Shown: positions 1 through 38,281 of the stretch, one piece after another
How the letters are laid out: each line of letters begins with the position of its first letter
How positions within the stretch are numbered: the first letter of the stretch is position 1
Source of the DNA: a virus
Length of the DNA stretch: 38,281 nucleotides
Strand: one strand, 5' to 3'
Virus genome (UHGV): UHGV-0173928
Notes under the pieces: model-generated
Told to the model about the DNA's origin: nothing
Database searches by the model: none
Seen by the model: only the letters and a program-made list of their open reading frames with translations
Translations under genes and position numbers: made by a program

Positions 1-40
1 GGAGCACCTCAAAAACACCATCATACACTAAATCAGTAAG

Positions 41-475
41 TTGGCAGCATCACCGGTTCTTGCCGGGCGCACCGATGAAGAGAAACAGGCCGACGCTGAT
101 CGGATAAACCTGGCCCTTGGCAACATCACGGAGGAAGAGATTGCCGCCAGAAACGAGAAACAAGAAGAGTTATCATCAATACAGGGTGATGCCACCAGCA
201 TAGCTCAGTCTCTTGGTCTGAATTATCGCGTATCCACCGCCGACCTGAAGATGATGTACGCACCAAAATTCGCCGCTGGCGAGGTATTTGGGCTTCAGGA
301 AGCCTCAGGCATGAAAGGCGTTCTTTTCCGTGCGAAAGACGCAATCAAGGCGAAATTCGGCGCTCGCTGGCTGCCAGCGAAGGCGAAGAACAGCGATTTC
401 CCGGGTAACTGGTGGATTATCGAGACAAAACACAACGTGGCGGACGTTCTGGCCGTCATCCAACAATACGCATAA
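41..475 (+). CDS. hypothetical protein (TTG start in ORF track; true start uncertain)
   Basis: Six-frame ORF of 144 codons; in-frame stop at 29-31 shows it is not a truncated upstream gene; no motif recognised; GC resembles the backbone. Confidence 0.3.
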   Translation: MAASPVLAGRTDEEKQADADRINLALGNITEEEIAARNEKQEELSSIQGDATSIAQSLGLNYRVSTADLKMMYAPKFAAGEVFGLQEASGMKGVLFRAKDAIKAKFGARWLPAKAKNSDFPGNWWIIETKHNVADVLAVIQQYA

Positions 476-508
476 CAGGAGCGCCCGGTTCGCCGGGCGT
501 CGCATAAT

Positions 509-949
509 ATGGCCACACTATCTGATACAATAAAACCGAATAAAACATATCTTGAGGCGGTACTCCGTACAGCGTTGTTAGGAAAGACAGAAGACGAATA
601 CGTTGATTTCTTCCTGTCAGGGCTACGCGGGCGATTACTGAAAAATCCCCGCCTGTACCGCAGCTATGGTCCATACTGGCCGGAAATTAAAAAATTATTA
701 CTGGAGCGCGGTTATGGTAATTTCGGTCGTCTCGTTGACCGTGACGTTCGCAAAATTTACCGTTATGACCGCCCGGCGCTAACACTCATAGCCGCGACGC
801 TCTACAGCCAGGAGCGTTTTGATAATGGTCAGATATACTCAGCCTGGCATTTACTGCCAGTGCCTGAAGAGGTTGACGACCAGGACTATGAGTTTGAGTC
901 TTACGATTTGGAAGTTGAAGCCTTAGCACAGGCTGGAGAGAAAACTTGA
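509..949 (+). CDS. hypothetical protein (occupies the position of P1 ulx, upstream of lxc)
   Basis: 146-aa ORF with ATG start; its stop overlaps the start of the next ORF (coupled); assignment by position only. Confidence 0.45.
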   Translation: MATLSDTIKPNKTYLEAVLRTALLGKTEDEYVDFFLSGLRGRLLKNPRLYRSYGPYWPEIKKLLLERGYGNFGRLVDRDVRKIYRYDRPALTLIAATLYSQERFDNGQIYSAWHLLPVPEEVDDQDYEFESYDLEVEALAQAGEKT

Positions 950-1194
950 AAAAGCGATACTACACAGTAAAGCATGGGACGCTACGAGCATTACAAGAGT
1001 TTGCTGACAAGCATAACGTTGAGGTGCGCAGGGAAGGGGGAAGTAAAGCTCTGCGCATGTACCGTCCGGACGGAAAATGGCGGACGGTCGTCGATTTCAA
1101 AACTAACAGCGTTCCCCAGGGCGTCCGCGATCGGGCATTCGAGGAATGGGAGCAGATCATCATAGATAACGCATTGCTCCTGAATGCTGATTAA
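946..1194 (+). CDS. small basic protein (position of P1 lxc/bof C1 co-repressor; identity not confirmed)
   Basis: 82-codon ORF with TTG start overlapping the previous stop; basic composition; no catalytic motif recognised. Confidence 0.35.
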   Translation: MKKRYYTVKHGTLRALQEFADKHNVEVRREGGSKALRMYRPDGKWRTVVDFKTNSVPQGVRDRAFEEWEQIIIDNALLLNAD

Positions 1195-1198
1195 GAAC

Positions 1199-1226
1199 TC
1201 TCCGGCCTAGGGAGATTAGGCCGGAG
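1199..1226. terminator. hairpin between convergent genes, candidate bidirectional terminator
   Basis: ctccggcctaggg agatt aggccggag inverted repeat followed by an A/T-rich tract, lying between the + strand ORF ending at 1194 and the - strand ORF ending at 1236. Confidence 0.45.
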
Positions 1227-1235
1227 ATAAATATA

Positions 1236-2540
1236 CTATATAAACTTAGATATAATATCGTGAATCTGTTGTAGCGGGATTTCTTCCATCTTACTCTTAA
1301 TAAGAGAGCGGTTAGATGCTGTCAGTGAAGGCCATTTTGTTTTCCAGGCTAGATATGCTCGCCATGAGTAGCCTGTTTCGTAAGGTTTATTCATATAAGT
1401 CATTGAGTGTTCAACCGCATGTATGTATTTTTTCTCAAAGTTGGTTCCTTTTACTTCAAATAAACTACCGAAATAAATAAGCCATTTTGCCAGGTGTTCA
1501 TACTGCTCCCATGCGCCAGACTCTTTAGTAAGATCTATTTTTTTATCTATTATATCACAAAAAACATTTAATACCTTTTCATCATTCCAGCTATATCCAG
1601 ATGATGAAATGGAGGAAATGATATGATAAAAAGAATCCTCTAACTTCAAGAACTCTATTTTATACTCTCTTCCGTTTTTTATTACCGATTTGATTGAGTG
1701 CCTCAATTTGTCTTTTATTTTTTTTGCTTCTGGAATTTTCTTGTTAAGTTTTCTAAAGAAATCAGACACCTCTGTTTTATCTATAACCCTAATCCCAAAG
1801 CAGGAAAAATAGTAATCTTTAATAGGTTGCAATAGTTTCCCTCGGGAAATAAGGAAAATATTGGAGGACATTACGTTGTCCCGTGAAAATACCTTATATT
1901 CATTTATAATCGCCTTGAGGTTCGCGTCACTTAGAGAATAGCCAAGAATAACAATAGTGTTTTCATGTAGAACTGTGCTTAGTTTATTTGAAAAGTAAGA
2001 ATTACCATTTATAAATCTGAAATAATCCTCGCTAGTAACAACCATATCTGATGGGGAGTCTATAGAGCCGTGAACATGGTAGACTTTAACCTCACAATTA
2101 TATTTTGGAATTGGCAGGCCGGGGGTGATTGTACACGTTCGATTCTCTCCAGCCAGTTTTTCTGCTAACTTGTCATAATTTGTCGTAATTACTTTAAATG
2201 TGTTTTCTTTGAAAAAGTCTTGAATATATTCAATTGATGGATCAAGTTCGATTGAGGCTATGATTTTCTCAATCTCCTGGTAAATATTTTTCCCCGAAAG
2301 TATAAATTTTAGTGCAATAACCTGAGCAGCCTCTTCAAGGCTAAGGTCTTTTGCTTTTCCATCAGGAAATAATTCCTCTTTGAGTGAGTCACCATCCTTC
2401 AATAAACCGCACAGTTGCTCCAATAAAGATTGCCAACTTGGGGCTTTATCATCAGAAACAGCCTTTGAAAATCCAGTGCCTGTAAGAAAGCACAGCCTAT
2501 GTGTAGCTGCTGCATAGGCAATTTCTATATACTCGCTCAT
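1236..2540 (-). CDS. SIR2-family (SIR2_2/DUF4020-type) putative NAD+-consuming defense protein with unassigned C-terminal domain
   Basis: N-terminal region carries the Rossmann G-x-G motif (CFLTGTGFS), TTNYD and VYHVHGS motifs and a GYSLSD motif, the hallmark set of defense-type SIR2 domains such as ThsA/DSR; gene is visibly AT-rich relative to its flanks. Confidence 0.8.
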   Translation of the reverse strand: MSEYIEIAYAAATHRLCFLTGTGFSKAVSDDKAPSWQSLLEQLCGLLKDGDSLKEELFPDGKAKDLSLEEAAQVIALKFILSGKNIYQEIEKIIASIELDPSIEYIQDFFKENTFKVITTNYDKLAEKLAGENRTCTITPGLPIPKYNCEVKVYHVHGSIDSPSDMVVTSEDYFRFINGNSYFSNKLSTVLHENTIVILGYSLSDANLKAIINEYKVFSRDNVMSSNIFLISRGKLLQPIKDYYFSCFGIRVIDKTEVSDFFRKLNKKIPEAKKIKDKLRHSIKSVIKNGREYKIEFLKLEDSFYHIISSISSSGYSWNDEKVLNVFCDIIDKKIDLTKESGAWEQYEHLAKWLIYFGSLFEVKGTNFEKKYIHAVEHSMTYMNKPYETGYSWRAYLAWKTKWPSLTASNRSLIKSKMEEIPLQQIHDIISKFI

Positions 2541-2596
2541 TACTTACTCCATTTACTTATAGTTCTACGGAGAAGTATACCCTAATGCATTGACGT

Positions 2597-3238
2597 TTAT
2601 AGATAATTTCCTTTTCCTGTTAATACTCCCTTAGGCACCTGTTTTTGTGCCAGCGTTTGGGTTCCGCGAATTATGTTAATCAGAGGGCTTAGTAACGATG
2701 GTTCCTGGCGTGCCTCAACTTCTCCAGCCATTGCCCTGATGTAGTCTGCGCTGGCAACGTTGTTGTATTCCGTCGCAAAGCAACATAGTAACGTCAGAAC
2801 ATGCTCTGTCGTTATTTCGCTCCAGTTGATGTTGAAAAATTCATCGCCTTTTTTGTCGTGTTCGGAATCGAAGATGCTTTGGTGGAGGATGTATTTGCCG
2901 GATTCCTTGCGCGGTAACTTGATTGCTTTCTGGCGTTCCAGCTCCTTATAAATCTGCATTGCCTCAATTAGTACCGGCCTGCCGTTCATGAAGGGATCGC
3001 GCAACCTTACACGCTGGCCAACTCGACCAGTAATAAAGCTGTTTTCCTCTTCCACCAGCACGATAAAACCCTTTTCCTCTTTTTCTCGCAATTCGCGCAG
3101 CAGCTGGAGTTCCATATCGCGACGGCGTTCAGGGTAGCTGGTCCGCTCAGCCATTATTAGCTCATTGTTGATCCATGCAGCAGTCATTGACGCCGGTTTG
3201 CCGACGCTCATCGAAACAACGCATATTTTCTTATCCAT
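2597..3238 (-). CDS. hypothetical protein at the position of P1 mat (particle maturation); ORF extends to a GTG at 3385
   Basis: ORF 2597-3385; internal ATG (MDKKICVV...) at 3236-3238 is the more plausible start; identity by synteny only. Confidence 0.4.
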   Translation of the reverse strand: MDKKICVVSMSVGKPASMTAAWINNELIMAERTSYPERRRDMELQLLRELREKEEKGFIVLVEEENSFITGRVGQRVRLRDPFMNGRPVLIEAMQIYKELERQKAIKLPRKESGKYILHQSIFDSEHDKKGDEFFNINWSEITTEHVLTLLCCFATEYNNVASADYIRAMAGEVEARQEPSLLSPLINIIRGTQTLAQKQVPKGVLTGKGNYL

Positions 3239-3427
3239 AGCGCCCCCTACAAAAAAGAAAAGCCACCAGCGGCGGCTTAGCAATACAACTGAAGGTAGCG
3301 CCCGGTACTCAGACTGTGCCGTCCATGGAATATTTGAAAAGGGATCCATCCGTACCGGGCATGTGATGATTCTGACTGAAGTCACTTGTCAGTTGTCAAT
3401 TATTTCAGATTAAAAATAATATATTTA

Positions 3428-3988
3428 TTAGTGCATGATGTTTGCCATCTCATAGGCGTCAGCCAGCAACTCCATCTCTGACTTGTTCAGCAAGGTGAAT
3501 TCTTTCTTGCCTCCAACCACACCATCGGCATGAACAGGGACCAGCCAGGGGTATTTTTCTCTTACTTCAGCCGGTGCTGCATGCTGGTGGTGCCATCTAC
3601 AAAGGGGCAATTGCTTTTTGTGACAACCCGGCGCGGTACGACCGGAGATATGGTGCAGAGATACCTCTTCAGATATTACTCCATGCATGTAGCAGGCAAT
3701 GCAGGGGAGAGCGCCAAGAGCATTGGCGATGCTCCGTTCCTCCGCTGTCGATGTTCGCCCCTTCAAGCCACGAGATTTTATCTTTACCGCACTTTTCCGC
3801 GTTTTGCTGGCTGGTGGGCGCTCTTTCTGTTTAGCGATACGGCGGACGATAGAATCCCGCATTTTCTGATATTGCGATTCTCGCCAGGCGGGGTCAGCCA
3901 ACTTTTCCCGTTGCCGAGCGATCGCTCGTTCTCTGGCTGCCTTCTGCCACTCGCGGCGCTGTTCAAGTTTTTGTTCGATTGTTTTCAT
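3428..3988 (-). CDS. ref: Ref, HNH-type recombination enhancement function
   Basis: 186 aa matching my recollection of P1 Ref in length and sequence, with Cys/His-rich HNH-like core (CIACY...CHKK...CRWHH) and basic N-terminus; located beside cre as in P1. Confidence 0.85.
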   Translation of the reverse strand: MKTIEQKLEQRREWQKAARERAIARQREKLADPAWRESQYQKMRDSIVRRIAKQKERPPASKTRKSAVKIKSRGLKGRTSTAEERSIANALGALPCIACYMHGVISEEVSLHHISGRTAPGCHKKQLPLCRWHHQHAAPAEVREKYPWLVPVHADGVVGGKKEFTLLNKSEMELLADAYEMANIMH

Positions 3989-3993
3989 ATGGC

Positions 3994-4021
3994 AAAAAAA
4001 AAAGGCGGCCTAATGGCCGCC
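3994..4021 (-). terminator. intrinsic-terminator-like hairpin plus U-tract immediately upstream of the ref start codon
   Basis: On the minus strand ggcggcc-atta-ggccgcc is followed by ten U; the U-tract ends 6 nt before the ref ATG. Confidence 0.45.
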
Positions 4022-4088
4022 AATGATGTCAAGGAGTTAAGTAATGGCAACGTCTTCGTAGTTGACAAAAACTGCGGCTTAATTATAG

Positions 4089-4105
4089 CAATCAATTAGA
4101 GCAAT
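4089..4105. promoter_or_regulatory. C1-operator-like 17-mer upstream of ref
   Basis: caatcaattagagcaat matches the reverse complement of the P1 C1 operator consensus ATTGCTCTAATAAATTT at 14/17 positions. Confidence 0.5.
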
Positions 4106-4236
4106 GGTAGATATTTTGTTAATCGCGAATCACATTTTTTCACTTCAGTACCTGTGTGCTATACTCCTTCTTGATTGATTGGATGCGGAATACAAACCCG
4201 CTCTTTTGTGCAGCCTGGCTCCTTGCCAGGCTTTTT

Positions 4237-4548
4237 TTATTTCATCATGGAAGCTGTTAACGCTTTGGATCTTGCTGAACTGATTGAAAGGGCATTGTTT
4301 ACCTTACCCAGGAGTTCGCCAAATTCCACCATCACTCTAGTAAGCCCGCGCCGCGCTTCCTCCTCCGTTGCATTCATCACAAAATGTTCAGCACTCCGCA
4401 TGCTTTTAACGGGGAACGCAACAGATATCGAGTCGATATCAGGCATCCTATCGCTCAACTTTACGGTGACAATGACAGATGGTGACTGAATTTGAGAGCT
4501 TACAGACAGCACCACATATTTTCCGTCTATTTTGAAATCCTTCCGCAT
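4237..4548 (-). CDS. hypothetical protein (position of P1 cra, cre-associated)
   Basis: 103-aa ORF between cre and ref; a C1-operator-like site (4565-4581) lies just upstream; identity by position only. Confidence 0.4.
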   Translation of the reverse strand: MRKDFKIDGKYVVLSVSSQIQSPSVIVTVKLSDRMPDIDSISVAFPVKSMRSAEHFVMNATEEEARRGLTRVMVEFGELLGKVNNALSISSARSKALTASMMK

Positions 4549-4598
4549 GCGTCACCATAAATATCAAATAATTAGAGCAATCAAGCGCAAATGAACGG

Positions 4599-5630
4599 CT
4601 AATCGCCATCTTCCAGCAGGCGCACCATTGCCCCCGTTTCACTATCCAGGTTACGGATATAGTTCATGACAATATTTACGTTGGTCCAGCCACCAGCTTG
4701 CATGATCTCCGGTATTGAAACTCCGGCGCGGGCCATATCTCGCGCGGCTCCGACACGGGCACTGTGTCCAGACCAGGCCAGGTATCTCTGACCAGAGTCA
4801 TCCTTAGCGCCGTAAATCAATCGATGAGTTGCTTCAAAAATCCCTTCCAGGGCGCGAGTTGATAGCTGGCTGGTGGCAGATGGCGCGGCAACACCATTTT
4901 TTCTGACACGGCAAAACAAGTAGTTATTCGGATCATCAGCCACACCAGAGACAGAAATCCATCGCTCAACCAGTTTAGTTACCCCCAGGCTAAGTGCCTT
5001 CTCTACACCAGCGGTGCTAACCAGCGTTTTCGTTCTGCCAATATGGATTAACATTCTCCCACCGTCAGTACGTGAGATATCTTTAACCCTGATCCTGGCA
5101 ATTTCTGCTATACGTAGCAGGGTATTATAAGCAATCCCAAGAAATGCCAGATTACGTATATCCTGGCAGCGATCGCTATTTTCCATGAGTGAACGAACCT
5201 GGTCGAAATCAGTGCGTTCGAACGCCAGTGCCTGTTTTGCACGTTCACCGGCATCAACGTTTTCTTTTCGGATCCGTCGCATGACCAGTGAAACAGCATT
5301 ACTGTCACTTGGTCGTGGCAGCCCGGACCGACGATGAAGCATGTTTAGCTGGCCCAAATGTTGCTGGATAGTTTTTACTGCCAGACCGCGCGCCTGAAGA
5401 TATAGAAGATAATCGCGAACATCTTCAGGTTCTGCGGGAAACCATTTCCGGTTATTCAACTTGCACCATGCCGCCCACGATCGGCAAACGGACAGAAGCA
5501 TTTTCCAGGTATGCTCAGAAAACGCCTGGCGATCCCTGAACATGTCCATCAGGTTCTTGCGAACCTCATCACTCGTTGCATCGACCGGTAATGCAGGCAA
5601 ATTTTGGTGTACGGTCAGTAAATTGGACAT
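4599..5630 (-). CDS. cre: Cre site-specific tyrosine recombinase
   Basis: 343-aa protein recognisable as P1 Cre (MSNLLTVHQNLPALPVDATSDEVRKNLMDMFRDRQAFSEHTWKMLLSVCRSWAAWCKLNNRKWFPAEPEDVRDYL...), with loxP about 420 bp upstream. Confidence 0.98.
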   Translation of the reverse strand: MSNLLTVHQNLPALPVDATSDEVRKNLMDMFRDRQAFSEHTWKMLLSVCRSWAAWCKLNNRKWFPAEPEDVRDYLLYLQARGLAVKTIQQHLGQLNMLHRRSGLPRPSDSNAVSLVMRRIRKENVDAGERAKQALAFERTDFDQVRSLMENSDRCQDIRNLAFLGIAYNTLLRIAEIARIRVKDISRTDGGRMLIHIGRTKTLVSTAGVEKALSLGVTKLVERWISVSGVADDPNNYLFCRVRKNGVAAPSATSQLSTRALEGIFEATHRLIYGAKDDSGQRYLAWSGHSARVGAARDMARAGVSIPEIMQAGGWTNVNIVMNYIRNLDSETGAMVRLLEDGD

Positions 5631-5637
5631 TTAACAC

Positions 5638-5859
5638 TCAGATAATGGTTTTAAGTAAAGTGTACAGGATCGGCTCTGCCTTTACCTGTTTATGGTTCTC
5701 GTCATAGAAACGCCAGCGACCGCGCGTGCGTTCTATTTTCTCTTCACCGCGCGATAATGACAGTTGACAACTATCACGATCAAACCCTTTTGCCCGCCAG
5801 TAACCACGGTTTTTCTCAAGCTCAAGATGAGTGGACACTTTAGCAGCTGAATATCCCAT
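5638..5859 (-). CDS. small basic ORF between loxP and cre (possibly coding)
   Basis: 73 codons, ATG preceded by GAGGTG Shine-Dalgarno at appropriate spacing; stop lies 8 nt before the cre ATG. Confidence 0.3.
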   Translation of the reverse strand: MGYSAAKVSTHLELEKNRGYWRAKGFDRDSCQLSLSRGEEKIERTRGRWRFYDENHKQVKAEPILYTLLKTII

Positions 5860-5956
5860 TTTTCACCTCTGATTGATTAGGTGGTGCTAAGTGCGCTACG
5901 CGAAATCTGGAGCACTAACACTGCCAACATTTCGCAGATTTTACGTAGCGCAACCT

Positions 5957-5978
5957 TGATCAAATGATCAAGTGATCA
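5957..5978. promoter_or_regulatory. cluster of three GATC (Dam) sites in the cre upstream region
   Basis: tgatcaaatgatcaagtgatca: three GATC within 20 bp, consistent with methylation-sensitive cre promoter control described for P1. Confidence 0.5.
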
Positions 5979-6049
5979 CTATTTGACCTGATAAGGCATT
6001 GAACTGTATGGATTTACAGGTAAATTGATCATGTTCAATAACCCTTAAG

Positions 6050-6083
6050 ATAACTTCGTATAATGTATGCTATACGAAGTTAT
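6050..6083 (+). other. loxP recombination site
   Basis: Exact ATAACTTCGTATA-ATGTATGC-TATACGAAGTTAT: two 13-bp inverted repeats around the canonical 8-bp spacer. Confidence 0.97.
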
Positions 6084-6126
6084 TAGGTCTGAAGAGGAGT
6101 TTACGTCCAGCTGCGCATAAAAATCA

Positions 6127-6226
6127 AGAATTATTAGAGCAATAAATTTTGAGAGAAAAATCCCACTCCACCAGCCAAAAACTGGATTGTTTTTCATAGT
6201 TGTTTGACAATTGCTCTAATAAATTA
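6127..6226 (+). promoter_or_regulatory. C1 operator pair with promoter elements for the coi-c1 operon
   Basis: Operator-like 17-mers at 6127-6143 (reverse orientation, 15/17) and 6210-6226 (ATTGCTCTAATAAATTA, 16/17), the latter abutting a TTGACA hexamer at 6204-6209. Confidence 0.6.
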
Positions 6227-6464
6227 TAGTTTTGCCGCCGTTTCGTAATACGACTTTGGATTCACTATTTAATGTGTCTTCAGCGTTGTAGAGCGGCTCA
6301 GAAGGAAATGAGCAAACAGGGAAACCTTATACAACGGCATTACAGCTATGCATTGCTCATCTTACACACAGCGCAATGTTGTTAGATTACCCCAGCATGG
6401 ATCATGGGTGAAACAGTAGGTCAGAGCTTCAGGCTCTGTGTTGTCAATACAGTGAGGCATAATT

Positions 6465-6674
6465 ATGGCTTTCATTCCACCAACCATCGACGACGTTAGA
6501 CATTGCTCTAACGCTTTATCTGTAGACCCCGCCGAAACCGACGCTGCCCGCGCCATTGCTGAACACTACTCAAAGATATCCAATCAGGAGTACCGCATCA
6601 CCCAAGACGACCTGGATGATCTCACTGACACAATCGAATATCTCATGGCCACTAACCAGCCAGACTCACAATAA
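6465..6674 (+). CDS. coi: Coi, C1 inactivator
   Basis: 69-aa ORF immediately upstream of c1 and downstream of the operator cluster, matching P1 Coi in size and position. Confidence 0.8.
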   Translation: MAFIPPTIDDVRHCSNALSVDPAETDAARAIAEHYSKISNQEYRITQDDLDDLTDTIEYLMATNQPDSQ

Positions 6675-6784
6675 ATGCACTAATAAATCTATTATTTTCG
6701 TTGGATCCTTCTATAATGGTGGCCAACAACTCCCAGTGTAATCCGCTGTGAGTTGTTGGCCATGTCAATTCTGGAGGAGGATCA

Positions 6785-7636
6785 ATGATAAATTATGTCT
6801 ACGGCGAACAACTGTACCAGGAGTTCGTCAGCTTCAGGGATCTCTTTCTAAAAAAAGCTGTTGCACGCGCCCAACACGTTGATGCCGCCAGCGACGGTCG
6901 TCCTGTTCGCCCGGTTGTCGTTCTGCCGTTCAAAGAAACGGACAGCATTCAGGCTGAAATTGATAAATGGACTTTAATGGCGCGGGAACTGGAACAGTAC
7001 CCAGACCTCAATATCCCAAAGACTATTTTATATCCAGTGCCTAACATCCTTCGCGGTGTGCGTAAGGTTACAACTTATCAGACAGAAGCTGTGAACAGCG
7101 TCAACATGACCGCTGGCCGCATTATTCATCTGATTGATAAGGACATTCGCATCCAGAAAAGCGCGGGGATCAATGAGCACAGTGCGAAATACATAGAGAA
7201 CCTGGAAGCAACAAAAGAGCTAATGAAGCAGTACCCGGAGGATGAAAAATTCCGTATGCGTGTACACGGCTTTAGCGAAACAATGCTGCGCGTCCACTAC
7301 ATTTCCAGTAGCCCTAACTACAATGATGGTAAATCAGTTAGTTACCATGTGCCGCTGTGTGGTGTGTTTATCTGCGATGAAACTCTCCGTGATGGAATCA
7401 TCATCAACGGTGAATTCGAGAAAGCAAAATTTAGCCTTTATGACTCTATAGAACCGATCATCTGCGACCGCTGGCCGCAGGCAAAAATATATCGCCTGGC
7501 AGATATTGAAAATGTAAAAAAACAAATTGCCATCACTCGCGAAGAGAAAAAGGTCAAATCAGCCGCATCAGTTACGCGCAGCCGTAAAACTAAGAAGGGG
7601 CAGCCAGTAAACGACAACCCCGAAAGCGCGCAATAG
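6785..7636 (+). CDS. c1: C1 master repressor of lysogeny
   Basis: 283 aa with N-terminus MINYVYGEQLYQEFVSFRDLFLKKAVARAQ..., recognised as P1 C1; operator sites are spread through the window. Confidence 0.93.
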   Translation: MINYVYGEQLYQEFVSFRDLFLKKAVARAQHVDAASDGRPVRPVVVLPFKETDSIQAEIDKWTLMARELEQYPDLNIPKTILYPVPNILRGVRKVTTYQTEAVNSVNMTAGRIIHLIDKDIRIQKSAGINEHSAKYIENLEATKELMKQYPEDEKFRMRVHGFSETMLRVHYISSSPNYNDGKSVSYHVPLCGVFICDETLRDGIIINGEFEKAKFSLYDSIEPIICDRWPQAKIYRLADIENVKKQIAITREEKKVKSAASVTRSRKTKKGQPVNDNPESAQ

Positions 7637-7660
7637 TTTCTATCCGGCATGGTCAATGAG

Positions 7661-9145
7661 TTATTCATTAAGCCATGCCAGAGCTTCATCAACCTGCGCT
7701 TCGTCTTCGACGCTAAGCACTTCATCCTGGGGAACATAATCAGCCAGCATAGCGAAACAATATGTATCCCAATGGTCTGGTGAGTGCAGGTTGAGTTTTT
7801 TCTTCATATCCTCCTTACTCATCACTTTCCATTGACCCGCGGAGTTAATCCCTACAGGGATTTTCGACGCTTCCTCAATAGTTTCATTACCCTTATCCAG
7901 TCTCATACGACCAGATTTTACGGCCTCTGCGGCTTGAACGTTGGCATAAGCACGTTTATCAAAGTACAGGCTCTTATCTTCACGGCTATGCATCTTTTTA
8001 CCCCAGCGTATACGCTGTACGGTAATACCATAATACTCGTACATCAGATCCGCCGTTGCTTTACCCAGGCCATCGCCGTCTATCGCTATGGTGATATTTG
8101 GGAATCGCTCAGGATTACATTCTGCGAAAATTTTGGCGGCAAGCTGCGTTTCTGTAACGTCTGTGTATTCCAGCATTCGATAGTTGATTACACGGCGTTT
8201 ATTTCGCTGGCCGGACACCATCATGATATTGATAACGGACTTATCCCGTCCCGTACCACCAGCAACGTCCACACATGCAAGCCAGCCCCATCCTTTTGCA
8301 ATCTTGACTTTCCGCCGCGTTGCACGTTCAACCTCATCACGTCCAAGAAGGAAGCCATCCTGTGATTTAGGGAATAGGCCGCGTACCTTAATCATGTACA
8401 TAGGGTTATCACGCCCGCCGTACTCCGCCAGCTTCATTTTGATAAATGCTGGCGTTACCAGCGGTGATTCCTCACTGTTAAGCGTGATCGCCGTATAAAC
8501 GCCATCAGGGTTACCAGGACGCTTGGCCAGTTTATGGTGTGTATCGTAGAAATAGCCGCTTGGGCGTGTAGGCTGTGACAGTAATAAGATGCGGTTATCC
8601 TGTCCGGTAAGAGCACCGGTGATGATACCGAAAGCTCTATCACTGACACCGGAGGCTTCATCGATAATATACAGAAGATGATCTGCGTGTTCACCGGCGA
8701 GAGCTTCTTCACTTCCCAGACGAAAGCCCTTCGGTACTACAGTCCATACACCTTTACCTGTAACCTCATAGAAAGCGGTTTCTGTCAGAACAAAATAATC
8801 AGCAAGCCATGGGAAACGGCTGGTGGCAGTAGCCCAGTTTATCTTGATGTACTTGAATATACCGGTCATTACCTGCTGAATTTTGTTCGCAACGATAATG
8901 GCACGGGCACCTGGATACATGATTATGAACAACATGATCATGATAGAAGTCATGTCTGATTTCCCGGTACCGTGACCAGACGAAACAGATGTCTTGCTAC
9001 CCTGTTCCTGCACAGACTCAATAATCAGATCCTGCTGCCAGGTAGGTGTTTTGCCGAACAAAACATCAGCGGCAGCAATCCAGTCATAACGATATAGCGC
9101 CACCAGCTCGCGCCAACGTGGATCCGTTACGCAACTTCTGGCCAT
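7661..9145 (-). CDS. pacB: PacB, terminase large subunit
   Basis: 494-aa ORF translationally coupled to pacA (shared ATGA at 9145); size and position match P1 PacB; ATPase/nuclease-like composition. Confidence 0.88.
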
Positions 9146-10338
9146 TAATCATCATCCCCGTATAGCTTGCGGGTAACTTCTTCGTCTTCCTCCTCGTCTT
9201 CGTCCAGGTCTTGTTCCAGCCATGGGTCGTTTGATACACCTTCAGTATCAACATCTCCATAACCGCCTGTATCAACGATATCGGCGATTTCTTCCCTACG
9301 CTGCTCAATCCACAATGCGGCATCGGCGCGGCGGTTGGCGGCCCGTTCTCGCGCAACTTTGTCCAGATCTTCAAGAGAAGGGCCACCGACGGCTGTTTGC
9401 CTTTCCTCATCATCGGTATTGGTCTTAGGAGCACGCAGATCGGCTTTGATTTGCTCCAGCATCAGGGGCGGTACTTTCCCTCCATGCGCCTCGATGAATT
9501 CAGCTGCCTCCAGCACTGACCAGTTGTTTTCACGCTTTCGTTCGTATGCCAGCTTAACAATGCCAGCTTGCCCCATAGACAAAGCGTGCTTTTCCGCCTC
9601 CCGGCTTTCTTTTCGATAGTTATTCCGGATGCTGTAAATGGTGTTGATCAGGCTGCTTATCTGCGCGGAACAGCTGTTTAGCATGCTCGCGATACGGTAT
9701 TCAGGCGGAGTTCCTTCATCATCGTCTTTTTGCTGATCGCGCATTTCCTGAACCAAGCGAATACACGTATCCCTGGCGTTCTCCAGCATAAGGAGATGAG
9801 AGAGAGACTTTTCCAGAAGAGTGGTTTCCAGAACATCAGCCCCGGACCGACGCAACATAGCGCGCGCGGCCTTCCGCGCTTCAACGTTATCTATCAGGTA
9901 ATCGCCAGCTTCGAATTCAAAGCGTTCACCATCATCATCCAGGGTGTCGCGTTCCAGGCGATCACGTAAGGTCCGGTGGGCGCGGGTGATCACGTCATGA
10001 TCATCAGAACGATCATTTATGCGCTTATTCTGGCGCTTCGCGTTCTCGACTGCGGCACTGACAACAGCATTAACTCTTTGTTTTTCAGTCATTTCAGCCA
10101 CAATGTGATCACCTGCACGTTGATCATTAGCGTGATCAATGATCATGCTTTTTAGTGGTTTTCTGACAGGCTTATTTGGCTTACGGCTGTCCGCTGTTCC
10201 GGTGTCTTCTTTGAATGCACGGAGATAACGACGTGCGGTGTTTGGGTTGAGATTAAACTCGGCGGCATATTGTGCGATGGTGTAACCACCATCTCGCGCC
10301 AGGCGAGCAAAATTCTTCTTGTGATCGTCCCAGGTCAC
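9145..10338 (-). CDS. pacA: PacA, terminase small subunit / pac recognition
   Basis: 397-aa ORF containing the pac hexamer cluster in its 5' portion, as in P1 pacA. Confidence 0.88.
9987..10145. other. pac packaging site with 3 + 4 TGATCA hexamer elements
   Basis: TGATCA at 9987, 9998 and 10010 (cGATCA) on one side and at 10106, 10121, 10133 and 10140 on the other; each contains a Dam GATC site. Confidence 0.85.
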
Positions 10339-10424
10339 TTATGCTTCCTTTCGTATAAAACTCTTTTTGACGCGAGGGTAACGAAAGTCACATGTCAAAA
10401 GGCCCGGAACGGGCAAGCAATCAA

Positions 10425-10877
10425 TCAGATACGTGCGGATGTGGCATTACCGTAATGACGGTGCTGACGGACCACCTTATTGAAAAGTTGACGCGCCATC
10501 ACCCAAGGCTGGTGCTCCCGGCGTTCCTTTTCGTCCTGCGTCATATAGAGTTCGTTCTGGAGTTTTTCATCAAACCGGCGCGGAGCGCGGCTGCGGCGAA
10601 AGAATTCAGGATTCAGAGAGTGGATCTGAAATCTACGTGGGCGTGTACTGTCATCAATCAAAACAGACGAATACTTAGACACAGCGATAGCCTTTAAGCG
10701 CAGATAAACATCGCGCTTATCGACATCCAGATGCGGGTATTCCTTTTCAAGAATTGCTGCGAGTTCTTTCGCTGATAGAAGAGATTTAGTGCGGATCATG
10801 TAATCCGCAATCTCGTACGATGTTATTCGTGAGTGATTTATTTCCATGAAGTGGCGTCCCTGCCAGTTAAGTAACAT
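10425..10877 (-). CDS. lpa: Lpa-like late promoter activator
   Basis: 150-aa ORF adjacent to pacA as in P1; weak C1-operator-like sequence (10948-10963) upstream. Confidence 0.7.
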   Translation of the reverse strand: MLLNWQGRHFMEINHSRITSYEIADYMIRTKSLLSAKELAAILEKEYPHLDVDKRDVYLRLKAIAVSKYSSVLIDDSTRPRRFQIHSLNPEFFRRSRAPRRFDEKLQNELYMTQDEKERREHQPWVMARQLFNKVVRQHRHYGNATSARI

Positions 10878-10965
10878 CCTGTCACCTACTGATTAGCCCA
10901 TGTCAACTAATCAACGTCGAATATAATACTCTCGATTAAATAAATAGCAATACATTAGAGCAATT

Positions 10966-12009
10966 TTATCTAACGCTCGACGAATGACTTGTGATAGCGC
11001 CGACTCCAAGCGCGTAATCAAAGAACAATCGTTGATGCATCGCCAGCCTACCGTGCGTCTTCTCCCAATTATCGCGGTCACGCTCAATATCACGCTGGCA
11101 TGACTGGCACAGAGGAATAGCATAAATGTCATGCGCGCATAATCGACTATGACGAACGATATAAGGCGTAATGTGAGCGCCAGCTCCCGCAGCTCCACAG
11201 CCACAGCATGGACGGGAAGCCACAAAGTCCATGTACTCGGGCAATTTTAGCGATTGAAGTTTTGGTATCTTGAAATGCGCCATACCTGGGTCGGAGTCAA
11301 CATCCACAGGGCATACTTTTGCACGCATCGGCGCGGCGCGTTCTTCCATCATCTGAACATATGCTGTAGCGCGATCGTCATACGGGCGAATATCCGCCTC
11401 TTTCAGAGGTCCGCTATCCTGCGGAGTAGCCTTCATCTTATTTATTGATATGCGGCAGACTTCTTCCGGCATCAGGTGCATCATGTTGCGCATGAAAGCC
11501 CACCAGCACAGCTCCTGAATACTTAAATCATGGCTATTTGAAAGGCCCATTTCCTGACGGGCGACATCCAGTATCCAGTTAACGCGATTATTGTGCAGCG
11601 TTTCTTTCAGCTCATTAAAACCACGCATCCGGTAATGGTTATCGTGATGCCAGCACAACAACACCGCGCTATTGTCTCGTTCAGCGTGGACAATATGGTT
11701 GTCACACCAACTACGATCTGCGGCCTGGCATTGACCCTCTTTCCTACGCAACCACGCCACCAGCGCGTCAATTCCACCAATACGGCGAAACAGTTCATCG
11801 CTGTTAAAAAACGGCTGCAACGCCTCATTTGTTGCCATGGTTTGCTCGGTAACAACGAGGCCGTCTTCCATGTGCTCGATTAACTCACGCGGCACCGGCT
11901 CCATAATAAATTTACGGCCAGCCTCCACCAGCTTTCTGACCTCCTGATCCACTTTGAACGTGGCGAGGCCAAGCTCTTTCTGTACAAAGGGAGTAATTAC
12001 GGCTTTCAC
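10966..12009 (-). CDS. PdcB-like protein (post-doc gene B), Cys/His-rich
   Basis: 347-aa ORF downstream of doc; multiple CxxC/HxxH clusters; identity by synteny. Confidence 0.5.
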
Positions 12010-12036
12010 ATCACACCTTTAATCACTGATTGGGCT

Positions 12037-12237
12037 TTATCTGCTGCCCGGCATTCTCTGTTTAAGCACAACCATTTCCTGACGGCATAACACAGCAATA
12101 GCGGTCCTGACTCCAATTTGCTTACCAACCAGGTATTGCTTTACCTTGCGGCGACTCACGCCATCAAGAAGCATCTTTAACGCTTCACGGGACAATTTGT
12201 TGTATTTGCGTGCCATTAATCTACTCCGCAGAACCAT
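12037..12237 (-). CDS. small basic protein (PdcA position)
   Basis: 66-codon ORF immediately after doc; internal Met ([16 protein letters not shown]) is a plausible true start. Confidence 0.35.
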
Positions 12238-12601
12238 ACAATCTACGTAACGTGTCGGCGACAGAAGATACAGATATCTCGCCAGTCGCAGCGCCTACAG
12301 TAAGGTCTGCCAGTTCAGGTGAATCAAATACCTGCACCCCGTTACGGCGTAGAAATAGCAGCGCGCTGTTTAGCGCGGTACGCTTATTGGCATCATTGAA
12401 TATATGCCCTCTCGCTGTAGCCACCAGGTAGGTGGCGGAGACTTCGAAAAGGTCGGTGATCTCTTCGTAGGCAACTCTGGCCTGAACTCTCCCGATAATG
12501 GCCTCTGCCCTACCCGGATCTGACATTCCCGGCAGGCCGCCGTAGCGGCTTATATTCGCATCATGAAGCGCAATAAGTTCTTCCGGTGATATATGCCTCA
12601 T
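12221..12601 (-). CDS. doc: Doc toxin (Fic-fold kinase, death on curing)
   Basis: 126-aa protein [22 protein letters not shown]... recognised as P1 Doc; start overlaps the phd stop. Confidence 0.95.
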
Positions 12602-12822
12602 TATCGGTTAACCAGTTCCTTGTTGGTGGAGTCCAGGGTGTCAAACAGGGATGCAAATTCAGCATCCAGCGCCGCTTTTTTGTAGGCTTCGAAAGTAGCC
12701 TTGCTGACAATTACTGCTGGCTCACGGCCTCTGCGGGTGATTTCAACCTCTTCCCCGGCTTCAACATTGTTGAGCACTTCAGAAAGGTTGCCACGCGCGG
12801 TACGGAAGTTAATGGATTGCAT
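12601..12822 (-). CDS. phd: Phd antitoxin (prevents host death)
   Basis: 73 aa from [50 protein letters not shown]..., recognised as P1 Phd; the ORF track extends 2 codons upstream to 12828. Confidence 0.95.
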
Positions 12823-12894
12823 AAACACCTCGTGTACTCGTTATGTGTACACAATTATAAACTTCACAGGCATAAAGCACCAGCACTTTGCAGC

Positions 12895-13284
12895 TTAAAT
12901 AACCGGACAATCATCAAATTCCCCACTTCGGGCATCATTGATGACATGAGTGATCACACCAAAAACAGCATTACTGCCCGTGTATCCATCGTCATCTACT
13001 GGTAACGCCTCTTTCTTCCCGGTGCTTAAATCCTCCAGGTGCTGGCGCGGATACTTCCTGTATCTCTTTATGCGATATTCACCCTCCATAGCGCACACAA
13101 GCAGAGAACCATCAACCGGAATAAGCGAGGAATCAACCACCAGCAAAGCACCCTGCAATATTCCCTCACGGTGATGGCTATCAGCTGCCCGCATGAAGTA
13201 GGTTGCTGATGGATGCCTGATTAGTTGCTGATCAAGAGAAATTCGGCTTTCAACATAATCCGCCGCAGGAGAAGGGAAGCCCAT
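12895..13284 (-). CDS. humD: HumD, UmuD'-like translesion synthesis accessory protein
   Basis: 129-aa S24/LexA-C-terminal-like protein; LexA box 20-40 bp upstream of its ATG. Confidence 0.85.
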   Translation of the reverse strand: MGFPSPAADYVESRISLDQQLIRHPSATYFMRAADSHHREGILQGALLVVDSSLIPVDGSLLVCAMEGEYRIKRYRKYPRQHLEDLSTGKKEALPVDDDGYTGSNAVFGVITHVINDARSGEFDDCPVI

Positions 13285-13303
13285 AGCGTTTTCACCTCAA
13301 TAA

Positions 13304-13323
13304 TACTGTTCATTTATACAGTA
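13304..13323. promoter_or_regulatory. LexA (SOS) box shared by divergent humD and the 13459 operon
   Basis: TACTGTTCATTTATACAGTA fits CTGT-N8-ACAG with flanking TA, located in the humD / 13459-gene divergent intergenic region. Confidence 0.75.
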
Positions 13324-13458
13324 TACATTAAAGAGACACCTTTGGTGCAAACGCGTTACGTACATCAACCACCGCTGATGATTTTGTGCTCTTTGCTACT
13401 ATTCATCACCAACGGATCAGCGTAACCTCGTTGCCAATCAGTTAATAAGGAATTAGCT

Positions 13459-14043
13459 ATGCCTAATCGCATTCCTCTCGATCCTGTATTGCCCAAAAAT
13501 TTTGACTGCACTCCTAACGAGAAACGCTCTAAAGCTCAGCTGGACGCCTGGTGGGACCATCCATATGGGGTTACACAACCTGACGGGAAAATTGTAGTTT
13601 ATTGTCTGAATGGTGGGGCGTGGGACCGTCCATCCGTGCTTTGTTTGGCAGATAACTATGATGAAGCCTGTGAACTTGCCGAAAGACAGCAGGCAAGCTG
13701 GGTAAAAACACGGTCTGAACCGACATTCATGTTTTCAAAAGAACCGCCATTTATACTGGCGAGGATGCCGCAGCGACCGGATCATCAACAAGAAATTGTT
13801 GCTGAATTTTCCTCTAGGGATGAGATGAATCTCTTCTCATTAAAGCAGGAAGAAAGGGATCGCGTCGAAGTGTCTCCAACTCTCGACCACAACCGGATGA
13901 ACCTGGCCCAACTCGCCTGGTACAGCAAAGAATTAGAGATGTCTATTGCCCGACTTGAAAACGAAAAAGCCGCTATCCAAGCCCAGCATGAAGTAGTTCT
14001 GAACCGGATTAGAGAAATGCAAAACGATAACAGGGGATTTTGA
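13459..14043 (+). CDS. hypothetical protein, likely LexA-regulated (possibly P1 lxr-like), coiled-coil C-terminus
   Basis: 194-aa ORF with ATG and AGGA-type RBS, divergent from humD across the LexA box; no catalytic motif recognised. Confidence 0.6.
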   Translation: MPNRIPLDPVLPKNFDCTPNEKRSKAQLDAWWDHPYGVTQPDGKIVVYCLNGGAWDRPSVLCLADNYDEACELAERQQASWVKTRSEPTFMFSKEPPFILARMPQRPDHQQEIVAEFSSRDEMNLFSLKQEERDRVEVSPTLDHNRMNLAQLAWYSKELEMSIARLENEKAAIQAQHEVVLNRIREMQNDNRGF

Positions 14044-14406
14044 ATGGCTAAAATCGAGTACCATCGCGATCGCGGTAATTACCTGGAAATATACGATCAT
14101 GAATCTCTTAACGATATCAACGATGCGTTATATGAATACTGTGAAAAAACGAGCATCACAGATGCACCTGATGCATTTGTCGAGCTACCGGTATATCTCC
14201 GCGACATCTATGCAATACGAACACCGCCCGTATCGGTGATCCACATTGGCTATGTCCGCCTGTCCATCGAAGAAGATGAAGATCGTTATATCGTGCGCCA
14301 CTATACATTGGACAGAAAAGAGCTTCCCAATGAATGGAACATGAGTAATTTCTACAACGGTGAATATGGCTTAAAACCCGCTAAGAATGGCGCGGGCATT
14401 GCGTAA
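14044..14406 (+). CDS. hypothetical acidic protein, second gene of the LexA-box cassette
   Basis: 120-aa ORF whose ATG overlaps the upstream stop (TGAATG coupling); no motif recognised. Confidence 0.55.
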   Translation: MAKIEYHRDRGNYLEIYDHESLNDINDALYEYCEKTSITDAPDAFVELPVYLRDIYAIRTPPVSVIHIGYVRLSIEEDEDRYIVRHYTLDRKELPNEWNMSNFYNGEYGLKPAKNGAGIA

Positions 14407-14417
14407 TAGCCTAACAA

Positions 14418-14669
14418 CTATTCTGTTTTCTGATATGCCGGATCGTTCCCTTTTGGCAACTGGAGGCTTAACTGCCGATAGTGCCGTAACCGTTCCATGA
14501 AATAGGTGCGCAGCTTCTCTGGTTGCTCGCGGGCTACCTGTTCAGCTATGACAGGTATGTTCAATCGCTCTTTGTACGCCACACCGCTGGCAGCCAGATC
14601 AACGTTAACCTTATCCCGTTCTTCCTGACTTTTAGCTGCAATATTCCAATCGTGCATATCAAATCCCAT
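14418..14669 (-). CDS. hot: Hot, homolog of DNA polymerase III theta subunit (HolE)
   Basis: 83-aa protein with ...[43 protein letters not shown]..., clearly similar to E. coli theta. Confidence 0.85.
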
Positions 14670-15105
14670 CCAGAATAATTGAGTAACGACTATTATTTAA
14701 CCAGCAAAGTAACTTTTAATTTTTTTTCTTCTCCCATTGATTTTTGTGCACAGCTTATCTGCCTTGCCGTGCGCAGAATCAACTTTTTTCTTCCTGATTT
14801 ATCCACAAAGTTATGCACTTGCAAGAGGGCCATTTTCTAAATATTGTGATGTTTCACAAATGAAATGAATTTTGATTAATGAAGATAAGGAGAAAATTTG
14901 AGATGCAATCATGACGTTAATAGATAGGGTCTGCATTACAGACCCCATCCGCATCAAGGAATTAGCCGTTCCCTGATGTTGTTCCGAAAACATGTGCCGT
15001 AAGCTCACGTTAACGACTTTCTTTCACCGAATCCAACTATATAGGGGTTGGGTTTCTACGTCAACGTGAGCAAGTGCTCCTTTACATTTGACAAGGAACC
15101 CCTTA

Positions 15106-15243
15106 ATGACTGCTTTTTTTCAGTTCCTGAGTGCATTTTTAGATGCGCCTGTTATTAGCCAGATTCTGGCGATCATCCTCATCATCGTTTTGATTTTGCT
15201 TTTAAGGTCAGTAAAAAATGGAATTATGCACTGGCTTACTTAA
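15106..15243 (+). CDS. 45-aa hydrophobic single-pass peptide (candidate small membrane toxin / holin-like protein)
   Basis: ATG preceded by AAGGAA; MTAFFQFLSAFLDAPVISQILAIILIIVLILLLRSVKNGIMHWLT; below the 60-aa ORF-track cutoff; 13-bp imperfect inverted repeat (15003-15015 / 15059-15071) in the leader. Confidence 0.35.
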   Translation: MTAFFQFLSAFLDAPVISQILAIILIIVLILLLRSVKNGIMHWLT

Positions 15244-15317
15244 TGTTCAGTGAAACATTAAAATCTCCTTGATGTGGAAACAATCATTTTCTGTATGTGC
15301 TGGTGGGTACCTGTAGT

Positions 15318-15680
15318 TCAGCTTTCGTTGGCATTTAACTTCGTCTTTGCTTTCTCCACCAGCAACTTCCAGATGCCTATTTCATTAGCAGCCGCCTTGA
15401 TGGCGGCATAAAAAGCATCTTGCTGATCGTAACGCTGAATCTGTTTTTTCAGTTTTGCCTCCACCAATTTAATTTCATTACGTGCTTTCTGAAGCCGCAG
15501 CGCCGCCCGGTTACGTCTGTTCTTGTATAGCGCGTTAATCTCTGACAATTGCTTTAATTTACCAGCCTGACTGCGGATTATCGCCTCTCTGACTTCTGCC
15601 GTGCGTCTCATCTGATCTCTTAAGAGTTCACCGTTTTCGATAATTCTTTCAAGGTGTTTGATGTGATCTGCAACTCTCAT
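15318..15680 (-). CDS. hypothetical coiled-coil protein (P1 pmg-region gene)
   Basis: 120-aa ORF, start overlaps the upstream gene stop. Confidence 0.5.
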   Translation of the reverse strand: MRVADHIKHLERIIENGELLRDQMRRTAEVREAIIRSQAGKLKQLSEINALYKNRRNRAALRLQKARNEIKLVEAKLKKQIQRYDQQDAFYAAIKAAANEIGIWKLLVEKAKTKLNANES

Positions 15681-16321
15681 ACTTCACCCTCGCTTGTATC
15701 GCCAGCATCCACCAGCGGCAATAAAGCCCTGGCCATCTTATGAACCAATAGTGCATCAATAATGCCAAGCGTATGCCCCGGCTTAATGTTTAATGCCGCC
15801 TCAAGGTGACACCTTTCCAAGCCACTTTTCTCGGCTTGTTTATGATGATCTGGCGTAATAACGTCGCCCAAAACACGGCTAATTCTTTCTCGTAATTGCT
15901 GGGTGCCCGCACACTTGATCGCTGTATCGTGGAGACGGTTAACCAGTTCGCGATAAACATGCGGTTTAATGCGGATACGTTCACCGGTGACGCCCTTTCC
16001 TGGCCCTGGCACCGAACTATCCGGAATATCCGGATAGTTGCCAGCCTCGTAAGCTACCCGCAGCCAGTGCATGAATGTTTCAGTGGACACACAACCACAG
16101 TCCACATCGATTTTCCCGCGTTGCTGTTCCAGCCACTGCTCAAAATTCAATCTACACGTATTACTTTCATGTTGCTCTTTTTGTCTCAAGGCCAGCATCT
16201 GCTGGGCTATTTCCAATACTTCATCTGCCGTATATCCAGCACCGTGACCATACATTTCGATACGGGAAATAATCTCTGATATACGCTCTTCAGTGATTCT
16301 GGTCATTTCTTTTTGCGCCAT
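15677..16321 (-). CDS. hypothetical protein
   Basis: 214-aa ORF in the same-strand gene train. Confidence 0.5.
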   Translation of the reverse strand: MAQKEMTRITEERISEIISRIEMYGHGAGYTADEVLEIAQQMLALRQKEQHESNTCRLNFEQWLEQQRGKIDVDCGCVSTETFMHWLRVAYEAGNYPDIPDSSVPGPGKGVTGERIRIKPHVYRELVNRLHDTAIKCAGTQQLRERISRVLGDVITPDHHKQAEKSGLERCHLEAALNIKPGHTLGIIDALLVHKMARALLPLVDAGDTSEGEV

Positions 16322-16677
16322 TTCTTTTCACATTCCTTAGTCCATTTTTCAATGTTCATTTTGGCAATATCAGTCATTCCATCACCTAAGAAATACTTTT
16401 TCCGGTATGTCTTGCACTTAAACCACACTACAACAGCCCCCAGCCAGAAAATAAAAGGCCATACAGCAATACCAACGACAGCCGCGATAAAGCCCAATAG
16501 CCATAAATGAAGCTCTCCAACTTCTGTTTCCGGCAATATTCTTAAAGAATTAAACAGCAGGCTGAACGAATGGTCGTATGCATTGGCAGTATAAGACATG
16601 CAATCCATATAATTAAAGTCATAGCCTGCGGCTGCCGCCCATAATGGGCGGTCAAGAAAATGTTTTAGTGTCATCAT
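16303..16677 (-). CDS. predicted membrane protein with lysine-rich C-terminus
   Basis: 124 aa with hydrophobic stretch LWLLGFIAAVVGIAVWPFIFWLGAVVVWF. Confidence 0.5.
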   Translation of the reverse strand: MMTLKHFLDRPLWAAAAGYDFNYMDCMSYTANAYDHSFSLLFNSLRILPETEVGELHLWLLGFIAAVVGIAVWPFIFWLGAVVVWFKCKTYRKKYFLGDGMTDIAKMNIEKWTKECEKKWRKKK

Positions 16678-16683
16678 ATAAAT

Positions 16684-17073
16684 TTAAGGTTCAGACCAGT
16701 TATCTTCAATAGCAATGCTTAATCTTTGTAGCCATTCTGCTAATTTCAGCATTGCTTCTCTTTCGCTTAAACCACGAGGAAAATCATCAAGCGAAATTGT
16801 TGGCTTGAAGCCCCCGTAATTATCCATTTCAACTGTCAGATTTTGTTCCAGCACGGTATTTCTTACGCGGCTATTGTGCCGGAGCAAATATACTGAGCGT
16901 GATTTATTGGTTTTGTGGTCTAGCTTATATTCGGTAAGTATCATCTGGCTTTTGCCATGATTATTACCTCTCCACATACTTACCTCACTTAATAAAACAA
17001 CTCCATGCGTAGTTGATGATTTTTTCCCACGTAATATAAATCTGCACTCCGGCAGTAAAACCAAAGCCAACAA
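16684..17073 (-). CDS. hypothetical protein
   Basis: 129-aa ORF; start uncertain. Confidence 0.4.
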   Translation of the reverse strand: MLALVLLPECRFILRGKKSSTTHGVVLLSEVSMWRGNNHGKSQMILTEYKLDHKTNKSRSVYLLRHNSRVRNTVLEQNLTVEMDNYGGFKPTISLDDFPRGLSEREAMLKLAEWLQRLSIAIEDNWSEP

Positions 17074-17371
17074 TTGCTGAAAAAATCAAAACATTTACTT
17101 TTGACATTATAAATTTTCTCTCGGTGTCGTAGGTGATAGCACCATAATTGATAATTTAGTGAGTTAGCAGTTCCATTTTTTGGATGATTTCCGCATGAGC
17201 ATCATCGTTATCAACACTTAACTCGTTTATCGTCCCATCAATATCTACTATGACGATGTACGGACGTTCCTGGTGTGCGTGTTTATTGAAAATACTCAAA
17301 TGCCCTCCTCATTGGACGAAAAAAATGCTGGTGGGAGCACTCCACCAGCATTAAAAGTGACACTGTAACTA

Positions 17372-18634
17372 TCAGCGAACGTAAATAGTGCCGCCGTTCT
17401 CTTTTTCCCATGCATCGCTACGTGCATAGCAAACATCGAGAAGTCTTCTTGCCGCAGTTTCCTCTAAACCCAATTCGACAACCAACTGCTCATGACGGCG
17501 GGTAACCACATCAAACAGGGTATGCAGCCCTTTAGTTGCCAGATCATCAATGAATTCCGGTTCGAACGGCAGCTCTGCATCTGCCAACATAACCTCTTGC
17601 GCCCACTCAACTCGACGGACCAATTCCGGGCGACGGCTTTCCATCTCTTTACAGATCAATTCATGGAAGAACTCTACCCAACCTTCCGGCTGGAACTCGC
17701 GGAAAATTGCCAACGGCTGGAAGTTTGGCATCAACCATTCGTTGATTCGGATATCAATGGCATAGCCCATGTCGCAGCAGAACTGATAAGCAAAGTCCAG
17801 CTTAGAAACGATATAAGGACGCTCGTTATTGAACTCTTTAGGCGATGAGATCCCATAAGCCAGGAGGCGCGGGAAGAAGGAGATTTGCCCTAACGTCGGA
17901 TGAAGTTTGCTTGCAGGGAAACGGCGCTCAGTAATGCCATACATTTCCTTCTTGAGCGTCGCAAATTTGGCATTCTCATTAACCAGCGCGGTAACCTCTG
18001 CTTTTTTATTAGCAAATGCCACGCGCGCCTCGCTTGCATCTTTAATAGTTTTTTTGAGCTGTTGGTTAAGGTCGGCGACCTGCTTACGCAGTTCCTGTCG
18101 CTCGCTTTTAGCTTTGTTATAGCGTTTCTCAAGGTTAAAAGGATCAAGTTTCATGATCTCTTTATATTGAGATTTTAGCGTTGAAATCTGTGAGTTCCGC
18201 AGTTCAACCATCGCGGTCATTTCATTGAGTTTTGTTTCCAGCTCAATGCTTATACGTTCGGCATTATCAGCACGCTGGTTGGCGTCATGCGTCGCATCGT
18301 CGATCGCGTCCTGTTGCTGGCGTTTCAAATGTTCAATTTCCAGCTGAAGCTCTTCAATTTCTTTACCCTTCAGACCGAGATCCAACTGCATATTTTCAGC
18401 TGCATCTACCAGGGAATTATGGCTATCAGCTTCTGCGTTATAAACATCAATAAGCTGTGCGTGAAGCATCTCCGCTGACTGAACCGCATTATCAAAAAAA
18501 CGTGCTGTGAGGTCATCACAACTAACGCGGCGTTGCGCGGCCCGGATGTTCTGGATAATGGCCGGGATACCGGCATTCAGGACATCAGGGATACATACAT
18601 TTTCGATTGATTGGTTTTGTGCTGAAGTGCTCAT
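17372..18634 (-). CDS. hypothetical protein with long central coiled coil
   Basis: 420-aa ORF; heptad-rich middle region (EELQLEIEHLKRQQQ...). Confidence 0.6.
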   Translation of the reverse strand: MSTSAQNQSIENVCIPDVLNAGIPAIIQNIRAAQRRVSCDDLTARFFDNAVQSAEMLHAQLIDVYNAEADSHNSLVDAAENMQLDLGLKGKEIEELQLEIEHLKRQQQDAIDDATHDANQRADNAERISIELETKLNEMTAMVELRNSQISTLKSQYKEIMKLDPFNLEKRYNKAKSERQELRKQVADLNQQLKKTIKDASEARVAFANKKAEVTALVNENAKFATLKKEMYGITERRFPASKLHPTLGQISFFPRLLAYGISSPKEFNNERPYIVSKLDFAYQFCCDMGYAIDIRINEWLMPNFQPLAIFREFQPEGWVEFFHELICKEMESRRPELVRRVEWAQEVMLADAELPFEPEFIDDLATKGLHTLFDVVTRRHEQLVVELGLEETAARRLLDVCYARSDAWEKENGGTIYVR

Positions 18635-18635
18635 T

Positions 18636-28211: not shown

Positions 28212-29096
28212 ATGCCGGAAGAAAGTAAAGGCTTCCTTAGCGTTGAAGAAGTTGCAGGAAATACAGGAGAAATCCACAGCCTGAAGCCCAATAACAACAG
28301 CACTATACAACCCATCGCTTTGTTGCGCTTAGGTGTGTTTGTGCCAACCTTAAAATCTACCAATGTGGCGCTACGTCGCGGATCGTCAGTTACAACAAAC
28401 ACAACGAACGCAACTGAAGAACTATCAAGCCTCAAAATTGTTGAGCAGGAAGGCTATGAGGGAATTGAAATTCATGGTCCACGCCTGGATATGGATACTG
28501 ATTTTAAGGTGTGGGTGGGCATAACCTCCGCGTTGTTTGACTACGCACCTGATGATGACGGCATAATCACCCTGCCATTCTCCGAGTTTGCCGATCGATG
28601 CGGCTATCCACGTAAGCGCCTTTCAAAGGCGTTCCGTAAAAGTATTGATGACTCTCTGACACGCATTCAGCAGACAGTTGTCAAATTCCGCTTCCCGGCG
28701 GCAAAAGGTCATCTCAATAACATTAACGTCAACTTGTTGGCATATAGCAGCCTGAATACCGAGCTTGATGTTATCGAGATCCAGCCGCAGAAACAGCTAT
28801 CTGAACTTTACTATGTTGACTATAAGCGAATCCTGAAGCTGAAGATGCTGGATAAACTAGGGCGCAAAGAGACGGCCAAGGTACTGTATACATTCTTTGA
28901 GGCTCTACCCGCCAACCCGGCACCTGTCAGCATTGAGCGCCTTAGAGCGAGGCTTAATCTCAAATCATCCGTTAGCGTGCAAAATAGCGTTATCAGAAAA
29001 GCCATGAAAGATTTGGAAGCTATTGAATATCTTAAATTTTCAGAGATAAAAAACGGCAGGAAAATCGGCTTCCAGATCCATAAGCGCAATCCATAA
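28212..29096 (+). CDS. repA: RepA replication initiator (P1 R-replicon / RepFIB-type family)
   Basis: Conserved GPRLDMDTDFK block and overall RepA-like organisation; flanked by iteron arrays on both sides; ORF track starts at 28176. Confidence 0.88.
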   Translation: MPEESKGFLSVEEVAGNTGEIHSLKPNNNSTIQPIALLRLGVFVPTLKSTNVALRRGSSVTTNTTNATEELSSLKIVEQEGYEGIEIHGPRLDMDTDFKVWVGITSALFDYAPDDDGIITLPFSEFADRCGYPRKRLSKAFRKSIDDSLTRIQQTVVKFRFPAAKGHLNNINVNLLAYSSLNTELDVIEIQPQKQLSELYYVDYKRILKLKMLDKLGRKETAKVLYTFFEALPANPAPVSIERLRARLNLKSSVSVQNSVIRKAMKDLEAIEYLKFSEIKNGRKIGFQIHKRNP

Positions 29097-29098
29097 TA

Positions 29099-29354
29099 TT
29101 GACTATATGCGATAGCGAGAAGTTGACTATAGGCGACATTCGTTGACGCTGGTGGATTTTTGCTGGCGTCAATATTCTGCAAGTCGCTATTGAGATGGCT
29201 TTTAGGGGCATTTCATCGCGTATAGTCAACGTTTCTCCCGACAATATCTTACATAGTCGATCTTTGGTGGAGTTAAATCGACTACAGTCAACTTTTGACT
29301 GTAGTCACATCGCGCATAGTCAACTATTCACATTAACCTTCGCGCATAGTCAAC
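29099..29354. repeat. incA-like copy-control iteron array in both orientations
   Basis: About nine TTGACTATAxGCGA-type repeats or their reverse complements (e.g. 29099, 29123, 29213, 29277, 29295, 29310, 29341). Confidence 0.7.
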
Positions 29355-29388
29355 ATTTGCTCGGTTCTCATCAAGCAGTGGTATTGAT

Positions 29389-30198
29389 ATGCAAGAAGAG
29401 AAACAACACTACCTCTACGTTCTGGTGCCAGAGAACGGAGATACTTTTAAAATCGGCATTTCATGTGGTCCATTGGCACGGTTTAAAGGGCTACAAGTGA
29501 GTCCCGATTTTGCGCTTTCACGGGTCTATCGTGGTACGCGTTTGGCAATGGTTAATCTTGAGCGGGCTTTACACGCAACCTTTTTCCCCTGGAATGCGCC
29601 GTGGGAGAAAAGCGCCGGTGGCGGGCATACTGAATGGTTTACACGAGAGTGTCTTGATAAGGTTTTGGCTCATATCGAATATCTAAATGATATGTGGGGA
29701 GGGATTCTCGAGCGCATTAAGTCGAATGATTTACTTCAGCGTCCAGTAGATGCTGCTTGCTCTTTCGAAAAAGAGCTGGATGTTACTTCTATCGTGACTT
29801 TCAAAGATGACGCAGGAATGAGGGACGTGGCTTATGTCTCCATATCTGGCTATGAACCGGACGCGATCCGCGCTCAATGTGAATTGCTGAAAGCAATGTT
29901 TATGCTTCGGACTAAATATCCCTGGGATACAGGGCGGGTGTGCTTCCCTATGGAAGAGTTAACCGCCACCATTGATTCCCAGCTTTACCACGATAATCCA
30001 GAGAAGTTTTTTAGCCTTTTAGCCGGTAATGGGCTTAACTGTGTGTCCGGGCTGGGGCGAAGTAGAATCCAACATGCCTCGCTCTTCGGTCCCTTCTTTT
30101 ACGATCGACACGGGTACTTTGAGGCTGAACTTCCGGCGCTTACGCGTGCTATAGATACTATCGATTTCGAACGATTATTCGCTGCTCTTAGCAAATAA
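29389..30198 (+). CDS. T5orf172 / GIY-YIG-like domain protein with unassigned C-terminal half
   Basis: N-terminus YLYVLVPENGDTFKIGIS...R...L...GHTEWF fits the T5orf172 (MUG113) pattern; followed by a clean terminator. Confidence 0.6.
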   Translation: MQEEKQHYLYVLVPENGDTFKIGISCGPLARFKGLQVSPDFALSRVYRGTRLAMVNLERALHATFFPWNAPWEKSAGGGHTEWFTRECLDKVLAHIEYLNDMWGGILERIKSNDLLQRPVDAACSFEKELDVTSIVTFKDDAGMRDVAYVSISGYEPDAIRAQCELLKAMFMLRTKYPWDTGRVCFPMEELTATIDSQLYHDNPEKFFSLLAGNGLNCVSGLGRSRIQHASLFGPFFYDRHGYFEAELPALTRAIDTIDFERLFAALSK

Positions 30199-30205
30199 CA
30201 CTGAT

Positions 30206-30227
30206 GCCCCTGAACGGGGCTTTTTTG
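30206..30227 (+). terminator. rho-independent terminator
   Basis: gcccc-tgaac-ggggc hairpin followed by TTTTTT. Confidence 0.6.
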
Positions 30228-30366
30228 TGCCCTCCTTGTAACTCTCAATCGTGCAAAATGAACCAAACATGCAGAGAATGCTATGTACAAGCATCTACGC
30301 ATACATTATTATTTTATGCAGCATTTTTAATTAAATTCAAAAATACAGCATAAAGGATGACTTTCG

Positions 30367-31563
30367 ATGAGTGATTCCAGCCAGCTTCACAAGGTTGCTC
30401 AAAGAGCAAATAGAATGCTCAATGTTCTGACTGAACAAGTACAGTTGCAAAAGGATGAGCTACACGCGAACGAGTTTTACCAAGTCTATGCGAAAGCGGC
30501 ACTGGCAAAATTGCCTCTACTGACTCGTGCGAACGTTGACTATGCCGTAAGTGAAATGGAAGAAAAGGGTTATGTTTTCGATAAACGCCCTGCTGGCTCT
30601 TCAATGAAATATGCGATGTCAATTCAGAACATCATTGACATATATGAACATCGCGGAGTGCCAAAATACCGGGATCGCTACAGCGAAGCGTATGTGATTT
30701 TCATCTCCAATCTTAAAGGCGGTGTGTCAAAAACTGTATCGACGGTTTCTCTGGCGCATGCAATGCGTGCTCATCCTCATCTTCTGATGGAAGATTTAAG
30801 GATTCTGGTTATTGACCTTGATCCGCAATCTTCAGCAACGATGTTTTTAAGCCATAAACACTCTATTGGTATCGTAAACGCAACATCTGCACAGGCTATG
30901 TTGCAGAATGTAAGCCGTGAAGAGCTGTTAGAGGAGTTTATTGTTCCTTCTGTTGTACCTGGGGTTGACGTTATGCCTGCGTCGATTGACGATGCCTTTA
31001 TTGCATCCGATTGGAGAGAGCTGTGCAATGAGCATCTACCGGGTCAGAACATCCATGCAGTCCTGAAAGAAAATGTGATTGATAAGCTGAAGAGCGATTA
31101 TGACTTTATCCTCGTTGATAGTGGTCCTCACCTTGACGCCTTCCTGAAAAATGCTTTGGCCTCGGCCAATATACTGTTTACACCTCTGCCGCCTGCAACG
31201 GTTGATTTCCACTCATCGCTTAAATACGTTGCCCGCCTTCCTGAGTTGGTGAAACTCATTTCGGATGAAGGCTGCGAGTGTCAGCTTGCAACTAACATTG
31301 GTTTTATGTCCAAGTTGAGTAACAAGGCAGACCATAAGTATTGCCATAGCCTGGCTAAAGAAGTGTTCGGTGGGGATATGCTTGATGTTGTCCTCCCTCG
31401 CCTTGACGGTTTTGAACGCTGCGGCGAGTCTTTTGACACTGTTATTTCAGCTAACCCGGCAACGTATGTTGGTAGTGCTGATGCATTGAAGAACGCGCGA
31501 ATTGCTGCGGAAGATTTTGCTAAAGCAGTTTTTGACCGTATTGAATTTATCAGATCTAACTGA
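30367..31563 (+). CDS. parA: ParA partition ATPase
   Basis: 398 aa; Walker A KGGVSKT; recognised as the P1 ParA family. Confidence 0.95.
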   Translation: MSDSSQLHKVAQRANRMLNVLTEQVQLQKDELHANEFYQVYAKAALAKLPLLTRANVDYAVSEMEEKGYVFDKRPAGSSMKYAMSIQNIIDIYEHRGVPKYRDRYSEAYVIFISNLKGGVSKTVSTVSLAHAMRAHPHLLMEDLRILVIDLDPQSSATMFLSHKHSIGIVNATSAQAMLQNVSREELLEEFIVPSVVPGVDVMPASIDDAFIASDWRELCNEHLPGQNIHAVLKENVIDKLKSDYDFILVDSGPHLDAFLKNALASANILFTPLPPATVDFHSSLKYVARLPELVKLISDEGCECQLATNIGFMSKLSNKADHKYCHSLAKEVFGGDMLDVVLPRLDGFERCGESFDTVISANPATYVGSADALKNARIAAEDFAKAVFDRIEFIRSN

Positions 31564-31579
31564 GGAGTAAGAAACCCCC

Positions 31580-32581
31580 ATGTCAAAGAAAAACAGACCA
31601 ACAATTGGGCGAACCCTTAATCCTTCAATATTAAGCGGATTTGATAGTTCTTCAGCCTCTGGCGATCGAGTCGAGCAGGTATTCAAGTTATCAACTGGTC
31701 GCCAGGCCACATTTATTGAAGAGGTAATACCTCCGAACCAGGTAGAAAGCGATACCTTTGTTGATCAGCATAACAACGGGCGTGACCAGGCATCTCTTAC
31801 GCCAAAATCATTAAAAAGTATCCGAAGCACTATTAAGCATCAGCAATTTTACCCTGCAATAGGTGTTAGACGGGCTACAGGGAAAATTGAAATTTTGGAT
31901 GGTTCCCGGCGTCGAGCTTCTGCCATCTTAGAGAACGTAGGGTTGCGGGTTTTAGTCACGGACCAGGAGATCAGCGTTCAGGAAGCGCAAAATTTAGCGA
32001 AAGACGTTCAGACAGCATTGCAGCACAGCATTCGAGAAATAGGTCTGCGTTTGATGCGAATGAAAAATGATGGGATGAGTCAGAAGGATATTGCAGCCAA
32101 AGAAGGGCTGTCTCAGGCGAAGGTCACGCGTGCTCTCCAGGCAGCGAGTGCTCCGGAAGAATTAGTCGCCCTTTTCCCTGTGCAGTCGGAATTAACCTTT
32201 TCGGACTACAAAACGCTTTGTGCTGTTGGCGACGAAATGGGGAACAAGAATTTAGAGTTTGATCAGCTTATTCAAAACATATCCCCGGAAATAAACGACA
32301 TCTTATCCATTGAAGAAATGGCCGAAGATGAAGTTAAAAATAAAATCCTGCGCTTGATAACAAAGGAAGCCTCACTACTCACGGATAAAGGTTCTAAAGA
32401 TAAGTCCGTAGTTACTGAATTATGGAAATTTGAGGACAAGGATCGCTTTGCAAGGAAGCGCGTGAAAGGCCGTGCATTTTCTTATGAGTTTAATCGACTT
32501 TCAAAAGAGCTACAGGAAGAACTCGACAGGATGATTGGGCATATCCTTAGAAAGAGCCTCGATAAAAAGCCGAAGCCTTAA
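31580..32581 (+). CDS. parB: ParB partition protein
   Basis: 333 aa; follows parA and precedes parS as in P1. Confidence 0.95.
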   Translation: MSKKNRPTIGRTLNPSILSGFDSSSASGDRVEQVFKLSTGRQATFIEEVIPPNQVESDTFVDQHNNGRDQASLTPKSLKSIRSTIKHQQFYPAIGVRRATGKIEILDGSRRRASAILENVGLRVLVTDQEISVQEAQNLAKDVQTALQHSIREIGLRLMRMKNDGMSQKDIAAKEGLSQAKVTRALQAASAPEELVALFPVQSELTFSDYKTLCAVGDEMGNKNLEFDQLIQNISPEINDILSIEEMAEDEVKNKILRLITKEASLLTDKGSKDKSVVTELWKFEDKDRFARKRVKGRAFSYEFNRLSKELQEELDRMIGHILRKSLDKKPKP

Positions 32582-32585
32582 ACTT

Positions 32586-32668
32586 TCGCCATTCAAATTT
32601 CACTATTAAACTACTGTTTTTAAAGTAAATCCCTCTAAAATTTCAAGGTGAAATCGCCACGATTTCAC
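32586..32668. other. parS centromere (ParB box A/B motifs)
   Basis: TCGCCA and ATTTCAC boxes, an A/T-rich bend region, then ATTTCAAGGTGAAATCGCCACGATTTCAC. Confidence 0.8.
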
Positions 32669-32785
32669 CTTGGATTTTACCTTCCTCCCCTACTCCCGAA
32701 AAAAATAAAAAAATTGCTTGTCACGAGAAAGTCAACAAGTGACTTTCAATAAAATCTCTTCCGAAAAGGGATTCACACAAGTGCC

Positions 32786-34513
32786 TTGTGTTTAAGGAAG
32801 AGTAAATTGAGTAACTTACGCGAATACCAGAATCGTATTGCAGATATCGCAAAACGCTCTAAAGCTGTGCTTGGCTGGGCAAGCACTGCGCAGTTCGGTA
32901 CTGATAACCAATTCATTAAAGATGATGCCGCGCGTGCCGCATCTATCCTTGAAGCTGCACGTAAAGACCCGGTTTTTGCGGGTATCTCTGATAATGCCAC
33001 CGCTCAAATCGCTACAGCGTGGGCAAGTGCACTGGCTGACTACGCCGCAGCACATAAATCTATGCCGCGTCCGGAAATTCTGGCCTCCTGCCACCAGACG
33101 CTGGAAAACTGCCTGATTGAGTCCACCCGCAATAGCATGGATGCCACTAATAAAGCGATGCTGGAATCCGTCGCAGCAGAGATGATGAGCGTTTCTGACG
33201 GTGTTATGCGTCTGCCTTTATTCCTCGCGATGATCCTGCCTGTTCAGTTGGGGGCAGCTACCGCTGATGCGTGTACCTTCATTCCGGTTACGCGTGACCA
33301 GTCCGACATCTATGAAGTCTTTAACGTGGCAGGTTCCTCTTTTGGTTCTTATGCTGCTGGTGATGTTCTGGACATGCAATCCGTCGGTGTGTACAGCCAG
33401 TTACGTCGCCGCTATGTGCTGGTGGCAAGCTCCGATGGCACCAGCAAAACCGCAACCTTCAAGATGGAAGACTTCGAAGGCCAGAATGTACCAATCCGAA
33501 AAGGTCGCACTAACATCTACGTTAACCGTATTAAGTCTGTTGTTGATAACGGTTCCGGCAGCCTACTTCACTCGTTTACTAATGCTGCTGGTGAGCAAAT
33601 CACTGTTACCTGCTCTCTGAACTACAACATTGGTCAGATTGCCCTGTCGTTCTCCAAAGCGCCGGATAAAGGCACTGAGATCGCAATTGAGACGGAAATC
33701 AATATTGAAGCCGCTCCTGAGCTGATCCCGCTGATCAACCACGAAATGAAGAAATACACCCTGTTCCCAAGTCAGTTCGTTATCGCGGCTGAGCACACGG
33801 TACAGGCGGCGTATGAAGCACAGCGTGAATTTGGTCTGGACCTGGGTTCCCTACAGTTCCGCACCCTGAAGGAATACCTGTCTCATGAACAGGATATGCT
33901 GCGTCTTCGCATCATGATCTGGCGCACTCTTGCGACCGACACCTTTGACATCGCTCTGCCGGTTAACCAGTCCTTTGATGTATGGGCAACCATCATTCGT
34001 GGCAAATTCCAGACTGTATATCGCGACATTATTGAGCGCGTTAAATCTTCTGGTGCGATGGGGATGTTTGCTGGTGCTGATGCAGCATCTTTCTTCAAAC
34101 AGTTGCCGAAGGATTTCTTCCAGCCAGCCGAAGACTATATCCAGACTCCGTATGTTCACTACATCGGTACCCTGTTCGGTAACGTGAAAGTGTACGAAGT
34201 ACCTGCTGGTATTTGTAAGAACTTAACGACAGAGAACATTCAGTTCAGCTCGATGGATGTGCTGTGCTACGTCCGTGATGAAAATCCGGGTAAAGCAGGC
34301 TTCGTGACTGGTGATGCTGTCCCGGCCATCCCGTTCCAGCATCCGACCACTCCGGCGCTGGTCAACCGTACCACGCTGTGGGGTTCGGCTATCAACGATA
34401 TGCACCCACGCAACGGCGCTGATTACTTCACTCGTGTAACGCTGACAATGGCCAAAAAAGGCGGGCTTAACTTCATTAGCGGCGACACGATTGATGCCGG
34501 TGACTCTGAGTAA
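32786..34513 (+). CDS. major capsid protein precursor (P1 gp23-like); start may be the TTG at 32807
   Basis: 575-aa ORF directly after parS, matching the P1 parS-23-22-21 arrangement; AAGGAAGAG RBS before 32807. Confidence 0.6.
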   Translation: MCLRKSKLSNLREYQNRIADIAKRSKAVLGWASTAQFGTDNQFIKDDAARAASILEAARKDPVFAGISDNATAQIATAWASALADYAAAHKSMPRPEILASCHQTLENCLIESTRNSMDATNKAMLESVAAEMMSVSDGVMRLPLFLAMILPVQLGAATADACTFIPVTRDQSDIYEVFNVAGSSFGSYAAGDVLDMQSVGVYSQLRRRYVLVASSDGTSKTATFKMEDFEGQNVPIRKGRTNIYVNRIKSVVDNGSGSLLHSFTNAAGEQITVTCSLNYNIGQIALSFSKAPDKGTEIAIETEINIEAAPELIPLINHEMKKYTLFPSQFVIAAEHTVQAAYEAQREFGLDLGSLQFRTLKEYLSHEQDMLRLRIMIWRTLATDTFDIALPVNQSFDVWATIIRGKFQTVYRDIIERVKSSGAMGMFAGADAASFFKQLPKDFFQPAEDYIQTPYVHYIGTLFGNVKVYEVPAGICKNLTTENIQFSSMDVLCYVRDENPGKAGFVTGDAVPAIPFQHPTTPALVNRTTLWGSAINDMHPRNGADYFTRVTLTMAKKGGLNFISGDTIDAGDSE

Positions 34514-34573
34514 TCAGGGGAAGTTCTCCGTTTAACATAGCGCCCCCGTGCGGGGCGCATAACAGGGAAAGTT

Positions 34574-36163
34574 ATGTCTCAATATTCAATTCAACAGTCA
34601 TTAGGTAATGCATCCGGCGTCGCGGTTAGCCCGATCAATGCTGATGCGACGTTATCTACCGGTGTTGCATTAAATAGCAGCTTGTGGGCTGGTATTGGCG
34701 TATTTGCGCGTGGCAAGCCGTTTACTGTTCTTGCGGTTACTGAGTCCAATTACGAAGATGTTCTCGGCGAACCGCTGAAGCCGTCTTCCGGCTCACAGTT
34801 CGAACCAATTCGCCATGTATACGAAGCTATTCAGCAAACGTCTGGTTATGTTGTTCGCGCTGTTCCGGATGATGCGAAGTTCCCGATTATTATGTTCGAT
34901 GAATCAGGCGAACCGGCTTACAGTGCGTTGCCATACGGTTCTGAAATTGAACTTGATAGTGGCGAAGCCTTTGCTATCTACGTTGATGATGGTGATCCGT
35001 GTATTTCACCTACCCGTGAGTTAACCATCGAAACGGCAACAGCGGACAGCGCGGGTAATGAACGCTTCCTCTTAAAACTGACCCAGACGACTTCGCTCGG
35101 CGTGGTAACGACCCTGGAGACACACACTGTGTCTTTGGCGGAAGAAGCGAAAGATGACATGGGCCGCTTGTGTTATCTGCCTACGGCTCTGGAAGCCCGT
35201 TCTAAATATCTGCGCGCGGTTGTTAATGAAGAGCTGATTTCGACAGCGAAAGTAACAAACAAAAAATCGTTGGCGTTCACTGGCGGTACCAACGGCGATC
35301 AGTCGAAAATCTCAACCGCTGCGTACCTGCGTGCGGTTAAAGTGCTGAATAATGCGCCGTACATGTACACCGCTGTTCTTGGCTTGGGCTGCTATGACAA
35401 TGCGGCTATCACCGCATTAGGTAAAATCTGTGCAGATCGCCTGATTGATGGCTTCTTTGATGTCAAACCGACATTGACGTACACGGAAGCGATCTCTGCT
35501 GTTGAAGATACCGGTTTACTTGGTACCGATTATGTAAGCTGTGCTGTCTATCACTACCCGTTCTCCTGCAAAGACAAATGGACCCAATCCCGTGTGGTCT
35601 TTGGTCTGTCTGGCGTGGCGTATGCGGCGAAAGCTCGTGGCGTCAAGAAAAACTCTGATGTCGGCGGTTGGCATTACTCACCGGCTGGTGAAGAACGTGC
35701 CGTCATTGCTCGTGCGTCAATTCAACCGCTGTATCCGGAAGATACCCCGGACGAAGAAGCAATGGTCAAGGGCCGTCTCAATAAAGTATCTGTTGGCACC
35801 TCTGGCCAGATGATCATCGACGATGCTTTAACTTGCTGCACGCAGGATAACTATCTGCACTTCCAGCACGTCCCATCCCTGATGAATGCAATCAGCCGTT
35901 TCTTTGTCCAGTTAGCCCGACAGATGAAGCATAGCCCGGACGGTATTACTGCGGCTGGCCTGACTAAAGGGATGACCAAACTTTTAGATCGCTTTGTCGC
36001 CTCCGGCGCTCTGGTGGCTCCTCGTGATCCTGATGCTGACGGTACAGAACCGTATGTGCTGAAAGTTACGCAGGCGGAATTCGATAAATGGGAAGTAGTC
36101 TGGGCCTGCTGCCCGACTGGCGTAGCCCGTCGTATCCAGGGCGTACCGCTGCTTATTAAGTAA
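34574..36163 (+). CDS. contractile tail sheath protein (P1 gp22-like)
   Basis: 529-aa ORF second in the late operon; size and position match P1 gene 22. Confidence 0.6.
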   Translation: MSQYSIQQSLGNASGVAVSPINADATLSTGVALNSSLWAGIGVFARGKPFTVLAVTESNYEDVLGEPLKPSSGSQFEPIRHVYEAIQQTSGYVVRAVPDDAKFPIIMFDESGEPAYSALPYGSEIELDSGEAFAIYVDDGDPCISPTRELTIETATADSAGNERFLLKLTQTTSLGVVTTLETHTVSLAEEAKDDMGRLCYLPTALEARSKYLRAVVNEELISTAKVTNKKSLAFTGGTNGDQSKISTAAYLRAVKVLNNAPYMYTAVLGLGCYDNAAITALGKICADRLIDGFFDVKPTLTYTEAISAVEDTGLLGTDYVSCAVYHYPFSCKDKWTQSRVVFGLSGVAYAAKARGVKKNSDVGGWHYSPAGEERAVIARASIQPLYPEDTPDEEAMVKGRLNKVSVGTSGQMIIDDALTCCTQDNYLHFQHVPSLMNAISRFFVQLARQMKHSPDGITAAGLTKGMTKLLDRFVASGALVAPRDPDADGTEPYVLKVTQAEFDKWEVVWACCPTGVARRIQGVPLLIK

Positions 36164-36172
36164 GGGAATACA

Positions 36173-36988
36173 ATGAGCAAAAACTTTTTTCAATCCGGGG
36201 CATTTTTGGGGAATGGACTGTCCCGTTTCGCTTTGAACTCTGATCCTGTGCAGCTGATGGAGTCTGCCCGAGCAAGCGCCGAACCGCCAACAGATCCGGT
36301 TATTAATAATAATCCGGAACCGGCGGCACAGACTAACGATAACGTTCCATCTGACCCGGCTCCTGAGCAAATCCTGGAAGGGAAAGACGGTAAAGAATGG
36401 ACCGTCGAACAGGCGCACCAGATGATTCTGGAAGCCGCAAATCGAAGTGCTATGCAGAATGCGTTGAGTGATGCGGCCGACGCCGTTTTCGCCTGGGCTG
36501 ATAGCGGTGATCTGACTTTCGACTCCCTTGATGGTTTCGTTCAGGCTATCGCTGGTATCTCTGATGACGACGACTCCGAAGTTACAGAAGAACAGGACGA
36601 TGCCTATAACGAAGCATGGGCAAATGTTGCTGACTTCCTCGCAGCATGCGGTGTAGATGATGACCTGATCGAAGCACTGGCTGACGATGAAGACGACGAC
36701 GCAGCTGCTGATGTTGGTGCCTCTATCGCTGGTTTAGATAGCGACGACCGCGACGAACTGGAAGCGGCGTTTGTTGTTGCTGGCACTTCTGATGAAATGC
36801 TGACTGAAGCATTTAAGAAGGTTGTTCGTAACGGTGAGATCAAACTCATCCGTAAACGCCTGCGTAAAAAACGTCTGACTGCGGCTCAAAAATCGGCGCT
36901 GAAAAAAGCGCGTCGAAAAGCCCAGACCGGCGCGGCAAAACTTGCCCGCAAAAAGTCAATGAAACTGCGCCGTAAGCGCCTTGGCTAA
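36173..36988 (+). CDS. acidic protein with lysine/arginine-rich C-terminal tail (P1 gene 21 position)
   Basis: 271 aa; D/E-rich blocks (DDDDSEVTEEQDD, DDEDDDAAAD) followed by KRLRKKRLTAAQKSALKKARRKAQTGAAKLARKKSMKLRRKRLG. Confidence 0.5.
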   Translation: MSKNFFQSGAFLGNGLSRFALNSDPVQLMESARASAEPPTDPVINNNPEPAAQTNDNVPSDPAPEQILEGKDGKEWTVEQAHQMILEAANRSAMQNALSDAADAVFAWADSGDLTFDSLDGFVQAIAGISDDDDSEVTEEQDDAYNEAWANVADFLAACGVDDDLIEALADDEDDDAAADVGASIAGLDSDDRDELEAAFVVAGTSDEMLTEAFKKVVRNGEIKLIRKRLRKKRLTAAQKSALKKARRKAQTGAAKLARKKSMKLRRKRLG

Positions 36989-37023
36989 AGGAGGAGGCCG
37001 GAGAACTCCGGCCTTTAACTTGA

Positions 37024-37605
37024 ATGGCACCTATTCCTTATGGGGTTTACAGCCAGGCTGACGGTGTATCGCCATTTCTGAAAGTTACTTTAACGAACTC
37101 TCAGTACCAGGTTACCGGATATATCAGCCAGGGGGCGGCAATGAACATGGCCCAGAATTGGGAAGCGCCGTTTACCGGTATGTCCATGGGATCTGTTGCT
37201 GGTGCCTTCAGTGGTTTTGCGCAGGTTGGTACTGAAACAACGTCGGTTGCCCGTTGGAACAGCTTAATGGTTTGGGAAGGGGGAACACCGCCGACTTTCA
37301 CGCTGCCAGTAACTTTCATCGCTTTGTTTGACCCATTCACGGAGGTTTCAGGAGCTATCGCCGCATTGTCAGCGATGATTAGCCCGGAACTTAAAGATGC
37401 CAGTATTGGTGGTCGAATCCCGGAGCGCGTGACGCTAAACATTGGTCGCCGGATCAACATCATTGATGTCGCTATCCAGGACATAAGTTTCGATCTCGAT
37501 GCGCCCAGGGACAGCAATGGGCATTTCCTGAAAAACACCGTCAACCTCCAGTTGACCGGTTCTTCGATATATAACAGCTCCGATATTGTTCGGGCGTTCC
37601 AGTAA
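37024..37605 (+). CDS. putative virion structural protein
   Basis: 193-aa ORF with ATG in the late operon; no motif recognised. Confidence 0.45.
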   Translation: MAPIPYGVYSQADGVSPFLKVTLTNSQYQVTGYISQGAAMNMAQNWEAPFTGMSMGSVAGAFSGFAQVGTETTSVARWNSLMVWEGGTPPTFTLPVTFIALFDPFTEVSGAIAALSAMISPELKDASIGGRIPERVTLNIGRRINIIDVAIQDISFDLDAPRDSNGHFLKNTVNLQLTGSSIYNSSDIVRAFQ

Positions 37606-37616
37606 AAGGATTTTAT

Positions 37617-38126
37617 ATGGGGCACAATAACACTAAGGGAAACCGTAAATTTATTAAGGGCCGCTATACTGCCAACGCGGCCAAAGGCGAACGACTGGTA
37701 TCTTCTGAATTCCAGCTCACTTTTGCAGGCCATGAAGATATCAGCGTACTGGTTCGCACGTCGCAAATTCCTGAAATGACCCGCGAGGATGTGGAGGACT
37801 ATGGTCCGAATGGTGTGAAGTTCAACCAGCACGGTCCAATTCGAAACTCTGGGGAAATCCAGGTCCAGTGCGTGGAGACTATCGAAGGCGATATTCTTCA
37901 GTTCATTAAAGATCGCATTGCGGCGAAGGACTATGTTGATATCACGATGGCTGCGACCCCTGAATCCAAATCTTCCGGGGTTAACGCTGTGACTAAAGCT
38001 GCTACAACAATTGAAATGTTGGACTGCAAAATCTACAGTGATGCAATCGACTTTAGTACCGAAGATGTGACTGCCGCTGTGCGCCCGTCACTTCGTATCG
38101 TCTACAACTGGATTGAGTGGGATTAA
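37617..38126 (+). CDS. tail-tube-like / baseplate structural protein
   Basis: 169-aa ORF with GGA RBS; composition resembles small phage tube proteins; followed by a terminator. Confidence 0.45.
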   Translation: MGHNNTKGNRKFIKGRYTANAAKGERLVSSEFQLTFAGHEDISVLVRTSQIPEMTREDVEDYGPNGVKFNQHGPIRNSGEIQVQCVETIEGDILQFIKDRIAAKDYVDITMAATPESKSSGVNAVTKAATTIEMLDCKIYSDAIDFSTEDVTAAVRPSLRIVYNWIEWD

Positions 38127-38145
38127 GAGTCATCCCTTGTATTTT

Positions 38146-38169
38146 AAAGCTCCTTCGGGAGCTTTTTTA
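38146..38169 (+). terminator. rho-independent terminator
   Basis: agctcc-ttcg-ggagct hairpin followed by TTTTTT. Confidence 0.6.
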
Positions 38170-38281
38170 TTTGGAGAGGAAAGGGTGCATTGAGGATACC
38201 TGACACACGAAGAGTGGCGGGGATCTCTCCCATAAGCGCTAACTTAAGGGTTGAACCATCTGAAGAATGCGACGCCTCGGT

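Follow-up and report, generated by a model that had tools for sequence, protein, structure and literature searches.

A P1-like darB-ulx-lxc segment between an IS1 end and a SIR2 gene in a plasmid prophage

The DNA analysed here (the window) is a stretch of 38,281 nucleotides of the virus genome UHGV-0173928, and its left end is, with a probability of about 95%, the darB-ulx-lxc segment of a phage P1-like plasmid prophage. Positions 54-1194 are 98.2% identical to positions 9750-10890 of the P1 genome (NC_005856), where darB, ulx and lxc are annotated; the gene order is that of the P1 record, and the strand shown in the window is the opposite of the P1 reference strand. Homology to P1 starts at 54/55 and ends at 1194/1195, exactly at the stop codon of lxc. 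Nothing in the analysis contradicts the three identifications. The plus strand holds three open reading frames, at 41-475 (ORF1, 144 aa, TTG start), 509-949 (ORF2, 146 aa, ATG start) and 946-1194 (ORF3, 82 aa, TTG start), all of which an earlier note on this DNA had described as small genes; the frames are there, but the first of them is an artefact of ORF calling. The same note had guessed from position that they might be P1 ulx and lxc/bof, which is right for two of the three (144/146 and 82/82 amino acids identical, in the P1 order), ORF1 being the end of darB. It had also stated that full-length identity to P1 Ulx and Lxc would make these genes ordinary members of the backbone; this identity was found, and they are thus ordinary backbone genes. 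The segment is already known as part of the textbook backbone of P1 and is of little value for discovery, its practical use lying in annotation. The identities, the gene order, the IS1 boundary, the purifying selection and the independence of the SIR2 gene described below come from the present analysis, and the biochemical roles of Lxc and Ulx from the literature.

The first 54 nucleotides of the window are the end of an insertion sequence, lying on the minus strand. They are 100% identical to the ends of IS1 copies, annotated as 'insertion sequence:IS1' in AJ000741. The 23-mer of the IS1 terminal inverted repeat, GGTGATGCTGCCAACTTACTGAT, is found at 32-54 on the minus strand, where 0 occurrences are expected by chance. 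We take this to be the insA-proximal end (IRL). The element runs leftwards off the window, leaving 54 nt visible and the transposase genes outside. The 3' remnant of darB follows at 55-475 on the plus strand and comprises the third base of codon 2116, codons 2117-2255 and the stop codon (473-475), that is, the last 6% of a methyltransferase/helicase of 2255 aa. The product of ORF1 shares 138 of 139 residues with the C-terminus of P1 DarB in the same frame, and it matches profile positions 718-857 of the 857 in PHROG 21007, 'DNA methyltransferase'.

ORF1 (41-475) is the 3' remnant of darB fused to five codons derived from IS1, and not a separate gene. That an independent small gene should start at the TTG at 41 deserves hardly any credence: it would have an open frame of 144 codons and a permitted start codon, but the IS1 inverted repeat supplies this TTG (41-43) and the first 14 nt altogether (codons 1-4 plus two bases of codon 5), and the rest of the frame continues in phase as the end of the 2255-aa DarB, at 99% identity. 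Moreover, P1 and the closest complete plasmid have the corresponding DNA as the last part of a single long coding sequence. No Shine-Dalgarno sequence precedes the TTG (the sequence reads ...AAATCAGTAAG), and reading of the sequence gave no -10 element at the right spacing for a hybrid promoter running from TTGGCA (41-46) in the IS1 end into the remnant. The only promoter-like site that a promoter scan found in IS1, at 47-20 on the minus strand, is directed inward and faces away from darB and ORF1. Where an ORF begins inside the end of an insertion sequence at the edge of a contig, it should be left out of gene counts.

Since IS1 abuts codon 2116, darB is interrupted here and, as we infer, most likely inactive. 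An intact DarB of about 2255 aa, with its N6-methylase and helicase domains and the capsid-targeting signal at its N-terminus, is not found in the window, and intact versions are present in relatives and in NZ_CP033848.1. Because the capsid-targeting signal of DarB lies in its 30 N-terminal residues (PMC9024508), the C-terminal remnant could not be packaged. A prophage that is probably without DarB predicts virions sensitive to restriction of the EcoK/EcoB type, despite the SIR2 gene with which it provides its host for defence.

The junction between IS1 and darB, the one local peculiarity of the segment, may stem from a plain insertion (darB then continuing beyond IS1), from a deletion mediated by IS1, or from an assembly join. 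The last of these, in which the junction would be an artefact and darB intact in the source, we consider improbable. In its favour, the IS1/darB junction was found in none of 72,556 PLSDB plasmids and 5,426 complete E. coli genomes, and the window ends on both sides in IS termini of about 50-54 nt (IS1 on the left, IS421 on the right), which resemble the ends of short-read contigs. Against it, a repeat k-mer at a contig end normally stands for sequences that truly adjoin in the reads; complete plasmids show the IS421 junction on the right to be real; an insertion would be tolerated because darB is non-essential (PMC10695390); and the hosts concerned are rich in IS1, the median number of matching places being 10 per genome. 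As an observation on the contig itself, IS termini at both ends are a pattern typical of short-read assemblies.

The second frame, at 509-949 on the plus strand, is ulx. Its product matches PHROG 1629, 'Ulx-like anti-restriction', with E = 4.5e-66, and its ATG at 509 lies directly downstream of the darB stop. The darB-ulx spacer contains a small stem-loop (481-500, plus strand, 8 bp, UUCG loop) placed between AGGAG at 477-481 and the ATG; its sequence is identical in P1, and its fold (z = -1.27) is not significant alone. Ulx is an accessory protein internal to the head and belongs to the Dar anti-restriction system (PMC9024508, PMC12810830); it has been detected in P1 virions by mass spectrometry and 'aids DarB localization' (PMC9024508), and both its packaging and the need for it in DarB loading have been reported for P1 (virion table of PMC9024508; PMC12810830). 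IS1 may also exert polarity on the expression of ulx.

The third frame, at 946-1194 on the plus strand, is lxc (bof), with the TTG start that is annotated in P1. ORF3 is identical to P1 Lxc over 82/82 residues (E = 2e-63) and matches PHROG 2160 from residue 1 to 82 of 82 (E = 7.8e-57). ORF2 and ORF3, which the earlier note called translationally coupled, overlap by 4 nt (A-CTTGA-AA), the TGA stop of ulx running into the TTG start of lxc. The TTG and the TTGA overlap are kept in a homologue of 68% identity, and an ATG stands at the equivalent start in a homologue of about 50% identity (51% by search, 47% in alignment A3). Compared with P1, ulx has 9 nucleotide differences, 8 of them at third codon positions, and lxc has 10, all at third positions and with 0 amino acid changes. 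Together 18 of the 19 changes are at third positions, so both annotated frames, including the one that starts at TTG, are under purifying selection. Ten sites resembling the C1 operator occur in the window against 0.19 expected, none of them within 1-1300, and c1, encoding the repressor through which Lxc acts, lies at 6785-7636 on the plus strand (283/283 identical to the 'phage repressor protein C1' of NZ_CP033848.1); the targets of Lxc are hence present in the same window. Lxc acts as a co-repressor by entering a ternary complex, and the lxc promoters are outside C1 control (PMC8546580).

The gene order is conserved: darB (2258 aa), ulx (142) and lxc (79) follow one another even in elements with an Lxc of about 50% identity. 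Of the complete plasmids, NZ_CP033848.1 from E. coli FDAARGOS_497 comes nearest, with 99.9% identity over window positions 54-2600; it carries an intact darB of 6768 nt, after which ulx, lxc, SIR2, mat, ref, cre and c1 stand as they do here. All three genes of the segment are dispensable (PMC10695390). Scans of the three ORF products against Pfam, NCBIfam and PADLOC returned no families, and an Rfam scan of positions 1-1400 on both strands gave no match at E<=1. A word-indexed search returned 16 homologues of Lxc; most of those below 90% identity (for example P0009, P0014, P0008 and P0010) are one and the same gene, called with a frameshift or a truncation, and do not represent diversity. An exhaustive phmmer search of 1.84 billion representatives gave two true diverged relatives, P0017 and P0018, and three further matches (P0019-P0021) were set aside as short stretches within long proteins. 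The Lxc family is so far found only in P1-like elements, with no sequence relatives detectable outside them.

Downstream of lxc lies a convergent gene with a SIR2_2 domain (1236-2540, minus strand; Pfam SIR2_2, E = 1.6e-23; PDC-S25/ThsA-like in PADLOC), whose relatives in the PDB are ThsA and DSR2 and which is flanked by mat, ref and cre as in P1. Its stop is separated from the lxc stop (1192-1194) by a 41-nt gap, most of which is filled by a GC-rich hairpin at 1199-1227, with a 12-bp stem and a 5-nt loop; the earlier note had seen such a hairpin between the 82-aa ORF and the SIR2 gene, and it is there. Its energies are -22.2 and -20.8 kcal/mol, with z of -4.7 and -4.5 against shuffles. It lies outside the backbone homologous to P1, is terminator-like only on the minus strand and most likely terminates transcription of the SIR2 gene. 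Homology to RCS47 reaching position 1208 was considered as a possible shared hairpin arm and rejected, the intergenic sequence there being different.

The SIR2 gene is an independent cargo cassette in the variable slot between lxc and mat, which holds the EcoP1 res/mod genes in P1. The contents of this slot change from element to element: mod/res in P1, SIR2 here, and only 39 nt before mat in RCS47. It had been proposed that the ORFs might be functional partners of the SIR2 gene or its dedicated anti-defence counterparts, an idea that we now hold to be very improbable. The ORFs do adjoin the SIR2 gene in convergent orientation, darB-ulx-lxc-SIR2 forms one contiguous run in at least 63 PLSDB plasmids, and Ulx has indeed an anti-restriction role (PMC12810830); that role, however, is part of the virion-borne Dar system (PMC12810830, PMC9024508) and not of the adjacent cassette. 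The three segments exist without SIR2 at about 98% identity, next to mod/res in P1 and next to an empty slot in RCS47, and in the distant relatives L003 and L004 darB-ulx-lxc has unrelated genes beside it. None of the three ORFs matches any PADLOC model, backbone homology ends precisely at the lxc stop codon, and the known functions, C1 co-repression and DarB loading, involve neither NAD+ nor SIR2. The boundary of the variable 'defence slot' in P1-like phage-plasmids can be placed exactly at this stop codon.

A weak resemblance of the 82-aa product to HicA had also been suggested, and it found no support: Pfam, PDB profile, hhalign and Foldseek comparisons gave no significant match. HicA_toxin (PF07927) was found neither for the ORF product at E<=1 nor for four family members at E<=10; a sequence-profile search of the PDB with Lxc returned no HicA and nothing relevant; and hhalign of Lxc against an E. 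coli HicA sequence gave a probability of 0.2%. The accompanying remark that the catalytic His is absent proved correct: residues 31-34 read GGSK. The Lys occupies what we take to be the position of the catalytic His in the G-S-H motif of HicA. In homologues the Ser is replaced by Asn or Gln, the Lys being kept in P0002 and P0017 and changed to Arg in P0018. No HicB antitoxin lies beside lxc, whose neighbours are ulx (no Pfam domain) and the convergent SIR2_2 gene.

It is unlikely that Lxc is a catalytically dead toxin fold of the HicA type (dsRBD-like) recruited as a co-repressor. The structural evidence in its favour comes from AlphaFold models of two Lxc-family proteins, 47% identical to each other, which both show the alpha-beta-beta-beta-alpha order of HicA and dsRBD; the models, built from 4-sequence alignments, are of moderate quality (pLDDT 77 and 73). 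Among the viral models of BFVD, Foldseek ranks three phage proteins labelled HicA 5th, 8th and 20th (probabilities 0.63, 0.69 and 0.41), and there is the motif resemblance GGSK ... RPDGK ... VVD. These matches, however, are below significance (E 0.16-0.42, TM 0.40-0.47, all under 0.5); neither PDB nor BFVD gave a Foldseek match at E<=0.001; and in the PDB, where neither of the two independent models had a significant match, solved HicA structures are missing from the top 50 of both. The lack of a Pfam match, of a relevant PDB profile and of a HicB-like neighbour, together with the hhalign result, also counts against it. Slightly less probable still is the fuller version, in which Lxc would be a toxin-type alpha-beta3-alpha (dsRBD/HicA-like) domain that lost the catalytic His and was domesticated to clamp C1 on its operators; if true, Lxc would parallel the toxins of TA systems that act as co-repressors of their antitoxins.

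Taking the segment as the P1 backbone that it very probably is, its working can be pictured as follows. In the intact system Ulx, a 17-kDa protein packaged in the phage head, would help to load the 250-kDa DarB into the capsid, and DarB loading would let the injected DNA escape type I restriction by EcoK/EcoB. Here IS1 abuts darB codon 2116 at the left edge of the window, and the interruption of darB would leave Ulx without its known client. Lxc would be translated from the TTG overlapping the ulx stop and expressed constitutively; it would join operator-bound C1 in a ternary complex, raise the affinity of C1 for the operator and block the anti-repressor Coi, stabilising lysogeny. Both lxc and c1 would be unaffected by IS1.

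The known systems closest to this segment include P1 itself. P1 Lxc (YP_006477.1) has the same position after ulx and the same TTG overlapping the ulx stop; 9 of the 10 synonymous changes fall in the last 91 nt of lxc, beside the variable slot. P1 Ulx (YP_006478.1) has the same length and place between darB and lxc, from which our sequence differs in 2 of 146 residues (F83I and H101Q), and the hexamers of the internal lxc promoters annotated in P1 (P1lxc and P2lxc) are unchanged; its client darB is interrupted by IS1 here, and the known role of Ulx may be idle. P1 DarB (YP_006479.1, 2255 aa) is matched in frame and at 99% identity over its residues 2117-2255, whereas the window lacks the N-terminal capsid-targeting signal (residues 1-30) as well as both the methylase and the helicase domains and has the IS1 end instead. 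HicA toxins have in common with Lxc the small size and the predicted alpha-beta-beta-beta-alpha order, but they cleave RNA, whereas the known activity of Lxc is protein-protein/DNA co-repression. Downstream of lxc the window and P1 part, with a convergent SIR2 gene here and mod/res in P1; since SIR2 replaces mod/res, the P2mod promoter of P1, which overlaps the end of lxc, is left here without a gene to drive. NZ_CP033848.1 and at least 62 other PLSDB plasmids share with the window the whole darB-ulx-lxc-SIR2 series and, unlike it, carry darB intact and free of IS1 at the junction point.

Near the left edge of the window, 55-1194 is known P1 backbone, made up of a darB remnant, ulx and lxc and adjoining a known variable slot; only two things about it are out of the ordinary, an IS1 junction in darB that is private to this element and the fold of Lxc. 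The mechanical ORF list gives three + strand frames: ORF1 (41-475, 144 aa, TTG start), ORF2 (509-949, 146 aa, ATG start) and ORF3 (946-1194, 82 aa, TTG start). Megablast against phage records aligned 54-1194 with P1 (NC_005856, 9750-10890, minus strand) at 98.2% identity, and with P7, SJ46, RCS47 and other punaviruses at 98-99%. The P1 features beneath this match are darB, ulx and lxc/bof; in the P1 annotation, the darB 3' end is followed by a 441-nt ulx and a 249-nt lxc that overlaps ulx by 4 nt. Pairwise comparison gave 144/146 identical residues for ORF2 and P1 Ulx, 82/82 for ORF3 and P1 Lxc, and 138/139 for ORF1 residues 6-144 and the DarB C-terminus. PHROG searches returned 'Ulx-like anti-restriction' for ORF2 (4.5e-66), a full-length match to phrog_2160 for ORF3 and, for ORF1, a match confined to the final 140 positions in profiles named 'DNA methyltransferase'. 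The earlier note had guessed at P1 ulx and lxc/bof, rightly for ORF2 and ORF3, and by its own reasoning such full-length identity settles them as backbone genes. The nearest complete relative is plasmid NZ_CP033848.1 (99.9% identity across 54-2600), where an intact 6768-nt 'N-6 DNA methylase' CDS ends in the DNA that makes up the darB part of ORF1 and is followed, as in the window, by ulx, lxc, SIR2 (- strand), mat, ref, cre and c1.

ORF1 was rejected as a gene, because it starts inside an IS1 end, has no Shine-Dalgarno sequence upstream of its TTG (41-43) and is otherwise the darB 3' end. Positions 1-54 are 100% identical to an IS1 end, which we take to be the insA-proximal inverted repeat end; matching records are annotated 'insertion sequence:IS1', and the IS1 inverted-repeat 23-mer GGTGATGCTGCCAACTTACTGAT lies at 32-54 on the - strand (0 expected by chance). 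The pairwise DNA alignment with P1 stops exactly at 54/55, so that IS1 supplies the TTG and codons 1 to 5 of ORF1; codon 5 (53-55) spans the junction, and darB sequence starts at 55 with the third position of codon 2116 (of 2255). The sole promoter-like site near this start, at 47-20 on the - strand, is directed into IS1. Of the 'three convergent small genes' proposed earlier, the + strand ORFs, their overlap and the hairpin are thus present as described, while the gene count was wrong.

None of 72,556 PLSDB plasmids and none of 5,426 complete E. coli genomes has the IS1/darB junction. An IS terminus also closes the window on the right: P1 homology (bplB region) ends at 38231, and the last 50 nt or so (38232-38281) are a repeat with a median of 4 occurrences in each genome. 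The plasmid p276M-CTX-M-55 has an identical right-end junction, where the repeat adjoins an 'IS4-like element IS421 family transposase'; in the window, too, the terminal repeat belongs to IS421 (IS4-family), inserted just downstream of bplB, and other complete P1-like plasmids share this junction. With repeats at both ends (IS1 and IS421), the window resembles a short-read contig. That the IS1/darB junction is an assembly artefact is nevertheless improbable, and the adjacency is most likely real; it may have arisen by simple insertion or by an IS1-mediated deletion, the window alone being compatible with either.

Both ulx and lxc bear the marks of translated genes. All 10 nucleotide differences between lxc and its P1 counterpart fall at third codon positions, with 0 amino-acid changes, and so do 8 of the 9 in ulx, with 2 amino-acid changes, a pattern of purifying selection in exactly these frames. 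The TGA stop of ORF2, within ACTTGAAAA, shares a 4-base overlap with the TTG start of ORF3. When 1.84 billion representatives were searched exhaustively with phmmer, only two truly diverged Lxc homologues emerged, P0017 (68%) and P0018 (51%). The contig of P0017 has a 146-aa ulx that overlaps lxc by the same TTGA as here, and lxc has a TTG start with GGAGGAG upstream; the P0018 contigs keep the order darB (2258 aa), ulx (142) and lxc (79), with an ATG after AAGGAG at the equivalent N-terminal position of lxc. Most other Lxc 'homologues' from a word-indexed search were this gene again, called with a frameshift or cut short. Four 'modulator protein' entries with 60-90% identity to Lxc (P0008, P0009, P0010, P0014) are frameshifted or fused miscalls of lxc, which bear the +1-frame peptide EVKLCACTV... 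and no real divergence. In the spacer that runs from the darB stop to the ulx ATG (476-508, the same sequence in P1), a stem of 8 bp capped by a UUCG loop (481-500) separates AGGAG from the start codon; its folding, not significant by itself (z = -1.27), could bring the Shine-Dalgarno to a normal distance, in a split-SD arrangement. The last 91 nt of lxc (1104-1194) hold 9 of the 21 differences from P1 in 55-1194, all synonymous. Divergence there is about 10%, compared with about 0.5% for the remnant of darB, a gradient which points to a possible recombination tract that came in from the side of the variable slot.

The 82-aa product had also been described as having a weak HicA-like pattern. 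Pfam gave nothing for Lxc at E<=1 and no match of HicA_toxin to four family members at E<=10; the family profile, run against all PDB sequences, retrieved only chance matches (E>0.2), and hhalign with the HicA of E. coli gave a probability of 0.2%. AlphaFold models of Lxc (pLDDT 77, pTM 0.69) and P0018 (47% identical, pLDDT 73) concur in a predicted alpha-beta-beta-beta-alpha order, which is also that of HicA and dsRBD. Foldseek with both models against PDB gave 0 matches at E<=0.001, with HicA absent from the top 50 of each; against BFVD nothing was significant (best E 0.08), and HicA-labelled proteins appeared only at ranks 5, 8 and 20 (TM 0.40-0.47). The claim thus dwindles to a weak, unproven fold-level hint in predicted models, not membership.

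P1 annotation describes lxc as 'modulator of C1 action; enhances binding of C1 to all its operators; former name bof' and places its three promoters within ulx. The targets of Lxc are in the window: its c1 (6785-7636) is 283/283 identical to an annotated C1, and with the C1 operator consensus ATTGCTCTAATAAATTT and at most 3 mismatches, ten operator-like sites were found in the window (0.19 expected) and 0 within 1-1300. They span 4089-25681, and one, at 4089-4105, lies upstream of ref, in keeping with the known control of that gene by Bof/C1.

Functional roles are taken from the literature on identical or near-identical P1 proteins. The lxc promoters are outside C1 control, so Lxc is produced constitutively and its level follows the copy number of the phage (PMC8546580). 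Ulx, along with DarB and DdrB, is linked to protection from EcoB/EcoK type I restriction (PMC12810830); it is found in virions by LC-MS/MS and is said to aid localisation of DarB, whose capsid-targeting signal is its N-terminal 30 residues (PMC9024508), so that the C-terminal remnant would be unpackageable even if translated. Since darB, ulx and lxc are all non-essential in P1 (PMC10695390), IS1 in darB should be tolerable. The prophage would be DarB-negative, with Ulx left without a client, and IS1 polarity may lower ulx transcription; lxc would retain its own promoters, its P1lxc and P2lxc hexamers being unchanged from P1.

The ORFs had alternatively been read as partner or anti-defence genes of the SIR2 hotspot. 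The convergent SIR2_2-domain gene (1236-2540, - strand, 434 aa) does encode a protein that matches PDC-S25/ThsA-type SIR2 models in PADLOC and the ThsA and DSR2 structures, and it is the one gene of its cassette (1195-2596), in which no SLOG or partner gene was seen; PADLOC models gave 0 matches to the three ORF products. The 41 nt between the lxc and SIR2_2 stops are mostly taken up by a hairpin (1199-1227) with a 12-bp GC-rich stem (-22.2 kcal/mol, z = -4.7 on the + strand; -20.8 kcal/mol, z = -4.5 on the - strand); it belongs to the cassette side, and its score is terminator-like on the - strand only, so it is probably the SIR2 terminator. P1 backbone homology runs to the lxc stop codon and no further, and what follows varies: mod and res (EcoP1) on the strand of lxc in P1, in the slot that the cassette occupies here; 39 nt and then convergent mat, an 'empty' slot, in RCS47; unrelated genes on the same strand in distant relatives; and the SIR2 cassette, then mat, in this element, an arrangement shared by at least 63 plasmids of PLSDB, whose hosts are E. 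coli, Salmonella, Klebsiella and E. fergusonii. The same block thus stands next to mod/res in P1 and next to an empty slot in RCS47, which, with the lack of PADLOC matches, argues that the ORFs adjoin the variable slot and are not part of it.

Follow-up and report, generated by a model that had tools for sequence, protein, structure and literature searches.

The window analysed here, that is, the whole stretch of 38,281 nucleotides from the virus genome UHGV-0173928, carries a SIR2-family gene lying alone between two conserved core genes of phage P1. The features of the locus are listed below with their positions in the window.

946–1194, plus strand: lxc (bof), conserved P1 core gene and left border of the slot, 98% identical to P1 9750–9998
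1195–2596, no strand: the whole variable cargo slot, ~1.4 kb, from the lxc stop to the mat stop (BLASTN against P1, RCS47 and 673R5)
1199–1227, minus strand: terminator-like hairpin directly 3′ of the SIR2 stop, with an 11-bp stem and seven G-C pairs (terminator scan)
1236–2540, minus strand: SIR2 coding sequence (RefSeq WP_000006034.1; ORF list), including the stop codon at 1236–1238
1239–1769, minus strand: C-terminal all-helical domain, residues 258–434, a short HEAT/ARM-like alpha-solenoid and proposed specificity/sensor domain
1770–2540, minus strand: SIR2 (SIRim-type) NADase domain, residues 1–257, with a Rossmann-like alpha/beta fold (Pfam, profile alignment, Foldseek and AF2)
2070–2072, minus strand: codon of His157 (in HVHGS), predicted catalytic, invariant in 43 family members and aligned to DSR2 H171
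2178–2180, minus strand: codon of Asn121 (in TTNYD), predicted catalytic, invariant in the same 43 members and aligned to DSR2 N133
2472–2480, minus strand: codons of G21-T22-G23, the glycine-rich NAD-binding loop, invariant in the 43 members
2541–2577, minus strand: leader RNA hairpin, whose 3′ arm holds the Shine-Dalgarno sequence, with the anti-SD CUCC pairing with GGAG (RNA folding)
2541–2596, minus strand: 56-bp leader from the mat stop to the SIR2 ATG, without counterpart in P1, RCS47 and 673R5
2597–3385, minus strand: mat (maturation control), conserved P1 core gene and right border of the slot, 94–98% identical to P1 and RCS47
3428–3988, minus strand: ref, co-oriented with SIR2 and mat

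The SIR2 gene starts with ATG and encodes a protein of 434 aa, the N-terminus of which lines up with those of the homologues in the family alignment. An identical CDS is annotated in NZ_CP023961.1, the protein is catalogued as phrog_7567, and WP_000006034.1 is annotated as ‘SIR2 family protein’. The GC content of the gene is 35.4%, compared with 47.3% in the rest of the window, and it is the lowest among 740 gene-sized windows, with local values of 0.31 to 0.37 along the gene and ~0.50 in the flanks. Rfam and tRNA scans over the whole window gave no matches. The initial annotation had described an AT-rich minus-strand ORF of this length, co-oriented with mat and ref, in the mat-lxc slot that holds res-mod in P1, and each of these points was borne out, the last of them by alignment to NC_005856.

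The borders of the slot are sharp, as BLASTN homology to P1, RCS47 and 673R5 stops at 1192–1208 and restarts at 2597–2601. The SIR2 gene is convergent with lxc; it shares the orientation of mat and follows it downstream at a distance of 56 bp. In P1, the lxc-mat slot is occupied by the EcoP1I res-mod genes, in RCS47 it is empty, and in other P1 relatives it carries PIN (PDC-S34-like) or RelA/SpoT (PDC-S33-like) genes, so that five or more alternative contents of the slot are seen in P1-like phages. Apart from SIR2, the cargos are mostly of the defence type (type III R-M, PIN and RelA/SpoT). The idea that CapRel of phage SJ46 also sits in the slot was dropped; the ref-adjoining region of SJ46 carries transposons with blaCTX-M-27. 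Both EcoP1I res-mod and SIR2 are accessory defence-type cargos of a P1-like prophage-plasmid, though the former is a type III restriction system of ~6 kb co-oriented with lxc, whereas the latter is one gene of 1.3 kb, co-oriented with mat and predicted to act by NAD+ depletion.

The N-terminal half of the protein is a defence-type SIR2_2 domain, nearest to DSR2 and ThsA. The Pfam search proposed in the initial annotation returned SIR2_2 (PF13289) over residues 117–245, with an E-value of 1.6e-23 and 83.8 bits against a gathering cut-off of 24.5, as the sole Pfam match of the protein, while the classical sirtuin family was unmatched in the same scan. In a PDB profile search, residues 12–257 of the family profile aligned to residues 38–273 of DSR2, the best sequence match (E = 2e-11). 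The best structural matches of the domain in Foldseek were DSR2, ThsA and KomC, with DSR2 in first place (E = 5e-12), and the AF2 pLDDT is mostly above 85 across the domain. The top matches in the defence library, namely PDC-S25, ThsA, LmuA-SIR2 and Dsr2, are all NADase effectors. The four motifs pointed out earlier were all present in the translation, CFLTGTGFS at residues 17–25, TTNYD at 119–123, VYHVHGS at 153–159 and GYSLSD at 200–205, and all are invariant or nearly so in the 43-sequence family alignment. The DSR2 residue to which His157 aligns, H171, bears the substitution of the DSR2(H171A) structures deposited in the PDB. The protein contains no CxxC zinc module, its cysteines being located at residues 17, 44, 136, 149, 247 and 328.

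The C-terminal ~180 aa are predicted as an all-helical solenoid of about four helical hairpins. Searched alone, this domain had no match in PADLOC, Pfam or NCBIfam, and at E ≤ 10 the Dsr2 models did not match it either; the same three libraries gave no sign of a known sensor domain, SLOG and Macro included, in the C-terminal half, in agreement with the earlier remark that a SLOG pattern is lacking there. The full-length relatives from the representative search all keep an N-terminal SIR2 domain and a C-terminal second domain, with a family-wide pairwise identity of 70% for the former and 56% for the latter.

The gene is common. The same SIR2 allele occurs on 65 plasmids of PLSDB, and among 5,426 complete E. 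coli genomes 69 (1.3%) have it. About a quarter of the plasmids with a P1 ref-mat backbone (~122 of 472) hold a SIR2-family gene in the slot, compared with 48 to 108 of the 472 for EcoP1I, so that the family is at least as common as EcoP1I in the slot among public plasmids. Members on E. coli chromosomes lie at a prophage edge, adjoining an integrase, and 29 full-length members were obtained from IMG/VR viral contigs. Orphan copies of the family are also present in many chromosomes and in non-P1 prophages without mat, and many of the non-P1 loci have ordinary housekeeping neighbours and no obvious defence islands, which counts against a defence role.

A partner gene was sought by clustering the ORFs within 4 kb at 51 loci from four phyla, and no neighbour gene family was common to more than four of them. 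At ~49 family loci, the two closest genes to the left and to the right were also scanned with Pfam, and no Pfam family turned up in more than two loci on either side, nor did a cas family recur. A two-gene system was rejected, as no neighbour recurs among the 51 loci. Within the window, no TIR, HerA, pAgo or SMC gene adjoins SIR2, as had been noted from the sequence for TIR and HerA. One Halomonas locus contains a DUF87 gene ~2.6 kb downstream, inside a larger island. Ten distant family members were also sampled, and they included Firmicutes, with no Neisseria and no cas context.

The SIR2 family forms an allelic series in the same P1 slot, with identities of 100%, 96% and 59%, and this series is new here. 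Between the 100% and the 96% allele, dN/dS is 0.02 for residues 1–230 and 1.33 for residues 231–434 (Fisher P = 9e-5). When the alleles of the 59% class (group B) were compared with each other, 60 of the 68 amino-acid differences were located past residue 210, and dS was 0.6 versus 1.5, which indicates that these alleles are mosaic. Judged from the sequences, such a pattern of selection is in keeping with a specificity domain in an immune protein, and a diversified C-terminal half is expected of a receptor tracking variable foreign proteins.

The leader is as constant as the C-terminal half is variable in the slot, being 96–100% identical across all SIR2 alleles found there; in 18 P1-like loci, the 59% alleles included, it is identical or one to two bases off, and it has no match beside family members outside the P1 slot. 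The palindrome AATGCATT, a -10-like TATACT and the Shine-Dalgarno sequence GGAG (2547–2550) lie within it. The leader hairpin has a dG of -10.4 kcal/mol, with z of -2.8 to -3.3 against shuffles, and the single leader substitution of group B turns a G.U into an A-U pair, so the stem is kept. By hiding the ribosome-binding site, the hairpin probably keeps the synthesis of a toxic enzyme low. At the other end of the gene, the terminator-like hairpin has a dG of -20.8 kcal/mol and a z of -4.7, with none of 200 shuffles folding equally well, and a different hairpin takes its position in the group-B alleles. No terminator-like site was found between mat and SIR2 (2541–2600) in the terminator scan. 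The 56-bp leader contains no sigma-70 promoter of ≥9/12, no C1 operator and no late-promoter -22 box; the best promoter candidate by eye combines TATACT with a weak -35 and reaches 8/12. Across the Omat/Pmat/LPmat region, the identity to P1 amounts to 96%, with the LPmat box at 3369–3387, and the mat promoters in P1 are C1-repressed or late. The lack of a consensus promoter in the leader and the C1-repressed or late mat promoters weigh against taking expression of SIR2 in the lysogen for granted.

Taken together, we consider it fairly probable, from what the sequences suggest, that the SIR2 gene encodes a single-protein abortive-infection NADase with a variable C-terminal specificity domain. 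According to this model, the activated SIR2 domain (residues 1–257, with Asn121 and His157) would hydrolyse NAD+, starving the infected cell and the phage, and the C-terminal 180-aa HEAT-like repeat would serve as the regulatory and specificity module. The repeat would most likely make direct contact with a phage protein, in the way that DSR2 recognises the tail tube protein through its much longer HEAT-like domain, and the binding would then release the SIR2 domains or assemble them into an active state, with no partner needed. The gene is one of several interchangeable lxc-mat cargos, in this case replacing the EcoP1I restriction system, and it would shield the lysogen, and hence the plasmid, from other phages. 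The P1 population keeps several alleles differing in their C-terminal halves.

By analogy, the protein is best read as a compact analogue of DSR2 of Bacillus subtilis (PDB 8k98, 8wkt and others), which is also a single protein with an N-terminal SIR2 domain and shares with it the catalytic Asn and His and a helical HEAT-like non-catalytic part. [quoted passage not shown] The two differ considerably in size, as DSR2 has ~1,005 aa and eleven helical hairpins, whereas the P1-slot protein has 434 aa and about four, far shorter, as had been pointed out, than the DSR proteins. The P1-slot protein also lacks the linker/helical-bundle MID domain of DSR2, and its C-terminal domain has no sequence or specific structural likeness to any part of DSR2. 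The equivalog models for DSR2 (NF041819) and DSR1 (NF041818) scored 30.6 and 21.2 bits, respectively, against cut-offs of 1,400, the former over profile positions 116–213 of 1,215 only, which places the protein outside both families.

Another close system is sole-Sir2, a standalone protein of ~440 aa with a DSR2-like Sir2 domain and a proposed sensor domain unlike DSR2, encoded between cas3 and cas5c in type I-C operons under crlRNA control (10.1101/2024.12.27.630466). A close homologue of sole-Sir2 guards E. coli against T2 and T4, while the CRISPR-linked versions gave no protection against the phages tried (10.1101/2024.12.27.630466). The P1-slot protein resembles sole-Sir2 in its length, its DSR2-like Sir2 domain, its second domain unlike DSR2 and the absence of a partner, and the two may be the same, as compared by the description in the preprint only. 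They differ in domain order, Sir2 being C-terminal according to the preprint and N-terminal in the P1-slot protein; the wording of the preprint on this order may be an error.

PDC-S25, a PADLOC candidate single-gene system, is also a single SIR2 protein and gave the best library match (E = 5e-24), but it aligns only at profile positions 127–283 of 517, which is the SIR2 core and not most of the profile. The Lamassu LmuA model matched the SIR2 core only (E = 2e-13), with no SMC-like LmuB neighbour. SIR2-HerA (Nezha/GAO_19) has no counterpart, as no adjacent HerA-type ATPase gene was found in the window, nor does SPARSA, with no APAZ or PIWI match and no conserved neighbour. The CobB-type classical sirtuins differ as well, since both the zinc module and the family match are absent from the P1-slot protein. 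The literature search yielded no prior description for the accession, PDC-S25, a Punavirus SIR2 or the hotspot. The initial annotation had proposed a compact standalone SIR2 system, and all of its points open to computation held, namely the defence-type SIR2_2 domain, the lack of a known sensor domain, the absence of a partner and the replacement of res-mod; the novelty claimed for it was too high because the gene is common and the sole-Sir2 preprint came earlier.

Four other explanations were weighed against the single-protein NADase. The gene might serve the phage itself, being co-transcribed with mat from the C1-controlled and late promoters and acting in P1 induction or lytic growth, for instance by excluding co-infecting phages, by host shutdown through NAD+ removal or by countering an NAD+-dependent host defence. 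SIR2 follows mat closely and is oriented alike, no terminator separates the two and SIR2 has no consensus promoter of its own; these features, together with Omat, Pmat and LPmat conserved as in P1, would be consistent with it, the conserved leader suggests a regulation tied to the P1 backbone, and the neighbouring genes ulx and darB have anti-restriction functions. Nevertheless, we regard this explanation as unlikely, as the same family exists as an orphan in many chromosomes and in non-P1 prophages without mat, the slot otherwise holds defence-type cargo working in lysogens, such as EcoP1I, and the C-terminal diversification of the alleles is what a receptor for variable foreign proteins would be expected to show.

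Quite unlikely, too, is an ADP-ribosyltransferase acting on a specific host or phage protein or nucleic acid, with the helical domain picking the substrate. Some SIR2-fold enzymes do ADP-ribosylate targets (PMC9503650), and a helical repeat is a typical substrate-binding scaffold. However, the nearest characterised relatives, DSR2, ThsA and KomC, are NAD+ hydrolases, and sole-Sir2 made ADPR from NAD+ in vitro without added target (10.1101/2024.12.27.630466).

We find it very unlikely that the protein is an orphan effector of the ThsA kind, responding through its helical domain, as a ligand receptor, to a small-molecule signal from a sensor encoded elsewhere. The Thoeris ThsA core is indeed related (PADLOC E = 7e-18; PDB 6lhx E = 8e-11), with ThsA models among the best SIR2-core matches and a similar overall length, and TIR-domain genes were found just downstream in 2 of the ~49 family loci. 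The ThsA models cover only residues 117–236, however, and leave the C-terminal domain unmatched; ThsA ends in a SLOG (or Macro) domain that binds the ligand and depends on ThsB, a TIR-domain protein from an adjacent gene, whereas the P1-slot protein has neither, no TIR or cyclase partner is conserved, the P1-slot gene stands alone between core genes, and an alpha-solenoid would be unusual as a nucleotide receptor. Lastly, the PGAP name ‘SIR2 family NAD-dependent protein deacylase’ favors a housekeeping deacylase, which is scarcely credible for a protein that matches SIR2_2 and not the classical sirtuins, has no zinc-binding CxxC module, has only immune NADases as close relatives and is encoded by variable AT-rich mobile-element cargo present in 1.3% of complete E. 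coli genomes.

Beyond the single-protein NADase, a broader reading can be put forward tentatively, and we hold it to be possible but doubtful. At a dedicated slot, P1-like phage-plasmids might maintain ‘immune alleles’ as a balanced polymorphism. All of these would share a single SIR2 NADase chassis, fused to a small helical-repeat domain from an undescribed family that would sense phage proteins directly. Positive selection, together with recombination of the C-terminal half, would diversify this domain, and the fixed, translationally damped leader would possibly provide one expression platform for all alleles.

The finding is real and of moderate novelty, and it concerns a common gene and not a rarity. 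The textbook phage P1 is a major carrier of resistance genes in Enterobacteriaceae, and of the various cargos of the slot its reference genome contains a single one. As the SIR2 family equals or exceeds EcoP1I in frequency in the slot, P1-type lysogens may often alter which phages infect E. coli, which bears on phage therapy and on plasmid spread. A protein of 434 aa with a sensor of 180 aa would be a far simpler model of SIR2-NADase switching than DSR2 with its 1,005 aa, and the natural alleles, differing almost only in the C-terminal half, make a ready set of specificity variants. If the balanced polymorphism holds true, no direct-sensing SIR2 immune receptor smaller than this protein would be known, and its alleles would provide a tractable natural series for mapping the evolution of receptor specificity.

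The window encodes Cre, ref and mat and is therefore P1-like. The features around the gene for the SIR2-family protein are as follows:

54..475, darB, 3′ end only
509..949, ulx, left of the cargo slot
946..1194, lxc, left of the cargo slot
1236..2540, minus strand, SIR2 ORF of 434 aa (from the ORF list)
2597..3385, mat
3428..3988, ref (RecA_dep_nuc, E = 1e-49)
4599..5630, Cre

BLASTN comparisons with P1, RCS47 and vB_EcoM-673R5 revealed that homology stops at 1192-1208 and restarts at 2597-2601, breakpoints which are the stop codons of the convergent lxc and mat, so that the cargo is about 1.4 kb and consists of the SIR2 gene with 56 bp upstream and 41 bp downstream. The slot holds EcoP1I res-mod and an IS5 in P1, is empty in RCS47, and in 673R5 harbors a split RelA/SpoT gene (PDC-S33-like, toxSAS-like; locus L003:2704-3803), whose division into two ORFs is possibly a frameshift. 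A PIN-domain gene (PIN_12) with a PDC-S34-like tail was found there in JL22 (L061:1398-2348), and an AraC-type regulator with an EAL-domain protein in Ro157c2YLVW (L063:1380-2954); the cargos of JL22, 673R5 and Ro157c2YLVW appear to be without prior characterisation. In Salmonella phage SJ46 (L064, record positions 60500-67000), a Tn1721/IS903 block with blaCTX-M-27 stands in place of mat and the slot and adjoins ref, so resistance cargo also enters the same region. The differing contents across these relatives bear out the claim of the initial annotation that this is a variable defence locus. Window bases 1-54 are 100% identical to an IS1 end, and the darB frame begins abruptly after them with about its last 140 codons left; since the otherwise identical plasmid NZ_CP023961.1 has an intact darB of 6.8 kb, this anti-restriction gene appears to be interrupted by IS1 in the window's element.

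The translated ORF contains all four SIR2 motifs quoted for it at the outset (CFLTGTGFS, TTNYD, VYHVHGS and GYSLSD), and each is invariant or nearly so in a 43-sequence homologue alignment. The gene had also been described as AT-rich within GC-richer flanks, and this was confirmed, with GC of 0.31-0.37 along the gene against about 0.50 on either side; among 740 gene-sized windows across the 38 kb its 35.4% is the minimum, and no other stretch falls below 40%. An inverted repeat (GCCTATG...CATAGGC, 7-9 bp) was observed at 2495-2519, inside SIR2 codons 8-16, giving an mRNA hairpin about 20 nt past the ATG; it lies in the conserved AYAAAT motif and may be a coincidence of that protein motif.

Pfam detected SIR2_2 (E = 1.6e-23) and otherwise nothing notable in the protein. 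The SIR2 core matched PDC-S25, ThsA, SIR2-type LmuA and Dsr2 in PADLOC, with the match confined to the core each time, and the NCBIfam equivalogs Dsr2 and Dsr1 scored 31 and 21 bits, respectively, against cut-offs of 1,400. The family profile matches residues 12-257 with the DSR2 SIR2 domain (E = 2e-11), placing Asn121 on DSR2 N133 and His157 on DSR2 H171, the residue changed in the deposited inactive DSR2(H171A) structures. No CxxC zinc module was found in the protein, which is therefore not a classical deacylase, its RefSeq name notwithstanding. In the AlphaFold model (pLDDT 83, pTM 0.74) the N-terminal half is of Rossmann type and the C-terminal half consists of helices only, and Foldseek ranked DSR2 first, followed by ThsA and KomC. 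Mean pairwise identity across the family is 70% in the SIR2 domain and 56% in the C-terminal domain, where W344, Q346, Y347, W353, S392, W393, W399, W403, N410 and R411 are invariant in the 43-sequence alignment; this domain is under strong constraint. A separate search, with the SIR2 domain of DSR2 as query, recovered no DSR2 of full length; its matches (P0305-P0310), at 45-80% identity, were proteins of 308-387 aa on contigs of 1-4 kb, possibly pieces of genes, possibly short DSR2-like proteins in their own right.

A word-indexed search yielded 665 matches, each about 434 aa long with 55-61% identity from end to end, and an exhaustive search yielded 1,018 representative clusters at E ≤ 1e-10, including two-domain matches in proteins of 430-500 aa with E down to about 1e-24. 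Family members were found in Gamma-, Beta-, Alpha- and Deltaproteobacteria, Actinobacteria and Firmicutes. Clustering of every ORF up to 4 kb from the gene in 51 loci gave no ORF family that recurred in more than four of them; among the two nearest genes on each side in about 49 loci, no Pfam family occurred in more than two loci and no recurrent cas family was found. HerA/DUF87 was present in one locus only (a Halomonas island) and TIR in two. The SIR2 protein is thus a single-gene module, and the ORF clustering and Pfam neighbour scans agree with the earlier proposal that it stands alone. The TIR_2 genes (E = 2e-29; alignment A4), at most two genes downstream of SIR2 in two of the approximately 49 genome loci, could reflect plain defence-island clustering or occasional Thoeris-like pairing.

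Mobile elements often carry the family. Directly after a prophage integrase in E. coli chromosomes lies P0083, a relative with 56% identity (loci L007-L010, gene at 6001-7311), so members of the family reside on no fewer than two types of mobile element in E. coli. At this prophage edge P0083 is beside Response_reg/GerE response-regulator and Ccm cytochrome c maturation genes, and one strain has an AIDA-type autotransporter gene after it. In Halomonas daqingensis (L004, 1100-11700), a member sits in a one-directional cluster with HNH, DUF4145, HSDR_N, unknown genes and a DUF87 (HerA-like) ATPase, which looks like a defence island of uncharacterised content. A total of 29 full-length members were detected on viral contigs in IMG/VR, and the family is phrog_7567 in PHROGs (function unknown); no megablast or full-length tblastn match to the gene was found in 50,697 GenBank phage records. 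The gene is not rare: under the accession WP_000006034.1 it occurs on 65 PLSDB plasmids, which are IncY and P1-like, and 69 out of 5,426 complete E. coli genomes have it.

Among the IMG/VR loci of the family, every contig with P1 core genes carries the SIR2 gene in exactly the same slot and orientation, as the window allele, a 96% allele (L070-L073, L077) or group B (L079, L093, L094), whose alleles are 435 aa long and share only 59% identity with the window allele. Across these loci, Cre, Mat, Lxc and Ulx stay 98-100% identical, and this allelic series in the P1 slot is a new observation. Group B occurs on about 57 further plasmids; with the ref-mat backbone on 472 plasmids, approximately 122 (26%) therefore carry a SIR2 gene of the family, while EcoP1I res is on 48 at ≥99% identity and 108 in total. 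In two P1-like IMG/VR contigs (L076:3509-4297 and L081:6001-7002), the best SIR2 match is partial at 99-100% identity, which points to copies broken by a frameshift or an interruption, or else to errors of assembly.

The window (100%) and 96% alleles differ at 16 amino acids, 15 of them at residue 231 or beyond. Nei-Gojobori counting gave 11 synonymous and 1 non-synonymous changes (dN/dS 0.02) in residues 1-230, against 3 and 16 (dN/dS 1.33) in residues 231-434, a significant contrast (Fisher P = 9e-5); a second 96% allele gave 0.00 against 0.69 across the same regions, with the same P. The group B alleles L079 and L094 are set apart by 68 residue differences, of which 60 lie past residue 210, with dN/dS of 0.05 and 0.14 in the two halves (P = 1e-6), and their unequal synonymous divergence (0.61 against 1.5) marks the pair as a recombinant mosaic; L093 and L094 differ at six residues, all past residue 240. 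A conserved enzyme joined to a fast-changing, recombining second domain is the pattern that one would look for in an immune effector whose sensor determines specificity. Positive selection on the C-terminal half is likely rather than proven, because the recent pair offers few changes to count.

All 18 P1-slot copies, the 59% alleles included, share the 56-bp leader (2541-2596) at 96-100% identity. The leader is better conserved than the adjacent mat end (90-93%), with identity dropping to 70% exactly at the SIR2 ATG. It was not found in P1, RCS47 or 673R5, nor with family members outside P1. A leader hairpin (dG -10.4 kcal/mol, z -2.8 to -3.3) holds the Shine-Dalgarno GGAG in its 3′ arm, and the one leader substitution of group B turns G.U into A-U and keeps the stem; such a hairpin may dampen translation of a toxic enzyme. 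The SIR2 stop is followed by a strong hairpin at 1199-1227 (dG -20.8 kcal/mol, z -4.7), and by a different one in group B. Scanning of the leader revealed no C1 operator, no LPmat-type late box and no sigma-70 match of at least 9/12. The P1 C1-operator consensus ATTGCTCTAATAAATTT, allowing up to 3 mismatches, has 10 matches in the window against 0.19 expected by chance (4089, 4565, 6127, 6210, 6674, 10948, 18869, 18918, 22542 and 25665), none of them inside the leader. No terminator was found between mat and the SIR2 gene, and the Omat/Pmat/LPmat region matches its P1 counterpart at 96% identity, so transcripts from C1-controlled or late promoters could run on into SIR2. The less likely alternative, that the protein serves the phage and is transcribed in that way, draws chiefly on this.

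The protein most likely acts on its own as an NADase of abortive infection, resembling a compact DSR2 in which specificity is set by a small helical-repeat domain peculiar to it, and every computational test run supported the initial interpretation. Among published descriptions the nearest is that of sole-Sir2 in a 2024 preprint, a standalone protein of about 440 aa encoded within type I-C cas operons, which converts NAD+ to ADPR in vitro and of which a close CRISPR-unlinked homologue guards E. coli from T2 and T4 (10.1101/2024.12.27.630466). The likeness is one of published description, and the domain order is reversed, the Sir2 domain being placed C-terminally in that protein. We found no paper citing WP_000006034 or naming the P1 lxc-mat slot as a SIR2 hotspot. 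That preprint (10.1101/2024.12.27.630466) already puts forward a small SIR2 protein that defends without a partner; the added interest here lies in the allelic series of the slot, in amino-acid changes that cluster in the C-terminal half, and in an invariant leader in which the ribosome-binding site is hidden.

Follow-up and report, generated by a model that had tools for sequence, protein, structure and literature searches.

A terminator-like hairpin in the ref leader of a P1-like phage, a probable attenuator downstream of a C1 operator

Introduction

What does a terminator-like hairpin do when it stands directly before a start codon? The question is raised by ref in the virus genome UHGV-0173928, of which a stretch of 38,281 nucleotides, here called the window, was analyzed. 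On the minus strand, a G+C-rich hairpin and a run of T residues end just short of the ref ATG, and an operator-like sequence for the C1 repressor lies further upstream. An earlier note on this DNA had suggested either an attenuator or some other read-through control, or translation of a leaderless kind.

Ref expression harms the host, lowers lysogenization and increases killing by ciprofloxacin (Ronayne et al. 2016, PMC4713147), and it is thus likely that the dose of Ref is of consequence to the phage. The gene is induced in the lytic cycle, its presence lowers lysogenization 40-fold, and its 5' region is a target of both C1 and H-NS (Ronayne et al. 2016, PMC4713147), observations that make the tight control of Ref proposed in the earlier note plausible. 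A terminator in the ref leader is, moreover, already known: to judge from the title of the report, which names “attenuator-antiterminator control” of P1 ref, attenuator control of this gene was described in 1988 (Windle, Laufer and Hays, J Bacteriol 170:4881-4889, 1988; PMID 3170487 / PMC211533). Here we describe the element in the window, its conservation, and the readings that it allows.

Materials and Methods

The P1-like comparison set consisted of 82 loci drawn from IMG/VR, GTDB and the P1 record, plus the window. Counts of variable positions were taken from an alignment of 60 distinct P1-like sequences.

Results

Setting of ref in the window

The window comes from a Punavirus, either a phage or a plasmid-prophage of the P1-like kind. 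Across positions 3400..4650, it shares 99.7% identity with phage JL22, 99.2% with RCS47 and 93% with reference P1. Four genes, all on the minus strand, set the context:

5630..4599, minus strand: cre
4237..4548, minus strand: c8 (cra), upstream of ref and on the same strand
3428..3988, minus strand: ref, coding for a RecA-dependent HNH nuclease of 186 aa
3385..2597 as listed, minus strand: mat

The ref product matches Pfam PF16786 (E = 1e-49) and aligns with the crystallized Ref protein (PDB 3PLW) over residues 1-186; neither Ref nor C8 had a match in NCBIfam. Just downstream of mat, a 434-aa open reading frame (1236..2540, minus strand) carries a SIR2-like domain (PF13289, E = 2e-23) in a place where reference P1 presumably carries the res/mod restriction genes. 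If that placement is correct, the window may hold different cargo here, possibly a defense gene.

A strong, directional hairpin before the ref start codon

The element and its surroundings read as follows:

4004..4021, minus strand: predicted terminator hairpin GGCGGCC-ATTA-GGCCGCC (sequence reading, consensus scan, RNA fold)
4021..4015, minus strand: 5' arm, GGCGGCC
4014..4011, minus strand: hairpin loop, ATTA
4010..4004, minus strand: 3' arm, GGCCGCC
4003..3994, minus strand: T10 tract, the uninterrupted U-tract of the predicted terminator
3993..3989, minus strand: spacer GCCAT, which holds no Shine-Dalgarno motif
3988..3986, minus strand: ref ATG

The hairpin and 10-nt U-tract reported in the earlier note are thus present, with the last T at position -6, and the note was also right that a conventional Shine-Dalgarno sequence is missing, as no purine-rich motif occurs between hairpin and ATG, either here or in the P1 lineage. 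The consensus scan returned seven pairs (7/7 G-C), a 4-nt loop and T10, that is, a G+C-rich stem within the range of about 5-14 bp, a short loop and a U-tract directly 3' of the stem, on the ref-sense strand, as in intrinsic terminators. Folded as RNA, the hairpin with its tail reaches -16.2 kcal/mol (z = -4.3 relative to shuffles). It is the strongest of the approximately 66 distinct terminator-like sites within the 38-kb window, and the only one among them that combines an all-G-C 7-bp stem with an uninterrupted T-run of at least 8. Read on the opposite strand, the stem is preceded by A10 and is followed by no T-run, indicating that the element is directional and oriented in the ref sense. 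The fold of the full leader is dominated by the terminator, which is retained in every suboptimal structure within 6 kcal/mol. A chance hairpin was also considered, and is ruled out by the rank of this site in the window together with its conservation (described below). In the P1 record, AF234172, no terminator is annotated at this hairpin.

A C1-controlled promoter and its leader

Upstream of the hairpin, the following features were assigned:

4089..4105, minus strand: C1 repressor operator Oref (ATTGCTCTAATTGATTG), by consensus match and by annotation of P1 AF234172
4082..4110, minus strand: promoter P2ref, with -35 CTACCA at 4110..4105 and -10 TATAAT at 4087..4082, transferred by alignment from the AF234172 annotation
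4047..4075, minus strand: leader hairpin 1, GCAGUUUUUGU, loop CAACU, ACGAAGAC..GC, from the minimum-free-energy fold and the RNAalifold consensus, with weak covariation
4045..4051, minus strand: GUUGCCA, a candidate antiterminator strand that pairs with UGGCGGC (4022..4016) and is also the -35 of the predicted P1ref
4028..4036, minus strand: CU-rich motif CTCCTTGAC, common to the JK004 lineage (as CCTCCCTGAC) and single-stranded in the predicted fold
4023..4050, minus strand: predicted sigma-70 promoter P1ref, with TTGCCA, a 16-nt spacer, CATCAT, and TG before the -10, from a consensus scan and termed “predicted” in AF234172

The operator sequence ATTGCTCTAATTGATTG matches the consensus ATTGCTCTAATAAATTT, an asymmetric 17-bp site, at 14 of 17 positions, and is identical to the “monovalent C1 controlled operator Oref” annotated in P1 AF234172; the window as a whole contains ten matches to the C1-operator consensus, relative to 0.19 expected by chance. 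Oref is 84 nt upstream with respect to the hairpin and 117 nt with respect to the ref ATG, so that the “about 100 bp” of the earlier note was a fair description. In the P1 annotation, Oref occupies the space between the two P2ref hexamers (-35 and -10) and overlaps the edges of both; the TATAAT of P2ref is unvaried in the 60 distinct P1-like sequences. A transcript from P2ref is predicted, from the position of this -10, to start near 4075 and to carry a leader of approximately 85 nt that ends with the terminator. The hairpin (4021..4004) therefore has the position of an attenuator, between the P2ref -10 (4087..4082) and the ref ATG (3988), with the start site itself placed from the -10. Transcript-mapping data for P1 were sought, and nothing usable was found.

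Several other signals lie nearby. A 17-mer resembling a C1 operator, ATTGCTCTAATTATTTG, is found just upstream of c8 (4565..4581, minus strand); reference P1 has ATTGCTATAATTATTTG at this site, where its record annotates only the promoter Pc8 and no operator, and the window version, ATTGCTCTAATTATTTG, is nearer to the operator consensus than is ATTGCTATAATTATTTG. An H-NS core site, CGATAAA, was described upstream of P1 ref (Ronayne et al. 2016, PMC4713147); in the window, the minus strand at 4119..4125 reads CGATTAA, one base off that core. Finally, the CU-rich motif just before the terminator (CTCCTTGAC in the window, CCTCCCTGAC in the JK004 lineage) is, besides the operator and promoter, the sole stretch of the leader common to both lineages, and it resembles an anti-Shine-Dalgarno sequence.

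Conservation within the P1 lineage

The stem is kept, essentially fixed, in the 82 P1-like loci. Among the 60 distinct sequences, none of the seven positions of the 5' arm varies, and two of the seven in the 3' arm do, both by C-to-T changes that leave a G-U pair or else make the T-run longer. By comparison, the loop is variable at three of its four positions (ATTA, ATCA or TAAA), and 84 of 100 positions vary in the intergenic region upstream of the operator. The P1-like loci have runs of 7-10 T, most often 8, with 10 occurring in the window and one other locus, and the spacer before the ref start is GCCAT, GACCAT or ACCTT. Judged from this alignment, the stem is under purifying selection, while loop, T-run length and flanks vary. 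RNAalifold recovered both the terminator and the 5' leader hairpin with a negligible covariation term; covariation within the P1 lineage is uninformative, because the stem hardly varies. The length of the T-run also shifts an open frame in the leader, which is in frame with ref in P1 (T8) and overlaps it as ATGA in the window (T10).

A second lineage with a different stem

A second lineage, consisting of Cronobacter phage JK004 and Salmonella plasmids of the pCVMN1543 type, encodes Ref proteins of 64-65% identity (65% for JK004). Upstream of JK004 ref are a C1-type operator close to the consensus (ATTGCTCTAATAATTAT), TATAAT, a leader of approximately 60 nt, a hairpin, T8, 13 nt and the ATG. 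The stem-loop is GACGGTC-TTCG-GACCGTC, with the T8 following directly, and the same layout was found in three IMG/VR relatives and in the Salmonella plasmids pCVMN1543 and p21-SA00706-0. After the T-run, this lineage has GGG or GGAG, a weak or a normal ribosome-binding site. The records examined for these ref loci hold no regulatory annotation. When a third lineage was sought among plasmids, only the pCVMN1543 type was found.

Between the two lineages, two of the seven stem pairs differ at both bases (G-C is replaced by A-U, and C-G by U-A), and one of the five further loci with the JK004 layout has an A-to-G change that leaves a U-G pair in place. When both lineages are taken together, 100% of the stem cells pair, and slid registers pair far worse; in a shuffle control on the between-lineage covariation, 23 to 98 of 500 shuffles reached the observed values. 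This single between-lineage comparison lends modest support to the view that the structure of the stem is kept when its sequence changes.

More distant ref genes are arranged differently. Those of the D6 type (50-56% identity) and the Vibrio ref have an ordinary ribosome-binding site and no hairpin adjoining the start codon, and the Alteromonas ref has no hairpin either; in the Klebsiella record, only a truncated ref is annotated, and its upstream region is uninformative. As the hairpin occurs in the C1-operator lineages and is absent from D6-type, Vibrio and Alteromonas ref, the leader terminator accompanies C1-operator control of ref.

The region between c8 and ref

A scan and fold of the window revealed no sense-strand intrinsic terminator between c8 and the ref hairpin. 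Just past the c8 stop, in the region 4212..4240 of the plus strand, a hairpin at 4232..4212 (AGCCTGGC-loop-GCCAGGCT, -15.7 kcal/mol) has a T7 run on the plus strand only, and this structure is thus terminator-like for transcripts antisense to c8 and cre, and not for c8. It follows that, going downstream from cre and c8, the first intrinsic terminator on the sense strand is the ref hairpin. Approximately 50 nt upstream of the post-c8 hairpin, at 4137..4165 on the plus strand, is a promoter-like site (TTTTCA-17-TATACT, with TG), from which a short antisense RNA is conceivable; Rfam matches at this plus-strand site were below threshold only.

Discussion

A probable default-off attenuator

We propose that the ref leader hairpin is probably a Rho-independent terminator that serves as a default-off attenuator of ref. 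One reading in the earlier note was that the hairpin attenuates the C1-controlled gene or otherwise controls read-through into it, and this reading gains support from the conservation of the stem and from the second lineage with its different stem. When C1 leaves Oref, RNA polymerase would start at P2ref (near 4075), transcribe the leader of approximately 85 nt, and then meet the 7-bp all-G-C hairpin and U10, which end 5 nt before the AUG. Most transcripts would end at the hairpin, and only the fraction that is read through would carry ref, which would keep the toxic RecA-dependent nuclease at a low dose even after derepression. Upon induction, ref mRNA reaches levels that fall in the range spanned by other genes under C1 control (Ronayne et al. 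2016, PMC4713147), indicating that termination, if it takes place as proposed, cannot be complete.

Because no sense-strand terminator follows c8, the ref hairpin should also stop cre-c8 transcripts, and in lysogens it would probably insulate ref from them. As to the mRNA that is read through, the region around its AUG (U10 GCCAU AUG AAAACAAUCGAACAAAAAC) is A/U-rich and unstructured, a context that permits weak initiation independent of a Shine-Dalgarno sequence. Translation would rely on this region, and its probable inefficiency would be a further brake. Termination itself, its efficiency, the insulation from cre-c8 and the mode of translation are all predicted here from sequence.

Possible regulated antitermination

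A leader terminator might also be under regulation, with an upstream segment of the leader pairing with the 5' arm and blocking termination under some signal. We regard this as possible, though tentative. The best candidate in the window is GUUGCCA (4051..4045), which pairs with UGGCGGC (4022..4016) in folds of the leader while it is still being transcribed, prior to synthesis of the 3' arm, and in the JK004 lineage ACUGUCA could pair with UGACGGU. The corresponding AACTGTC is invariant in that lineage, although its leaders are otherwise very divergent, and the duplex is matched by only 1-4% of shuffles (9% for one locus, L088). That, from one lineage to the other, the partner segment differs along with the stem is suggestive, and the 1988 title does name an antiterminator. 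The unit is kept in two lineages with different stems, and in each of them an upstream stretch is complementary to the 5' arm; the unit may therefore be an antitermination switch.

The shuffle comparison, however, is less favorable in the P1 lineage, where 8-9% of shuffles do as well as the candidate duplex (-10.5 kcal/mol). In the P1 sublineages L039/L058 and L054, the pairing is weakened without compensation, to -7.4 and -5.8 kcal/mol, respectively, values no better than those of shuffles. Moreover, the long-range helix is far weaker than the terminator (-15 to -16 kcal/mol), no terminator-free structure falls within 6 kcal/mol of the optimum, no conserved leader peptide is available to drive a switch, and there is no known trigger.

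A possible internal promoter behind an insulator

Alternatively, the hairpin might mainly end the cre-c8 and P2ref transcripts, with productive ref mRNA coming from the predicted P1ref; we find this doubtful. The -10 of P1ref abuts the hairpin, and its expected start, at approximately 4017..4015, lies inside it (in the 5' arm or the loop). With a start inside the 5' arm, the terminator could not form in P1ref transcripts, and for that reason the statement in the earlier note that any transcript entering ref must pass the hairpin is not safe, given that AF234172 predicts a P1ref (4050..4023) whose transcripts would carry little of the 5' arm and would escape termination. [quoted passage not shown] 2016, PMC4713147). 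Conversely, it agrees with the consensus at only 9 of 12 positions and is a prediction rather than a mapped start, and retention of its letters proves little, as conservation is high over the entire leader. In the JK004 lineage, there is no -10-like hexamer at the place of P1ref, yet the hairpin is kept. Further, a constitutive P1ref would conflict with the C1-dependent expression of ref (Ronayne et al. 2016, PMC4713147).

A possible small RNA

The unit from P2ref to the terminator might instead produce a C1-controlled small RNA of approximately 80 nt that acts in trans, with ref expression as a by-product of read-through, a proposal that we consider distinctly unlikely. The layout resembles that of Hfq-type small RNAs, with a 5' stem-loop, a single-stranded CU-rich segment (CUCCUUGAC) and a terminator with a long U tail; the CU-rich motif is common to both lineages, and with so strong a terminator most transcription from P2ref would be expected to yield the short RNA. 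Against this, no family in Rfam 15 reached its gathering score (the matches, to small RNAs, were all below threshold and driven by the terminator, the best of them at 24.2 bits relative to a threshold of 41), no target was identified, and the unit is invariably found immediately before ref, in the position of a leader. For the joint proposal that the ref leader is either a factor- or condition-dependent antitermination switch or the source of a C1-controlled small RNA of about 80 nt with a CU-rich seed, we likewise put the chances low.

Unlikely readings: leader translation and leaderless mRNA

That a leader frame running through the hairpin delivers ribosomes to the ref AUG, or that Ref starts further upstream, is very improbable: while a frame open from TTG 4095 ends in the window at a TGA that overlaps the ref ATG (as ATGA), and the same frame in reference P1 (T8) is in frame with ref, the relation shifts with the lengths of the T-run and spacer, such that the two are in frame in 51 of the 82 loci and in the remainder the leader frame stops at ATGA, 7 or 34 nt upstream, or 23 nt downstream. 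In addition, this frame has only TTG starts, with no Shine-Dalgarno motif seen before any of them, TTG 4095 is upstream of the P2ref start, and the crystallized Ref is the 186-aa product. A search of the 82 loci for a leader peptide of the trp/pyrBI type found no conserved open reading frame. Leader peptide, translational coupling and N-terminal extension were all rejected, as the frame relation varies across the 82 loci.

Leaderless-like translation, the other suggestion of the earlier note, was unsupported, since the nearest promoter-like -10, itself a prediction, ends at 4023, 35 nt before the ATG. A leaderless mRNA was rejected, the consensus scan having found no promoter-like site placed to start at 3988.

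Significance

A default-off attenuator of this kind would help to explain how a P1-like phage could hold ref quiet in lysogens and modest after induction, and its presence should be kept in mind in practice by anyone who uses the native upstream region to express ref. What we add is small: (i) a second lineage with a compensated stem, (ii) the finding that no leader peptide is conserved, and (iii) a T-run polymorphism that alters the leader frame.

Comparison with known systems

The closest known system is the leader attenuator of P1 ref, which shares with the window the gene, the operator (Oref/P2ref) and the letters of the hairpin. Reference P1 reads GGCGGCCATTAGGCCGCC, followed by T8 and GCCAT ATG, and the window differs from it in having T10 rather than T8 and in a few leader substitutions. 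From the title of the 1988 report and the position of the hairpin, we infer that the “attenuator” named there is the hairpin described here. An earlier deposit of the P1 ref leader, GenBank M23246, which we take to come from the same study, covers P1 1808..2063 and, after coordinate conversion, ends at the last base of the 3' arm.

The ref leaders of the JK004/pCVMN1543 type have the same order of elements (C1-type operator, TATAAT, leader, 7-bp hairpin with T8, start codon), but differ from the window in their stem and loop, in the GGG/GGAG that follows the T-run, and in a longer spacer to the start codon (10-13 nt). In Rfam 15, no family covers the ref leader element at gathering score. Relative to the classical leader attenuators (trp, pyrBI, ampC), the ref leader is distinct in that a conserved, translatable leader peptide and a known metabolic signal are both missing, and in that its terminator ends 5 nt before the AUG, with no Shine-Dalgarno sequence between. 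It resembles them in its plan: in these systems, likewise, an intrinsic terminator stands between the promoter and the first structural codon and by default lowers expression.

Follow-up and report, generated by a model that had tools for sequence, protein, structure and literature searches.

A membrane-peptide ORF, a captured nrdA-type promoter and a candidate antisense RNA between hot and pmgV of P1-like phage-plasmids: a possible type I toxin-antitoxin architecture

Few phages have been studied as thoroughly as P1, a workhorse of E. coli genetics, and resistance genes in Enterobacteriaceae are being spread by P1-like phage-plasmids. The spacer that separates hot (14418-14669, - strand) from pmgV (15318-15680, - strand) in such an element raises the question of what, if anything, it encodes. 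The window analysed here, the whole 38,281-nt stretch of the virus genome UHGV-0173928, carries this spacer within a 1.3-kb region that is 99% identical to P1 and 96% identical to P7, SJ46 and many P1-like phage-plasmids. An earlier note, made from the letters of the window, had called the spacer AT-rich, which it is (38% GC, against 47% in the window), and had drawn attention to a 45-codon + strand ORF for a hydrophobic peptide behind a structured leader. The questions that follow are whether this ORF is a gene, how it would be transcribed and controlled, and to what kind of unit it belongs.

The P1 reference record annotates the spacer on the - strand only. Its entries comprise the late promoter LPhot, three genes of 'unknown protein function' (upfO, upfN and upfM), three predicted sigma-70 promoters (PupfN, P1upfM and P2upfM) and a 56-bp block noted for its likeness to an E. 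coli region that contains two DnaA boxes. The older record M95666 names the same block an 'nrdA-like promoter' and places it on the strand that is + in the window. Both PupfN and the nrdA-like element had thus already been noted as predictions, on what is nearly the same DNA. The P7 record has only - strand ORFs in the spacer, and neither it nor the P1 record includes the + strand peptide ORF; in plasmid records PGAP annotates that ORF as a hypothetical protein (WP_000123562.1). A literature search found no paper naming the peptide sequence, its accession or any RNA in the spacer, and the P1vir RNA-seq paper leaves the region undiscussed.

The spacer is best explained, judging from its sequence, as holding one self-contained cassette in place of the three small - strand genes of P1. 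What that cassette would be is a more tentative matter: the reading preferred here, which we put at somewhat less than an even chance, is an antisense-RNA-controlled membrane peptide with type I toxin-antitoxin (TA) architecture; the peptide would represent a new family, and its promoter would be of the DnaA/nrd type.

A separable unit in the hot-pmgV spacer

In tblastn searches the + strand ORF is found in 228 plasmids, of which about 29 form a second lineage (for example pRHB27-C01_2) with 55-60% aa identity over residues 1-45; start, stop and length of the ORF are the same in that example. Only two deep lineages were reached among protein, viral, genome and metagenome searches, and most copies are >95% identical. 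Exhaustive phmmer against 1.84 billion representatives returned only P1-like copies, all four of its matches being alleles of the two lineages with a truncation or a frameshift, and a word-indexed search of 5.8 billion proteins gave nothing beyond the same two. These two were also the only ones recovered when IMG/VR was searched with leader and ORF patterns and metagenomes with a 24-mer from the leader core; a 21-mer from the leader had 0 matches in GTDB genomes.

Leader and ORF always travel together. Each contig with the leader 21-mer has the ORF pattern, and vice versa, and at least 80% of leader plus ORF is covered in 226 of 229 plasmids. The neighbours, by comparison, come and go: among the fetched loci with enough flank, 20 have the cassette with hot and pmgV, 23 have it without hot (the P7 type, with IS903 and other DNA to the left) and nine have it without pmgV (the RHB27 type, whose right side holds a type I R-M system). 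Since the cassette can be separated from hot and from pmgV, the conserved block is not merely the upstream region of hot, and on these sequence comparisons what counts as the unit is a separable cassette that spans ~530 bp, from about 14715 to 15243. A diverged cassette beside hot in RCS47 was also considered; it is absent, no similarity being found, and an unrelated 116-aa ORF occupies the place instead. In a comparison of P1-like phage-plasmids, pmgT-humD falls within a variable region (PMC9603915).

The - strand frames behave differently from this unit, in that they are not conserved among the related elements compared. The upfM frame has 37 aa in P1 and 26 aa in the window, where a 1-nt deletion causes a frameshift, and is absent in RHB27-type loci. 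The upfN frame has 65, 102 or 42 aa among variants, with differing starts, and upfO, the homologue and counterpart of E. coli ypaB, is variable. No Pfam or NCBIfam match was obtained for upfN, upfO or the window's 26-aa upfM frame, and PHROGs gave nothing significant for upfN or upfO. Because their frames are not conserved, the - strand 'upf' genes are probably annotation artefacts. A survey by CRISPRi and deletion found upfN, upfO, hot and pmgV, with upfM left out of the survey, to be nonessential for P1 lytic growth (PMC10695390). Such dispensability is as expected of an accessory module.

Promoters, leader and candidate antisense RNA

The left part of the cassette, from 14715 to 14848 on the + strand, is homologous to the E. 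coli ypaB-nrdA intergenic region and is a captured nrdA upstream and promoter region. Alignment with K-12 places two DnaA boxes in it, TTATCCACA at 14799-14807 and TTATGCACT at 14811-14819, the second abutting a -35 element TTGCAA (14819-14824, + strand), and puts a -10 element TATTGT at the homologous position (14842-14847, + strand). In nrdA the -10 reads TATCTT, and in the second lineage TACTGT; both lineages share the -35 and the T-A-x-x-x-T pattern of the -10. Every one of 5426 complete E. coli genomes matches the 56-bp core in its nrdA/ypaB upstream region, at 95-96% identity, and weaker homology continues for ~100 bp further upstream and for longer still in P7. On the other side the homology ends exactly at the -10. 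Thus, unlike the E. coli nrdAB promoter, the cassette lacks the nrdA leader, has no match to the NrdR box ACACWATATATWGTGT even with up to three mismatches allowed, and carries downstream a phage leader and a peptide ORF rather than ribonucleotide reductase.

This promoter is oriented away from hot and towards the peptide ORF, with a predicted + strand transcription start at ~14853-14857. As it points at the ORF, a + strand mRNA from ~14855 is predicted, with a leader of ~250 nt (predicted 5' UTR, 14854-15105, + strand). The flank had earlier been described as SOS-linked, and this holds in so far as a LexA box is present at 13306-13321, between humD and an lxr-like gene; that box, however, is the nearest one, lies 1.5 kb from the cassette, and has no counterpart in 14670-15320. 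On this evidence the sense promoter of the cassette is, by homology, a captured nrdA/DnaA-box promoter and not a LexA-controlled one.

Between the two lineages the leader block 14886-15073 is 90-94% identical, and its core, 14984-15070, has two differences in 87 nt (98%), whereas the ORF is 77.5% identical and all other non-coding segments 66-79%. The most constrained part of the cassette is therefore the leader/antisense block, not the ORF. The 13-nt imperfect inverted repeat to which the earlier note had pointed lies within and just beyond this core (15003-15015 / 15059-15071, 92% complementary, with 43 nt between the arms), and a further hairpin of the + leader sits inside its stem (15030-15056). 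The separate hairpin with a 7-bp stem is also found, although its right end had been set at 14942, a few bases short: the perfect stem is 14927-14933 / 14939-14945, and it can be extended to 14923-14949. Neither the repeat nor the hairpin is exceptional among 30 inverted repeats in 800 nt, and the weight they carry rests on conservation; the folding z of the + leader is -2.35. In the consensus fold the 15030-15056 hairpin and the 15003/15071 stem have G.U pairs on the + strand only, and both are located upstream of the antisense start.

Two short frames in the leader are open in both lineages, without a purifying pattern. The 21-aa frame was rejected as a peptide: it has ~8 nonsynonymous changes against one synonymous, including two that compensate each other in a hairpin, and this ratio together with the hairpin compensation makes it read as RNA, not protein. 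The 25-aa frame is too invariant for a coding test.

A search for an antisense small-RNA promoter had been proposed as a check on the toxin-like reading, and one is present in the leader core. PupfN (15036-15064, - strand) is a predicted sigma-70 promoter with -35 TTGACG at 15064-15059, a 17-nt spacer and -10 TATAGT at 15041-15036; it matches the consensus at 10 of 12 positions, the best promoter match of the region, and has a predicted start at ~15029. It is identical in the window, P1, P7 and both RHB27-type loci, and is the only - strand promoter kept in all lineages. P1upfM and P2upfM, from which an antisense RNA could span the entire ORF, were considered and set aside, not being conserved in the second lineage.

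Transcription from PupfN would give a candidate cis-antisense RNA of ~110 nt (14918-15029, - strand, 3' end uncertain), fully complementary to the sense leader over 14918-15029. Its predicted fold consists of a 13-nt single-stranded 5' tail followed by hairpins at 14985-15015, 14952-14978 and 14922-14950, and these three hairpins are common to the window, the P7 type and the RHB27 type. Over the 112-nt interval from 15029 to 14918 the - strand folds at -43.8 kcal/mol (z -5.85) in the window, -43.2 kcal/mol (z -5.61) in the P7 type and -37.5 kcal/mol (z -4.12) in the RHB27 type, against -30.2 (z -3.44), -27.9 (z -2.93) and -24.5 kcal/mol (z -2.92), respectively, for the + strand. The antisense strand is thus the more stable by 13-15 kcal/mol, an asymmetry that arises because several G.U pairs of the - strand are A.C mismatches on the + strand.

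Comparison of the antisense helices between lineages gives one compensatory pair (14930/14942), three substitutions confined to the loop of hairpin 2, two changes on one side of a helix that leave the pairing intact, and the loss of three pairs at the ends of helices; with only two deep lineages, covariation is minimal. The 5' tail is the exact complement of 15016-15028, a run of 13 nt that is predicted to be unpaired inside the + leader stem, and in these fold models the complementarity fits antisense recognition. Rfam gave no match over the whole window at gathering threshold, and a permissive Rfam scan of 14600-15400 returned noise only, the best hit being a BsrG fragment that scored 15 bits, where the gathering score is 55.

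No convincing intrinsic terminator was found after the antisense RNA, which has no canonical U-tract, or after the peptide mRNA, and the - strand transcript may in consequence simply read on to hot. This bears on the rival explanation that survives best, according to which the nrdA-type promoter expresses a small, benign membrane protein, an accessory 'moron' that might modulate a host membrane protein or act in exclusion or defence; PupfN would then serve mainly as a lysogenic promoter with a long 5' UTR for hot, and any antisense effect would amount to head-to-head interference of two divergent, overlapping units and not to a toxin-antitoxin relation. PupfN and hot share a strand, hot being 360 nt downstream, and the stretch between them shows no clear terminator. 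Chikova and Schaaper are said to have found, in 2007, that hot is expressed in lysogens; for this a sigma-70 promoter has to lie upstream of the late promoter LPhot, and this explanation supplies one. The evidence for a conserved ORF, given in the next section, serves it equally, and alleles with an altered C-terminal tail, though uninformative about toxicity, circulate naturally, as a benign protein would allow. Yet PupfN and the structured RNA are kept in the 23 loci without hot, and RCS47 has hot without the cassette; moreover, a three-hairpin RNA with z as low as that of the window exceeds the needs of a plain mRNA leader. We consider the benign protein unlikely, if still well worth weighing.

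The peptide ORF as a gene

The ORF runs from ATG 15106 to TAA 15243 on the + strand, as first described, and encodes 45 aa: MTAFFQFLSAFLDAPVISQILAIILIIVLILLLRSVKNGIMHWLT. A Shine-Dalgarno sequence (SD), the AAGGAA of the earlier description, lies at 15093-15098 on the + strand, 7 nt before the ATG, and in the second lineage GAGGA provides a functional equivalent at similar spacing. The in-frame upstream TTG 15088 was considered as an alternative start and is out of frame in P1 and P7, so that ATG 15106 is taken as the start.

The product is predicted to be a single-pass membrane peptide, with an amphipathic N-terminus, a transmembrane (TM) segment at about residues 16-33 and a basic C-terminal tail. 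The length of the ORF is in itself uninformative, since an ATG ORF of at least 45 codons arises in 53% of shuffles of the spacer. Its hydrophobicity is another matter: the 17-residue core has a mean KD of 3.32 in the window (2.83 in the second lineage), and across 2000 shuffles not a single ORF of 40 aa or more had a 17-residue core reaching KD 3.0. The TM-like character ascribed to the peptide at the outset is thereby borne out.

The changes in the ORF between lineages bear on its coding status, and here a second rival has to be met. It holds that only the RNAs and promoters are functional, as a structured small RNA from PupfN with targets elsewhere or as a regulatory region for hot or its neighbours, and that the ORF is an untranslated T-rich by-product in the 3' part of the sense transcript. 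The greater identity of the leader/antisense block and its core, compared with that of the ORF, is what this explanation would predict. The coding signals are, in addition, weak: dN/dS of the ORF is 0.45-0.50 between lineages (0.18 against P7), and substitutions are spread evenly by codon position (11/8/12). In simulated mutation the frame stays intact by chance with a probability of 0.13, and ORFs of such length are, as noted, common in the spacer.

Other features of the same comparison argue for translation. At 60% aa identity and 22.5% nt divergence the ORF has no indel in 138 nt, whereas its flanks (the SD region, the downstream spacer and the spacer after the transcription start) have, by manual count, ~7 indel events in ~163 alignment columns. 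Start, stop, SD and length are conserved, and conservation in related elements, on which the earlier note had made its proposal depend, is in these respects observed. The replacements are mostly exchanges among I, V, L and F, with the TM character and the basic C-terminal tail retained, and a frame that is both intact and equally hydrophobic in its core has a simulated probability of 0.027. To this may be added the hydrophobic core that the shuffles did not produce, and the finding that ~97% of copies have an intact ORF, which is never separated from the leader. The coding evidence is moderate and not conclusive; taken as a whole, the sequence comparison suggests that the + strand ORF is probably a real gene for a small membrane protein, and we judge the explanation by RNAs and promoters only to be a good deal less than probable, with perhaps a minor share of the likelihood.

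That nothing in the spacer is functional, the cassette being decaying captured host DNA with chance ORFs, conserved since P1-like elements are young and recombining, is very improbable: there are indeed only two lineages, with most copies nearly identical, the region is dispensable for lytic growth (PMC10695390), and with so few lineages recombination could have contributed to the conserved block, but conservation is block-wise, a 98% core standing beside 66-79% flanks in the same alignment, and a strong promoter, extreme z-scores, an intact hydrophobic ORF and three genomic contexts are jointly unlikely in junk.

Likeness to type I systems and a proposed mechanism

Comparison with Hok, TisB, Ldr and DinQ had been suggested as a further check, and it turned up no relative: the peptide matches nothing in Pfam or NCBIfam (E up to 10, noise aside), PHROGs or PADLOC, and by these searches and phmmer it is no member of Hok, Ldr, TisB, DinQ, Ibs, ShoB, ZorO or Fst. 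The resemblance to type I toxin mRNAs therefore holds for layout, including the antisense promoter in the leader, and not for family membership or for a LexA box. As is general for type I toxins, the peptide is small (<60 aa) and hydrophobic, with one predicted transmembrane helix. The claim made here is that the cassette works like a type I TA system, not that it is a member of a given family.

The closest likeness is to ldr/rdl and hok/sok of E. coli and plasmids. In these, as in the cassette, a long, structured 5' leader precedes the coding sequence of a single-TM peptide of <60 aa, and a strong constitutive promoter inside the leader fires oppositely to give a short structured cis-antisense RNA, which in the cassette is a candidate. 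The antisense complementarity lies in the leader, well upstream of the toxin SD, and the location in plasmids or prophages is shared as well. The differences are equally definite. The peptide has no sequence similarity to the Hok/Gef (PF01848) or Ldr models, and the candidate antisense RNA is without the canonical U-tract terminator of those systems. Unlike hok/mok/sok, the cassette has no conserved overlapping mok-like frame, a 36-aa frame from TTG 15048 being broken in P1 and P7.

A second group, tisB/istR-1 and dinQ/agrB, offers an analogy in regulation. There too a membrane peptide is placed under a promoter tied to the state of DNA metabolism, and a constitutive small RNA targets the 5' UTR a long way upstream of the SD, by a standby-site logic that we propose the cassette may share; the genes related to DNA damage near the cassette are humD and the lxr-like gene with their LexA box. 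In contrast to tisB and dinQ, the cassette promoter is an nrdA copy with DnaA boxes and without a LexA box, its candidate RNA would be a true cis-antisense RNA rather than a divergent partial complement, and its peptide, at 45 aa against the 27-29 aa of TisB and DinQ, is unrelated in sequence. We know of no type I system for which a DnaA/replication-status circuit has been described as the input.

If the preferred reading, an antisense-controlled membrane peptide, is right, the cassette might operate as follows. The nrdA-type promoter would transcribe the + strand from ~14855 through the structured leader of ~250 nt into the 45-codon ORF, and PupfN, firing oppositely from inside the leader, would give the compact three-hairpin RNA of ~110 nt. 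Pairing of the two RNAs, we infer, would begin between the free 5' tail of the antisense RNA and the unpaired 15016-15028 loop of the leader, at a site ~80-190 nt upstream of the SD, and would prevent translation of the peptide mRNA or destabilise it. Synthesis of the peptide would then be restricted to conditions under which the nrdA-type promoter is strongly induced, such as replication stress or altered DnaA status, or the labile RNA disappears. The scheme supposes that the two RNAs exist in the cell, that ribosomes translate the ORF, that the antisense RNA represses its expression and that the peptide acts as a toxin or on the membrane.

Two further elements of control were examined by folding. 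Leader nucleotides 14900-14912 can pair with the AUG region, at 13 of 13 positions in the RHB27 type, 11 of 13 in the window and more weakly in P7, which may represent a possible second layer of translational control. A model in which the antisense RNA induces occlusion of the SD was tried and rejected, as constrained folding gave no consistent direction across lineages: with the antisense-covered leader masked, SD accessibility falls in five of five variants, by very unequal amounts, and the AUG behaves oppositely in the RHB27 type.

The strongest form of the proposal is that the cassette represents an unrecognised type I TA family whose toxin promoter derives from a host ribonucleotide-reductase gene and whose peptide is released by DnaA or replication status rather than by LexA. 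This form is doubtful as things stand. A TA system here would be a switch for dormancy triggered by replication stress, for addiction or for abortive infection, set beside homologues of theta (hot) and UmuD' (humD). Already on the preferred reading, P1 would possess a second addiction or stress module, RNA-controlled, next to phd/doc, and its reference record would name in this spacer three genes that probably do not exist while missing the one that does. A toxin promoter derived from nrdA would also show plainly how a mobile element can connect a membrane effector to the DnaA/replication-status circuit of its host. Being short and dispensable for lytic growth, the cassette should be easily testable.

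Possible mosaicism and replacement around the cassette

To the left of hot (13459-14406, + strand) the window is unlike P1 and carries a 194-amino-acid lxr-like ORF followed by an extra 120-amino-acid ORF. This layout is common to plasmid pRHB27-C01_2, an example of the second peptide lineage (RHB27-type), yet the cassette of the window, from the nrdA-type promoter to the 45-codon ORF, is nonetheless of the P1 type. From sequence comparison, the combination of a pRHB27-like layout left of hot with a P1-type cassette points to mosaic recombination around hot.

Replacements are also seen at and beyond the cassette. In RCS47 the position that the cassette has in P1 is taken by an unrelated 116-amino-acid ORF on the + strand (locus L068, 3263-3613), with hot and humD retained. 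In the RHB27-type lineage the pmgV-pmgT gene train is replaced by a type I restriction-modification operon (hsdM, hsdS; 3177-5135 in pRHB27-C01_2, L005; 3178-5135 in comparison locus L007), which shares the strand of the peptide ORF and is located some 540 bp downstream of it.

Within the captured nrdA upstream region, upfO of P1 corresponds to ypaB of E. coli (window 14693-14833, - strand; comparison loci L008, 409-552, and L003, 1380-1560). The captured stretch in P7 is longer and closer to E. coli than that in P1 or the window.

LexA-type sequences and leader complementarity

A canonical LexA box, CTGTTCATTTATACAG, is found at 13306-13321, between humD and the lxr-like gene, and agrees with the site annotated in P1. 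The 17-nt palindrome CTGTTCAGCTATGACAG (14538-14554), within the hot coding sequence, is one base too long for a LexA box and is probably a chance occurrence.

The leader segment GAGAUGCAAUCAU (14900-14912) is complementary to the AUG region of the peptide (15106-15118), with 11 of 13 positions paired in the window, all 13 in the RHB27-type lineage and weaker pairing in P7. Such complementarity may provide a long-range translation lock. The same segment contains a 3-codon mini-ORF (ATG at 14903), the TGA of which overlaps an ATG at 14911.

Lesions and single-base deletions

Independent IS1 insertions, in the same orientation, occur in both peptide lineages; they enter just past the transmembrane segment (codons ~36-39), and the resulting peptides have tails in ...VMTPTY. 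Two frameshift alleles were found, one of them in the A-run at 15212-15218, and protein copy P0002 is truncated after residue 31. The transmembrane helix and leader are untouched by every lesion seen (loci L062, 3001-3132; L066, 2748-2885; L067, 1828-1965; L063, 3001-3150; protein copies P0001 and P0002), in a set whose detection is biased towards N-terminal matches.

Two 1-base deletions are unique to the window relative to all other copies examined. That at ~15100 falls in the spacer between Shine-Dalgarno sequence and AUG, which is 7 nt in the window versus 8 elsewhere, and also frameshifts upfM as annotated in P1; that at ~15244 lies directly past the peptide stop codon.

Follow-up and report, generated by a model that had tools for sequence, protein, structure and literature searches.

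What is a nuclease-like gene doing between the copy-control iterons and the partition operon of a P1-like phage-plasmid? These elements have two main replicon types, IncY and p0111, and are important carriers of ESBL and mcr resistance genes. In the stretch of DNA that we analysed (UHGV virus genome UHGV-0173928, 38,281 nucleotides; hereafter the window), an open reading frame for a protein of 269 aa occupies this position on the + strand, at 29389..30198. The gene is already annotated: it is the 'GIY-YIG nuclease family protein' of RefSeq, and the copies in RCS47, SJ46 and JL22, where it is gp57, are the same gene at 98-100% identity (PMC9603915). The JL22 paper gives the function of gp57 as unknown (PMC9603915), and we found no published function, domain or comparative analysis of the gene in the literature searched. 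Here we define the cassette to which the gene belongs, together with the edges of that cassette, and find the gene family restricted to one slot across three iteron types. We further show how its evolutionary rate differs from that of its neighbours and, tentatively, describe the C-terminal half of the protein as Rep-WH1-like.

The gene closes an exchangeable replicon cassette

The ATG at 29389 is the earliest start downstream of an in-frame stop; the protein begins with MQEEKQHYLYVLVPENGDTFKIGIS and contains GGGHTEWF. The gene lies 3' of the last iteron (29341-29353) and 5' of Ppar/parA at 30367. A first-pass annotation had set it between the incA iterons and parA. The position holds, but the iterons are a p0111-type equivalent rather than P1 incA, because a p0111-type cassette here replaces the IncY replicon. 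Compared with P1 (NC_005856) by blastn, homology stops at 28014 and restarts at 30265, with flanks that are 96.5% identical on the left and 99.3% identical on the right. Between these points, 2,250 bp of the window stand in place of 1,491 bp of P1 that hold the incC iterons, repA and incA. When 2.3 kb around the gene serve as the query, only the final ~130 bp find a match in P1. Identity between the window and P1 is 99.7-100% for ParA, ParB and the capsid protein and 42% for RepA. The block at 28015..30264 corresponds to the replicon type called 'p0111' in P1-like phage-plasmids, and it is also present in RCS47, SJ46, JL22, phi456 and others. Its features, and the first backbone DNA beyond it, are as follows.

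28015..30264, no strand: exchangeable p0111-type replicon cassette, replacing P1 incC iterons-repA-incA (blastn against P1)
28030..28129, + strand: five origin iterons of the TTGACTATACGCG type, spacing ~21 bp
28212..29096, + strand: repA, p0111 type (Rep3 WH1+WH2; Pfam Rep3_N/Rep3_C)
29099..29353, no strand: downstream iteron array (incA-equivalent), six iterons
29141..29173, + strand: stable hairpin between two iteron groups (-22.8 kcal/mol), without a T-run and so not a canonical terminator
29389..30198, + strand: T5orf172/GIY-YIG nuclease-family gene, 269 aa
29410..29703, + strand: N-terminal catalytic-type domain, residues 8-105, hallmark residues present
29770..30195, + strand: orphan C-terminal domain, residues 128-269, acidic (pI ~5.1)
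30206..30227, + strand: intrinsic terminator, GCCCC-TGAAC-GGGGC then TTTTTT, closing the cassette
30265..31563, + strand: Ppar promoter/operator and parA, common to P1 (ParA 99.7% identical), the first backbone DNA right of the cassette

Within the downstream array, the iterons at 29099 and 29123 have the origin orientation and those at 29217, 29279, 29311 and 29341 are inverted. An alternative TTG start for repA lies upstream, at 28176. Foreign base composition of the nuclease-family gene was ruled out (GC 47.5%, compared with 46.9% for the window).

It had been suspected that P1 has no gene at this position, and this is borne out by the annotation of NC_005856, in which incA iteron 1 is followed by a spacer of ~190 bp, without a gene, and then by Ppar/parA. 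The further suggestion of an accessory insertion into the P1 incA-parA interval fails, since the whole block at 28015..30264 replaces the IncY replicon. The gene had also been described as a discrete unit with its own terminator. The terminator is there (30206-30226), and its inclusion accounts for the end coordinate of 30227 that had been given, but the gene is not discrete: it forms part of the 2.25-kb cassette, and no promoter is predicted for it. A remnant of a lost T5orf172 gene was sought in the P1 incA-Ppar spacer, and tblastn gave no match better than E ~0.1 and none in the spacer. Because no remnant is detectable there, loss of the gene by P1 cannot be demonstrated.

A swap with the same edges is seen in a sister lineage. 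Two P1-like elements, L003 and L004, differ in their cassettes although their backbones are near-identical (ParA 99.7%, capsid 99.5%). In L003, a p0111-type RepA, 84% identical to that of the window, goes with a window-like nuclease; in L004, an IncY-type RepA, 83% identical to that of P1, goes with the nuclease variant P0009. The two are homologous up to the first origin iteron and again from 63-84 bp beyond the stop codon of the nuclease gene, and these edges are those of the swap between the window and P1. Since swaps with the same edges occur in both lineages, the T5orf172 gene is the terminal element of an exchangeable replicon cassette. That the right edge falls at an exchange boundary could also reflect shared ancestry of the cassettes.

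The family occupies one slot across three iteron types

Of the plasmids in PLSDB, 402 carry the gene, 401 of them at 90% identity or more, and p0111-type RepA is found at 95% identity or more in ~395 plasmids. A synthetic junction from which the gene had been precisely deleted matched none of the 72,556 PLSDB plasmids; ~397 records hold both junction halves, with the gene in between. The complete 'empty' junction of P1 IncY occurs in 144 plasmids. No IncY P1/P7 plasmid carrying the gene was found in PLSDB, and the gene is absent from the same site in P7-par IncY plasmids. Overall, the gene was never found apart from such a cassette, nor the cassette without the gene. The gene is present in p0111-type elements and missing from P1/P7 IncY, but its presence is coupled to a whole heterologous cassette. 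Because we found neither an empty allele of the same cassette nor an IncY P1/P7 element with the gene, independent homing of the gene itself was not observed.

To find the wider family, we used a word-index search over 5.8 billion protein clusters and an exhaustive HMMER search over 1.84 billion representatives. Together these returned only three other full-length variants: P0004, which is 44% identical to the window protein; P0009, from Salmonella enterica, which is 27% identical; and P0011, from a faecal metagenome. The P0009-type variant is absent from PLSDB. About 150 further proteins match the N-terminal ~100 residues only. All three other variants lie in P1-like elements (L003, L004/L005 and L006) in the order repA, iterons, T5orf172 gene, parA, parB. 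Three iteron types stand beside the family: TTGACTATACGCG in the window and L003, TGTGTGCTGGAGG in L004, which is the same type as in P1 IncY, and CTACTGCATGCTA in L006. The nuclease variant co-varies with the replicon type, and classical P1/P7 IncY is the exception in being without the gene.

A GIY-YIG-type domain is joined to a candidate initiator-like domain

The protein is a member of the T5orf172/GIY-YIG superfamily by HMM, motif residues and modelled fold, as the first-pass annotation had proposed. Residues 8-85 score 27.5 bits with Pfam T5orf172 (PF10544), for which the cut-off is 20, and the other three variants score 25.1-28 bits against the same cut-off; the MUG113 pattern that had been named together with T5orf172 is sub-threshold. 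The whole protein matches PHROG 2876, a family without an assigned function (E=1.6e-194), and there is a weak match to phrog_681, 'endonuclease'. No NCBIfam match was obtained, PADLOC (PADLOC-DB v2) returned 0 families at E<=1, and a PDB sequence-profile search gave a marginal GIY-YIG match only (1ywl, E=0.15).

All hallmark residues are kept (Y10, K21, G23, R31, E58, H62, G79, T81, E82, W83 and F84); in 149 T5orf172 relatives, these positions show 93-100% conservation. Judging by motif and by the order of secondary structure, R31 and E82 would correspond to the catalytic Arg and Glu of GIY-YIG nucleases. When the corresponding Glu is replaced in Odn (E180A), the enzyme is inactive (PMC8263062). 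The protein is a putative nuclease. An AlphaFold2 model from two sequences was too poor to use (pLDDT 51), and a four-sequence model was used instead, with a mean pLDDT of 71.8 and a range of 69.7-71.8 over five models. The predicted N-terminal fold is a GIY-YIG alpha/beta fold that resembles SLX1. The matches of the model further include many viral T5orf172 proteins, Hef-like homing endonucleases and ICP1 ORF88 (Odn) among them. Compared with SLX1/HIGLE, I-TevI and UvrC, however, sequence identity is only 11-17%, the SLX1 RING/PHD domain and an SLX4 partner are lacking, and the T5orf172 sub-family has motifs of its own (K-I-G, E..LH and G.TEWF).

The C-terminal half had been left unassigned, and at the sequence level it remains so, with no match in Pfam, NCBIfam, PADLOC or PDB. 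Across the four variants, residues 106-269 match nothing in Pfam and contain no CxxC motif, and residues ~128-269 have no sequence relatives beyond these variants. In the model, residues 157-231 show a winged-helix order, H-S-H-H-S-S. The top Foldseek matches in the PDB are almost all WH1 domains of the Rep3 family: MSBI1.176 (E=0.11, TMt 0.41), RepE54 and pPS10 RepA (TMt 0.40). The two methods agree on WH1, each being weak alone, and as the aligned query residues are not reported, the WH1 matches are ascribed to the C-terminal half as their probable place. We tentatively describe this half as a Rep-WH1-like winged-helix domain. Sequence mimicry of RepA in the style of Odn was rejected, the hhalign comparison of the family profile with a P1-like RepA profile giving a probability of 0.1%. 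The closest outgroup, P0012, combines T5orf172 with a MarR-like winged helix, and the phage that encodes it has many homing endonuclease genes.

An acidic C-terminal domain (pI ~5) is common to all four variants. Basic residues are missing from its putative recognition helix, an unusual feature in a DNA reader. The cognate RepA likewise has an acidic WH1 half (pI 4.9). Charge is not decisive as a test of DNA binding, as the C-terminal parts of 42% of T5orf172 relatives are also acidic, in addition to the cognate RepA WH1. An acidic C-domain is as compatible with protein contact as with DNA reading.

The gene diverges faster than its neighbours and is broken in a minority of copies

The gene is only weakly constrained in the short term, while its frame, length and hallmarks have been kept over very deep divergence. 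The nuclease of the window shares 44% identity with that of L003 (N-domain 64%, C-domain 32%), compared with 84% for RepA and 89% for ParA. Within the E. coli clade, repA and parA show 0-1 nonsynonymous and 4-33 synonymous differences (dN/dS ~0), in contrast to 1-13 nonsynonymous and 1-13 synonymous differences in the nuclease gene (dN/dS 0.17-0.97). For the C-domain alone, dN/dS is >1 in some within-clade pairs. Lower diversity of the cassette than of parA, which we considered as a signal of a sweep, appeared only in comparisons with one E. albertii plasmid and is not general.

Decay was followed in 59 evenly spaced plasmid copies. At least six of these (~10%) are disrupted by stops, a frameshift, split ORFs or truncations; a seventh record, H75, is annotated as split in the same way. 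The disrupted copies retain intact repA and parA except in H88, where arsR and a permease are found instead of repA upstream of the truncated gene. The truncated clusters P0002 and P0003 were rejected as evidence of decay; P0003 begins at a contig end. With about one copy in ten broken and constraint weak, the gene is dispensable for maintenance. A housekeeping gene at this position in canonical P1, which the first-pass annotation had allowed for, is absent, and the broken copies and a dN/dS far above that of repA and parA point the same way: this is not a housekeeping gene.

These observations could be due to decay of the gene as a whole: a former homing endonuclease or moron, trapped in the cassette, may be retained through linkage to repA with little or no function. 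Such a relic would fit the dN/dS values of up to 0.97, the C-domain values >1, the disrupted copies beside intact repA and, where present, parA, and the fact that classical P1 and P7-type IncY plasmids thrive without the gene. The weak Shine-Dalgarno sequence and the lack of a predicted independent promoter are also in keeping with it. However, ~90% of copies are intact, and most adequately counted pairwise dN/dS values are 0.2-0.5. An open frame of 269-296 aa has been kept in all four variants although their RepA types are 41-48% identical, within each variant pair the N-domains share 62-64% identity, with every hallmark and catalytic residue in place, and no plasmid carries a clean deletion. 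Taken together, the intact copies, the kept frame and hallmarks, and the missing deletion indicate long-term purifying selection, and we regard a relic as unlikely.

Could the gene instead be a defence or exclusion moron, that is, a stand-alone prophage nuclease that protects the lysogen against unrelated incoming phages or plasmids, through abortive infection or by cleaving them directly? Defence systems often use nuclease domains as effectors, phage-plasmids carry defence cargo, and fast evolution with sporadic loss is typical of defence genes. A relative, P0013, is also encoded near Mrr_cat and WYL genes on a chromosome. Yet no PADLOC model matches, the family is restricted to one slot of one element type rather than moving among defence islands, the variant tracks the replicon type, and the gene lies outside the eight cargo-carrying variable regions of P1-like elements (PMC9603915). 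A role in defence therefore seems improbable to us.

Expression and linkage to the replicon

The gap between the last iteron and the ATG is 35 bp in the window and ~22-35 bp across all four variants. Between repA and the ATG, no + strand sigma-70 promoter is predicted, nor is a terminator predicted between repA and the ORF, and the Shine-Dalgarno sequence of the gene is weak. No C1 operator lies near the gene, the closest being at 25665. As the gene has no space upstream for a promoter of its own and its Shine-Dalgarno sequence is weak, read-through from the repA promoter is probable. The most economical reading is that low-level read-through comes from the RepA-autoregulated promoter, possibly modulated by iteron-bound RepA.

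Such an arrangement raises the possibility that the product serves the replicon itself. As an accessory factor or regulator, its WH1-like domain would bind RepA, iterons or Ppar and tune handcuffing, copy number or par, the nuclease fold being used for binding or nicking. The invariable link to a repA-iteron array, with the ATG 22-35 bp past the last iteron in four of four variants, agrees with this, as do the probable co-transcription with repA and the resemblance of the C-domain to the Rep WH1 dimerisation domain and its acidity, which the WH1 half of the cognate RepA shares. There is also a precedent in CapR, a domesticated T5orf172-related regulator. On the other hand, the gene is dispensable: about one copy in ten is disrupted although the rest of its replicon is intact, and IncY P1 manages both replication and partition with no counterpart of the gene. 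Constraint is also far weaker than on RepA or ParA. A C-domain that is 32% identical where RepA is 84% identical and the iterons are the same makes a poor fit to a co-adapted partner, and a regulator does not sit well with full conservation of the catalytic residues. We therefore consider a regulatory role rather improbable.

Comparison with known T5orf172 systems

Three groups of T5orf172 proteins have been characterised: phage homing endonucleases, Odn, and the CapR type, which are domesticated DNA binders. Phage T5orf172 homing endonuclease genes, as in ICP1 and T5-like phages, lie at boundaries of genetic exchange and flank 'islands' of essential genes, and 87% of them carry Zn-finger modules of the CapR, DUF723 or DUF4397 type (Barth, Dunham & Seed 2023, PMC10448857). 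The window protein shares with them the catalytic domain family and its hallmarks, a two-part layout of nuclease and variable specificity region, a location beside essential replication genes at the edge of an exchanged block, and occasional frameshifted or decayed copies. It differs in lacking the CapR/DUF723/DUF4397 Zn fingers, in having its nuclease domain at the N-terminus, in having no endonuclease-minus allele at its locus, and in belonging to a prophage maintained as a low-copy plasmid, not to a lytic phage; homing here is a proposal.

The second comparison is with Odn (ICP1 Gp88), in which a nuclease joined to a RepA-like domain cuts the iteron origin of a rival (Barth et al. 2021, eLife, PMC8263062). 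Both proteins combine a T5orf172 nuclease with a domain like an initiator winged helix (here a tentative assignment from a weak fold match), both vary in a way linked to replicon or iteron type, and the nuclease domain of the window protein structurally matches ICP1 ORF88. In contrast, the RepA_N domain of Odn is 42% identical to the RepA of its target, whereas the window protein has no detectable sequence similarity to any P1-like RepA; the domain order is reversed; and the window gene lies inside a replicon cassette, unlike Odn, which belongs to the anti-satellite locus of a lytic phage.

This likeness suggests a 'replicon-warfare' nuclease, an independently arisen, plasmid-borne analogue of Odn aimed at the iteron origin or incA of rival P1-like elements. 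Its Rep-WH1-like domain would bind DNA directly or heterodimerise with the rival's iteron-bound RepA, and the rival would be destroyed or its replicon cassette converted to that of the attacker. In this strict form we think the idea doubtful. If true, it would explain the swapped iterons-repA-nuclease cassettes on P1-like backbones that are 99% identical, and phage-plasmids would gain their first described mechanism of incompatibility or replicon drive that is based on a nuclease.

A possible role in cassette exchange

The reading that we prefer, with a confidence that stops a little short of even, is that the gene may encode a cassette-linked endonuclease of a homing-like or competitive kind. 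We favour it because the catalytic domain is intact, the second domain diversifies fast, the gene sits at the edge of an exchanged module, a minority of copies decay, and the modelled C-terminal fold bears a weak likeness to an initiator domain. Its weaknesses are the absence of an empty allele of the same cassette, of Zn fingers and of sequence similarity to RepA, the acidic C-domain, and the weak WH1 match.

On this homing-like or competitive reading, the ORF product would be a two-domain DNA endonuclease of the T5orf172 branch and a passenger at the 3' edge of the replicon cassette, made at a low level by read-through from the RepA-autoregulated repA promoter across the iterons. The N-terminal domain would cut DNA by means of Arg31 and Glu82, and the Rep-WH1-like C-terminal domain would pick the target, either by binding DNA or by docking on iteron-bound Rep. 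The target could be a co-resident, related P1-like genome with a different cassette, for example an IncY P1. It counts against this reading that specificity does not track the element's own iterons, as the window and L003 show, in which the iterons are the same yet the C-domains are only 32% identical. The cut would either eliminate the rival or be followed by recombinational repair from the nuclease-bearing genome that converts the rival's cassette, in a homing-like co-conversion of the iterons-repA-iterons-nuclease block. Replication and partition would have no need of the gene. We offer the identity of the target, the route of expression and the biological role as proposals.

It is tempting to speculate on what follows. 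The nuclease is always last in the non-IncY cassettes, which provides a testable mechanism for replicon turnover or intracellular competition, be it through homing-like conversion of the cassette or through elimination of a rival. If true, this would extend the paradigm of phage homing endonucleases and Odn to plasmid replicons. Even if the gene were inert, it would still be a diagnostic marker of the p0111-type cassette.

Finally, two existing annotations need correction: 'terminase small subunit' in phi456 and the 'IncHI1B' replicon typing in PLSDB.

Sister lineages and the age of the two RepA types

The loci L003, L004/L005 and L006, which carry other nuclease variants between the repA iterons and parA, come from sister lineages among the P1-like phage-plasmids. 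At the capsid protein they share ~80% identity with P1, and the annotated source of P0009, the nuclease variant of the L004/L005 cassette, is Salmonella enterica. In L006, a third iteron type occurs together with ParA/ParB of P7 length. These lineages show that both RepA types, IncY as in classical P1 and p0111 as in the window, had arisen before the E. coli P1 lineage split off.

Rearranged nuclease alleles

Two alleles are rearranged and have lost the nuclease domain. P0005, a 197-aa protein from a 108-kb E. coli plasmid contig, is chimeric: an unrelated 78-aa N-terminus is joined to residues 79-197, which equal nuclease residues ~105-224. NZ_CP019262 (L019) retains only nuclease residues 99-269 and adjoins arsR and a permease gene.

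An iteron-like site and a hairpin in the replicon cassette

Within the repA coding region lies an iteron-like TTGACTATAAGCG (window 28816-28828), and this site is kept at the equivalent position of the diverged L003 (7613-7625). RepA may bind at this sequence within the gene. Further downstream, a stable hairpin at window 29141-29173 (-22.8 kcal/mol, ~14-bp stem) separates the direct from the inverted downstream iterons; no T-run is present at this hairpin, which might act as an attenuator or a protein site.

Differences from P1 elsewhere in the window

Approximately 10.25 kb of P1 is absent from the window, with the junction at 22816-22827, where both P1 alignments share a 12-bp overlap.

P1 genes in the absent stretch (NC_005856 68,009-78,258)
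dmt 3' end, ban, three tRNAs, tciABC and dbn
tail/baseplate genes 5, 6, 24, 7, 25 and 26

The 18 matching phage records include none that crosses this junction, and the window may come from a defective P1-like plasmid. Three further stretches (window 1-6066, 14027-14426 and 16053-17227) gave no match in blastn against P1 positions 44,801-94,800. The first may be the counterpart of P1 DNA beyond the compared interval. The second and third resemble small replacements in variable regions.

Annotation of the locus in public records

Among public records matching window 28100-30400, the labels given to this locus are inconsistent. The nuclease ORF is annotated as 'terminase small subunit' in phi456 (OR339795), MOB-suite types the p0111-type replicon as 'IncHI1B' in PLSDB, and RefSeq phage records name RepA 'replication helicase'.
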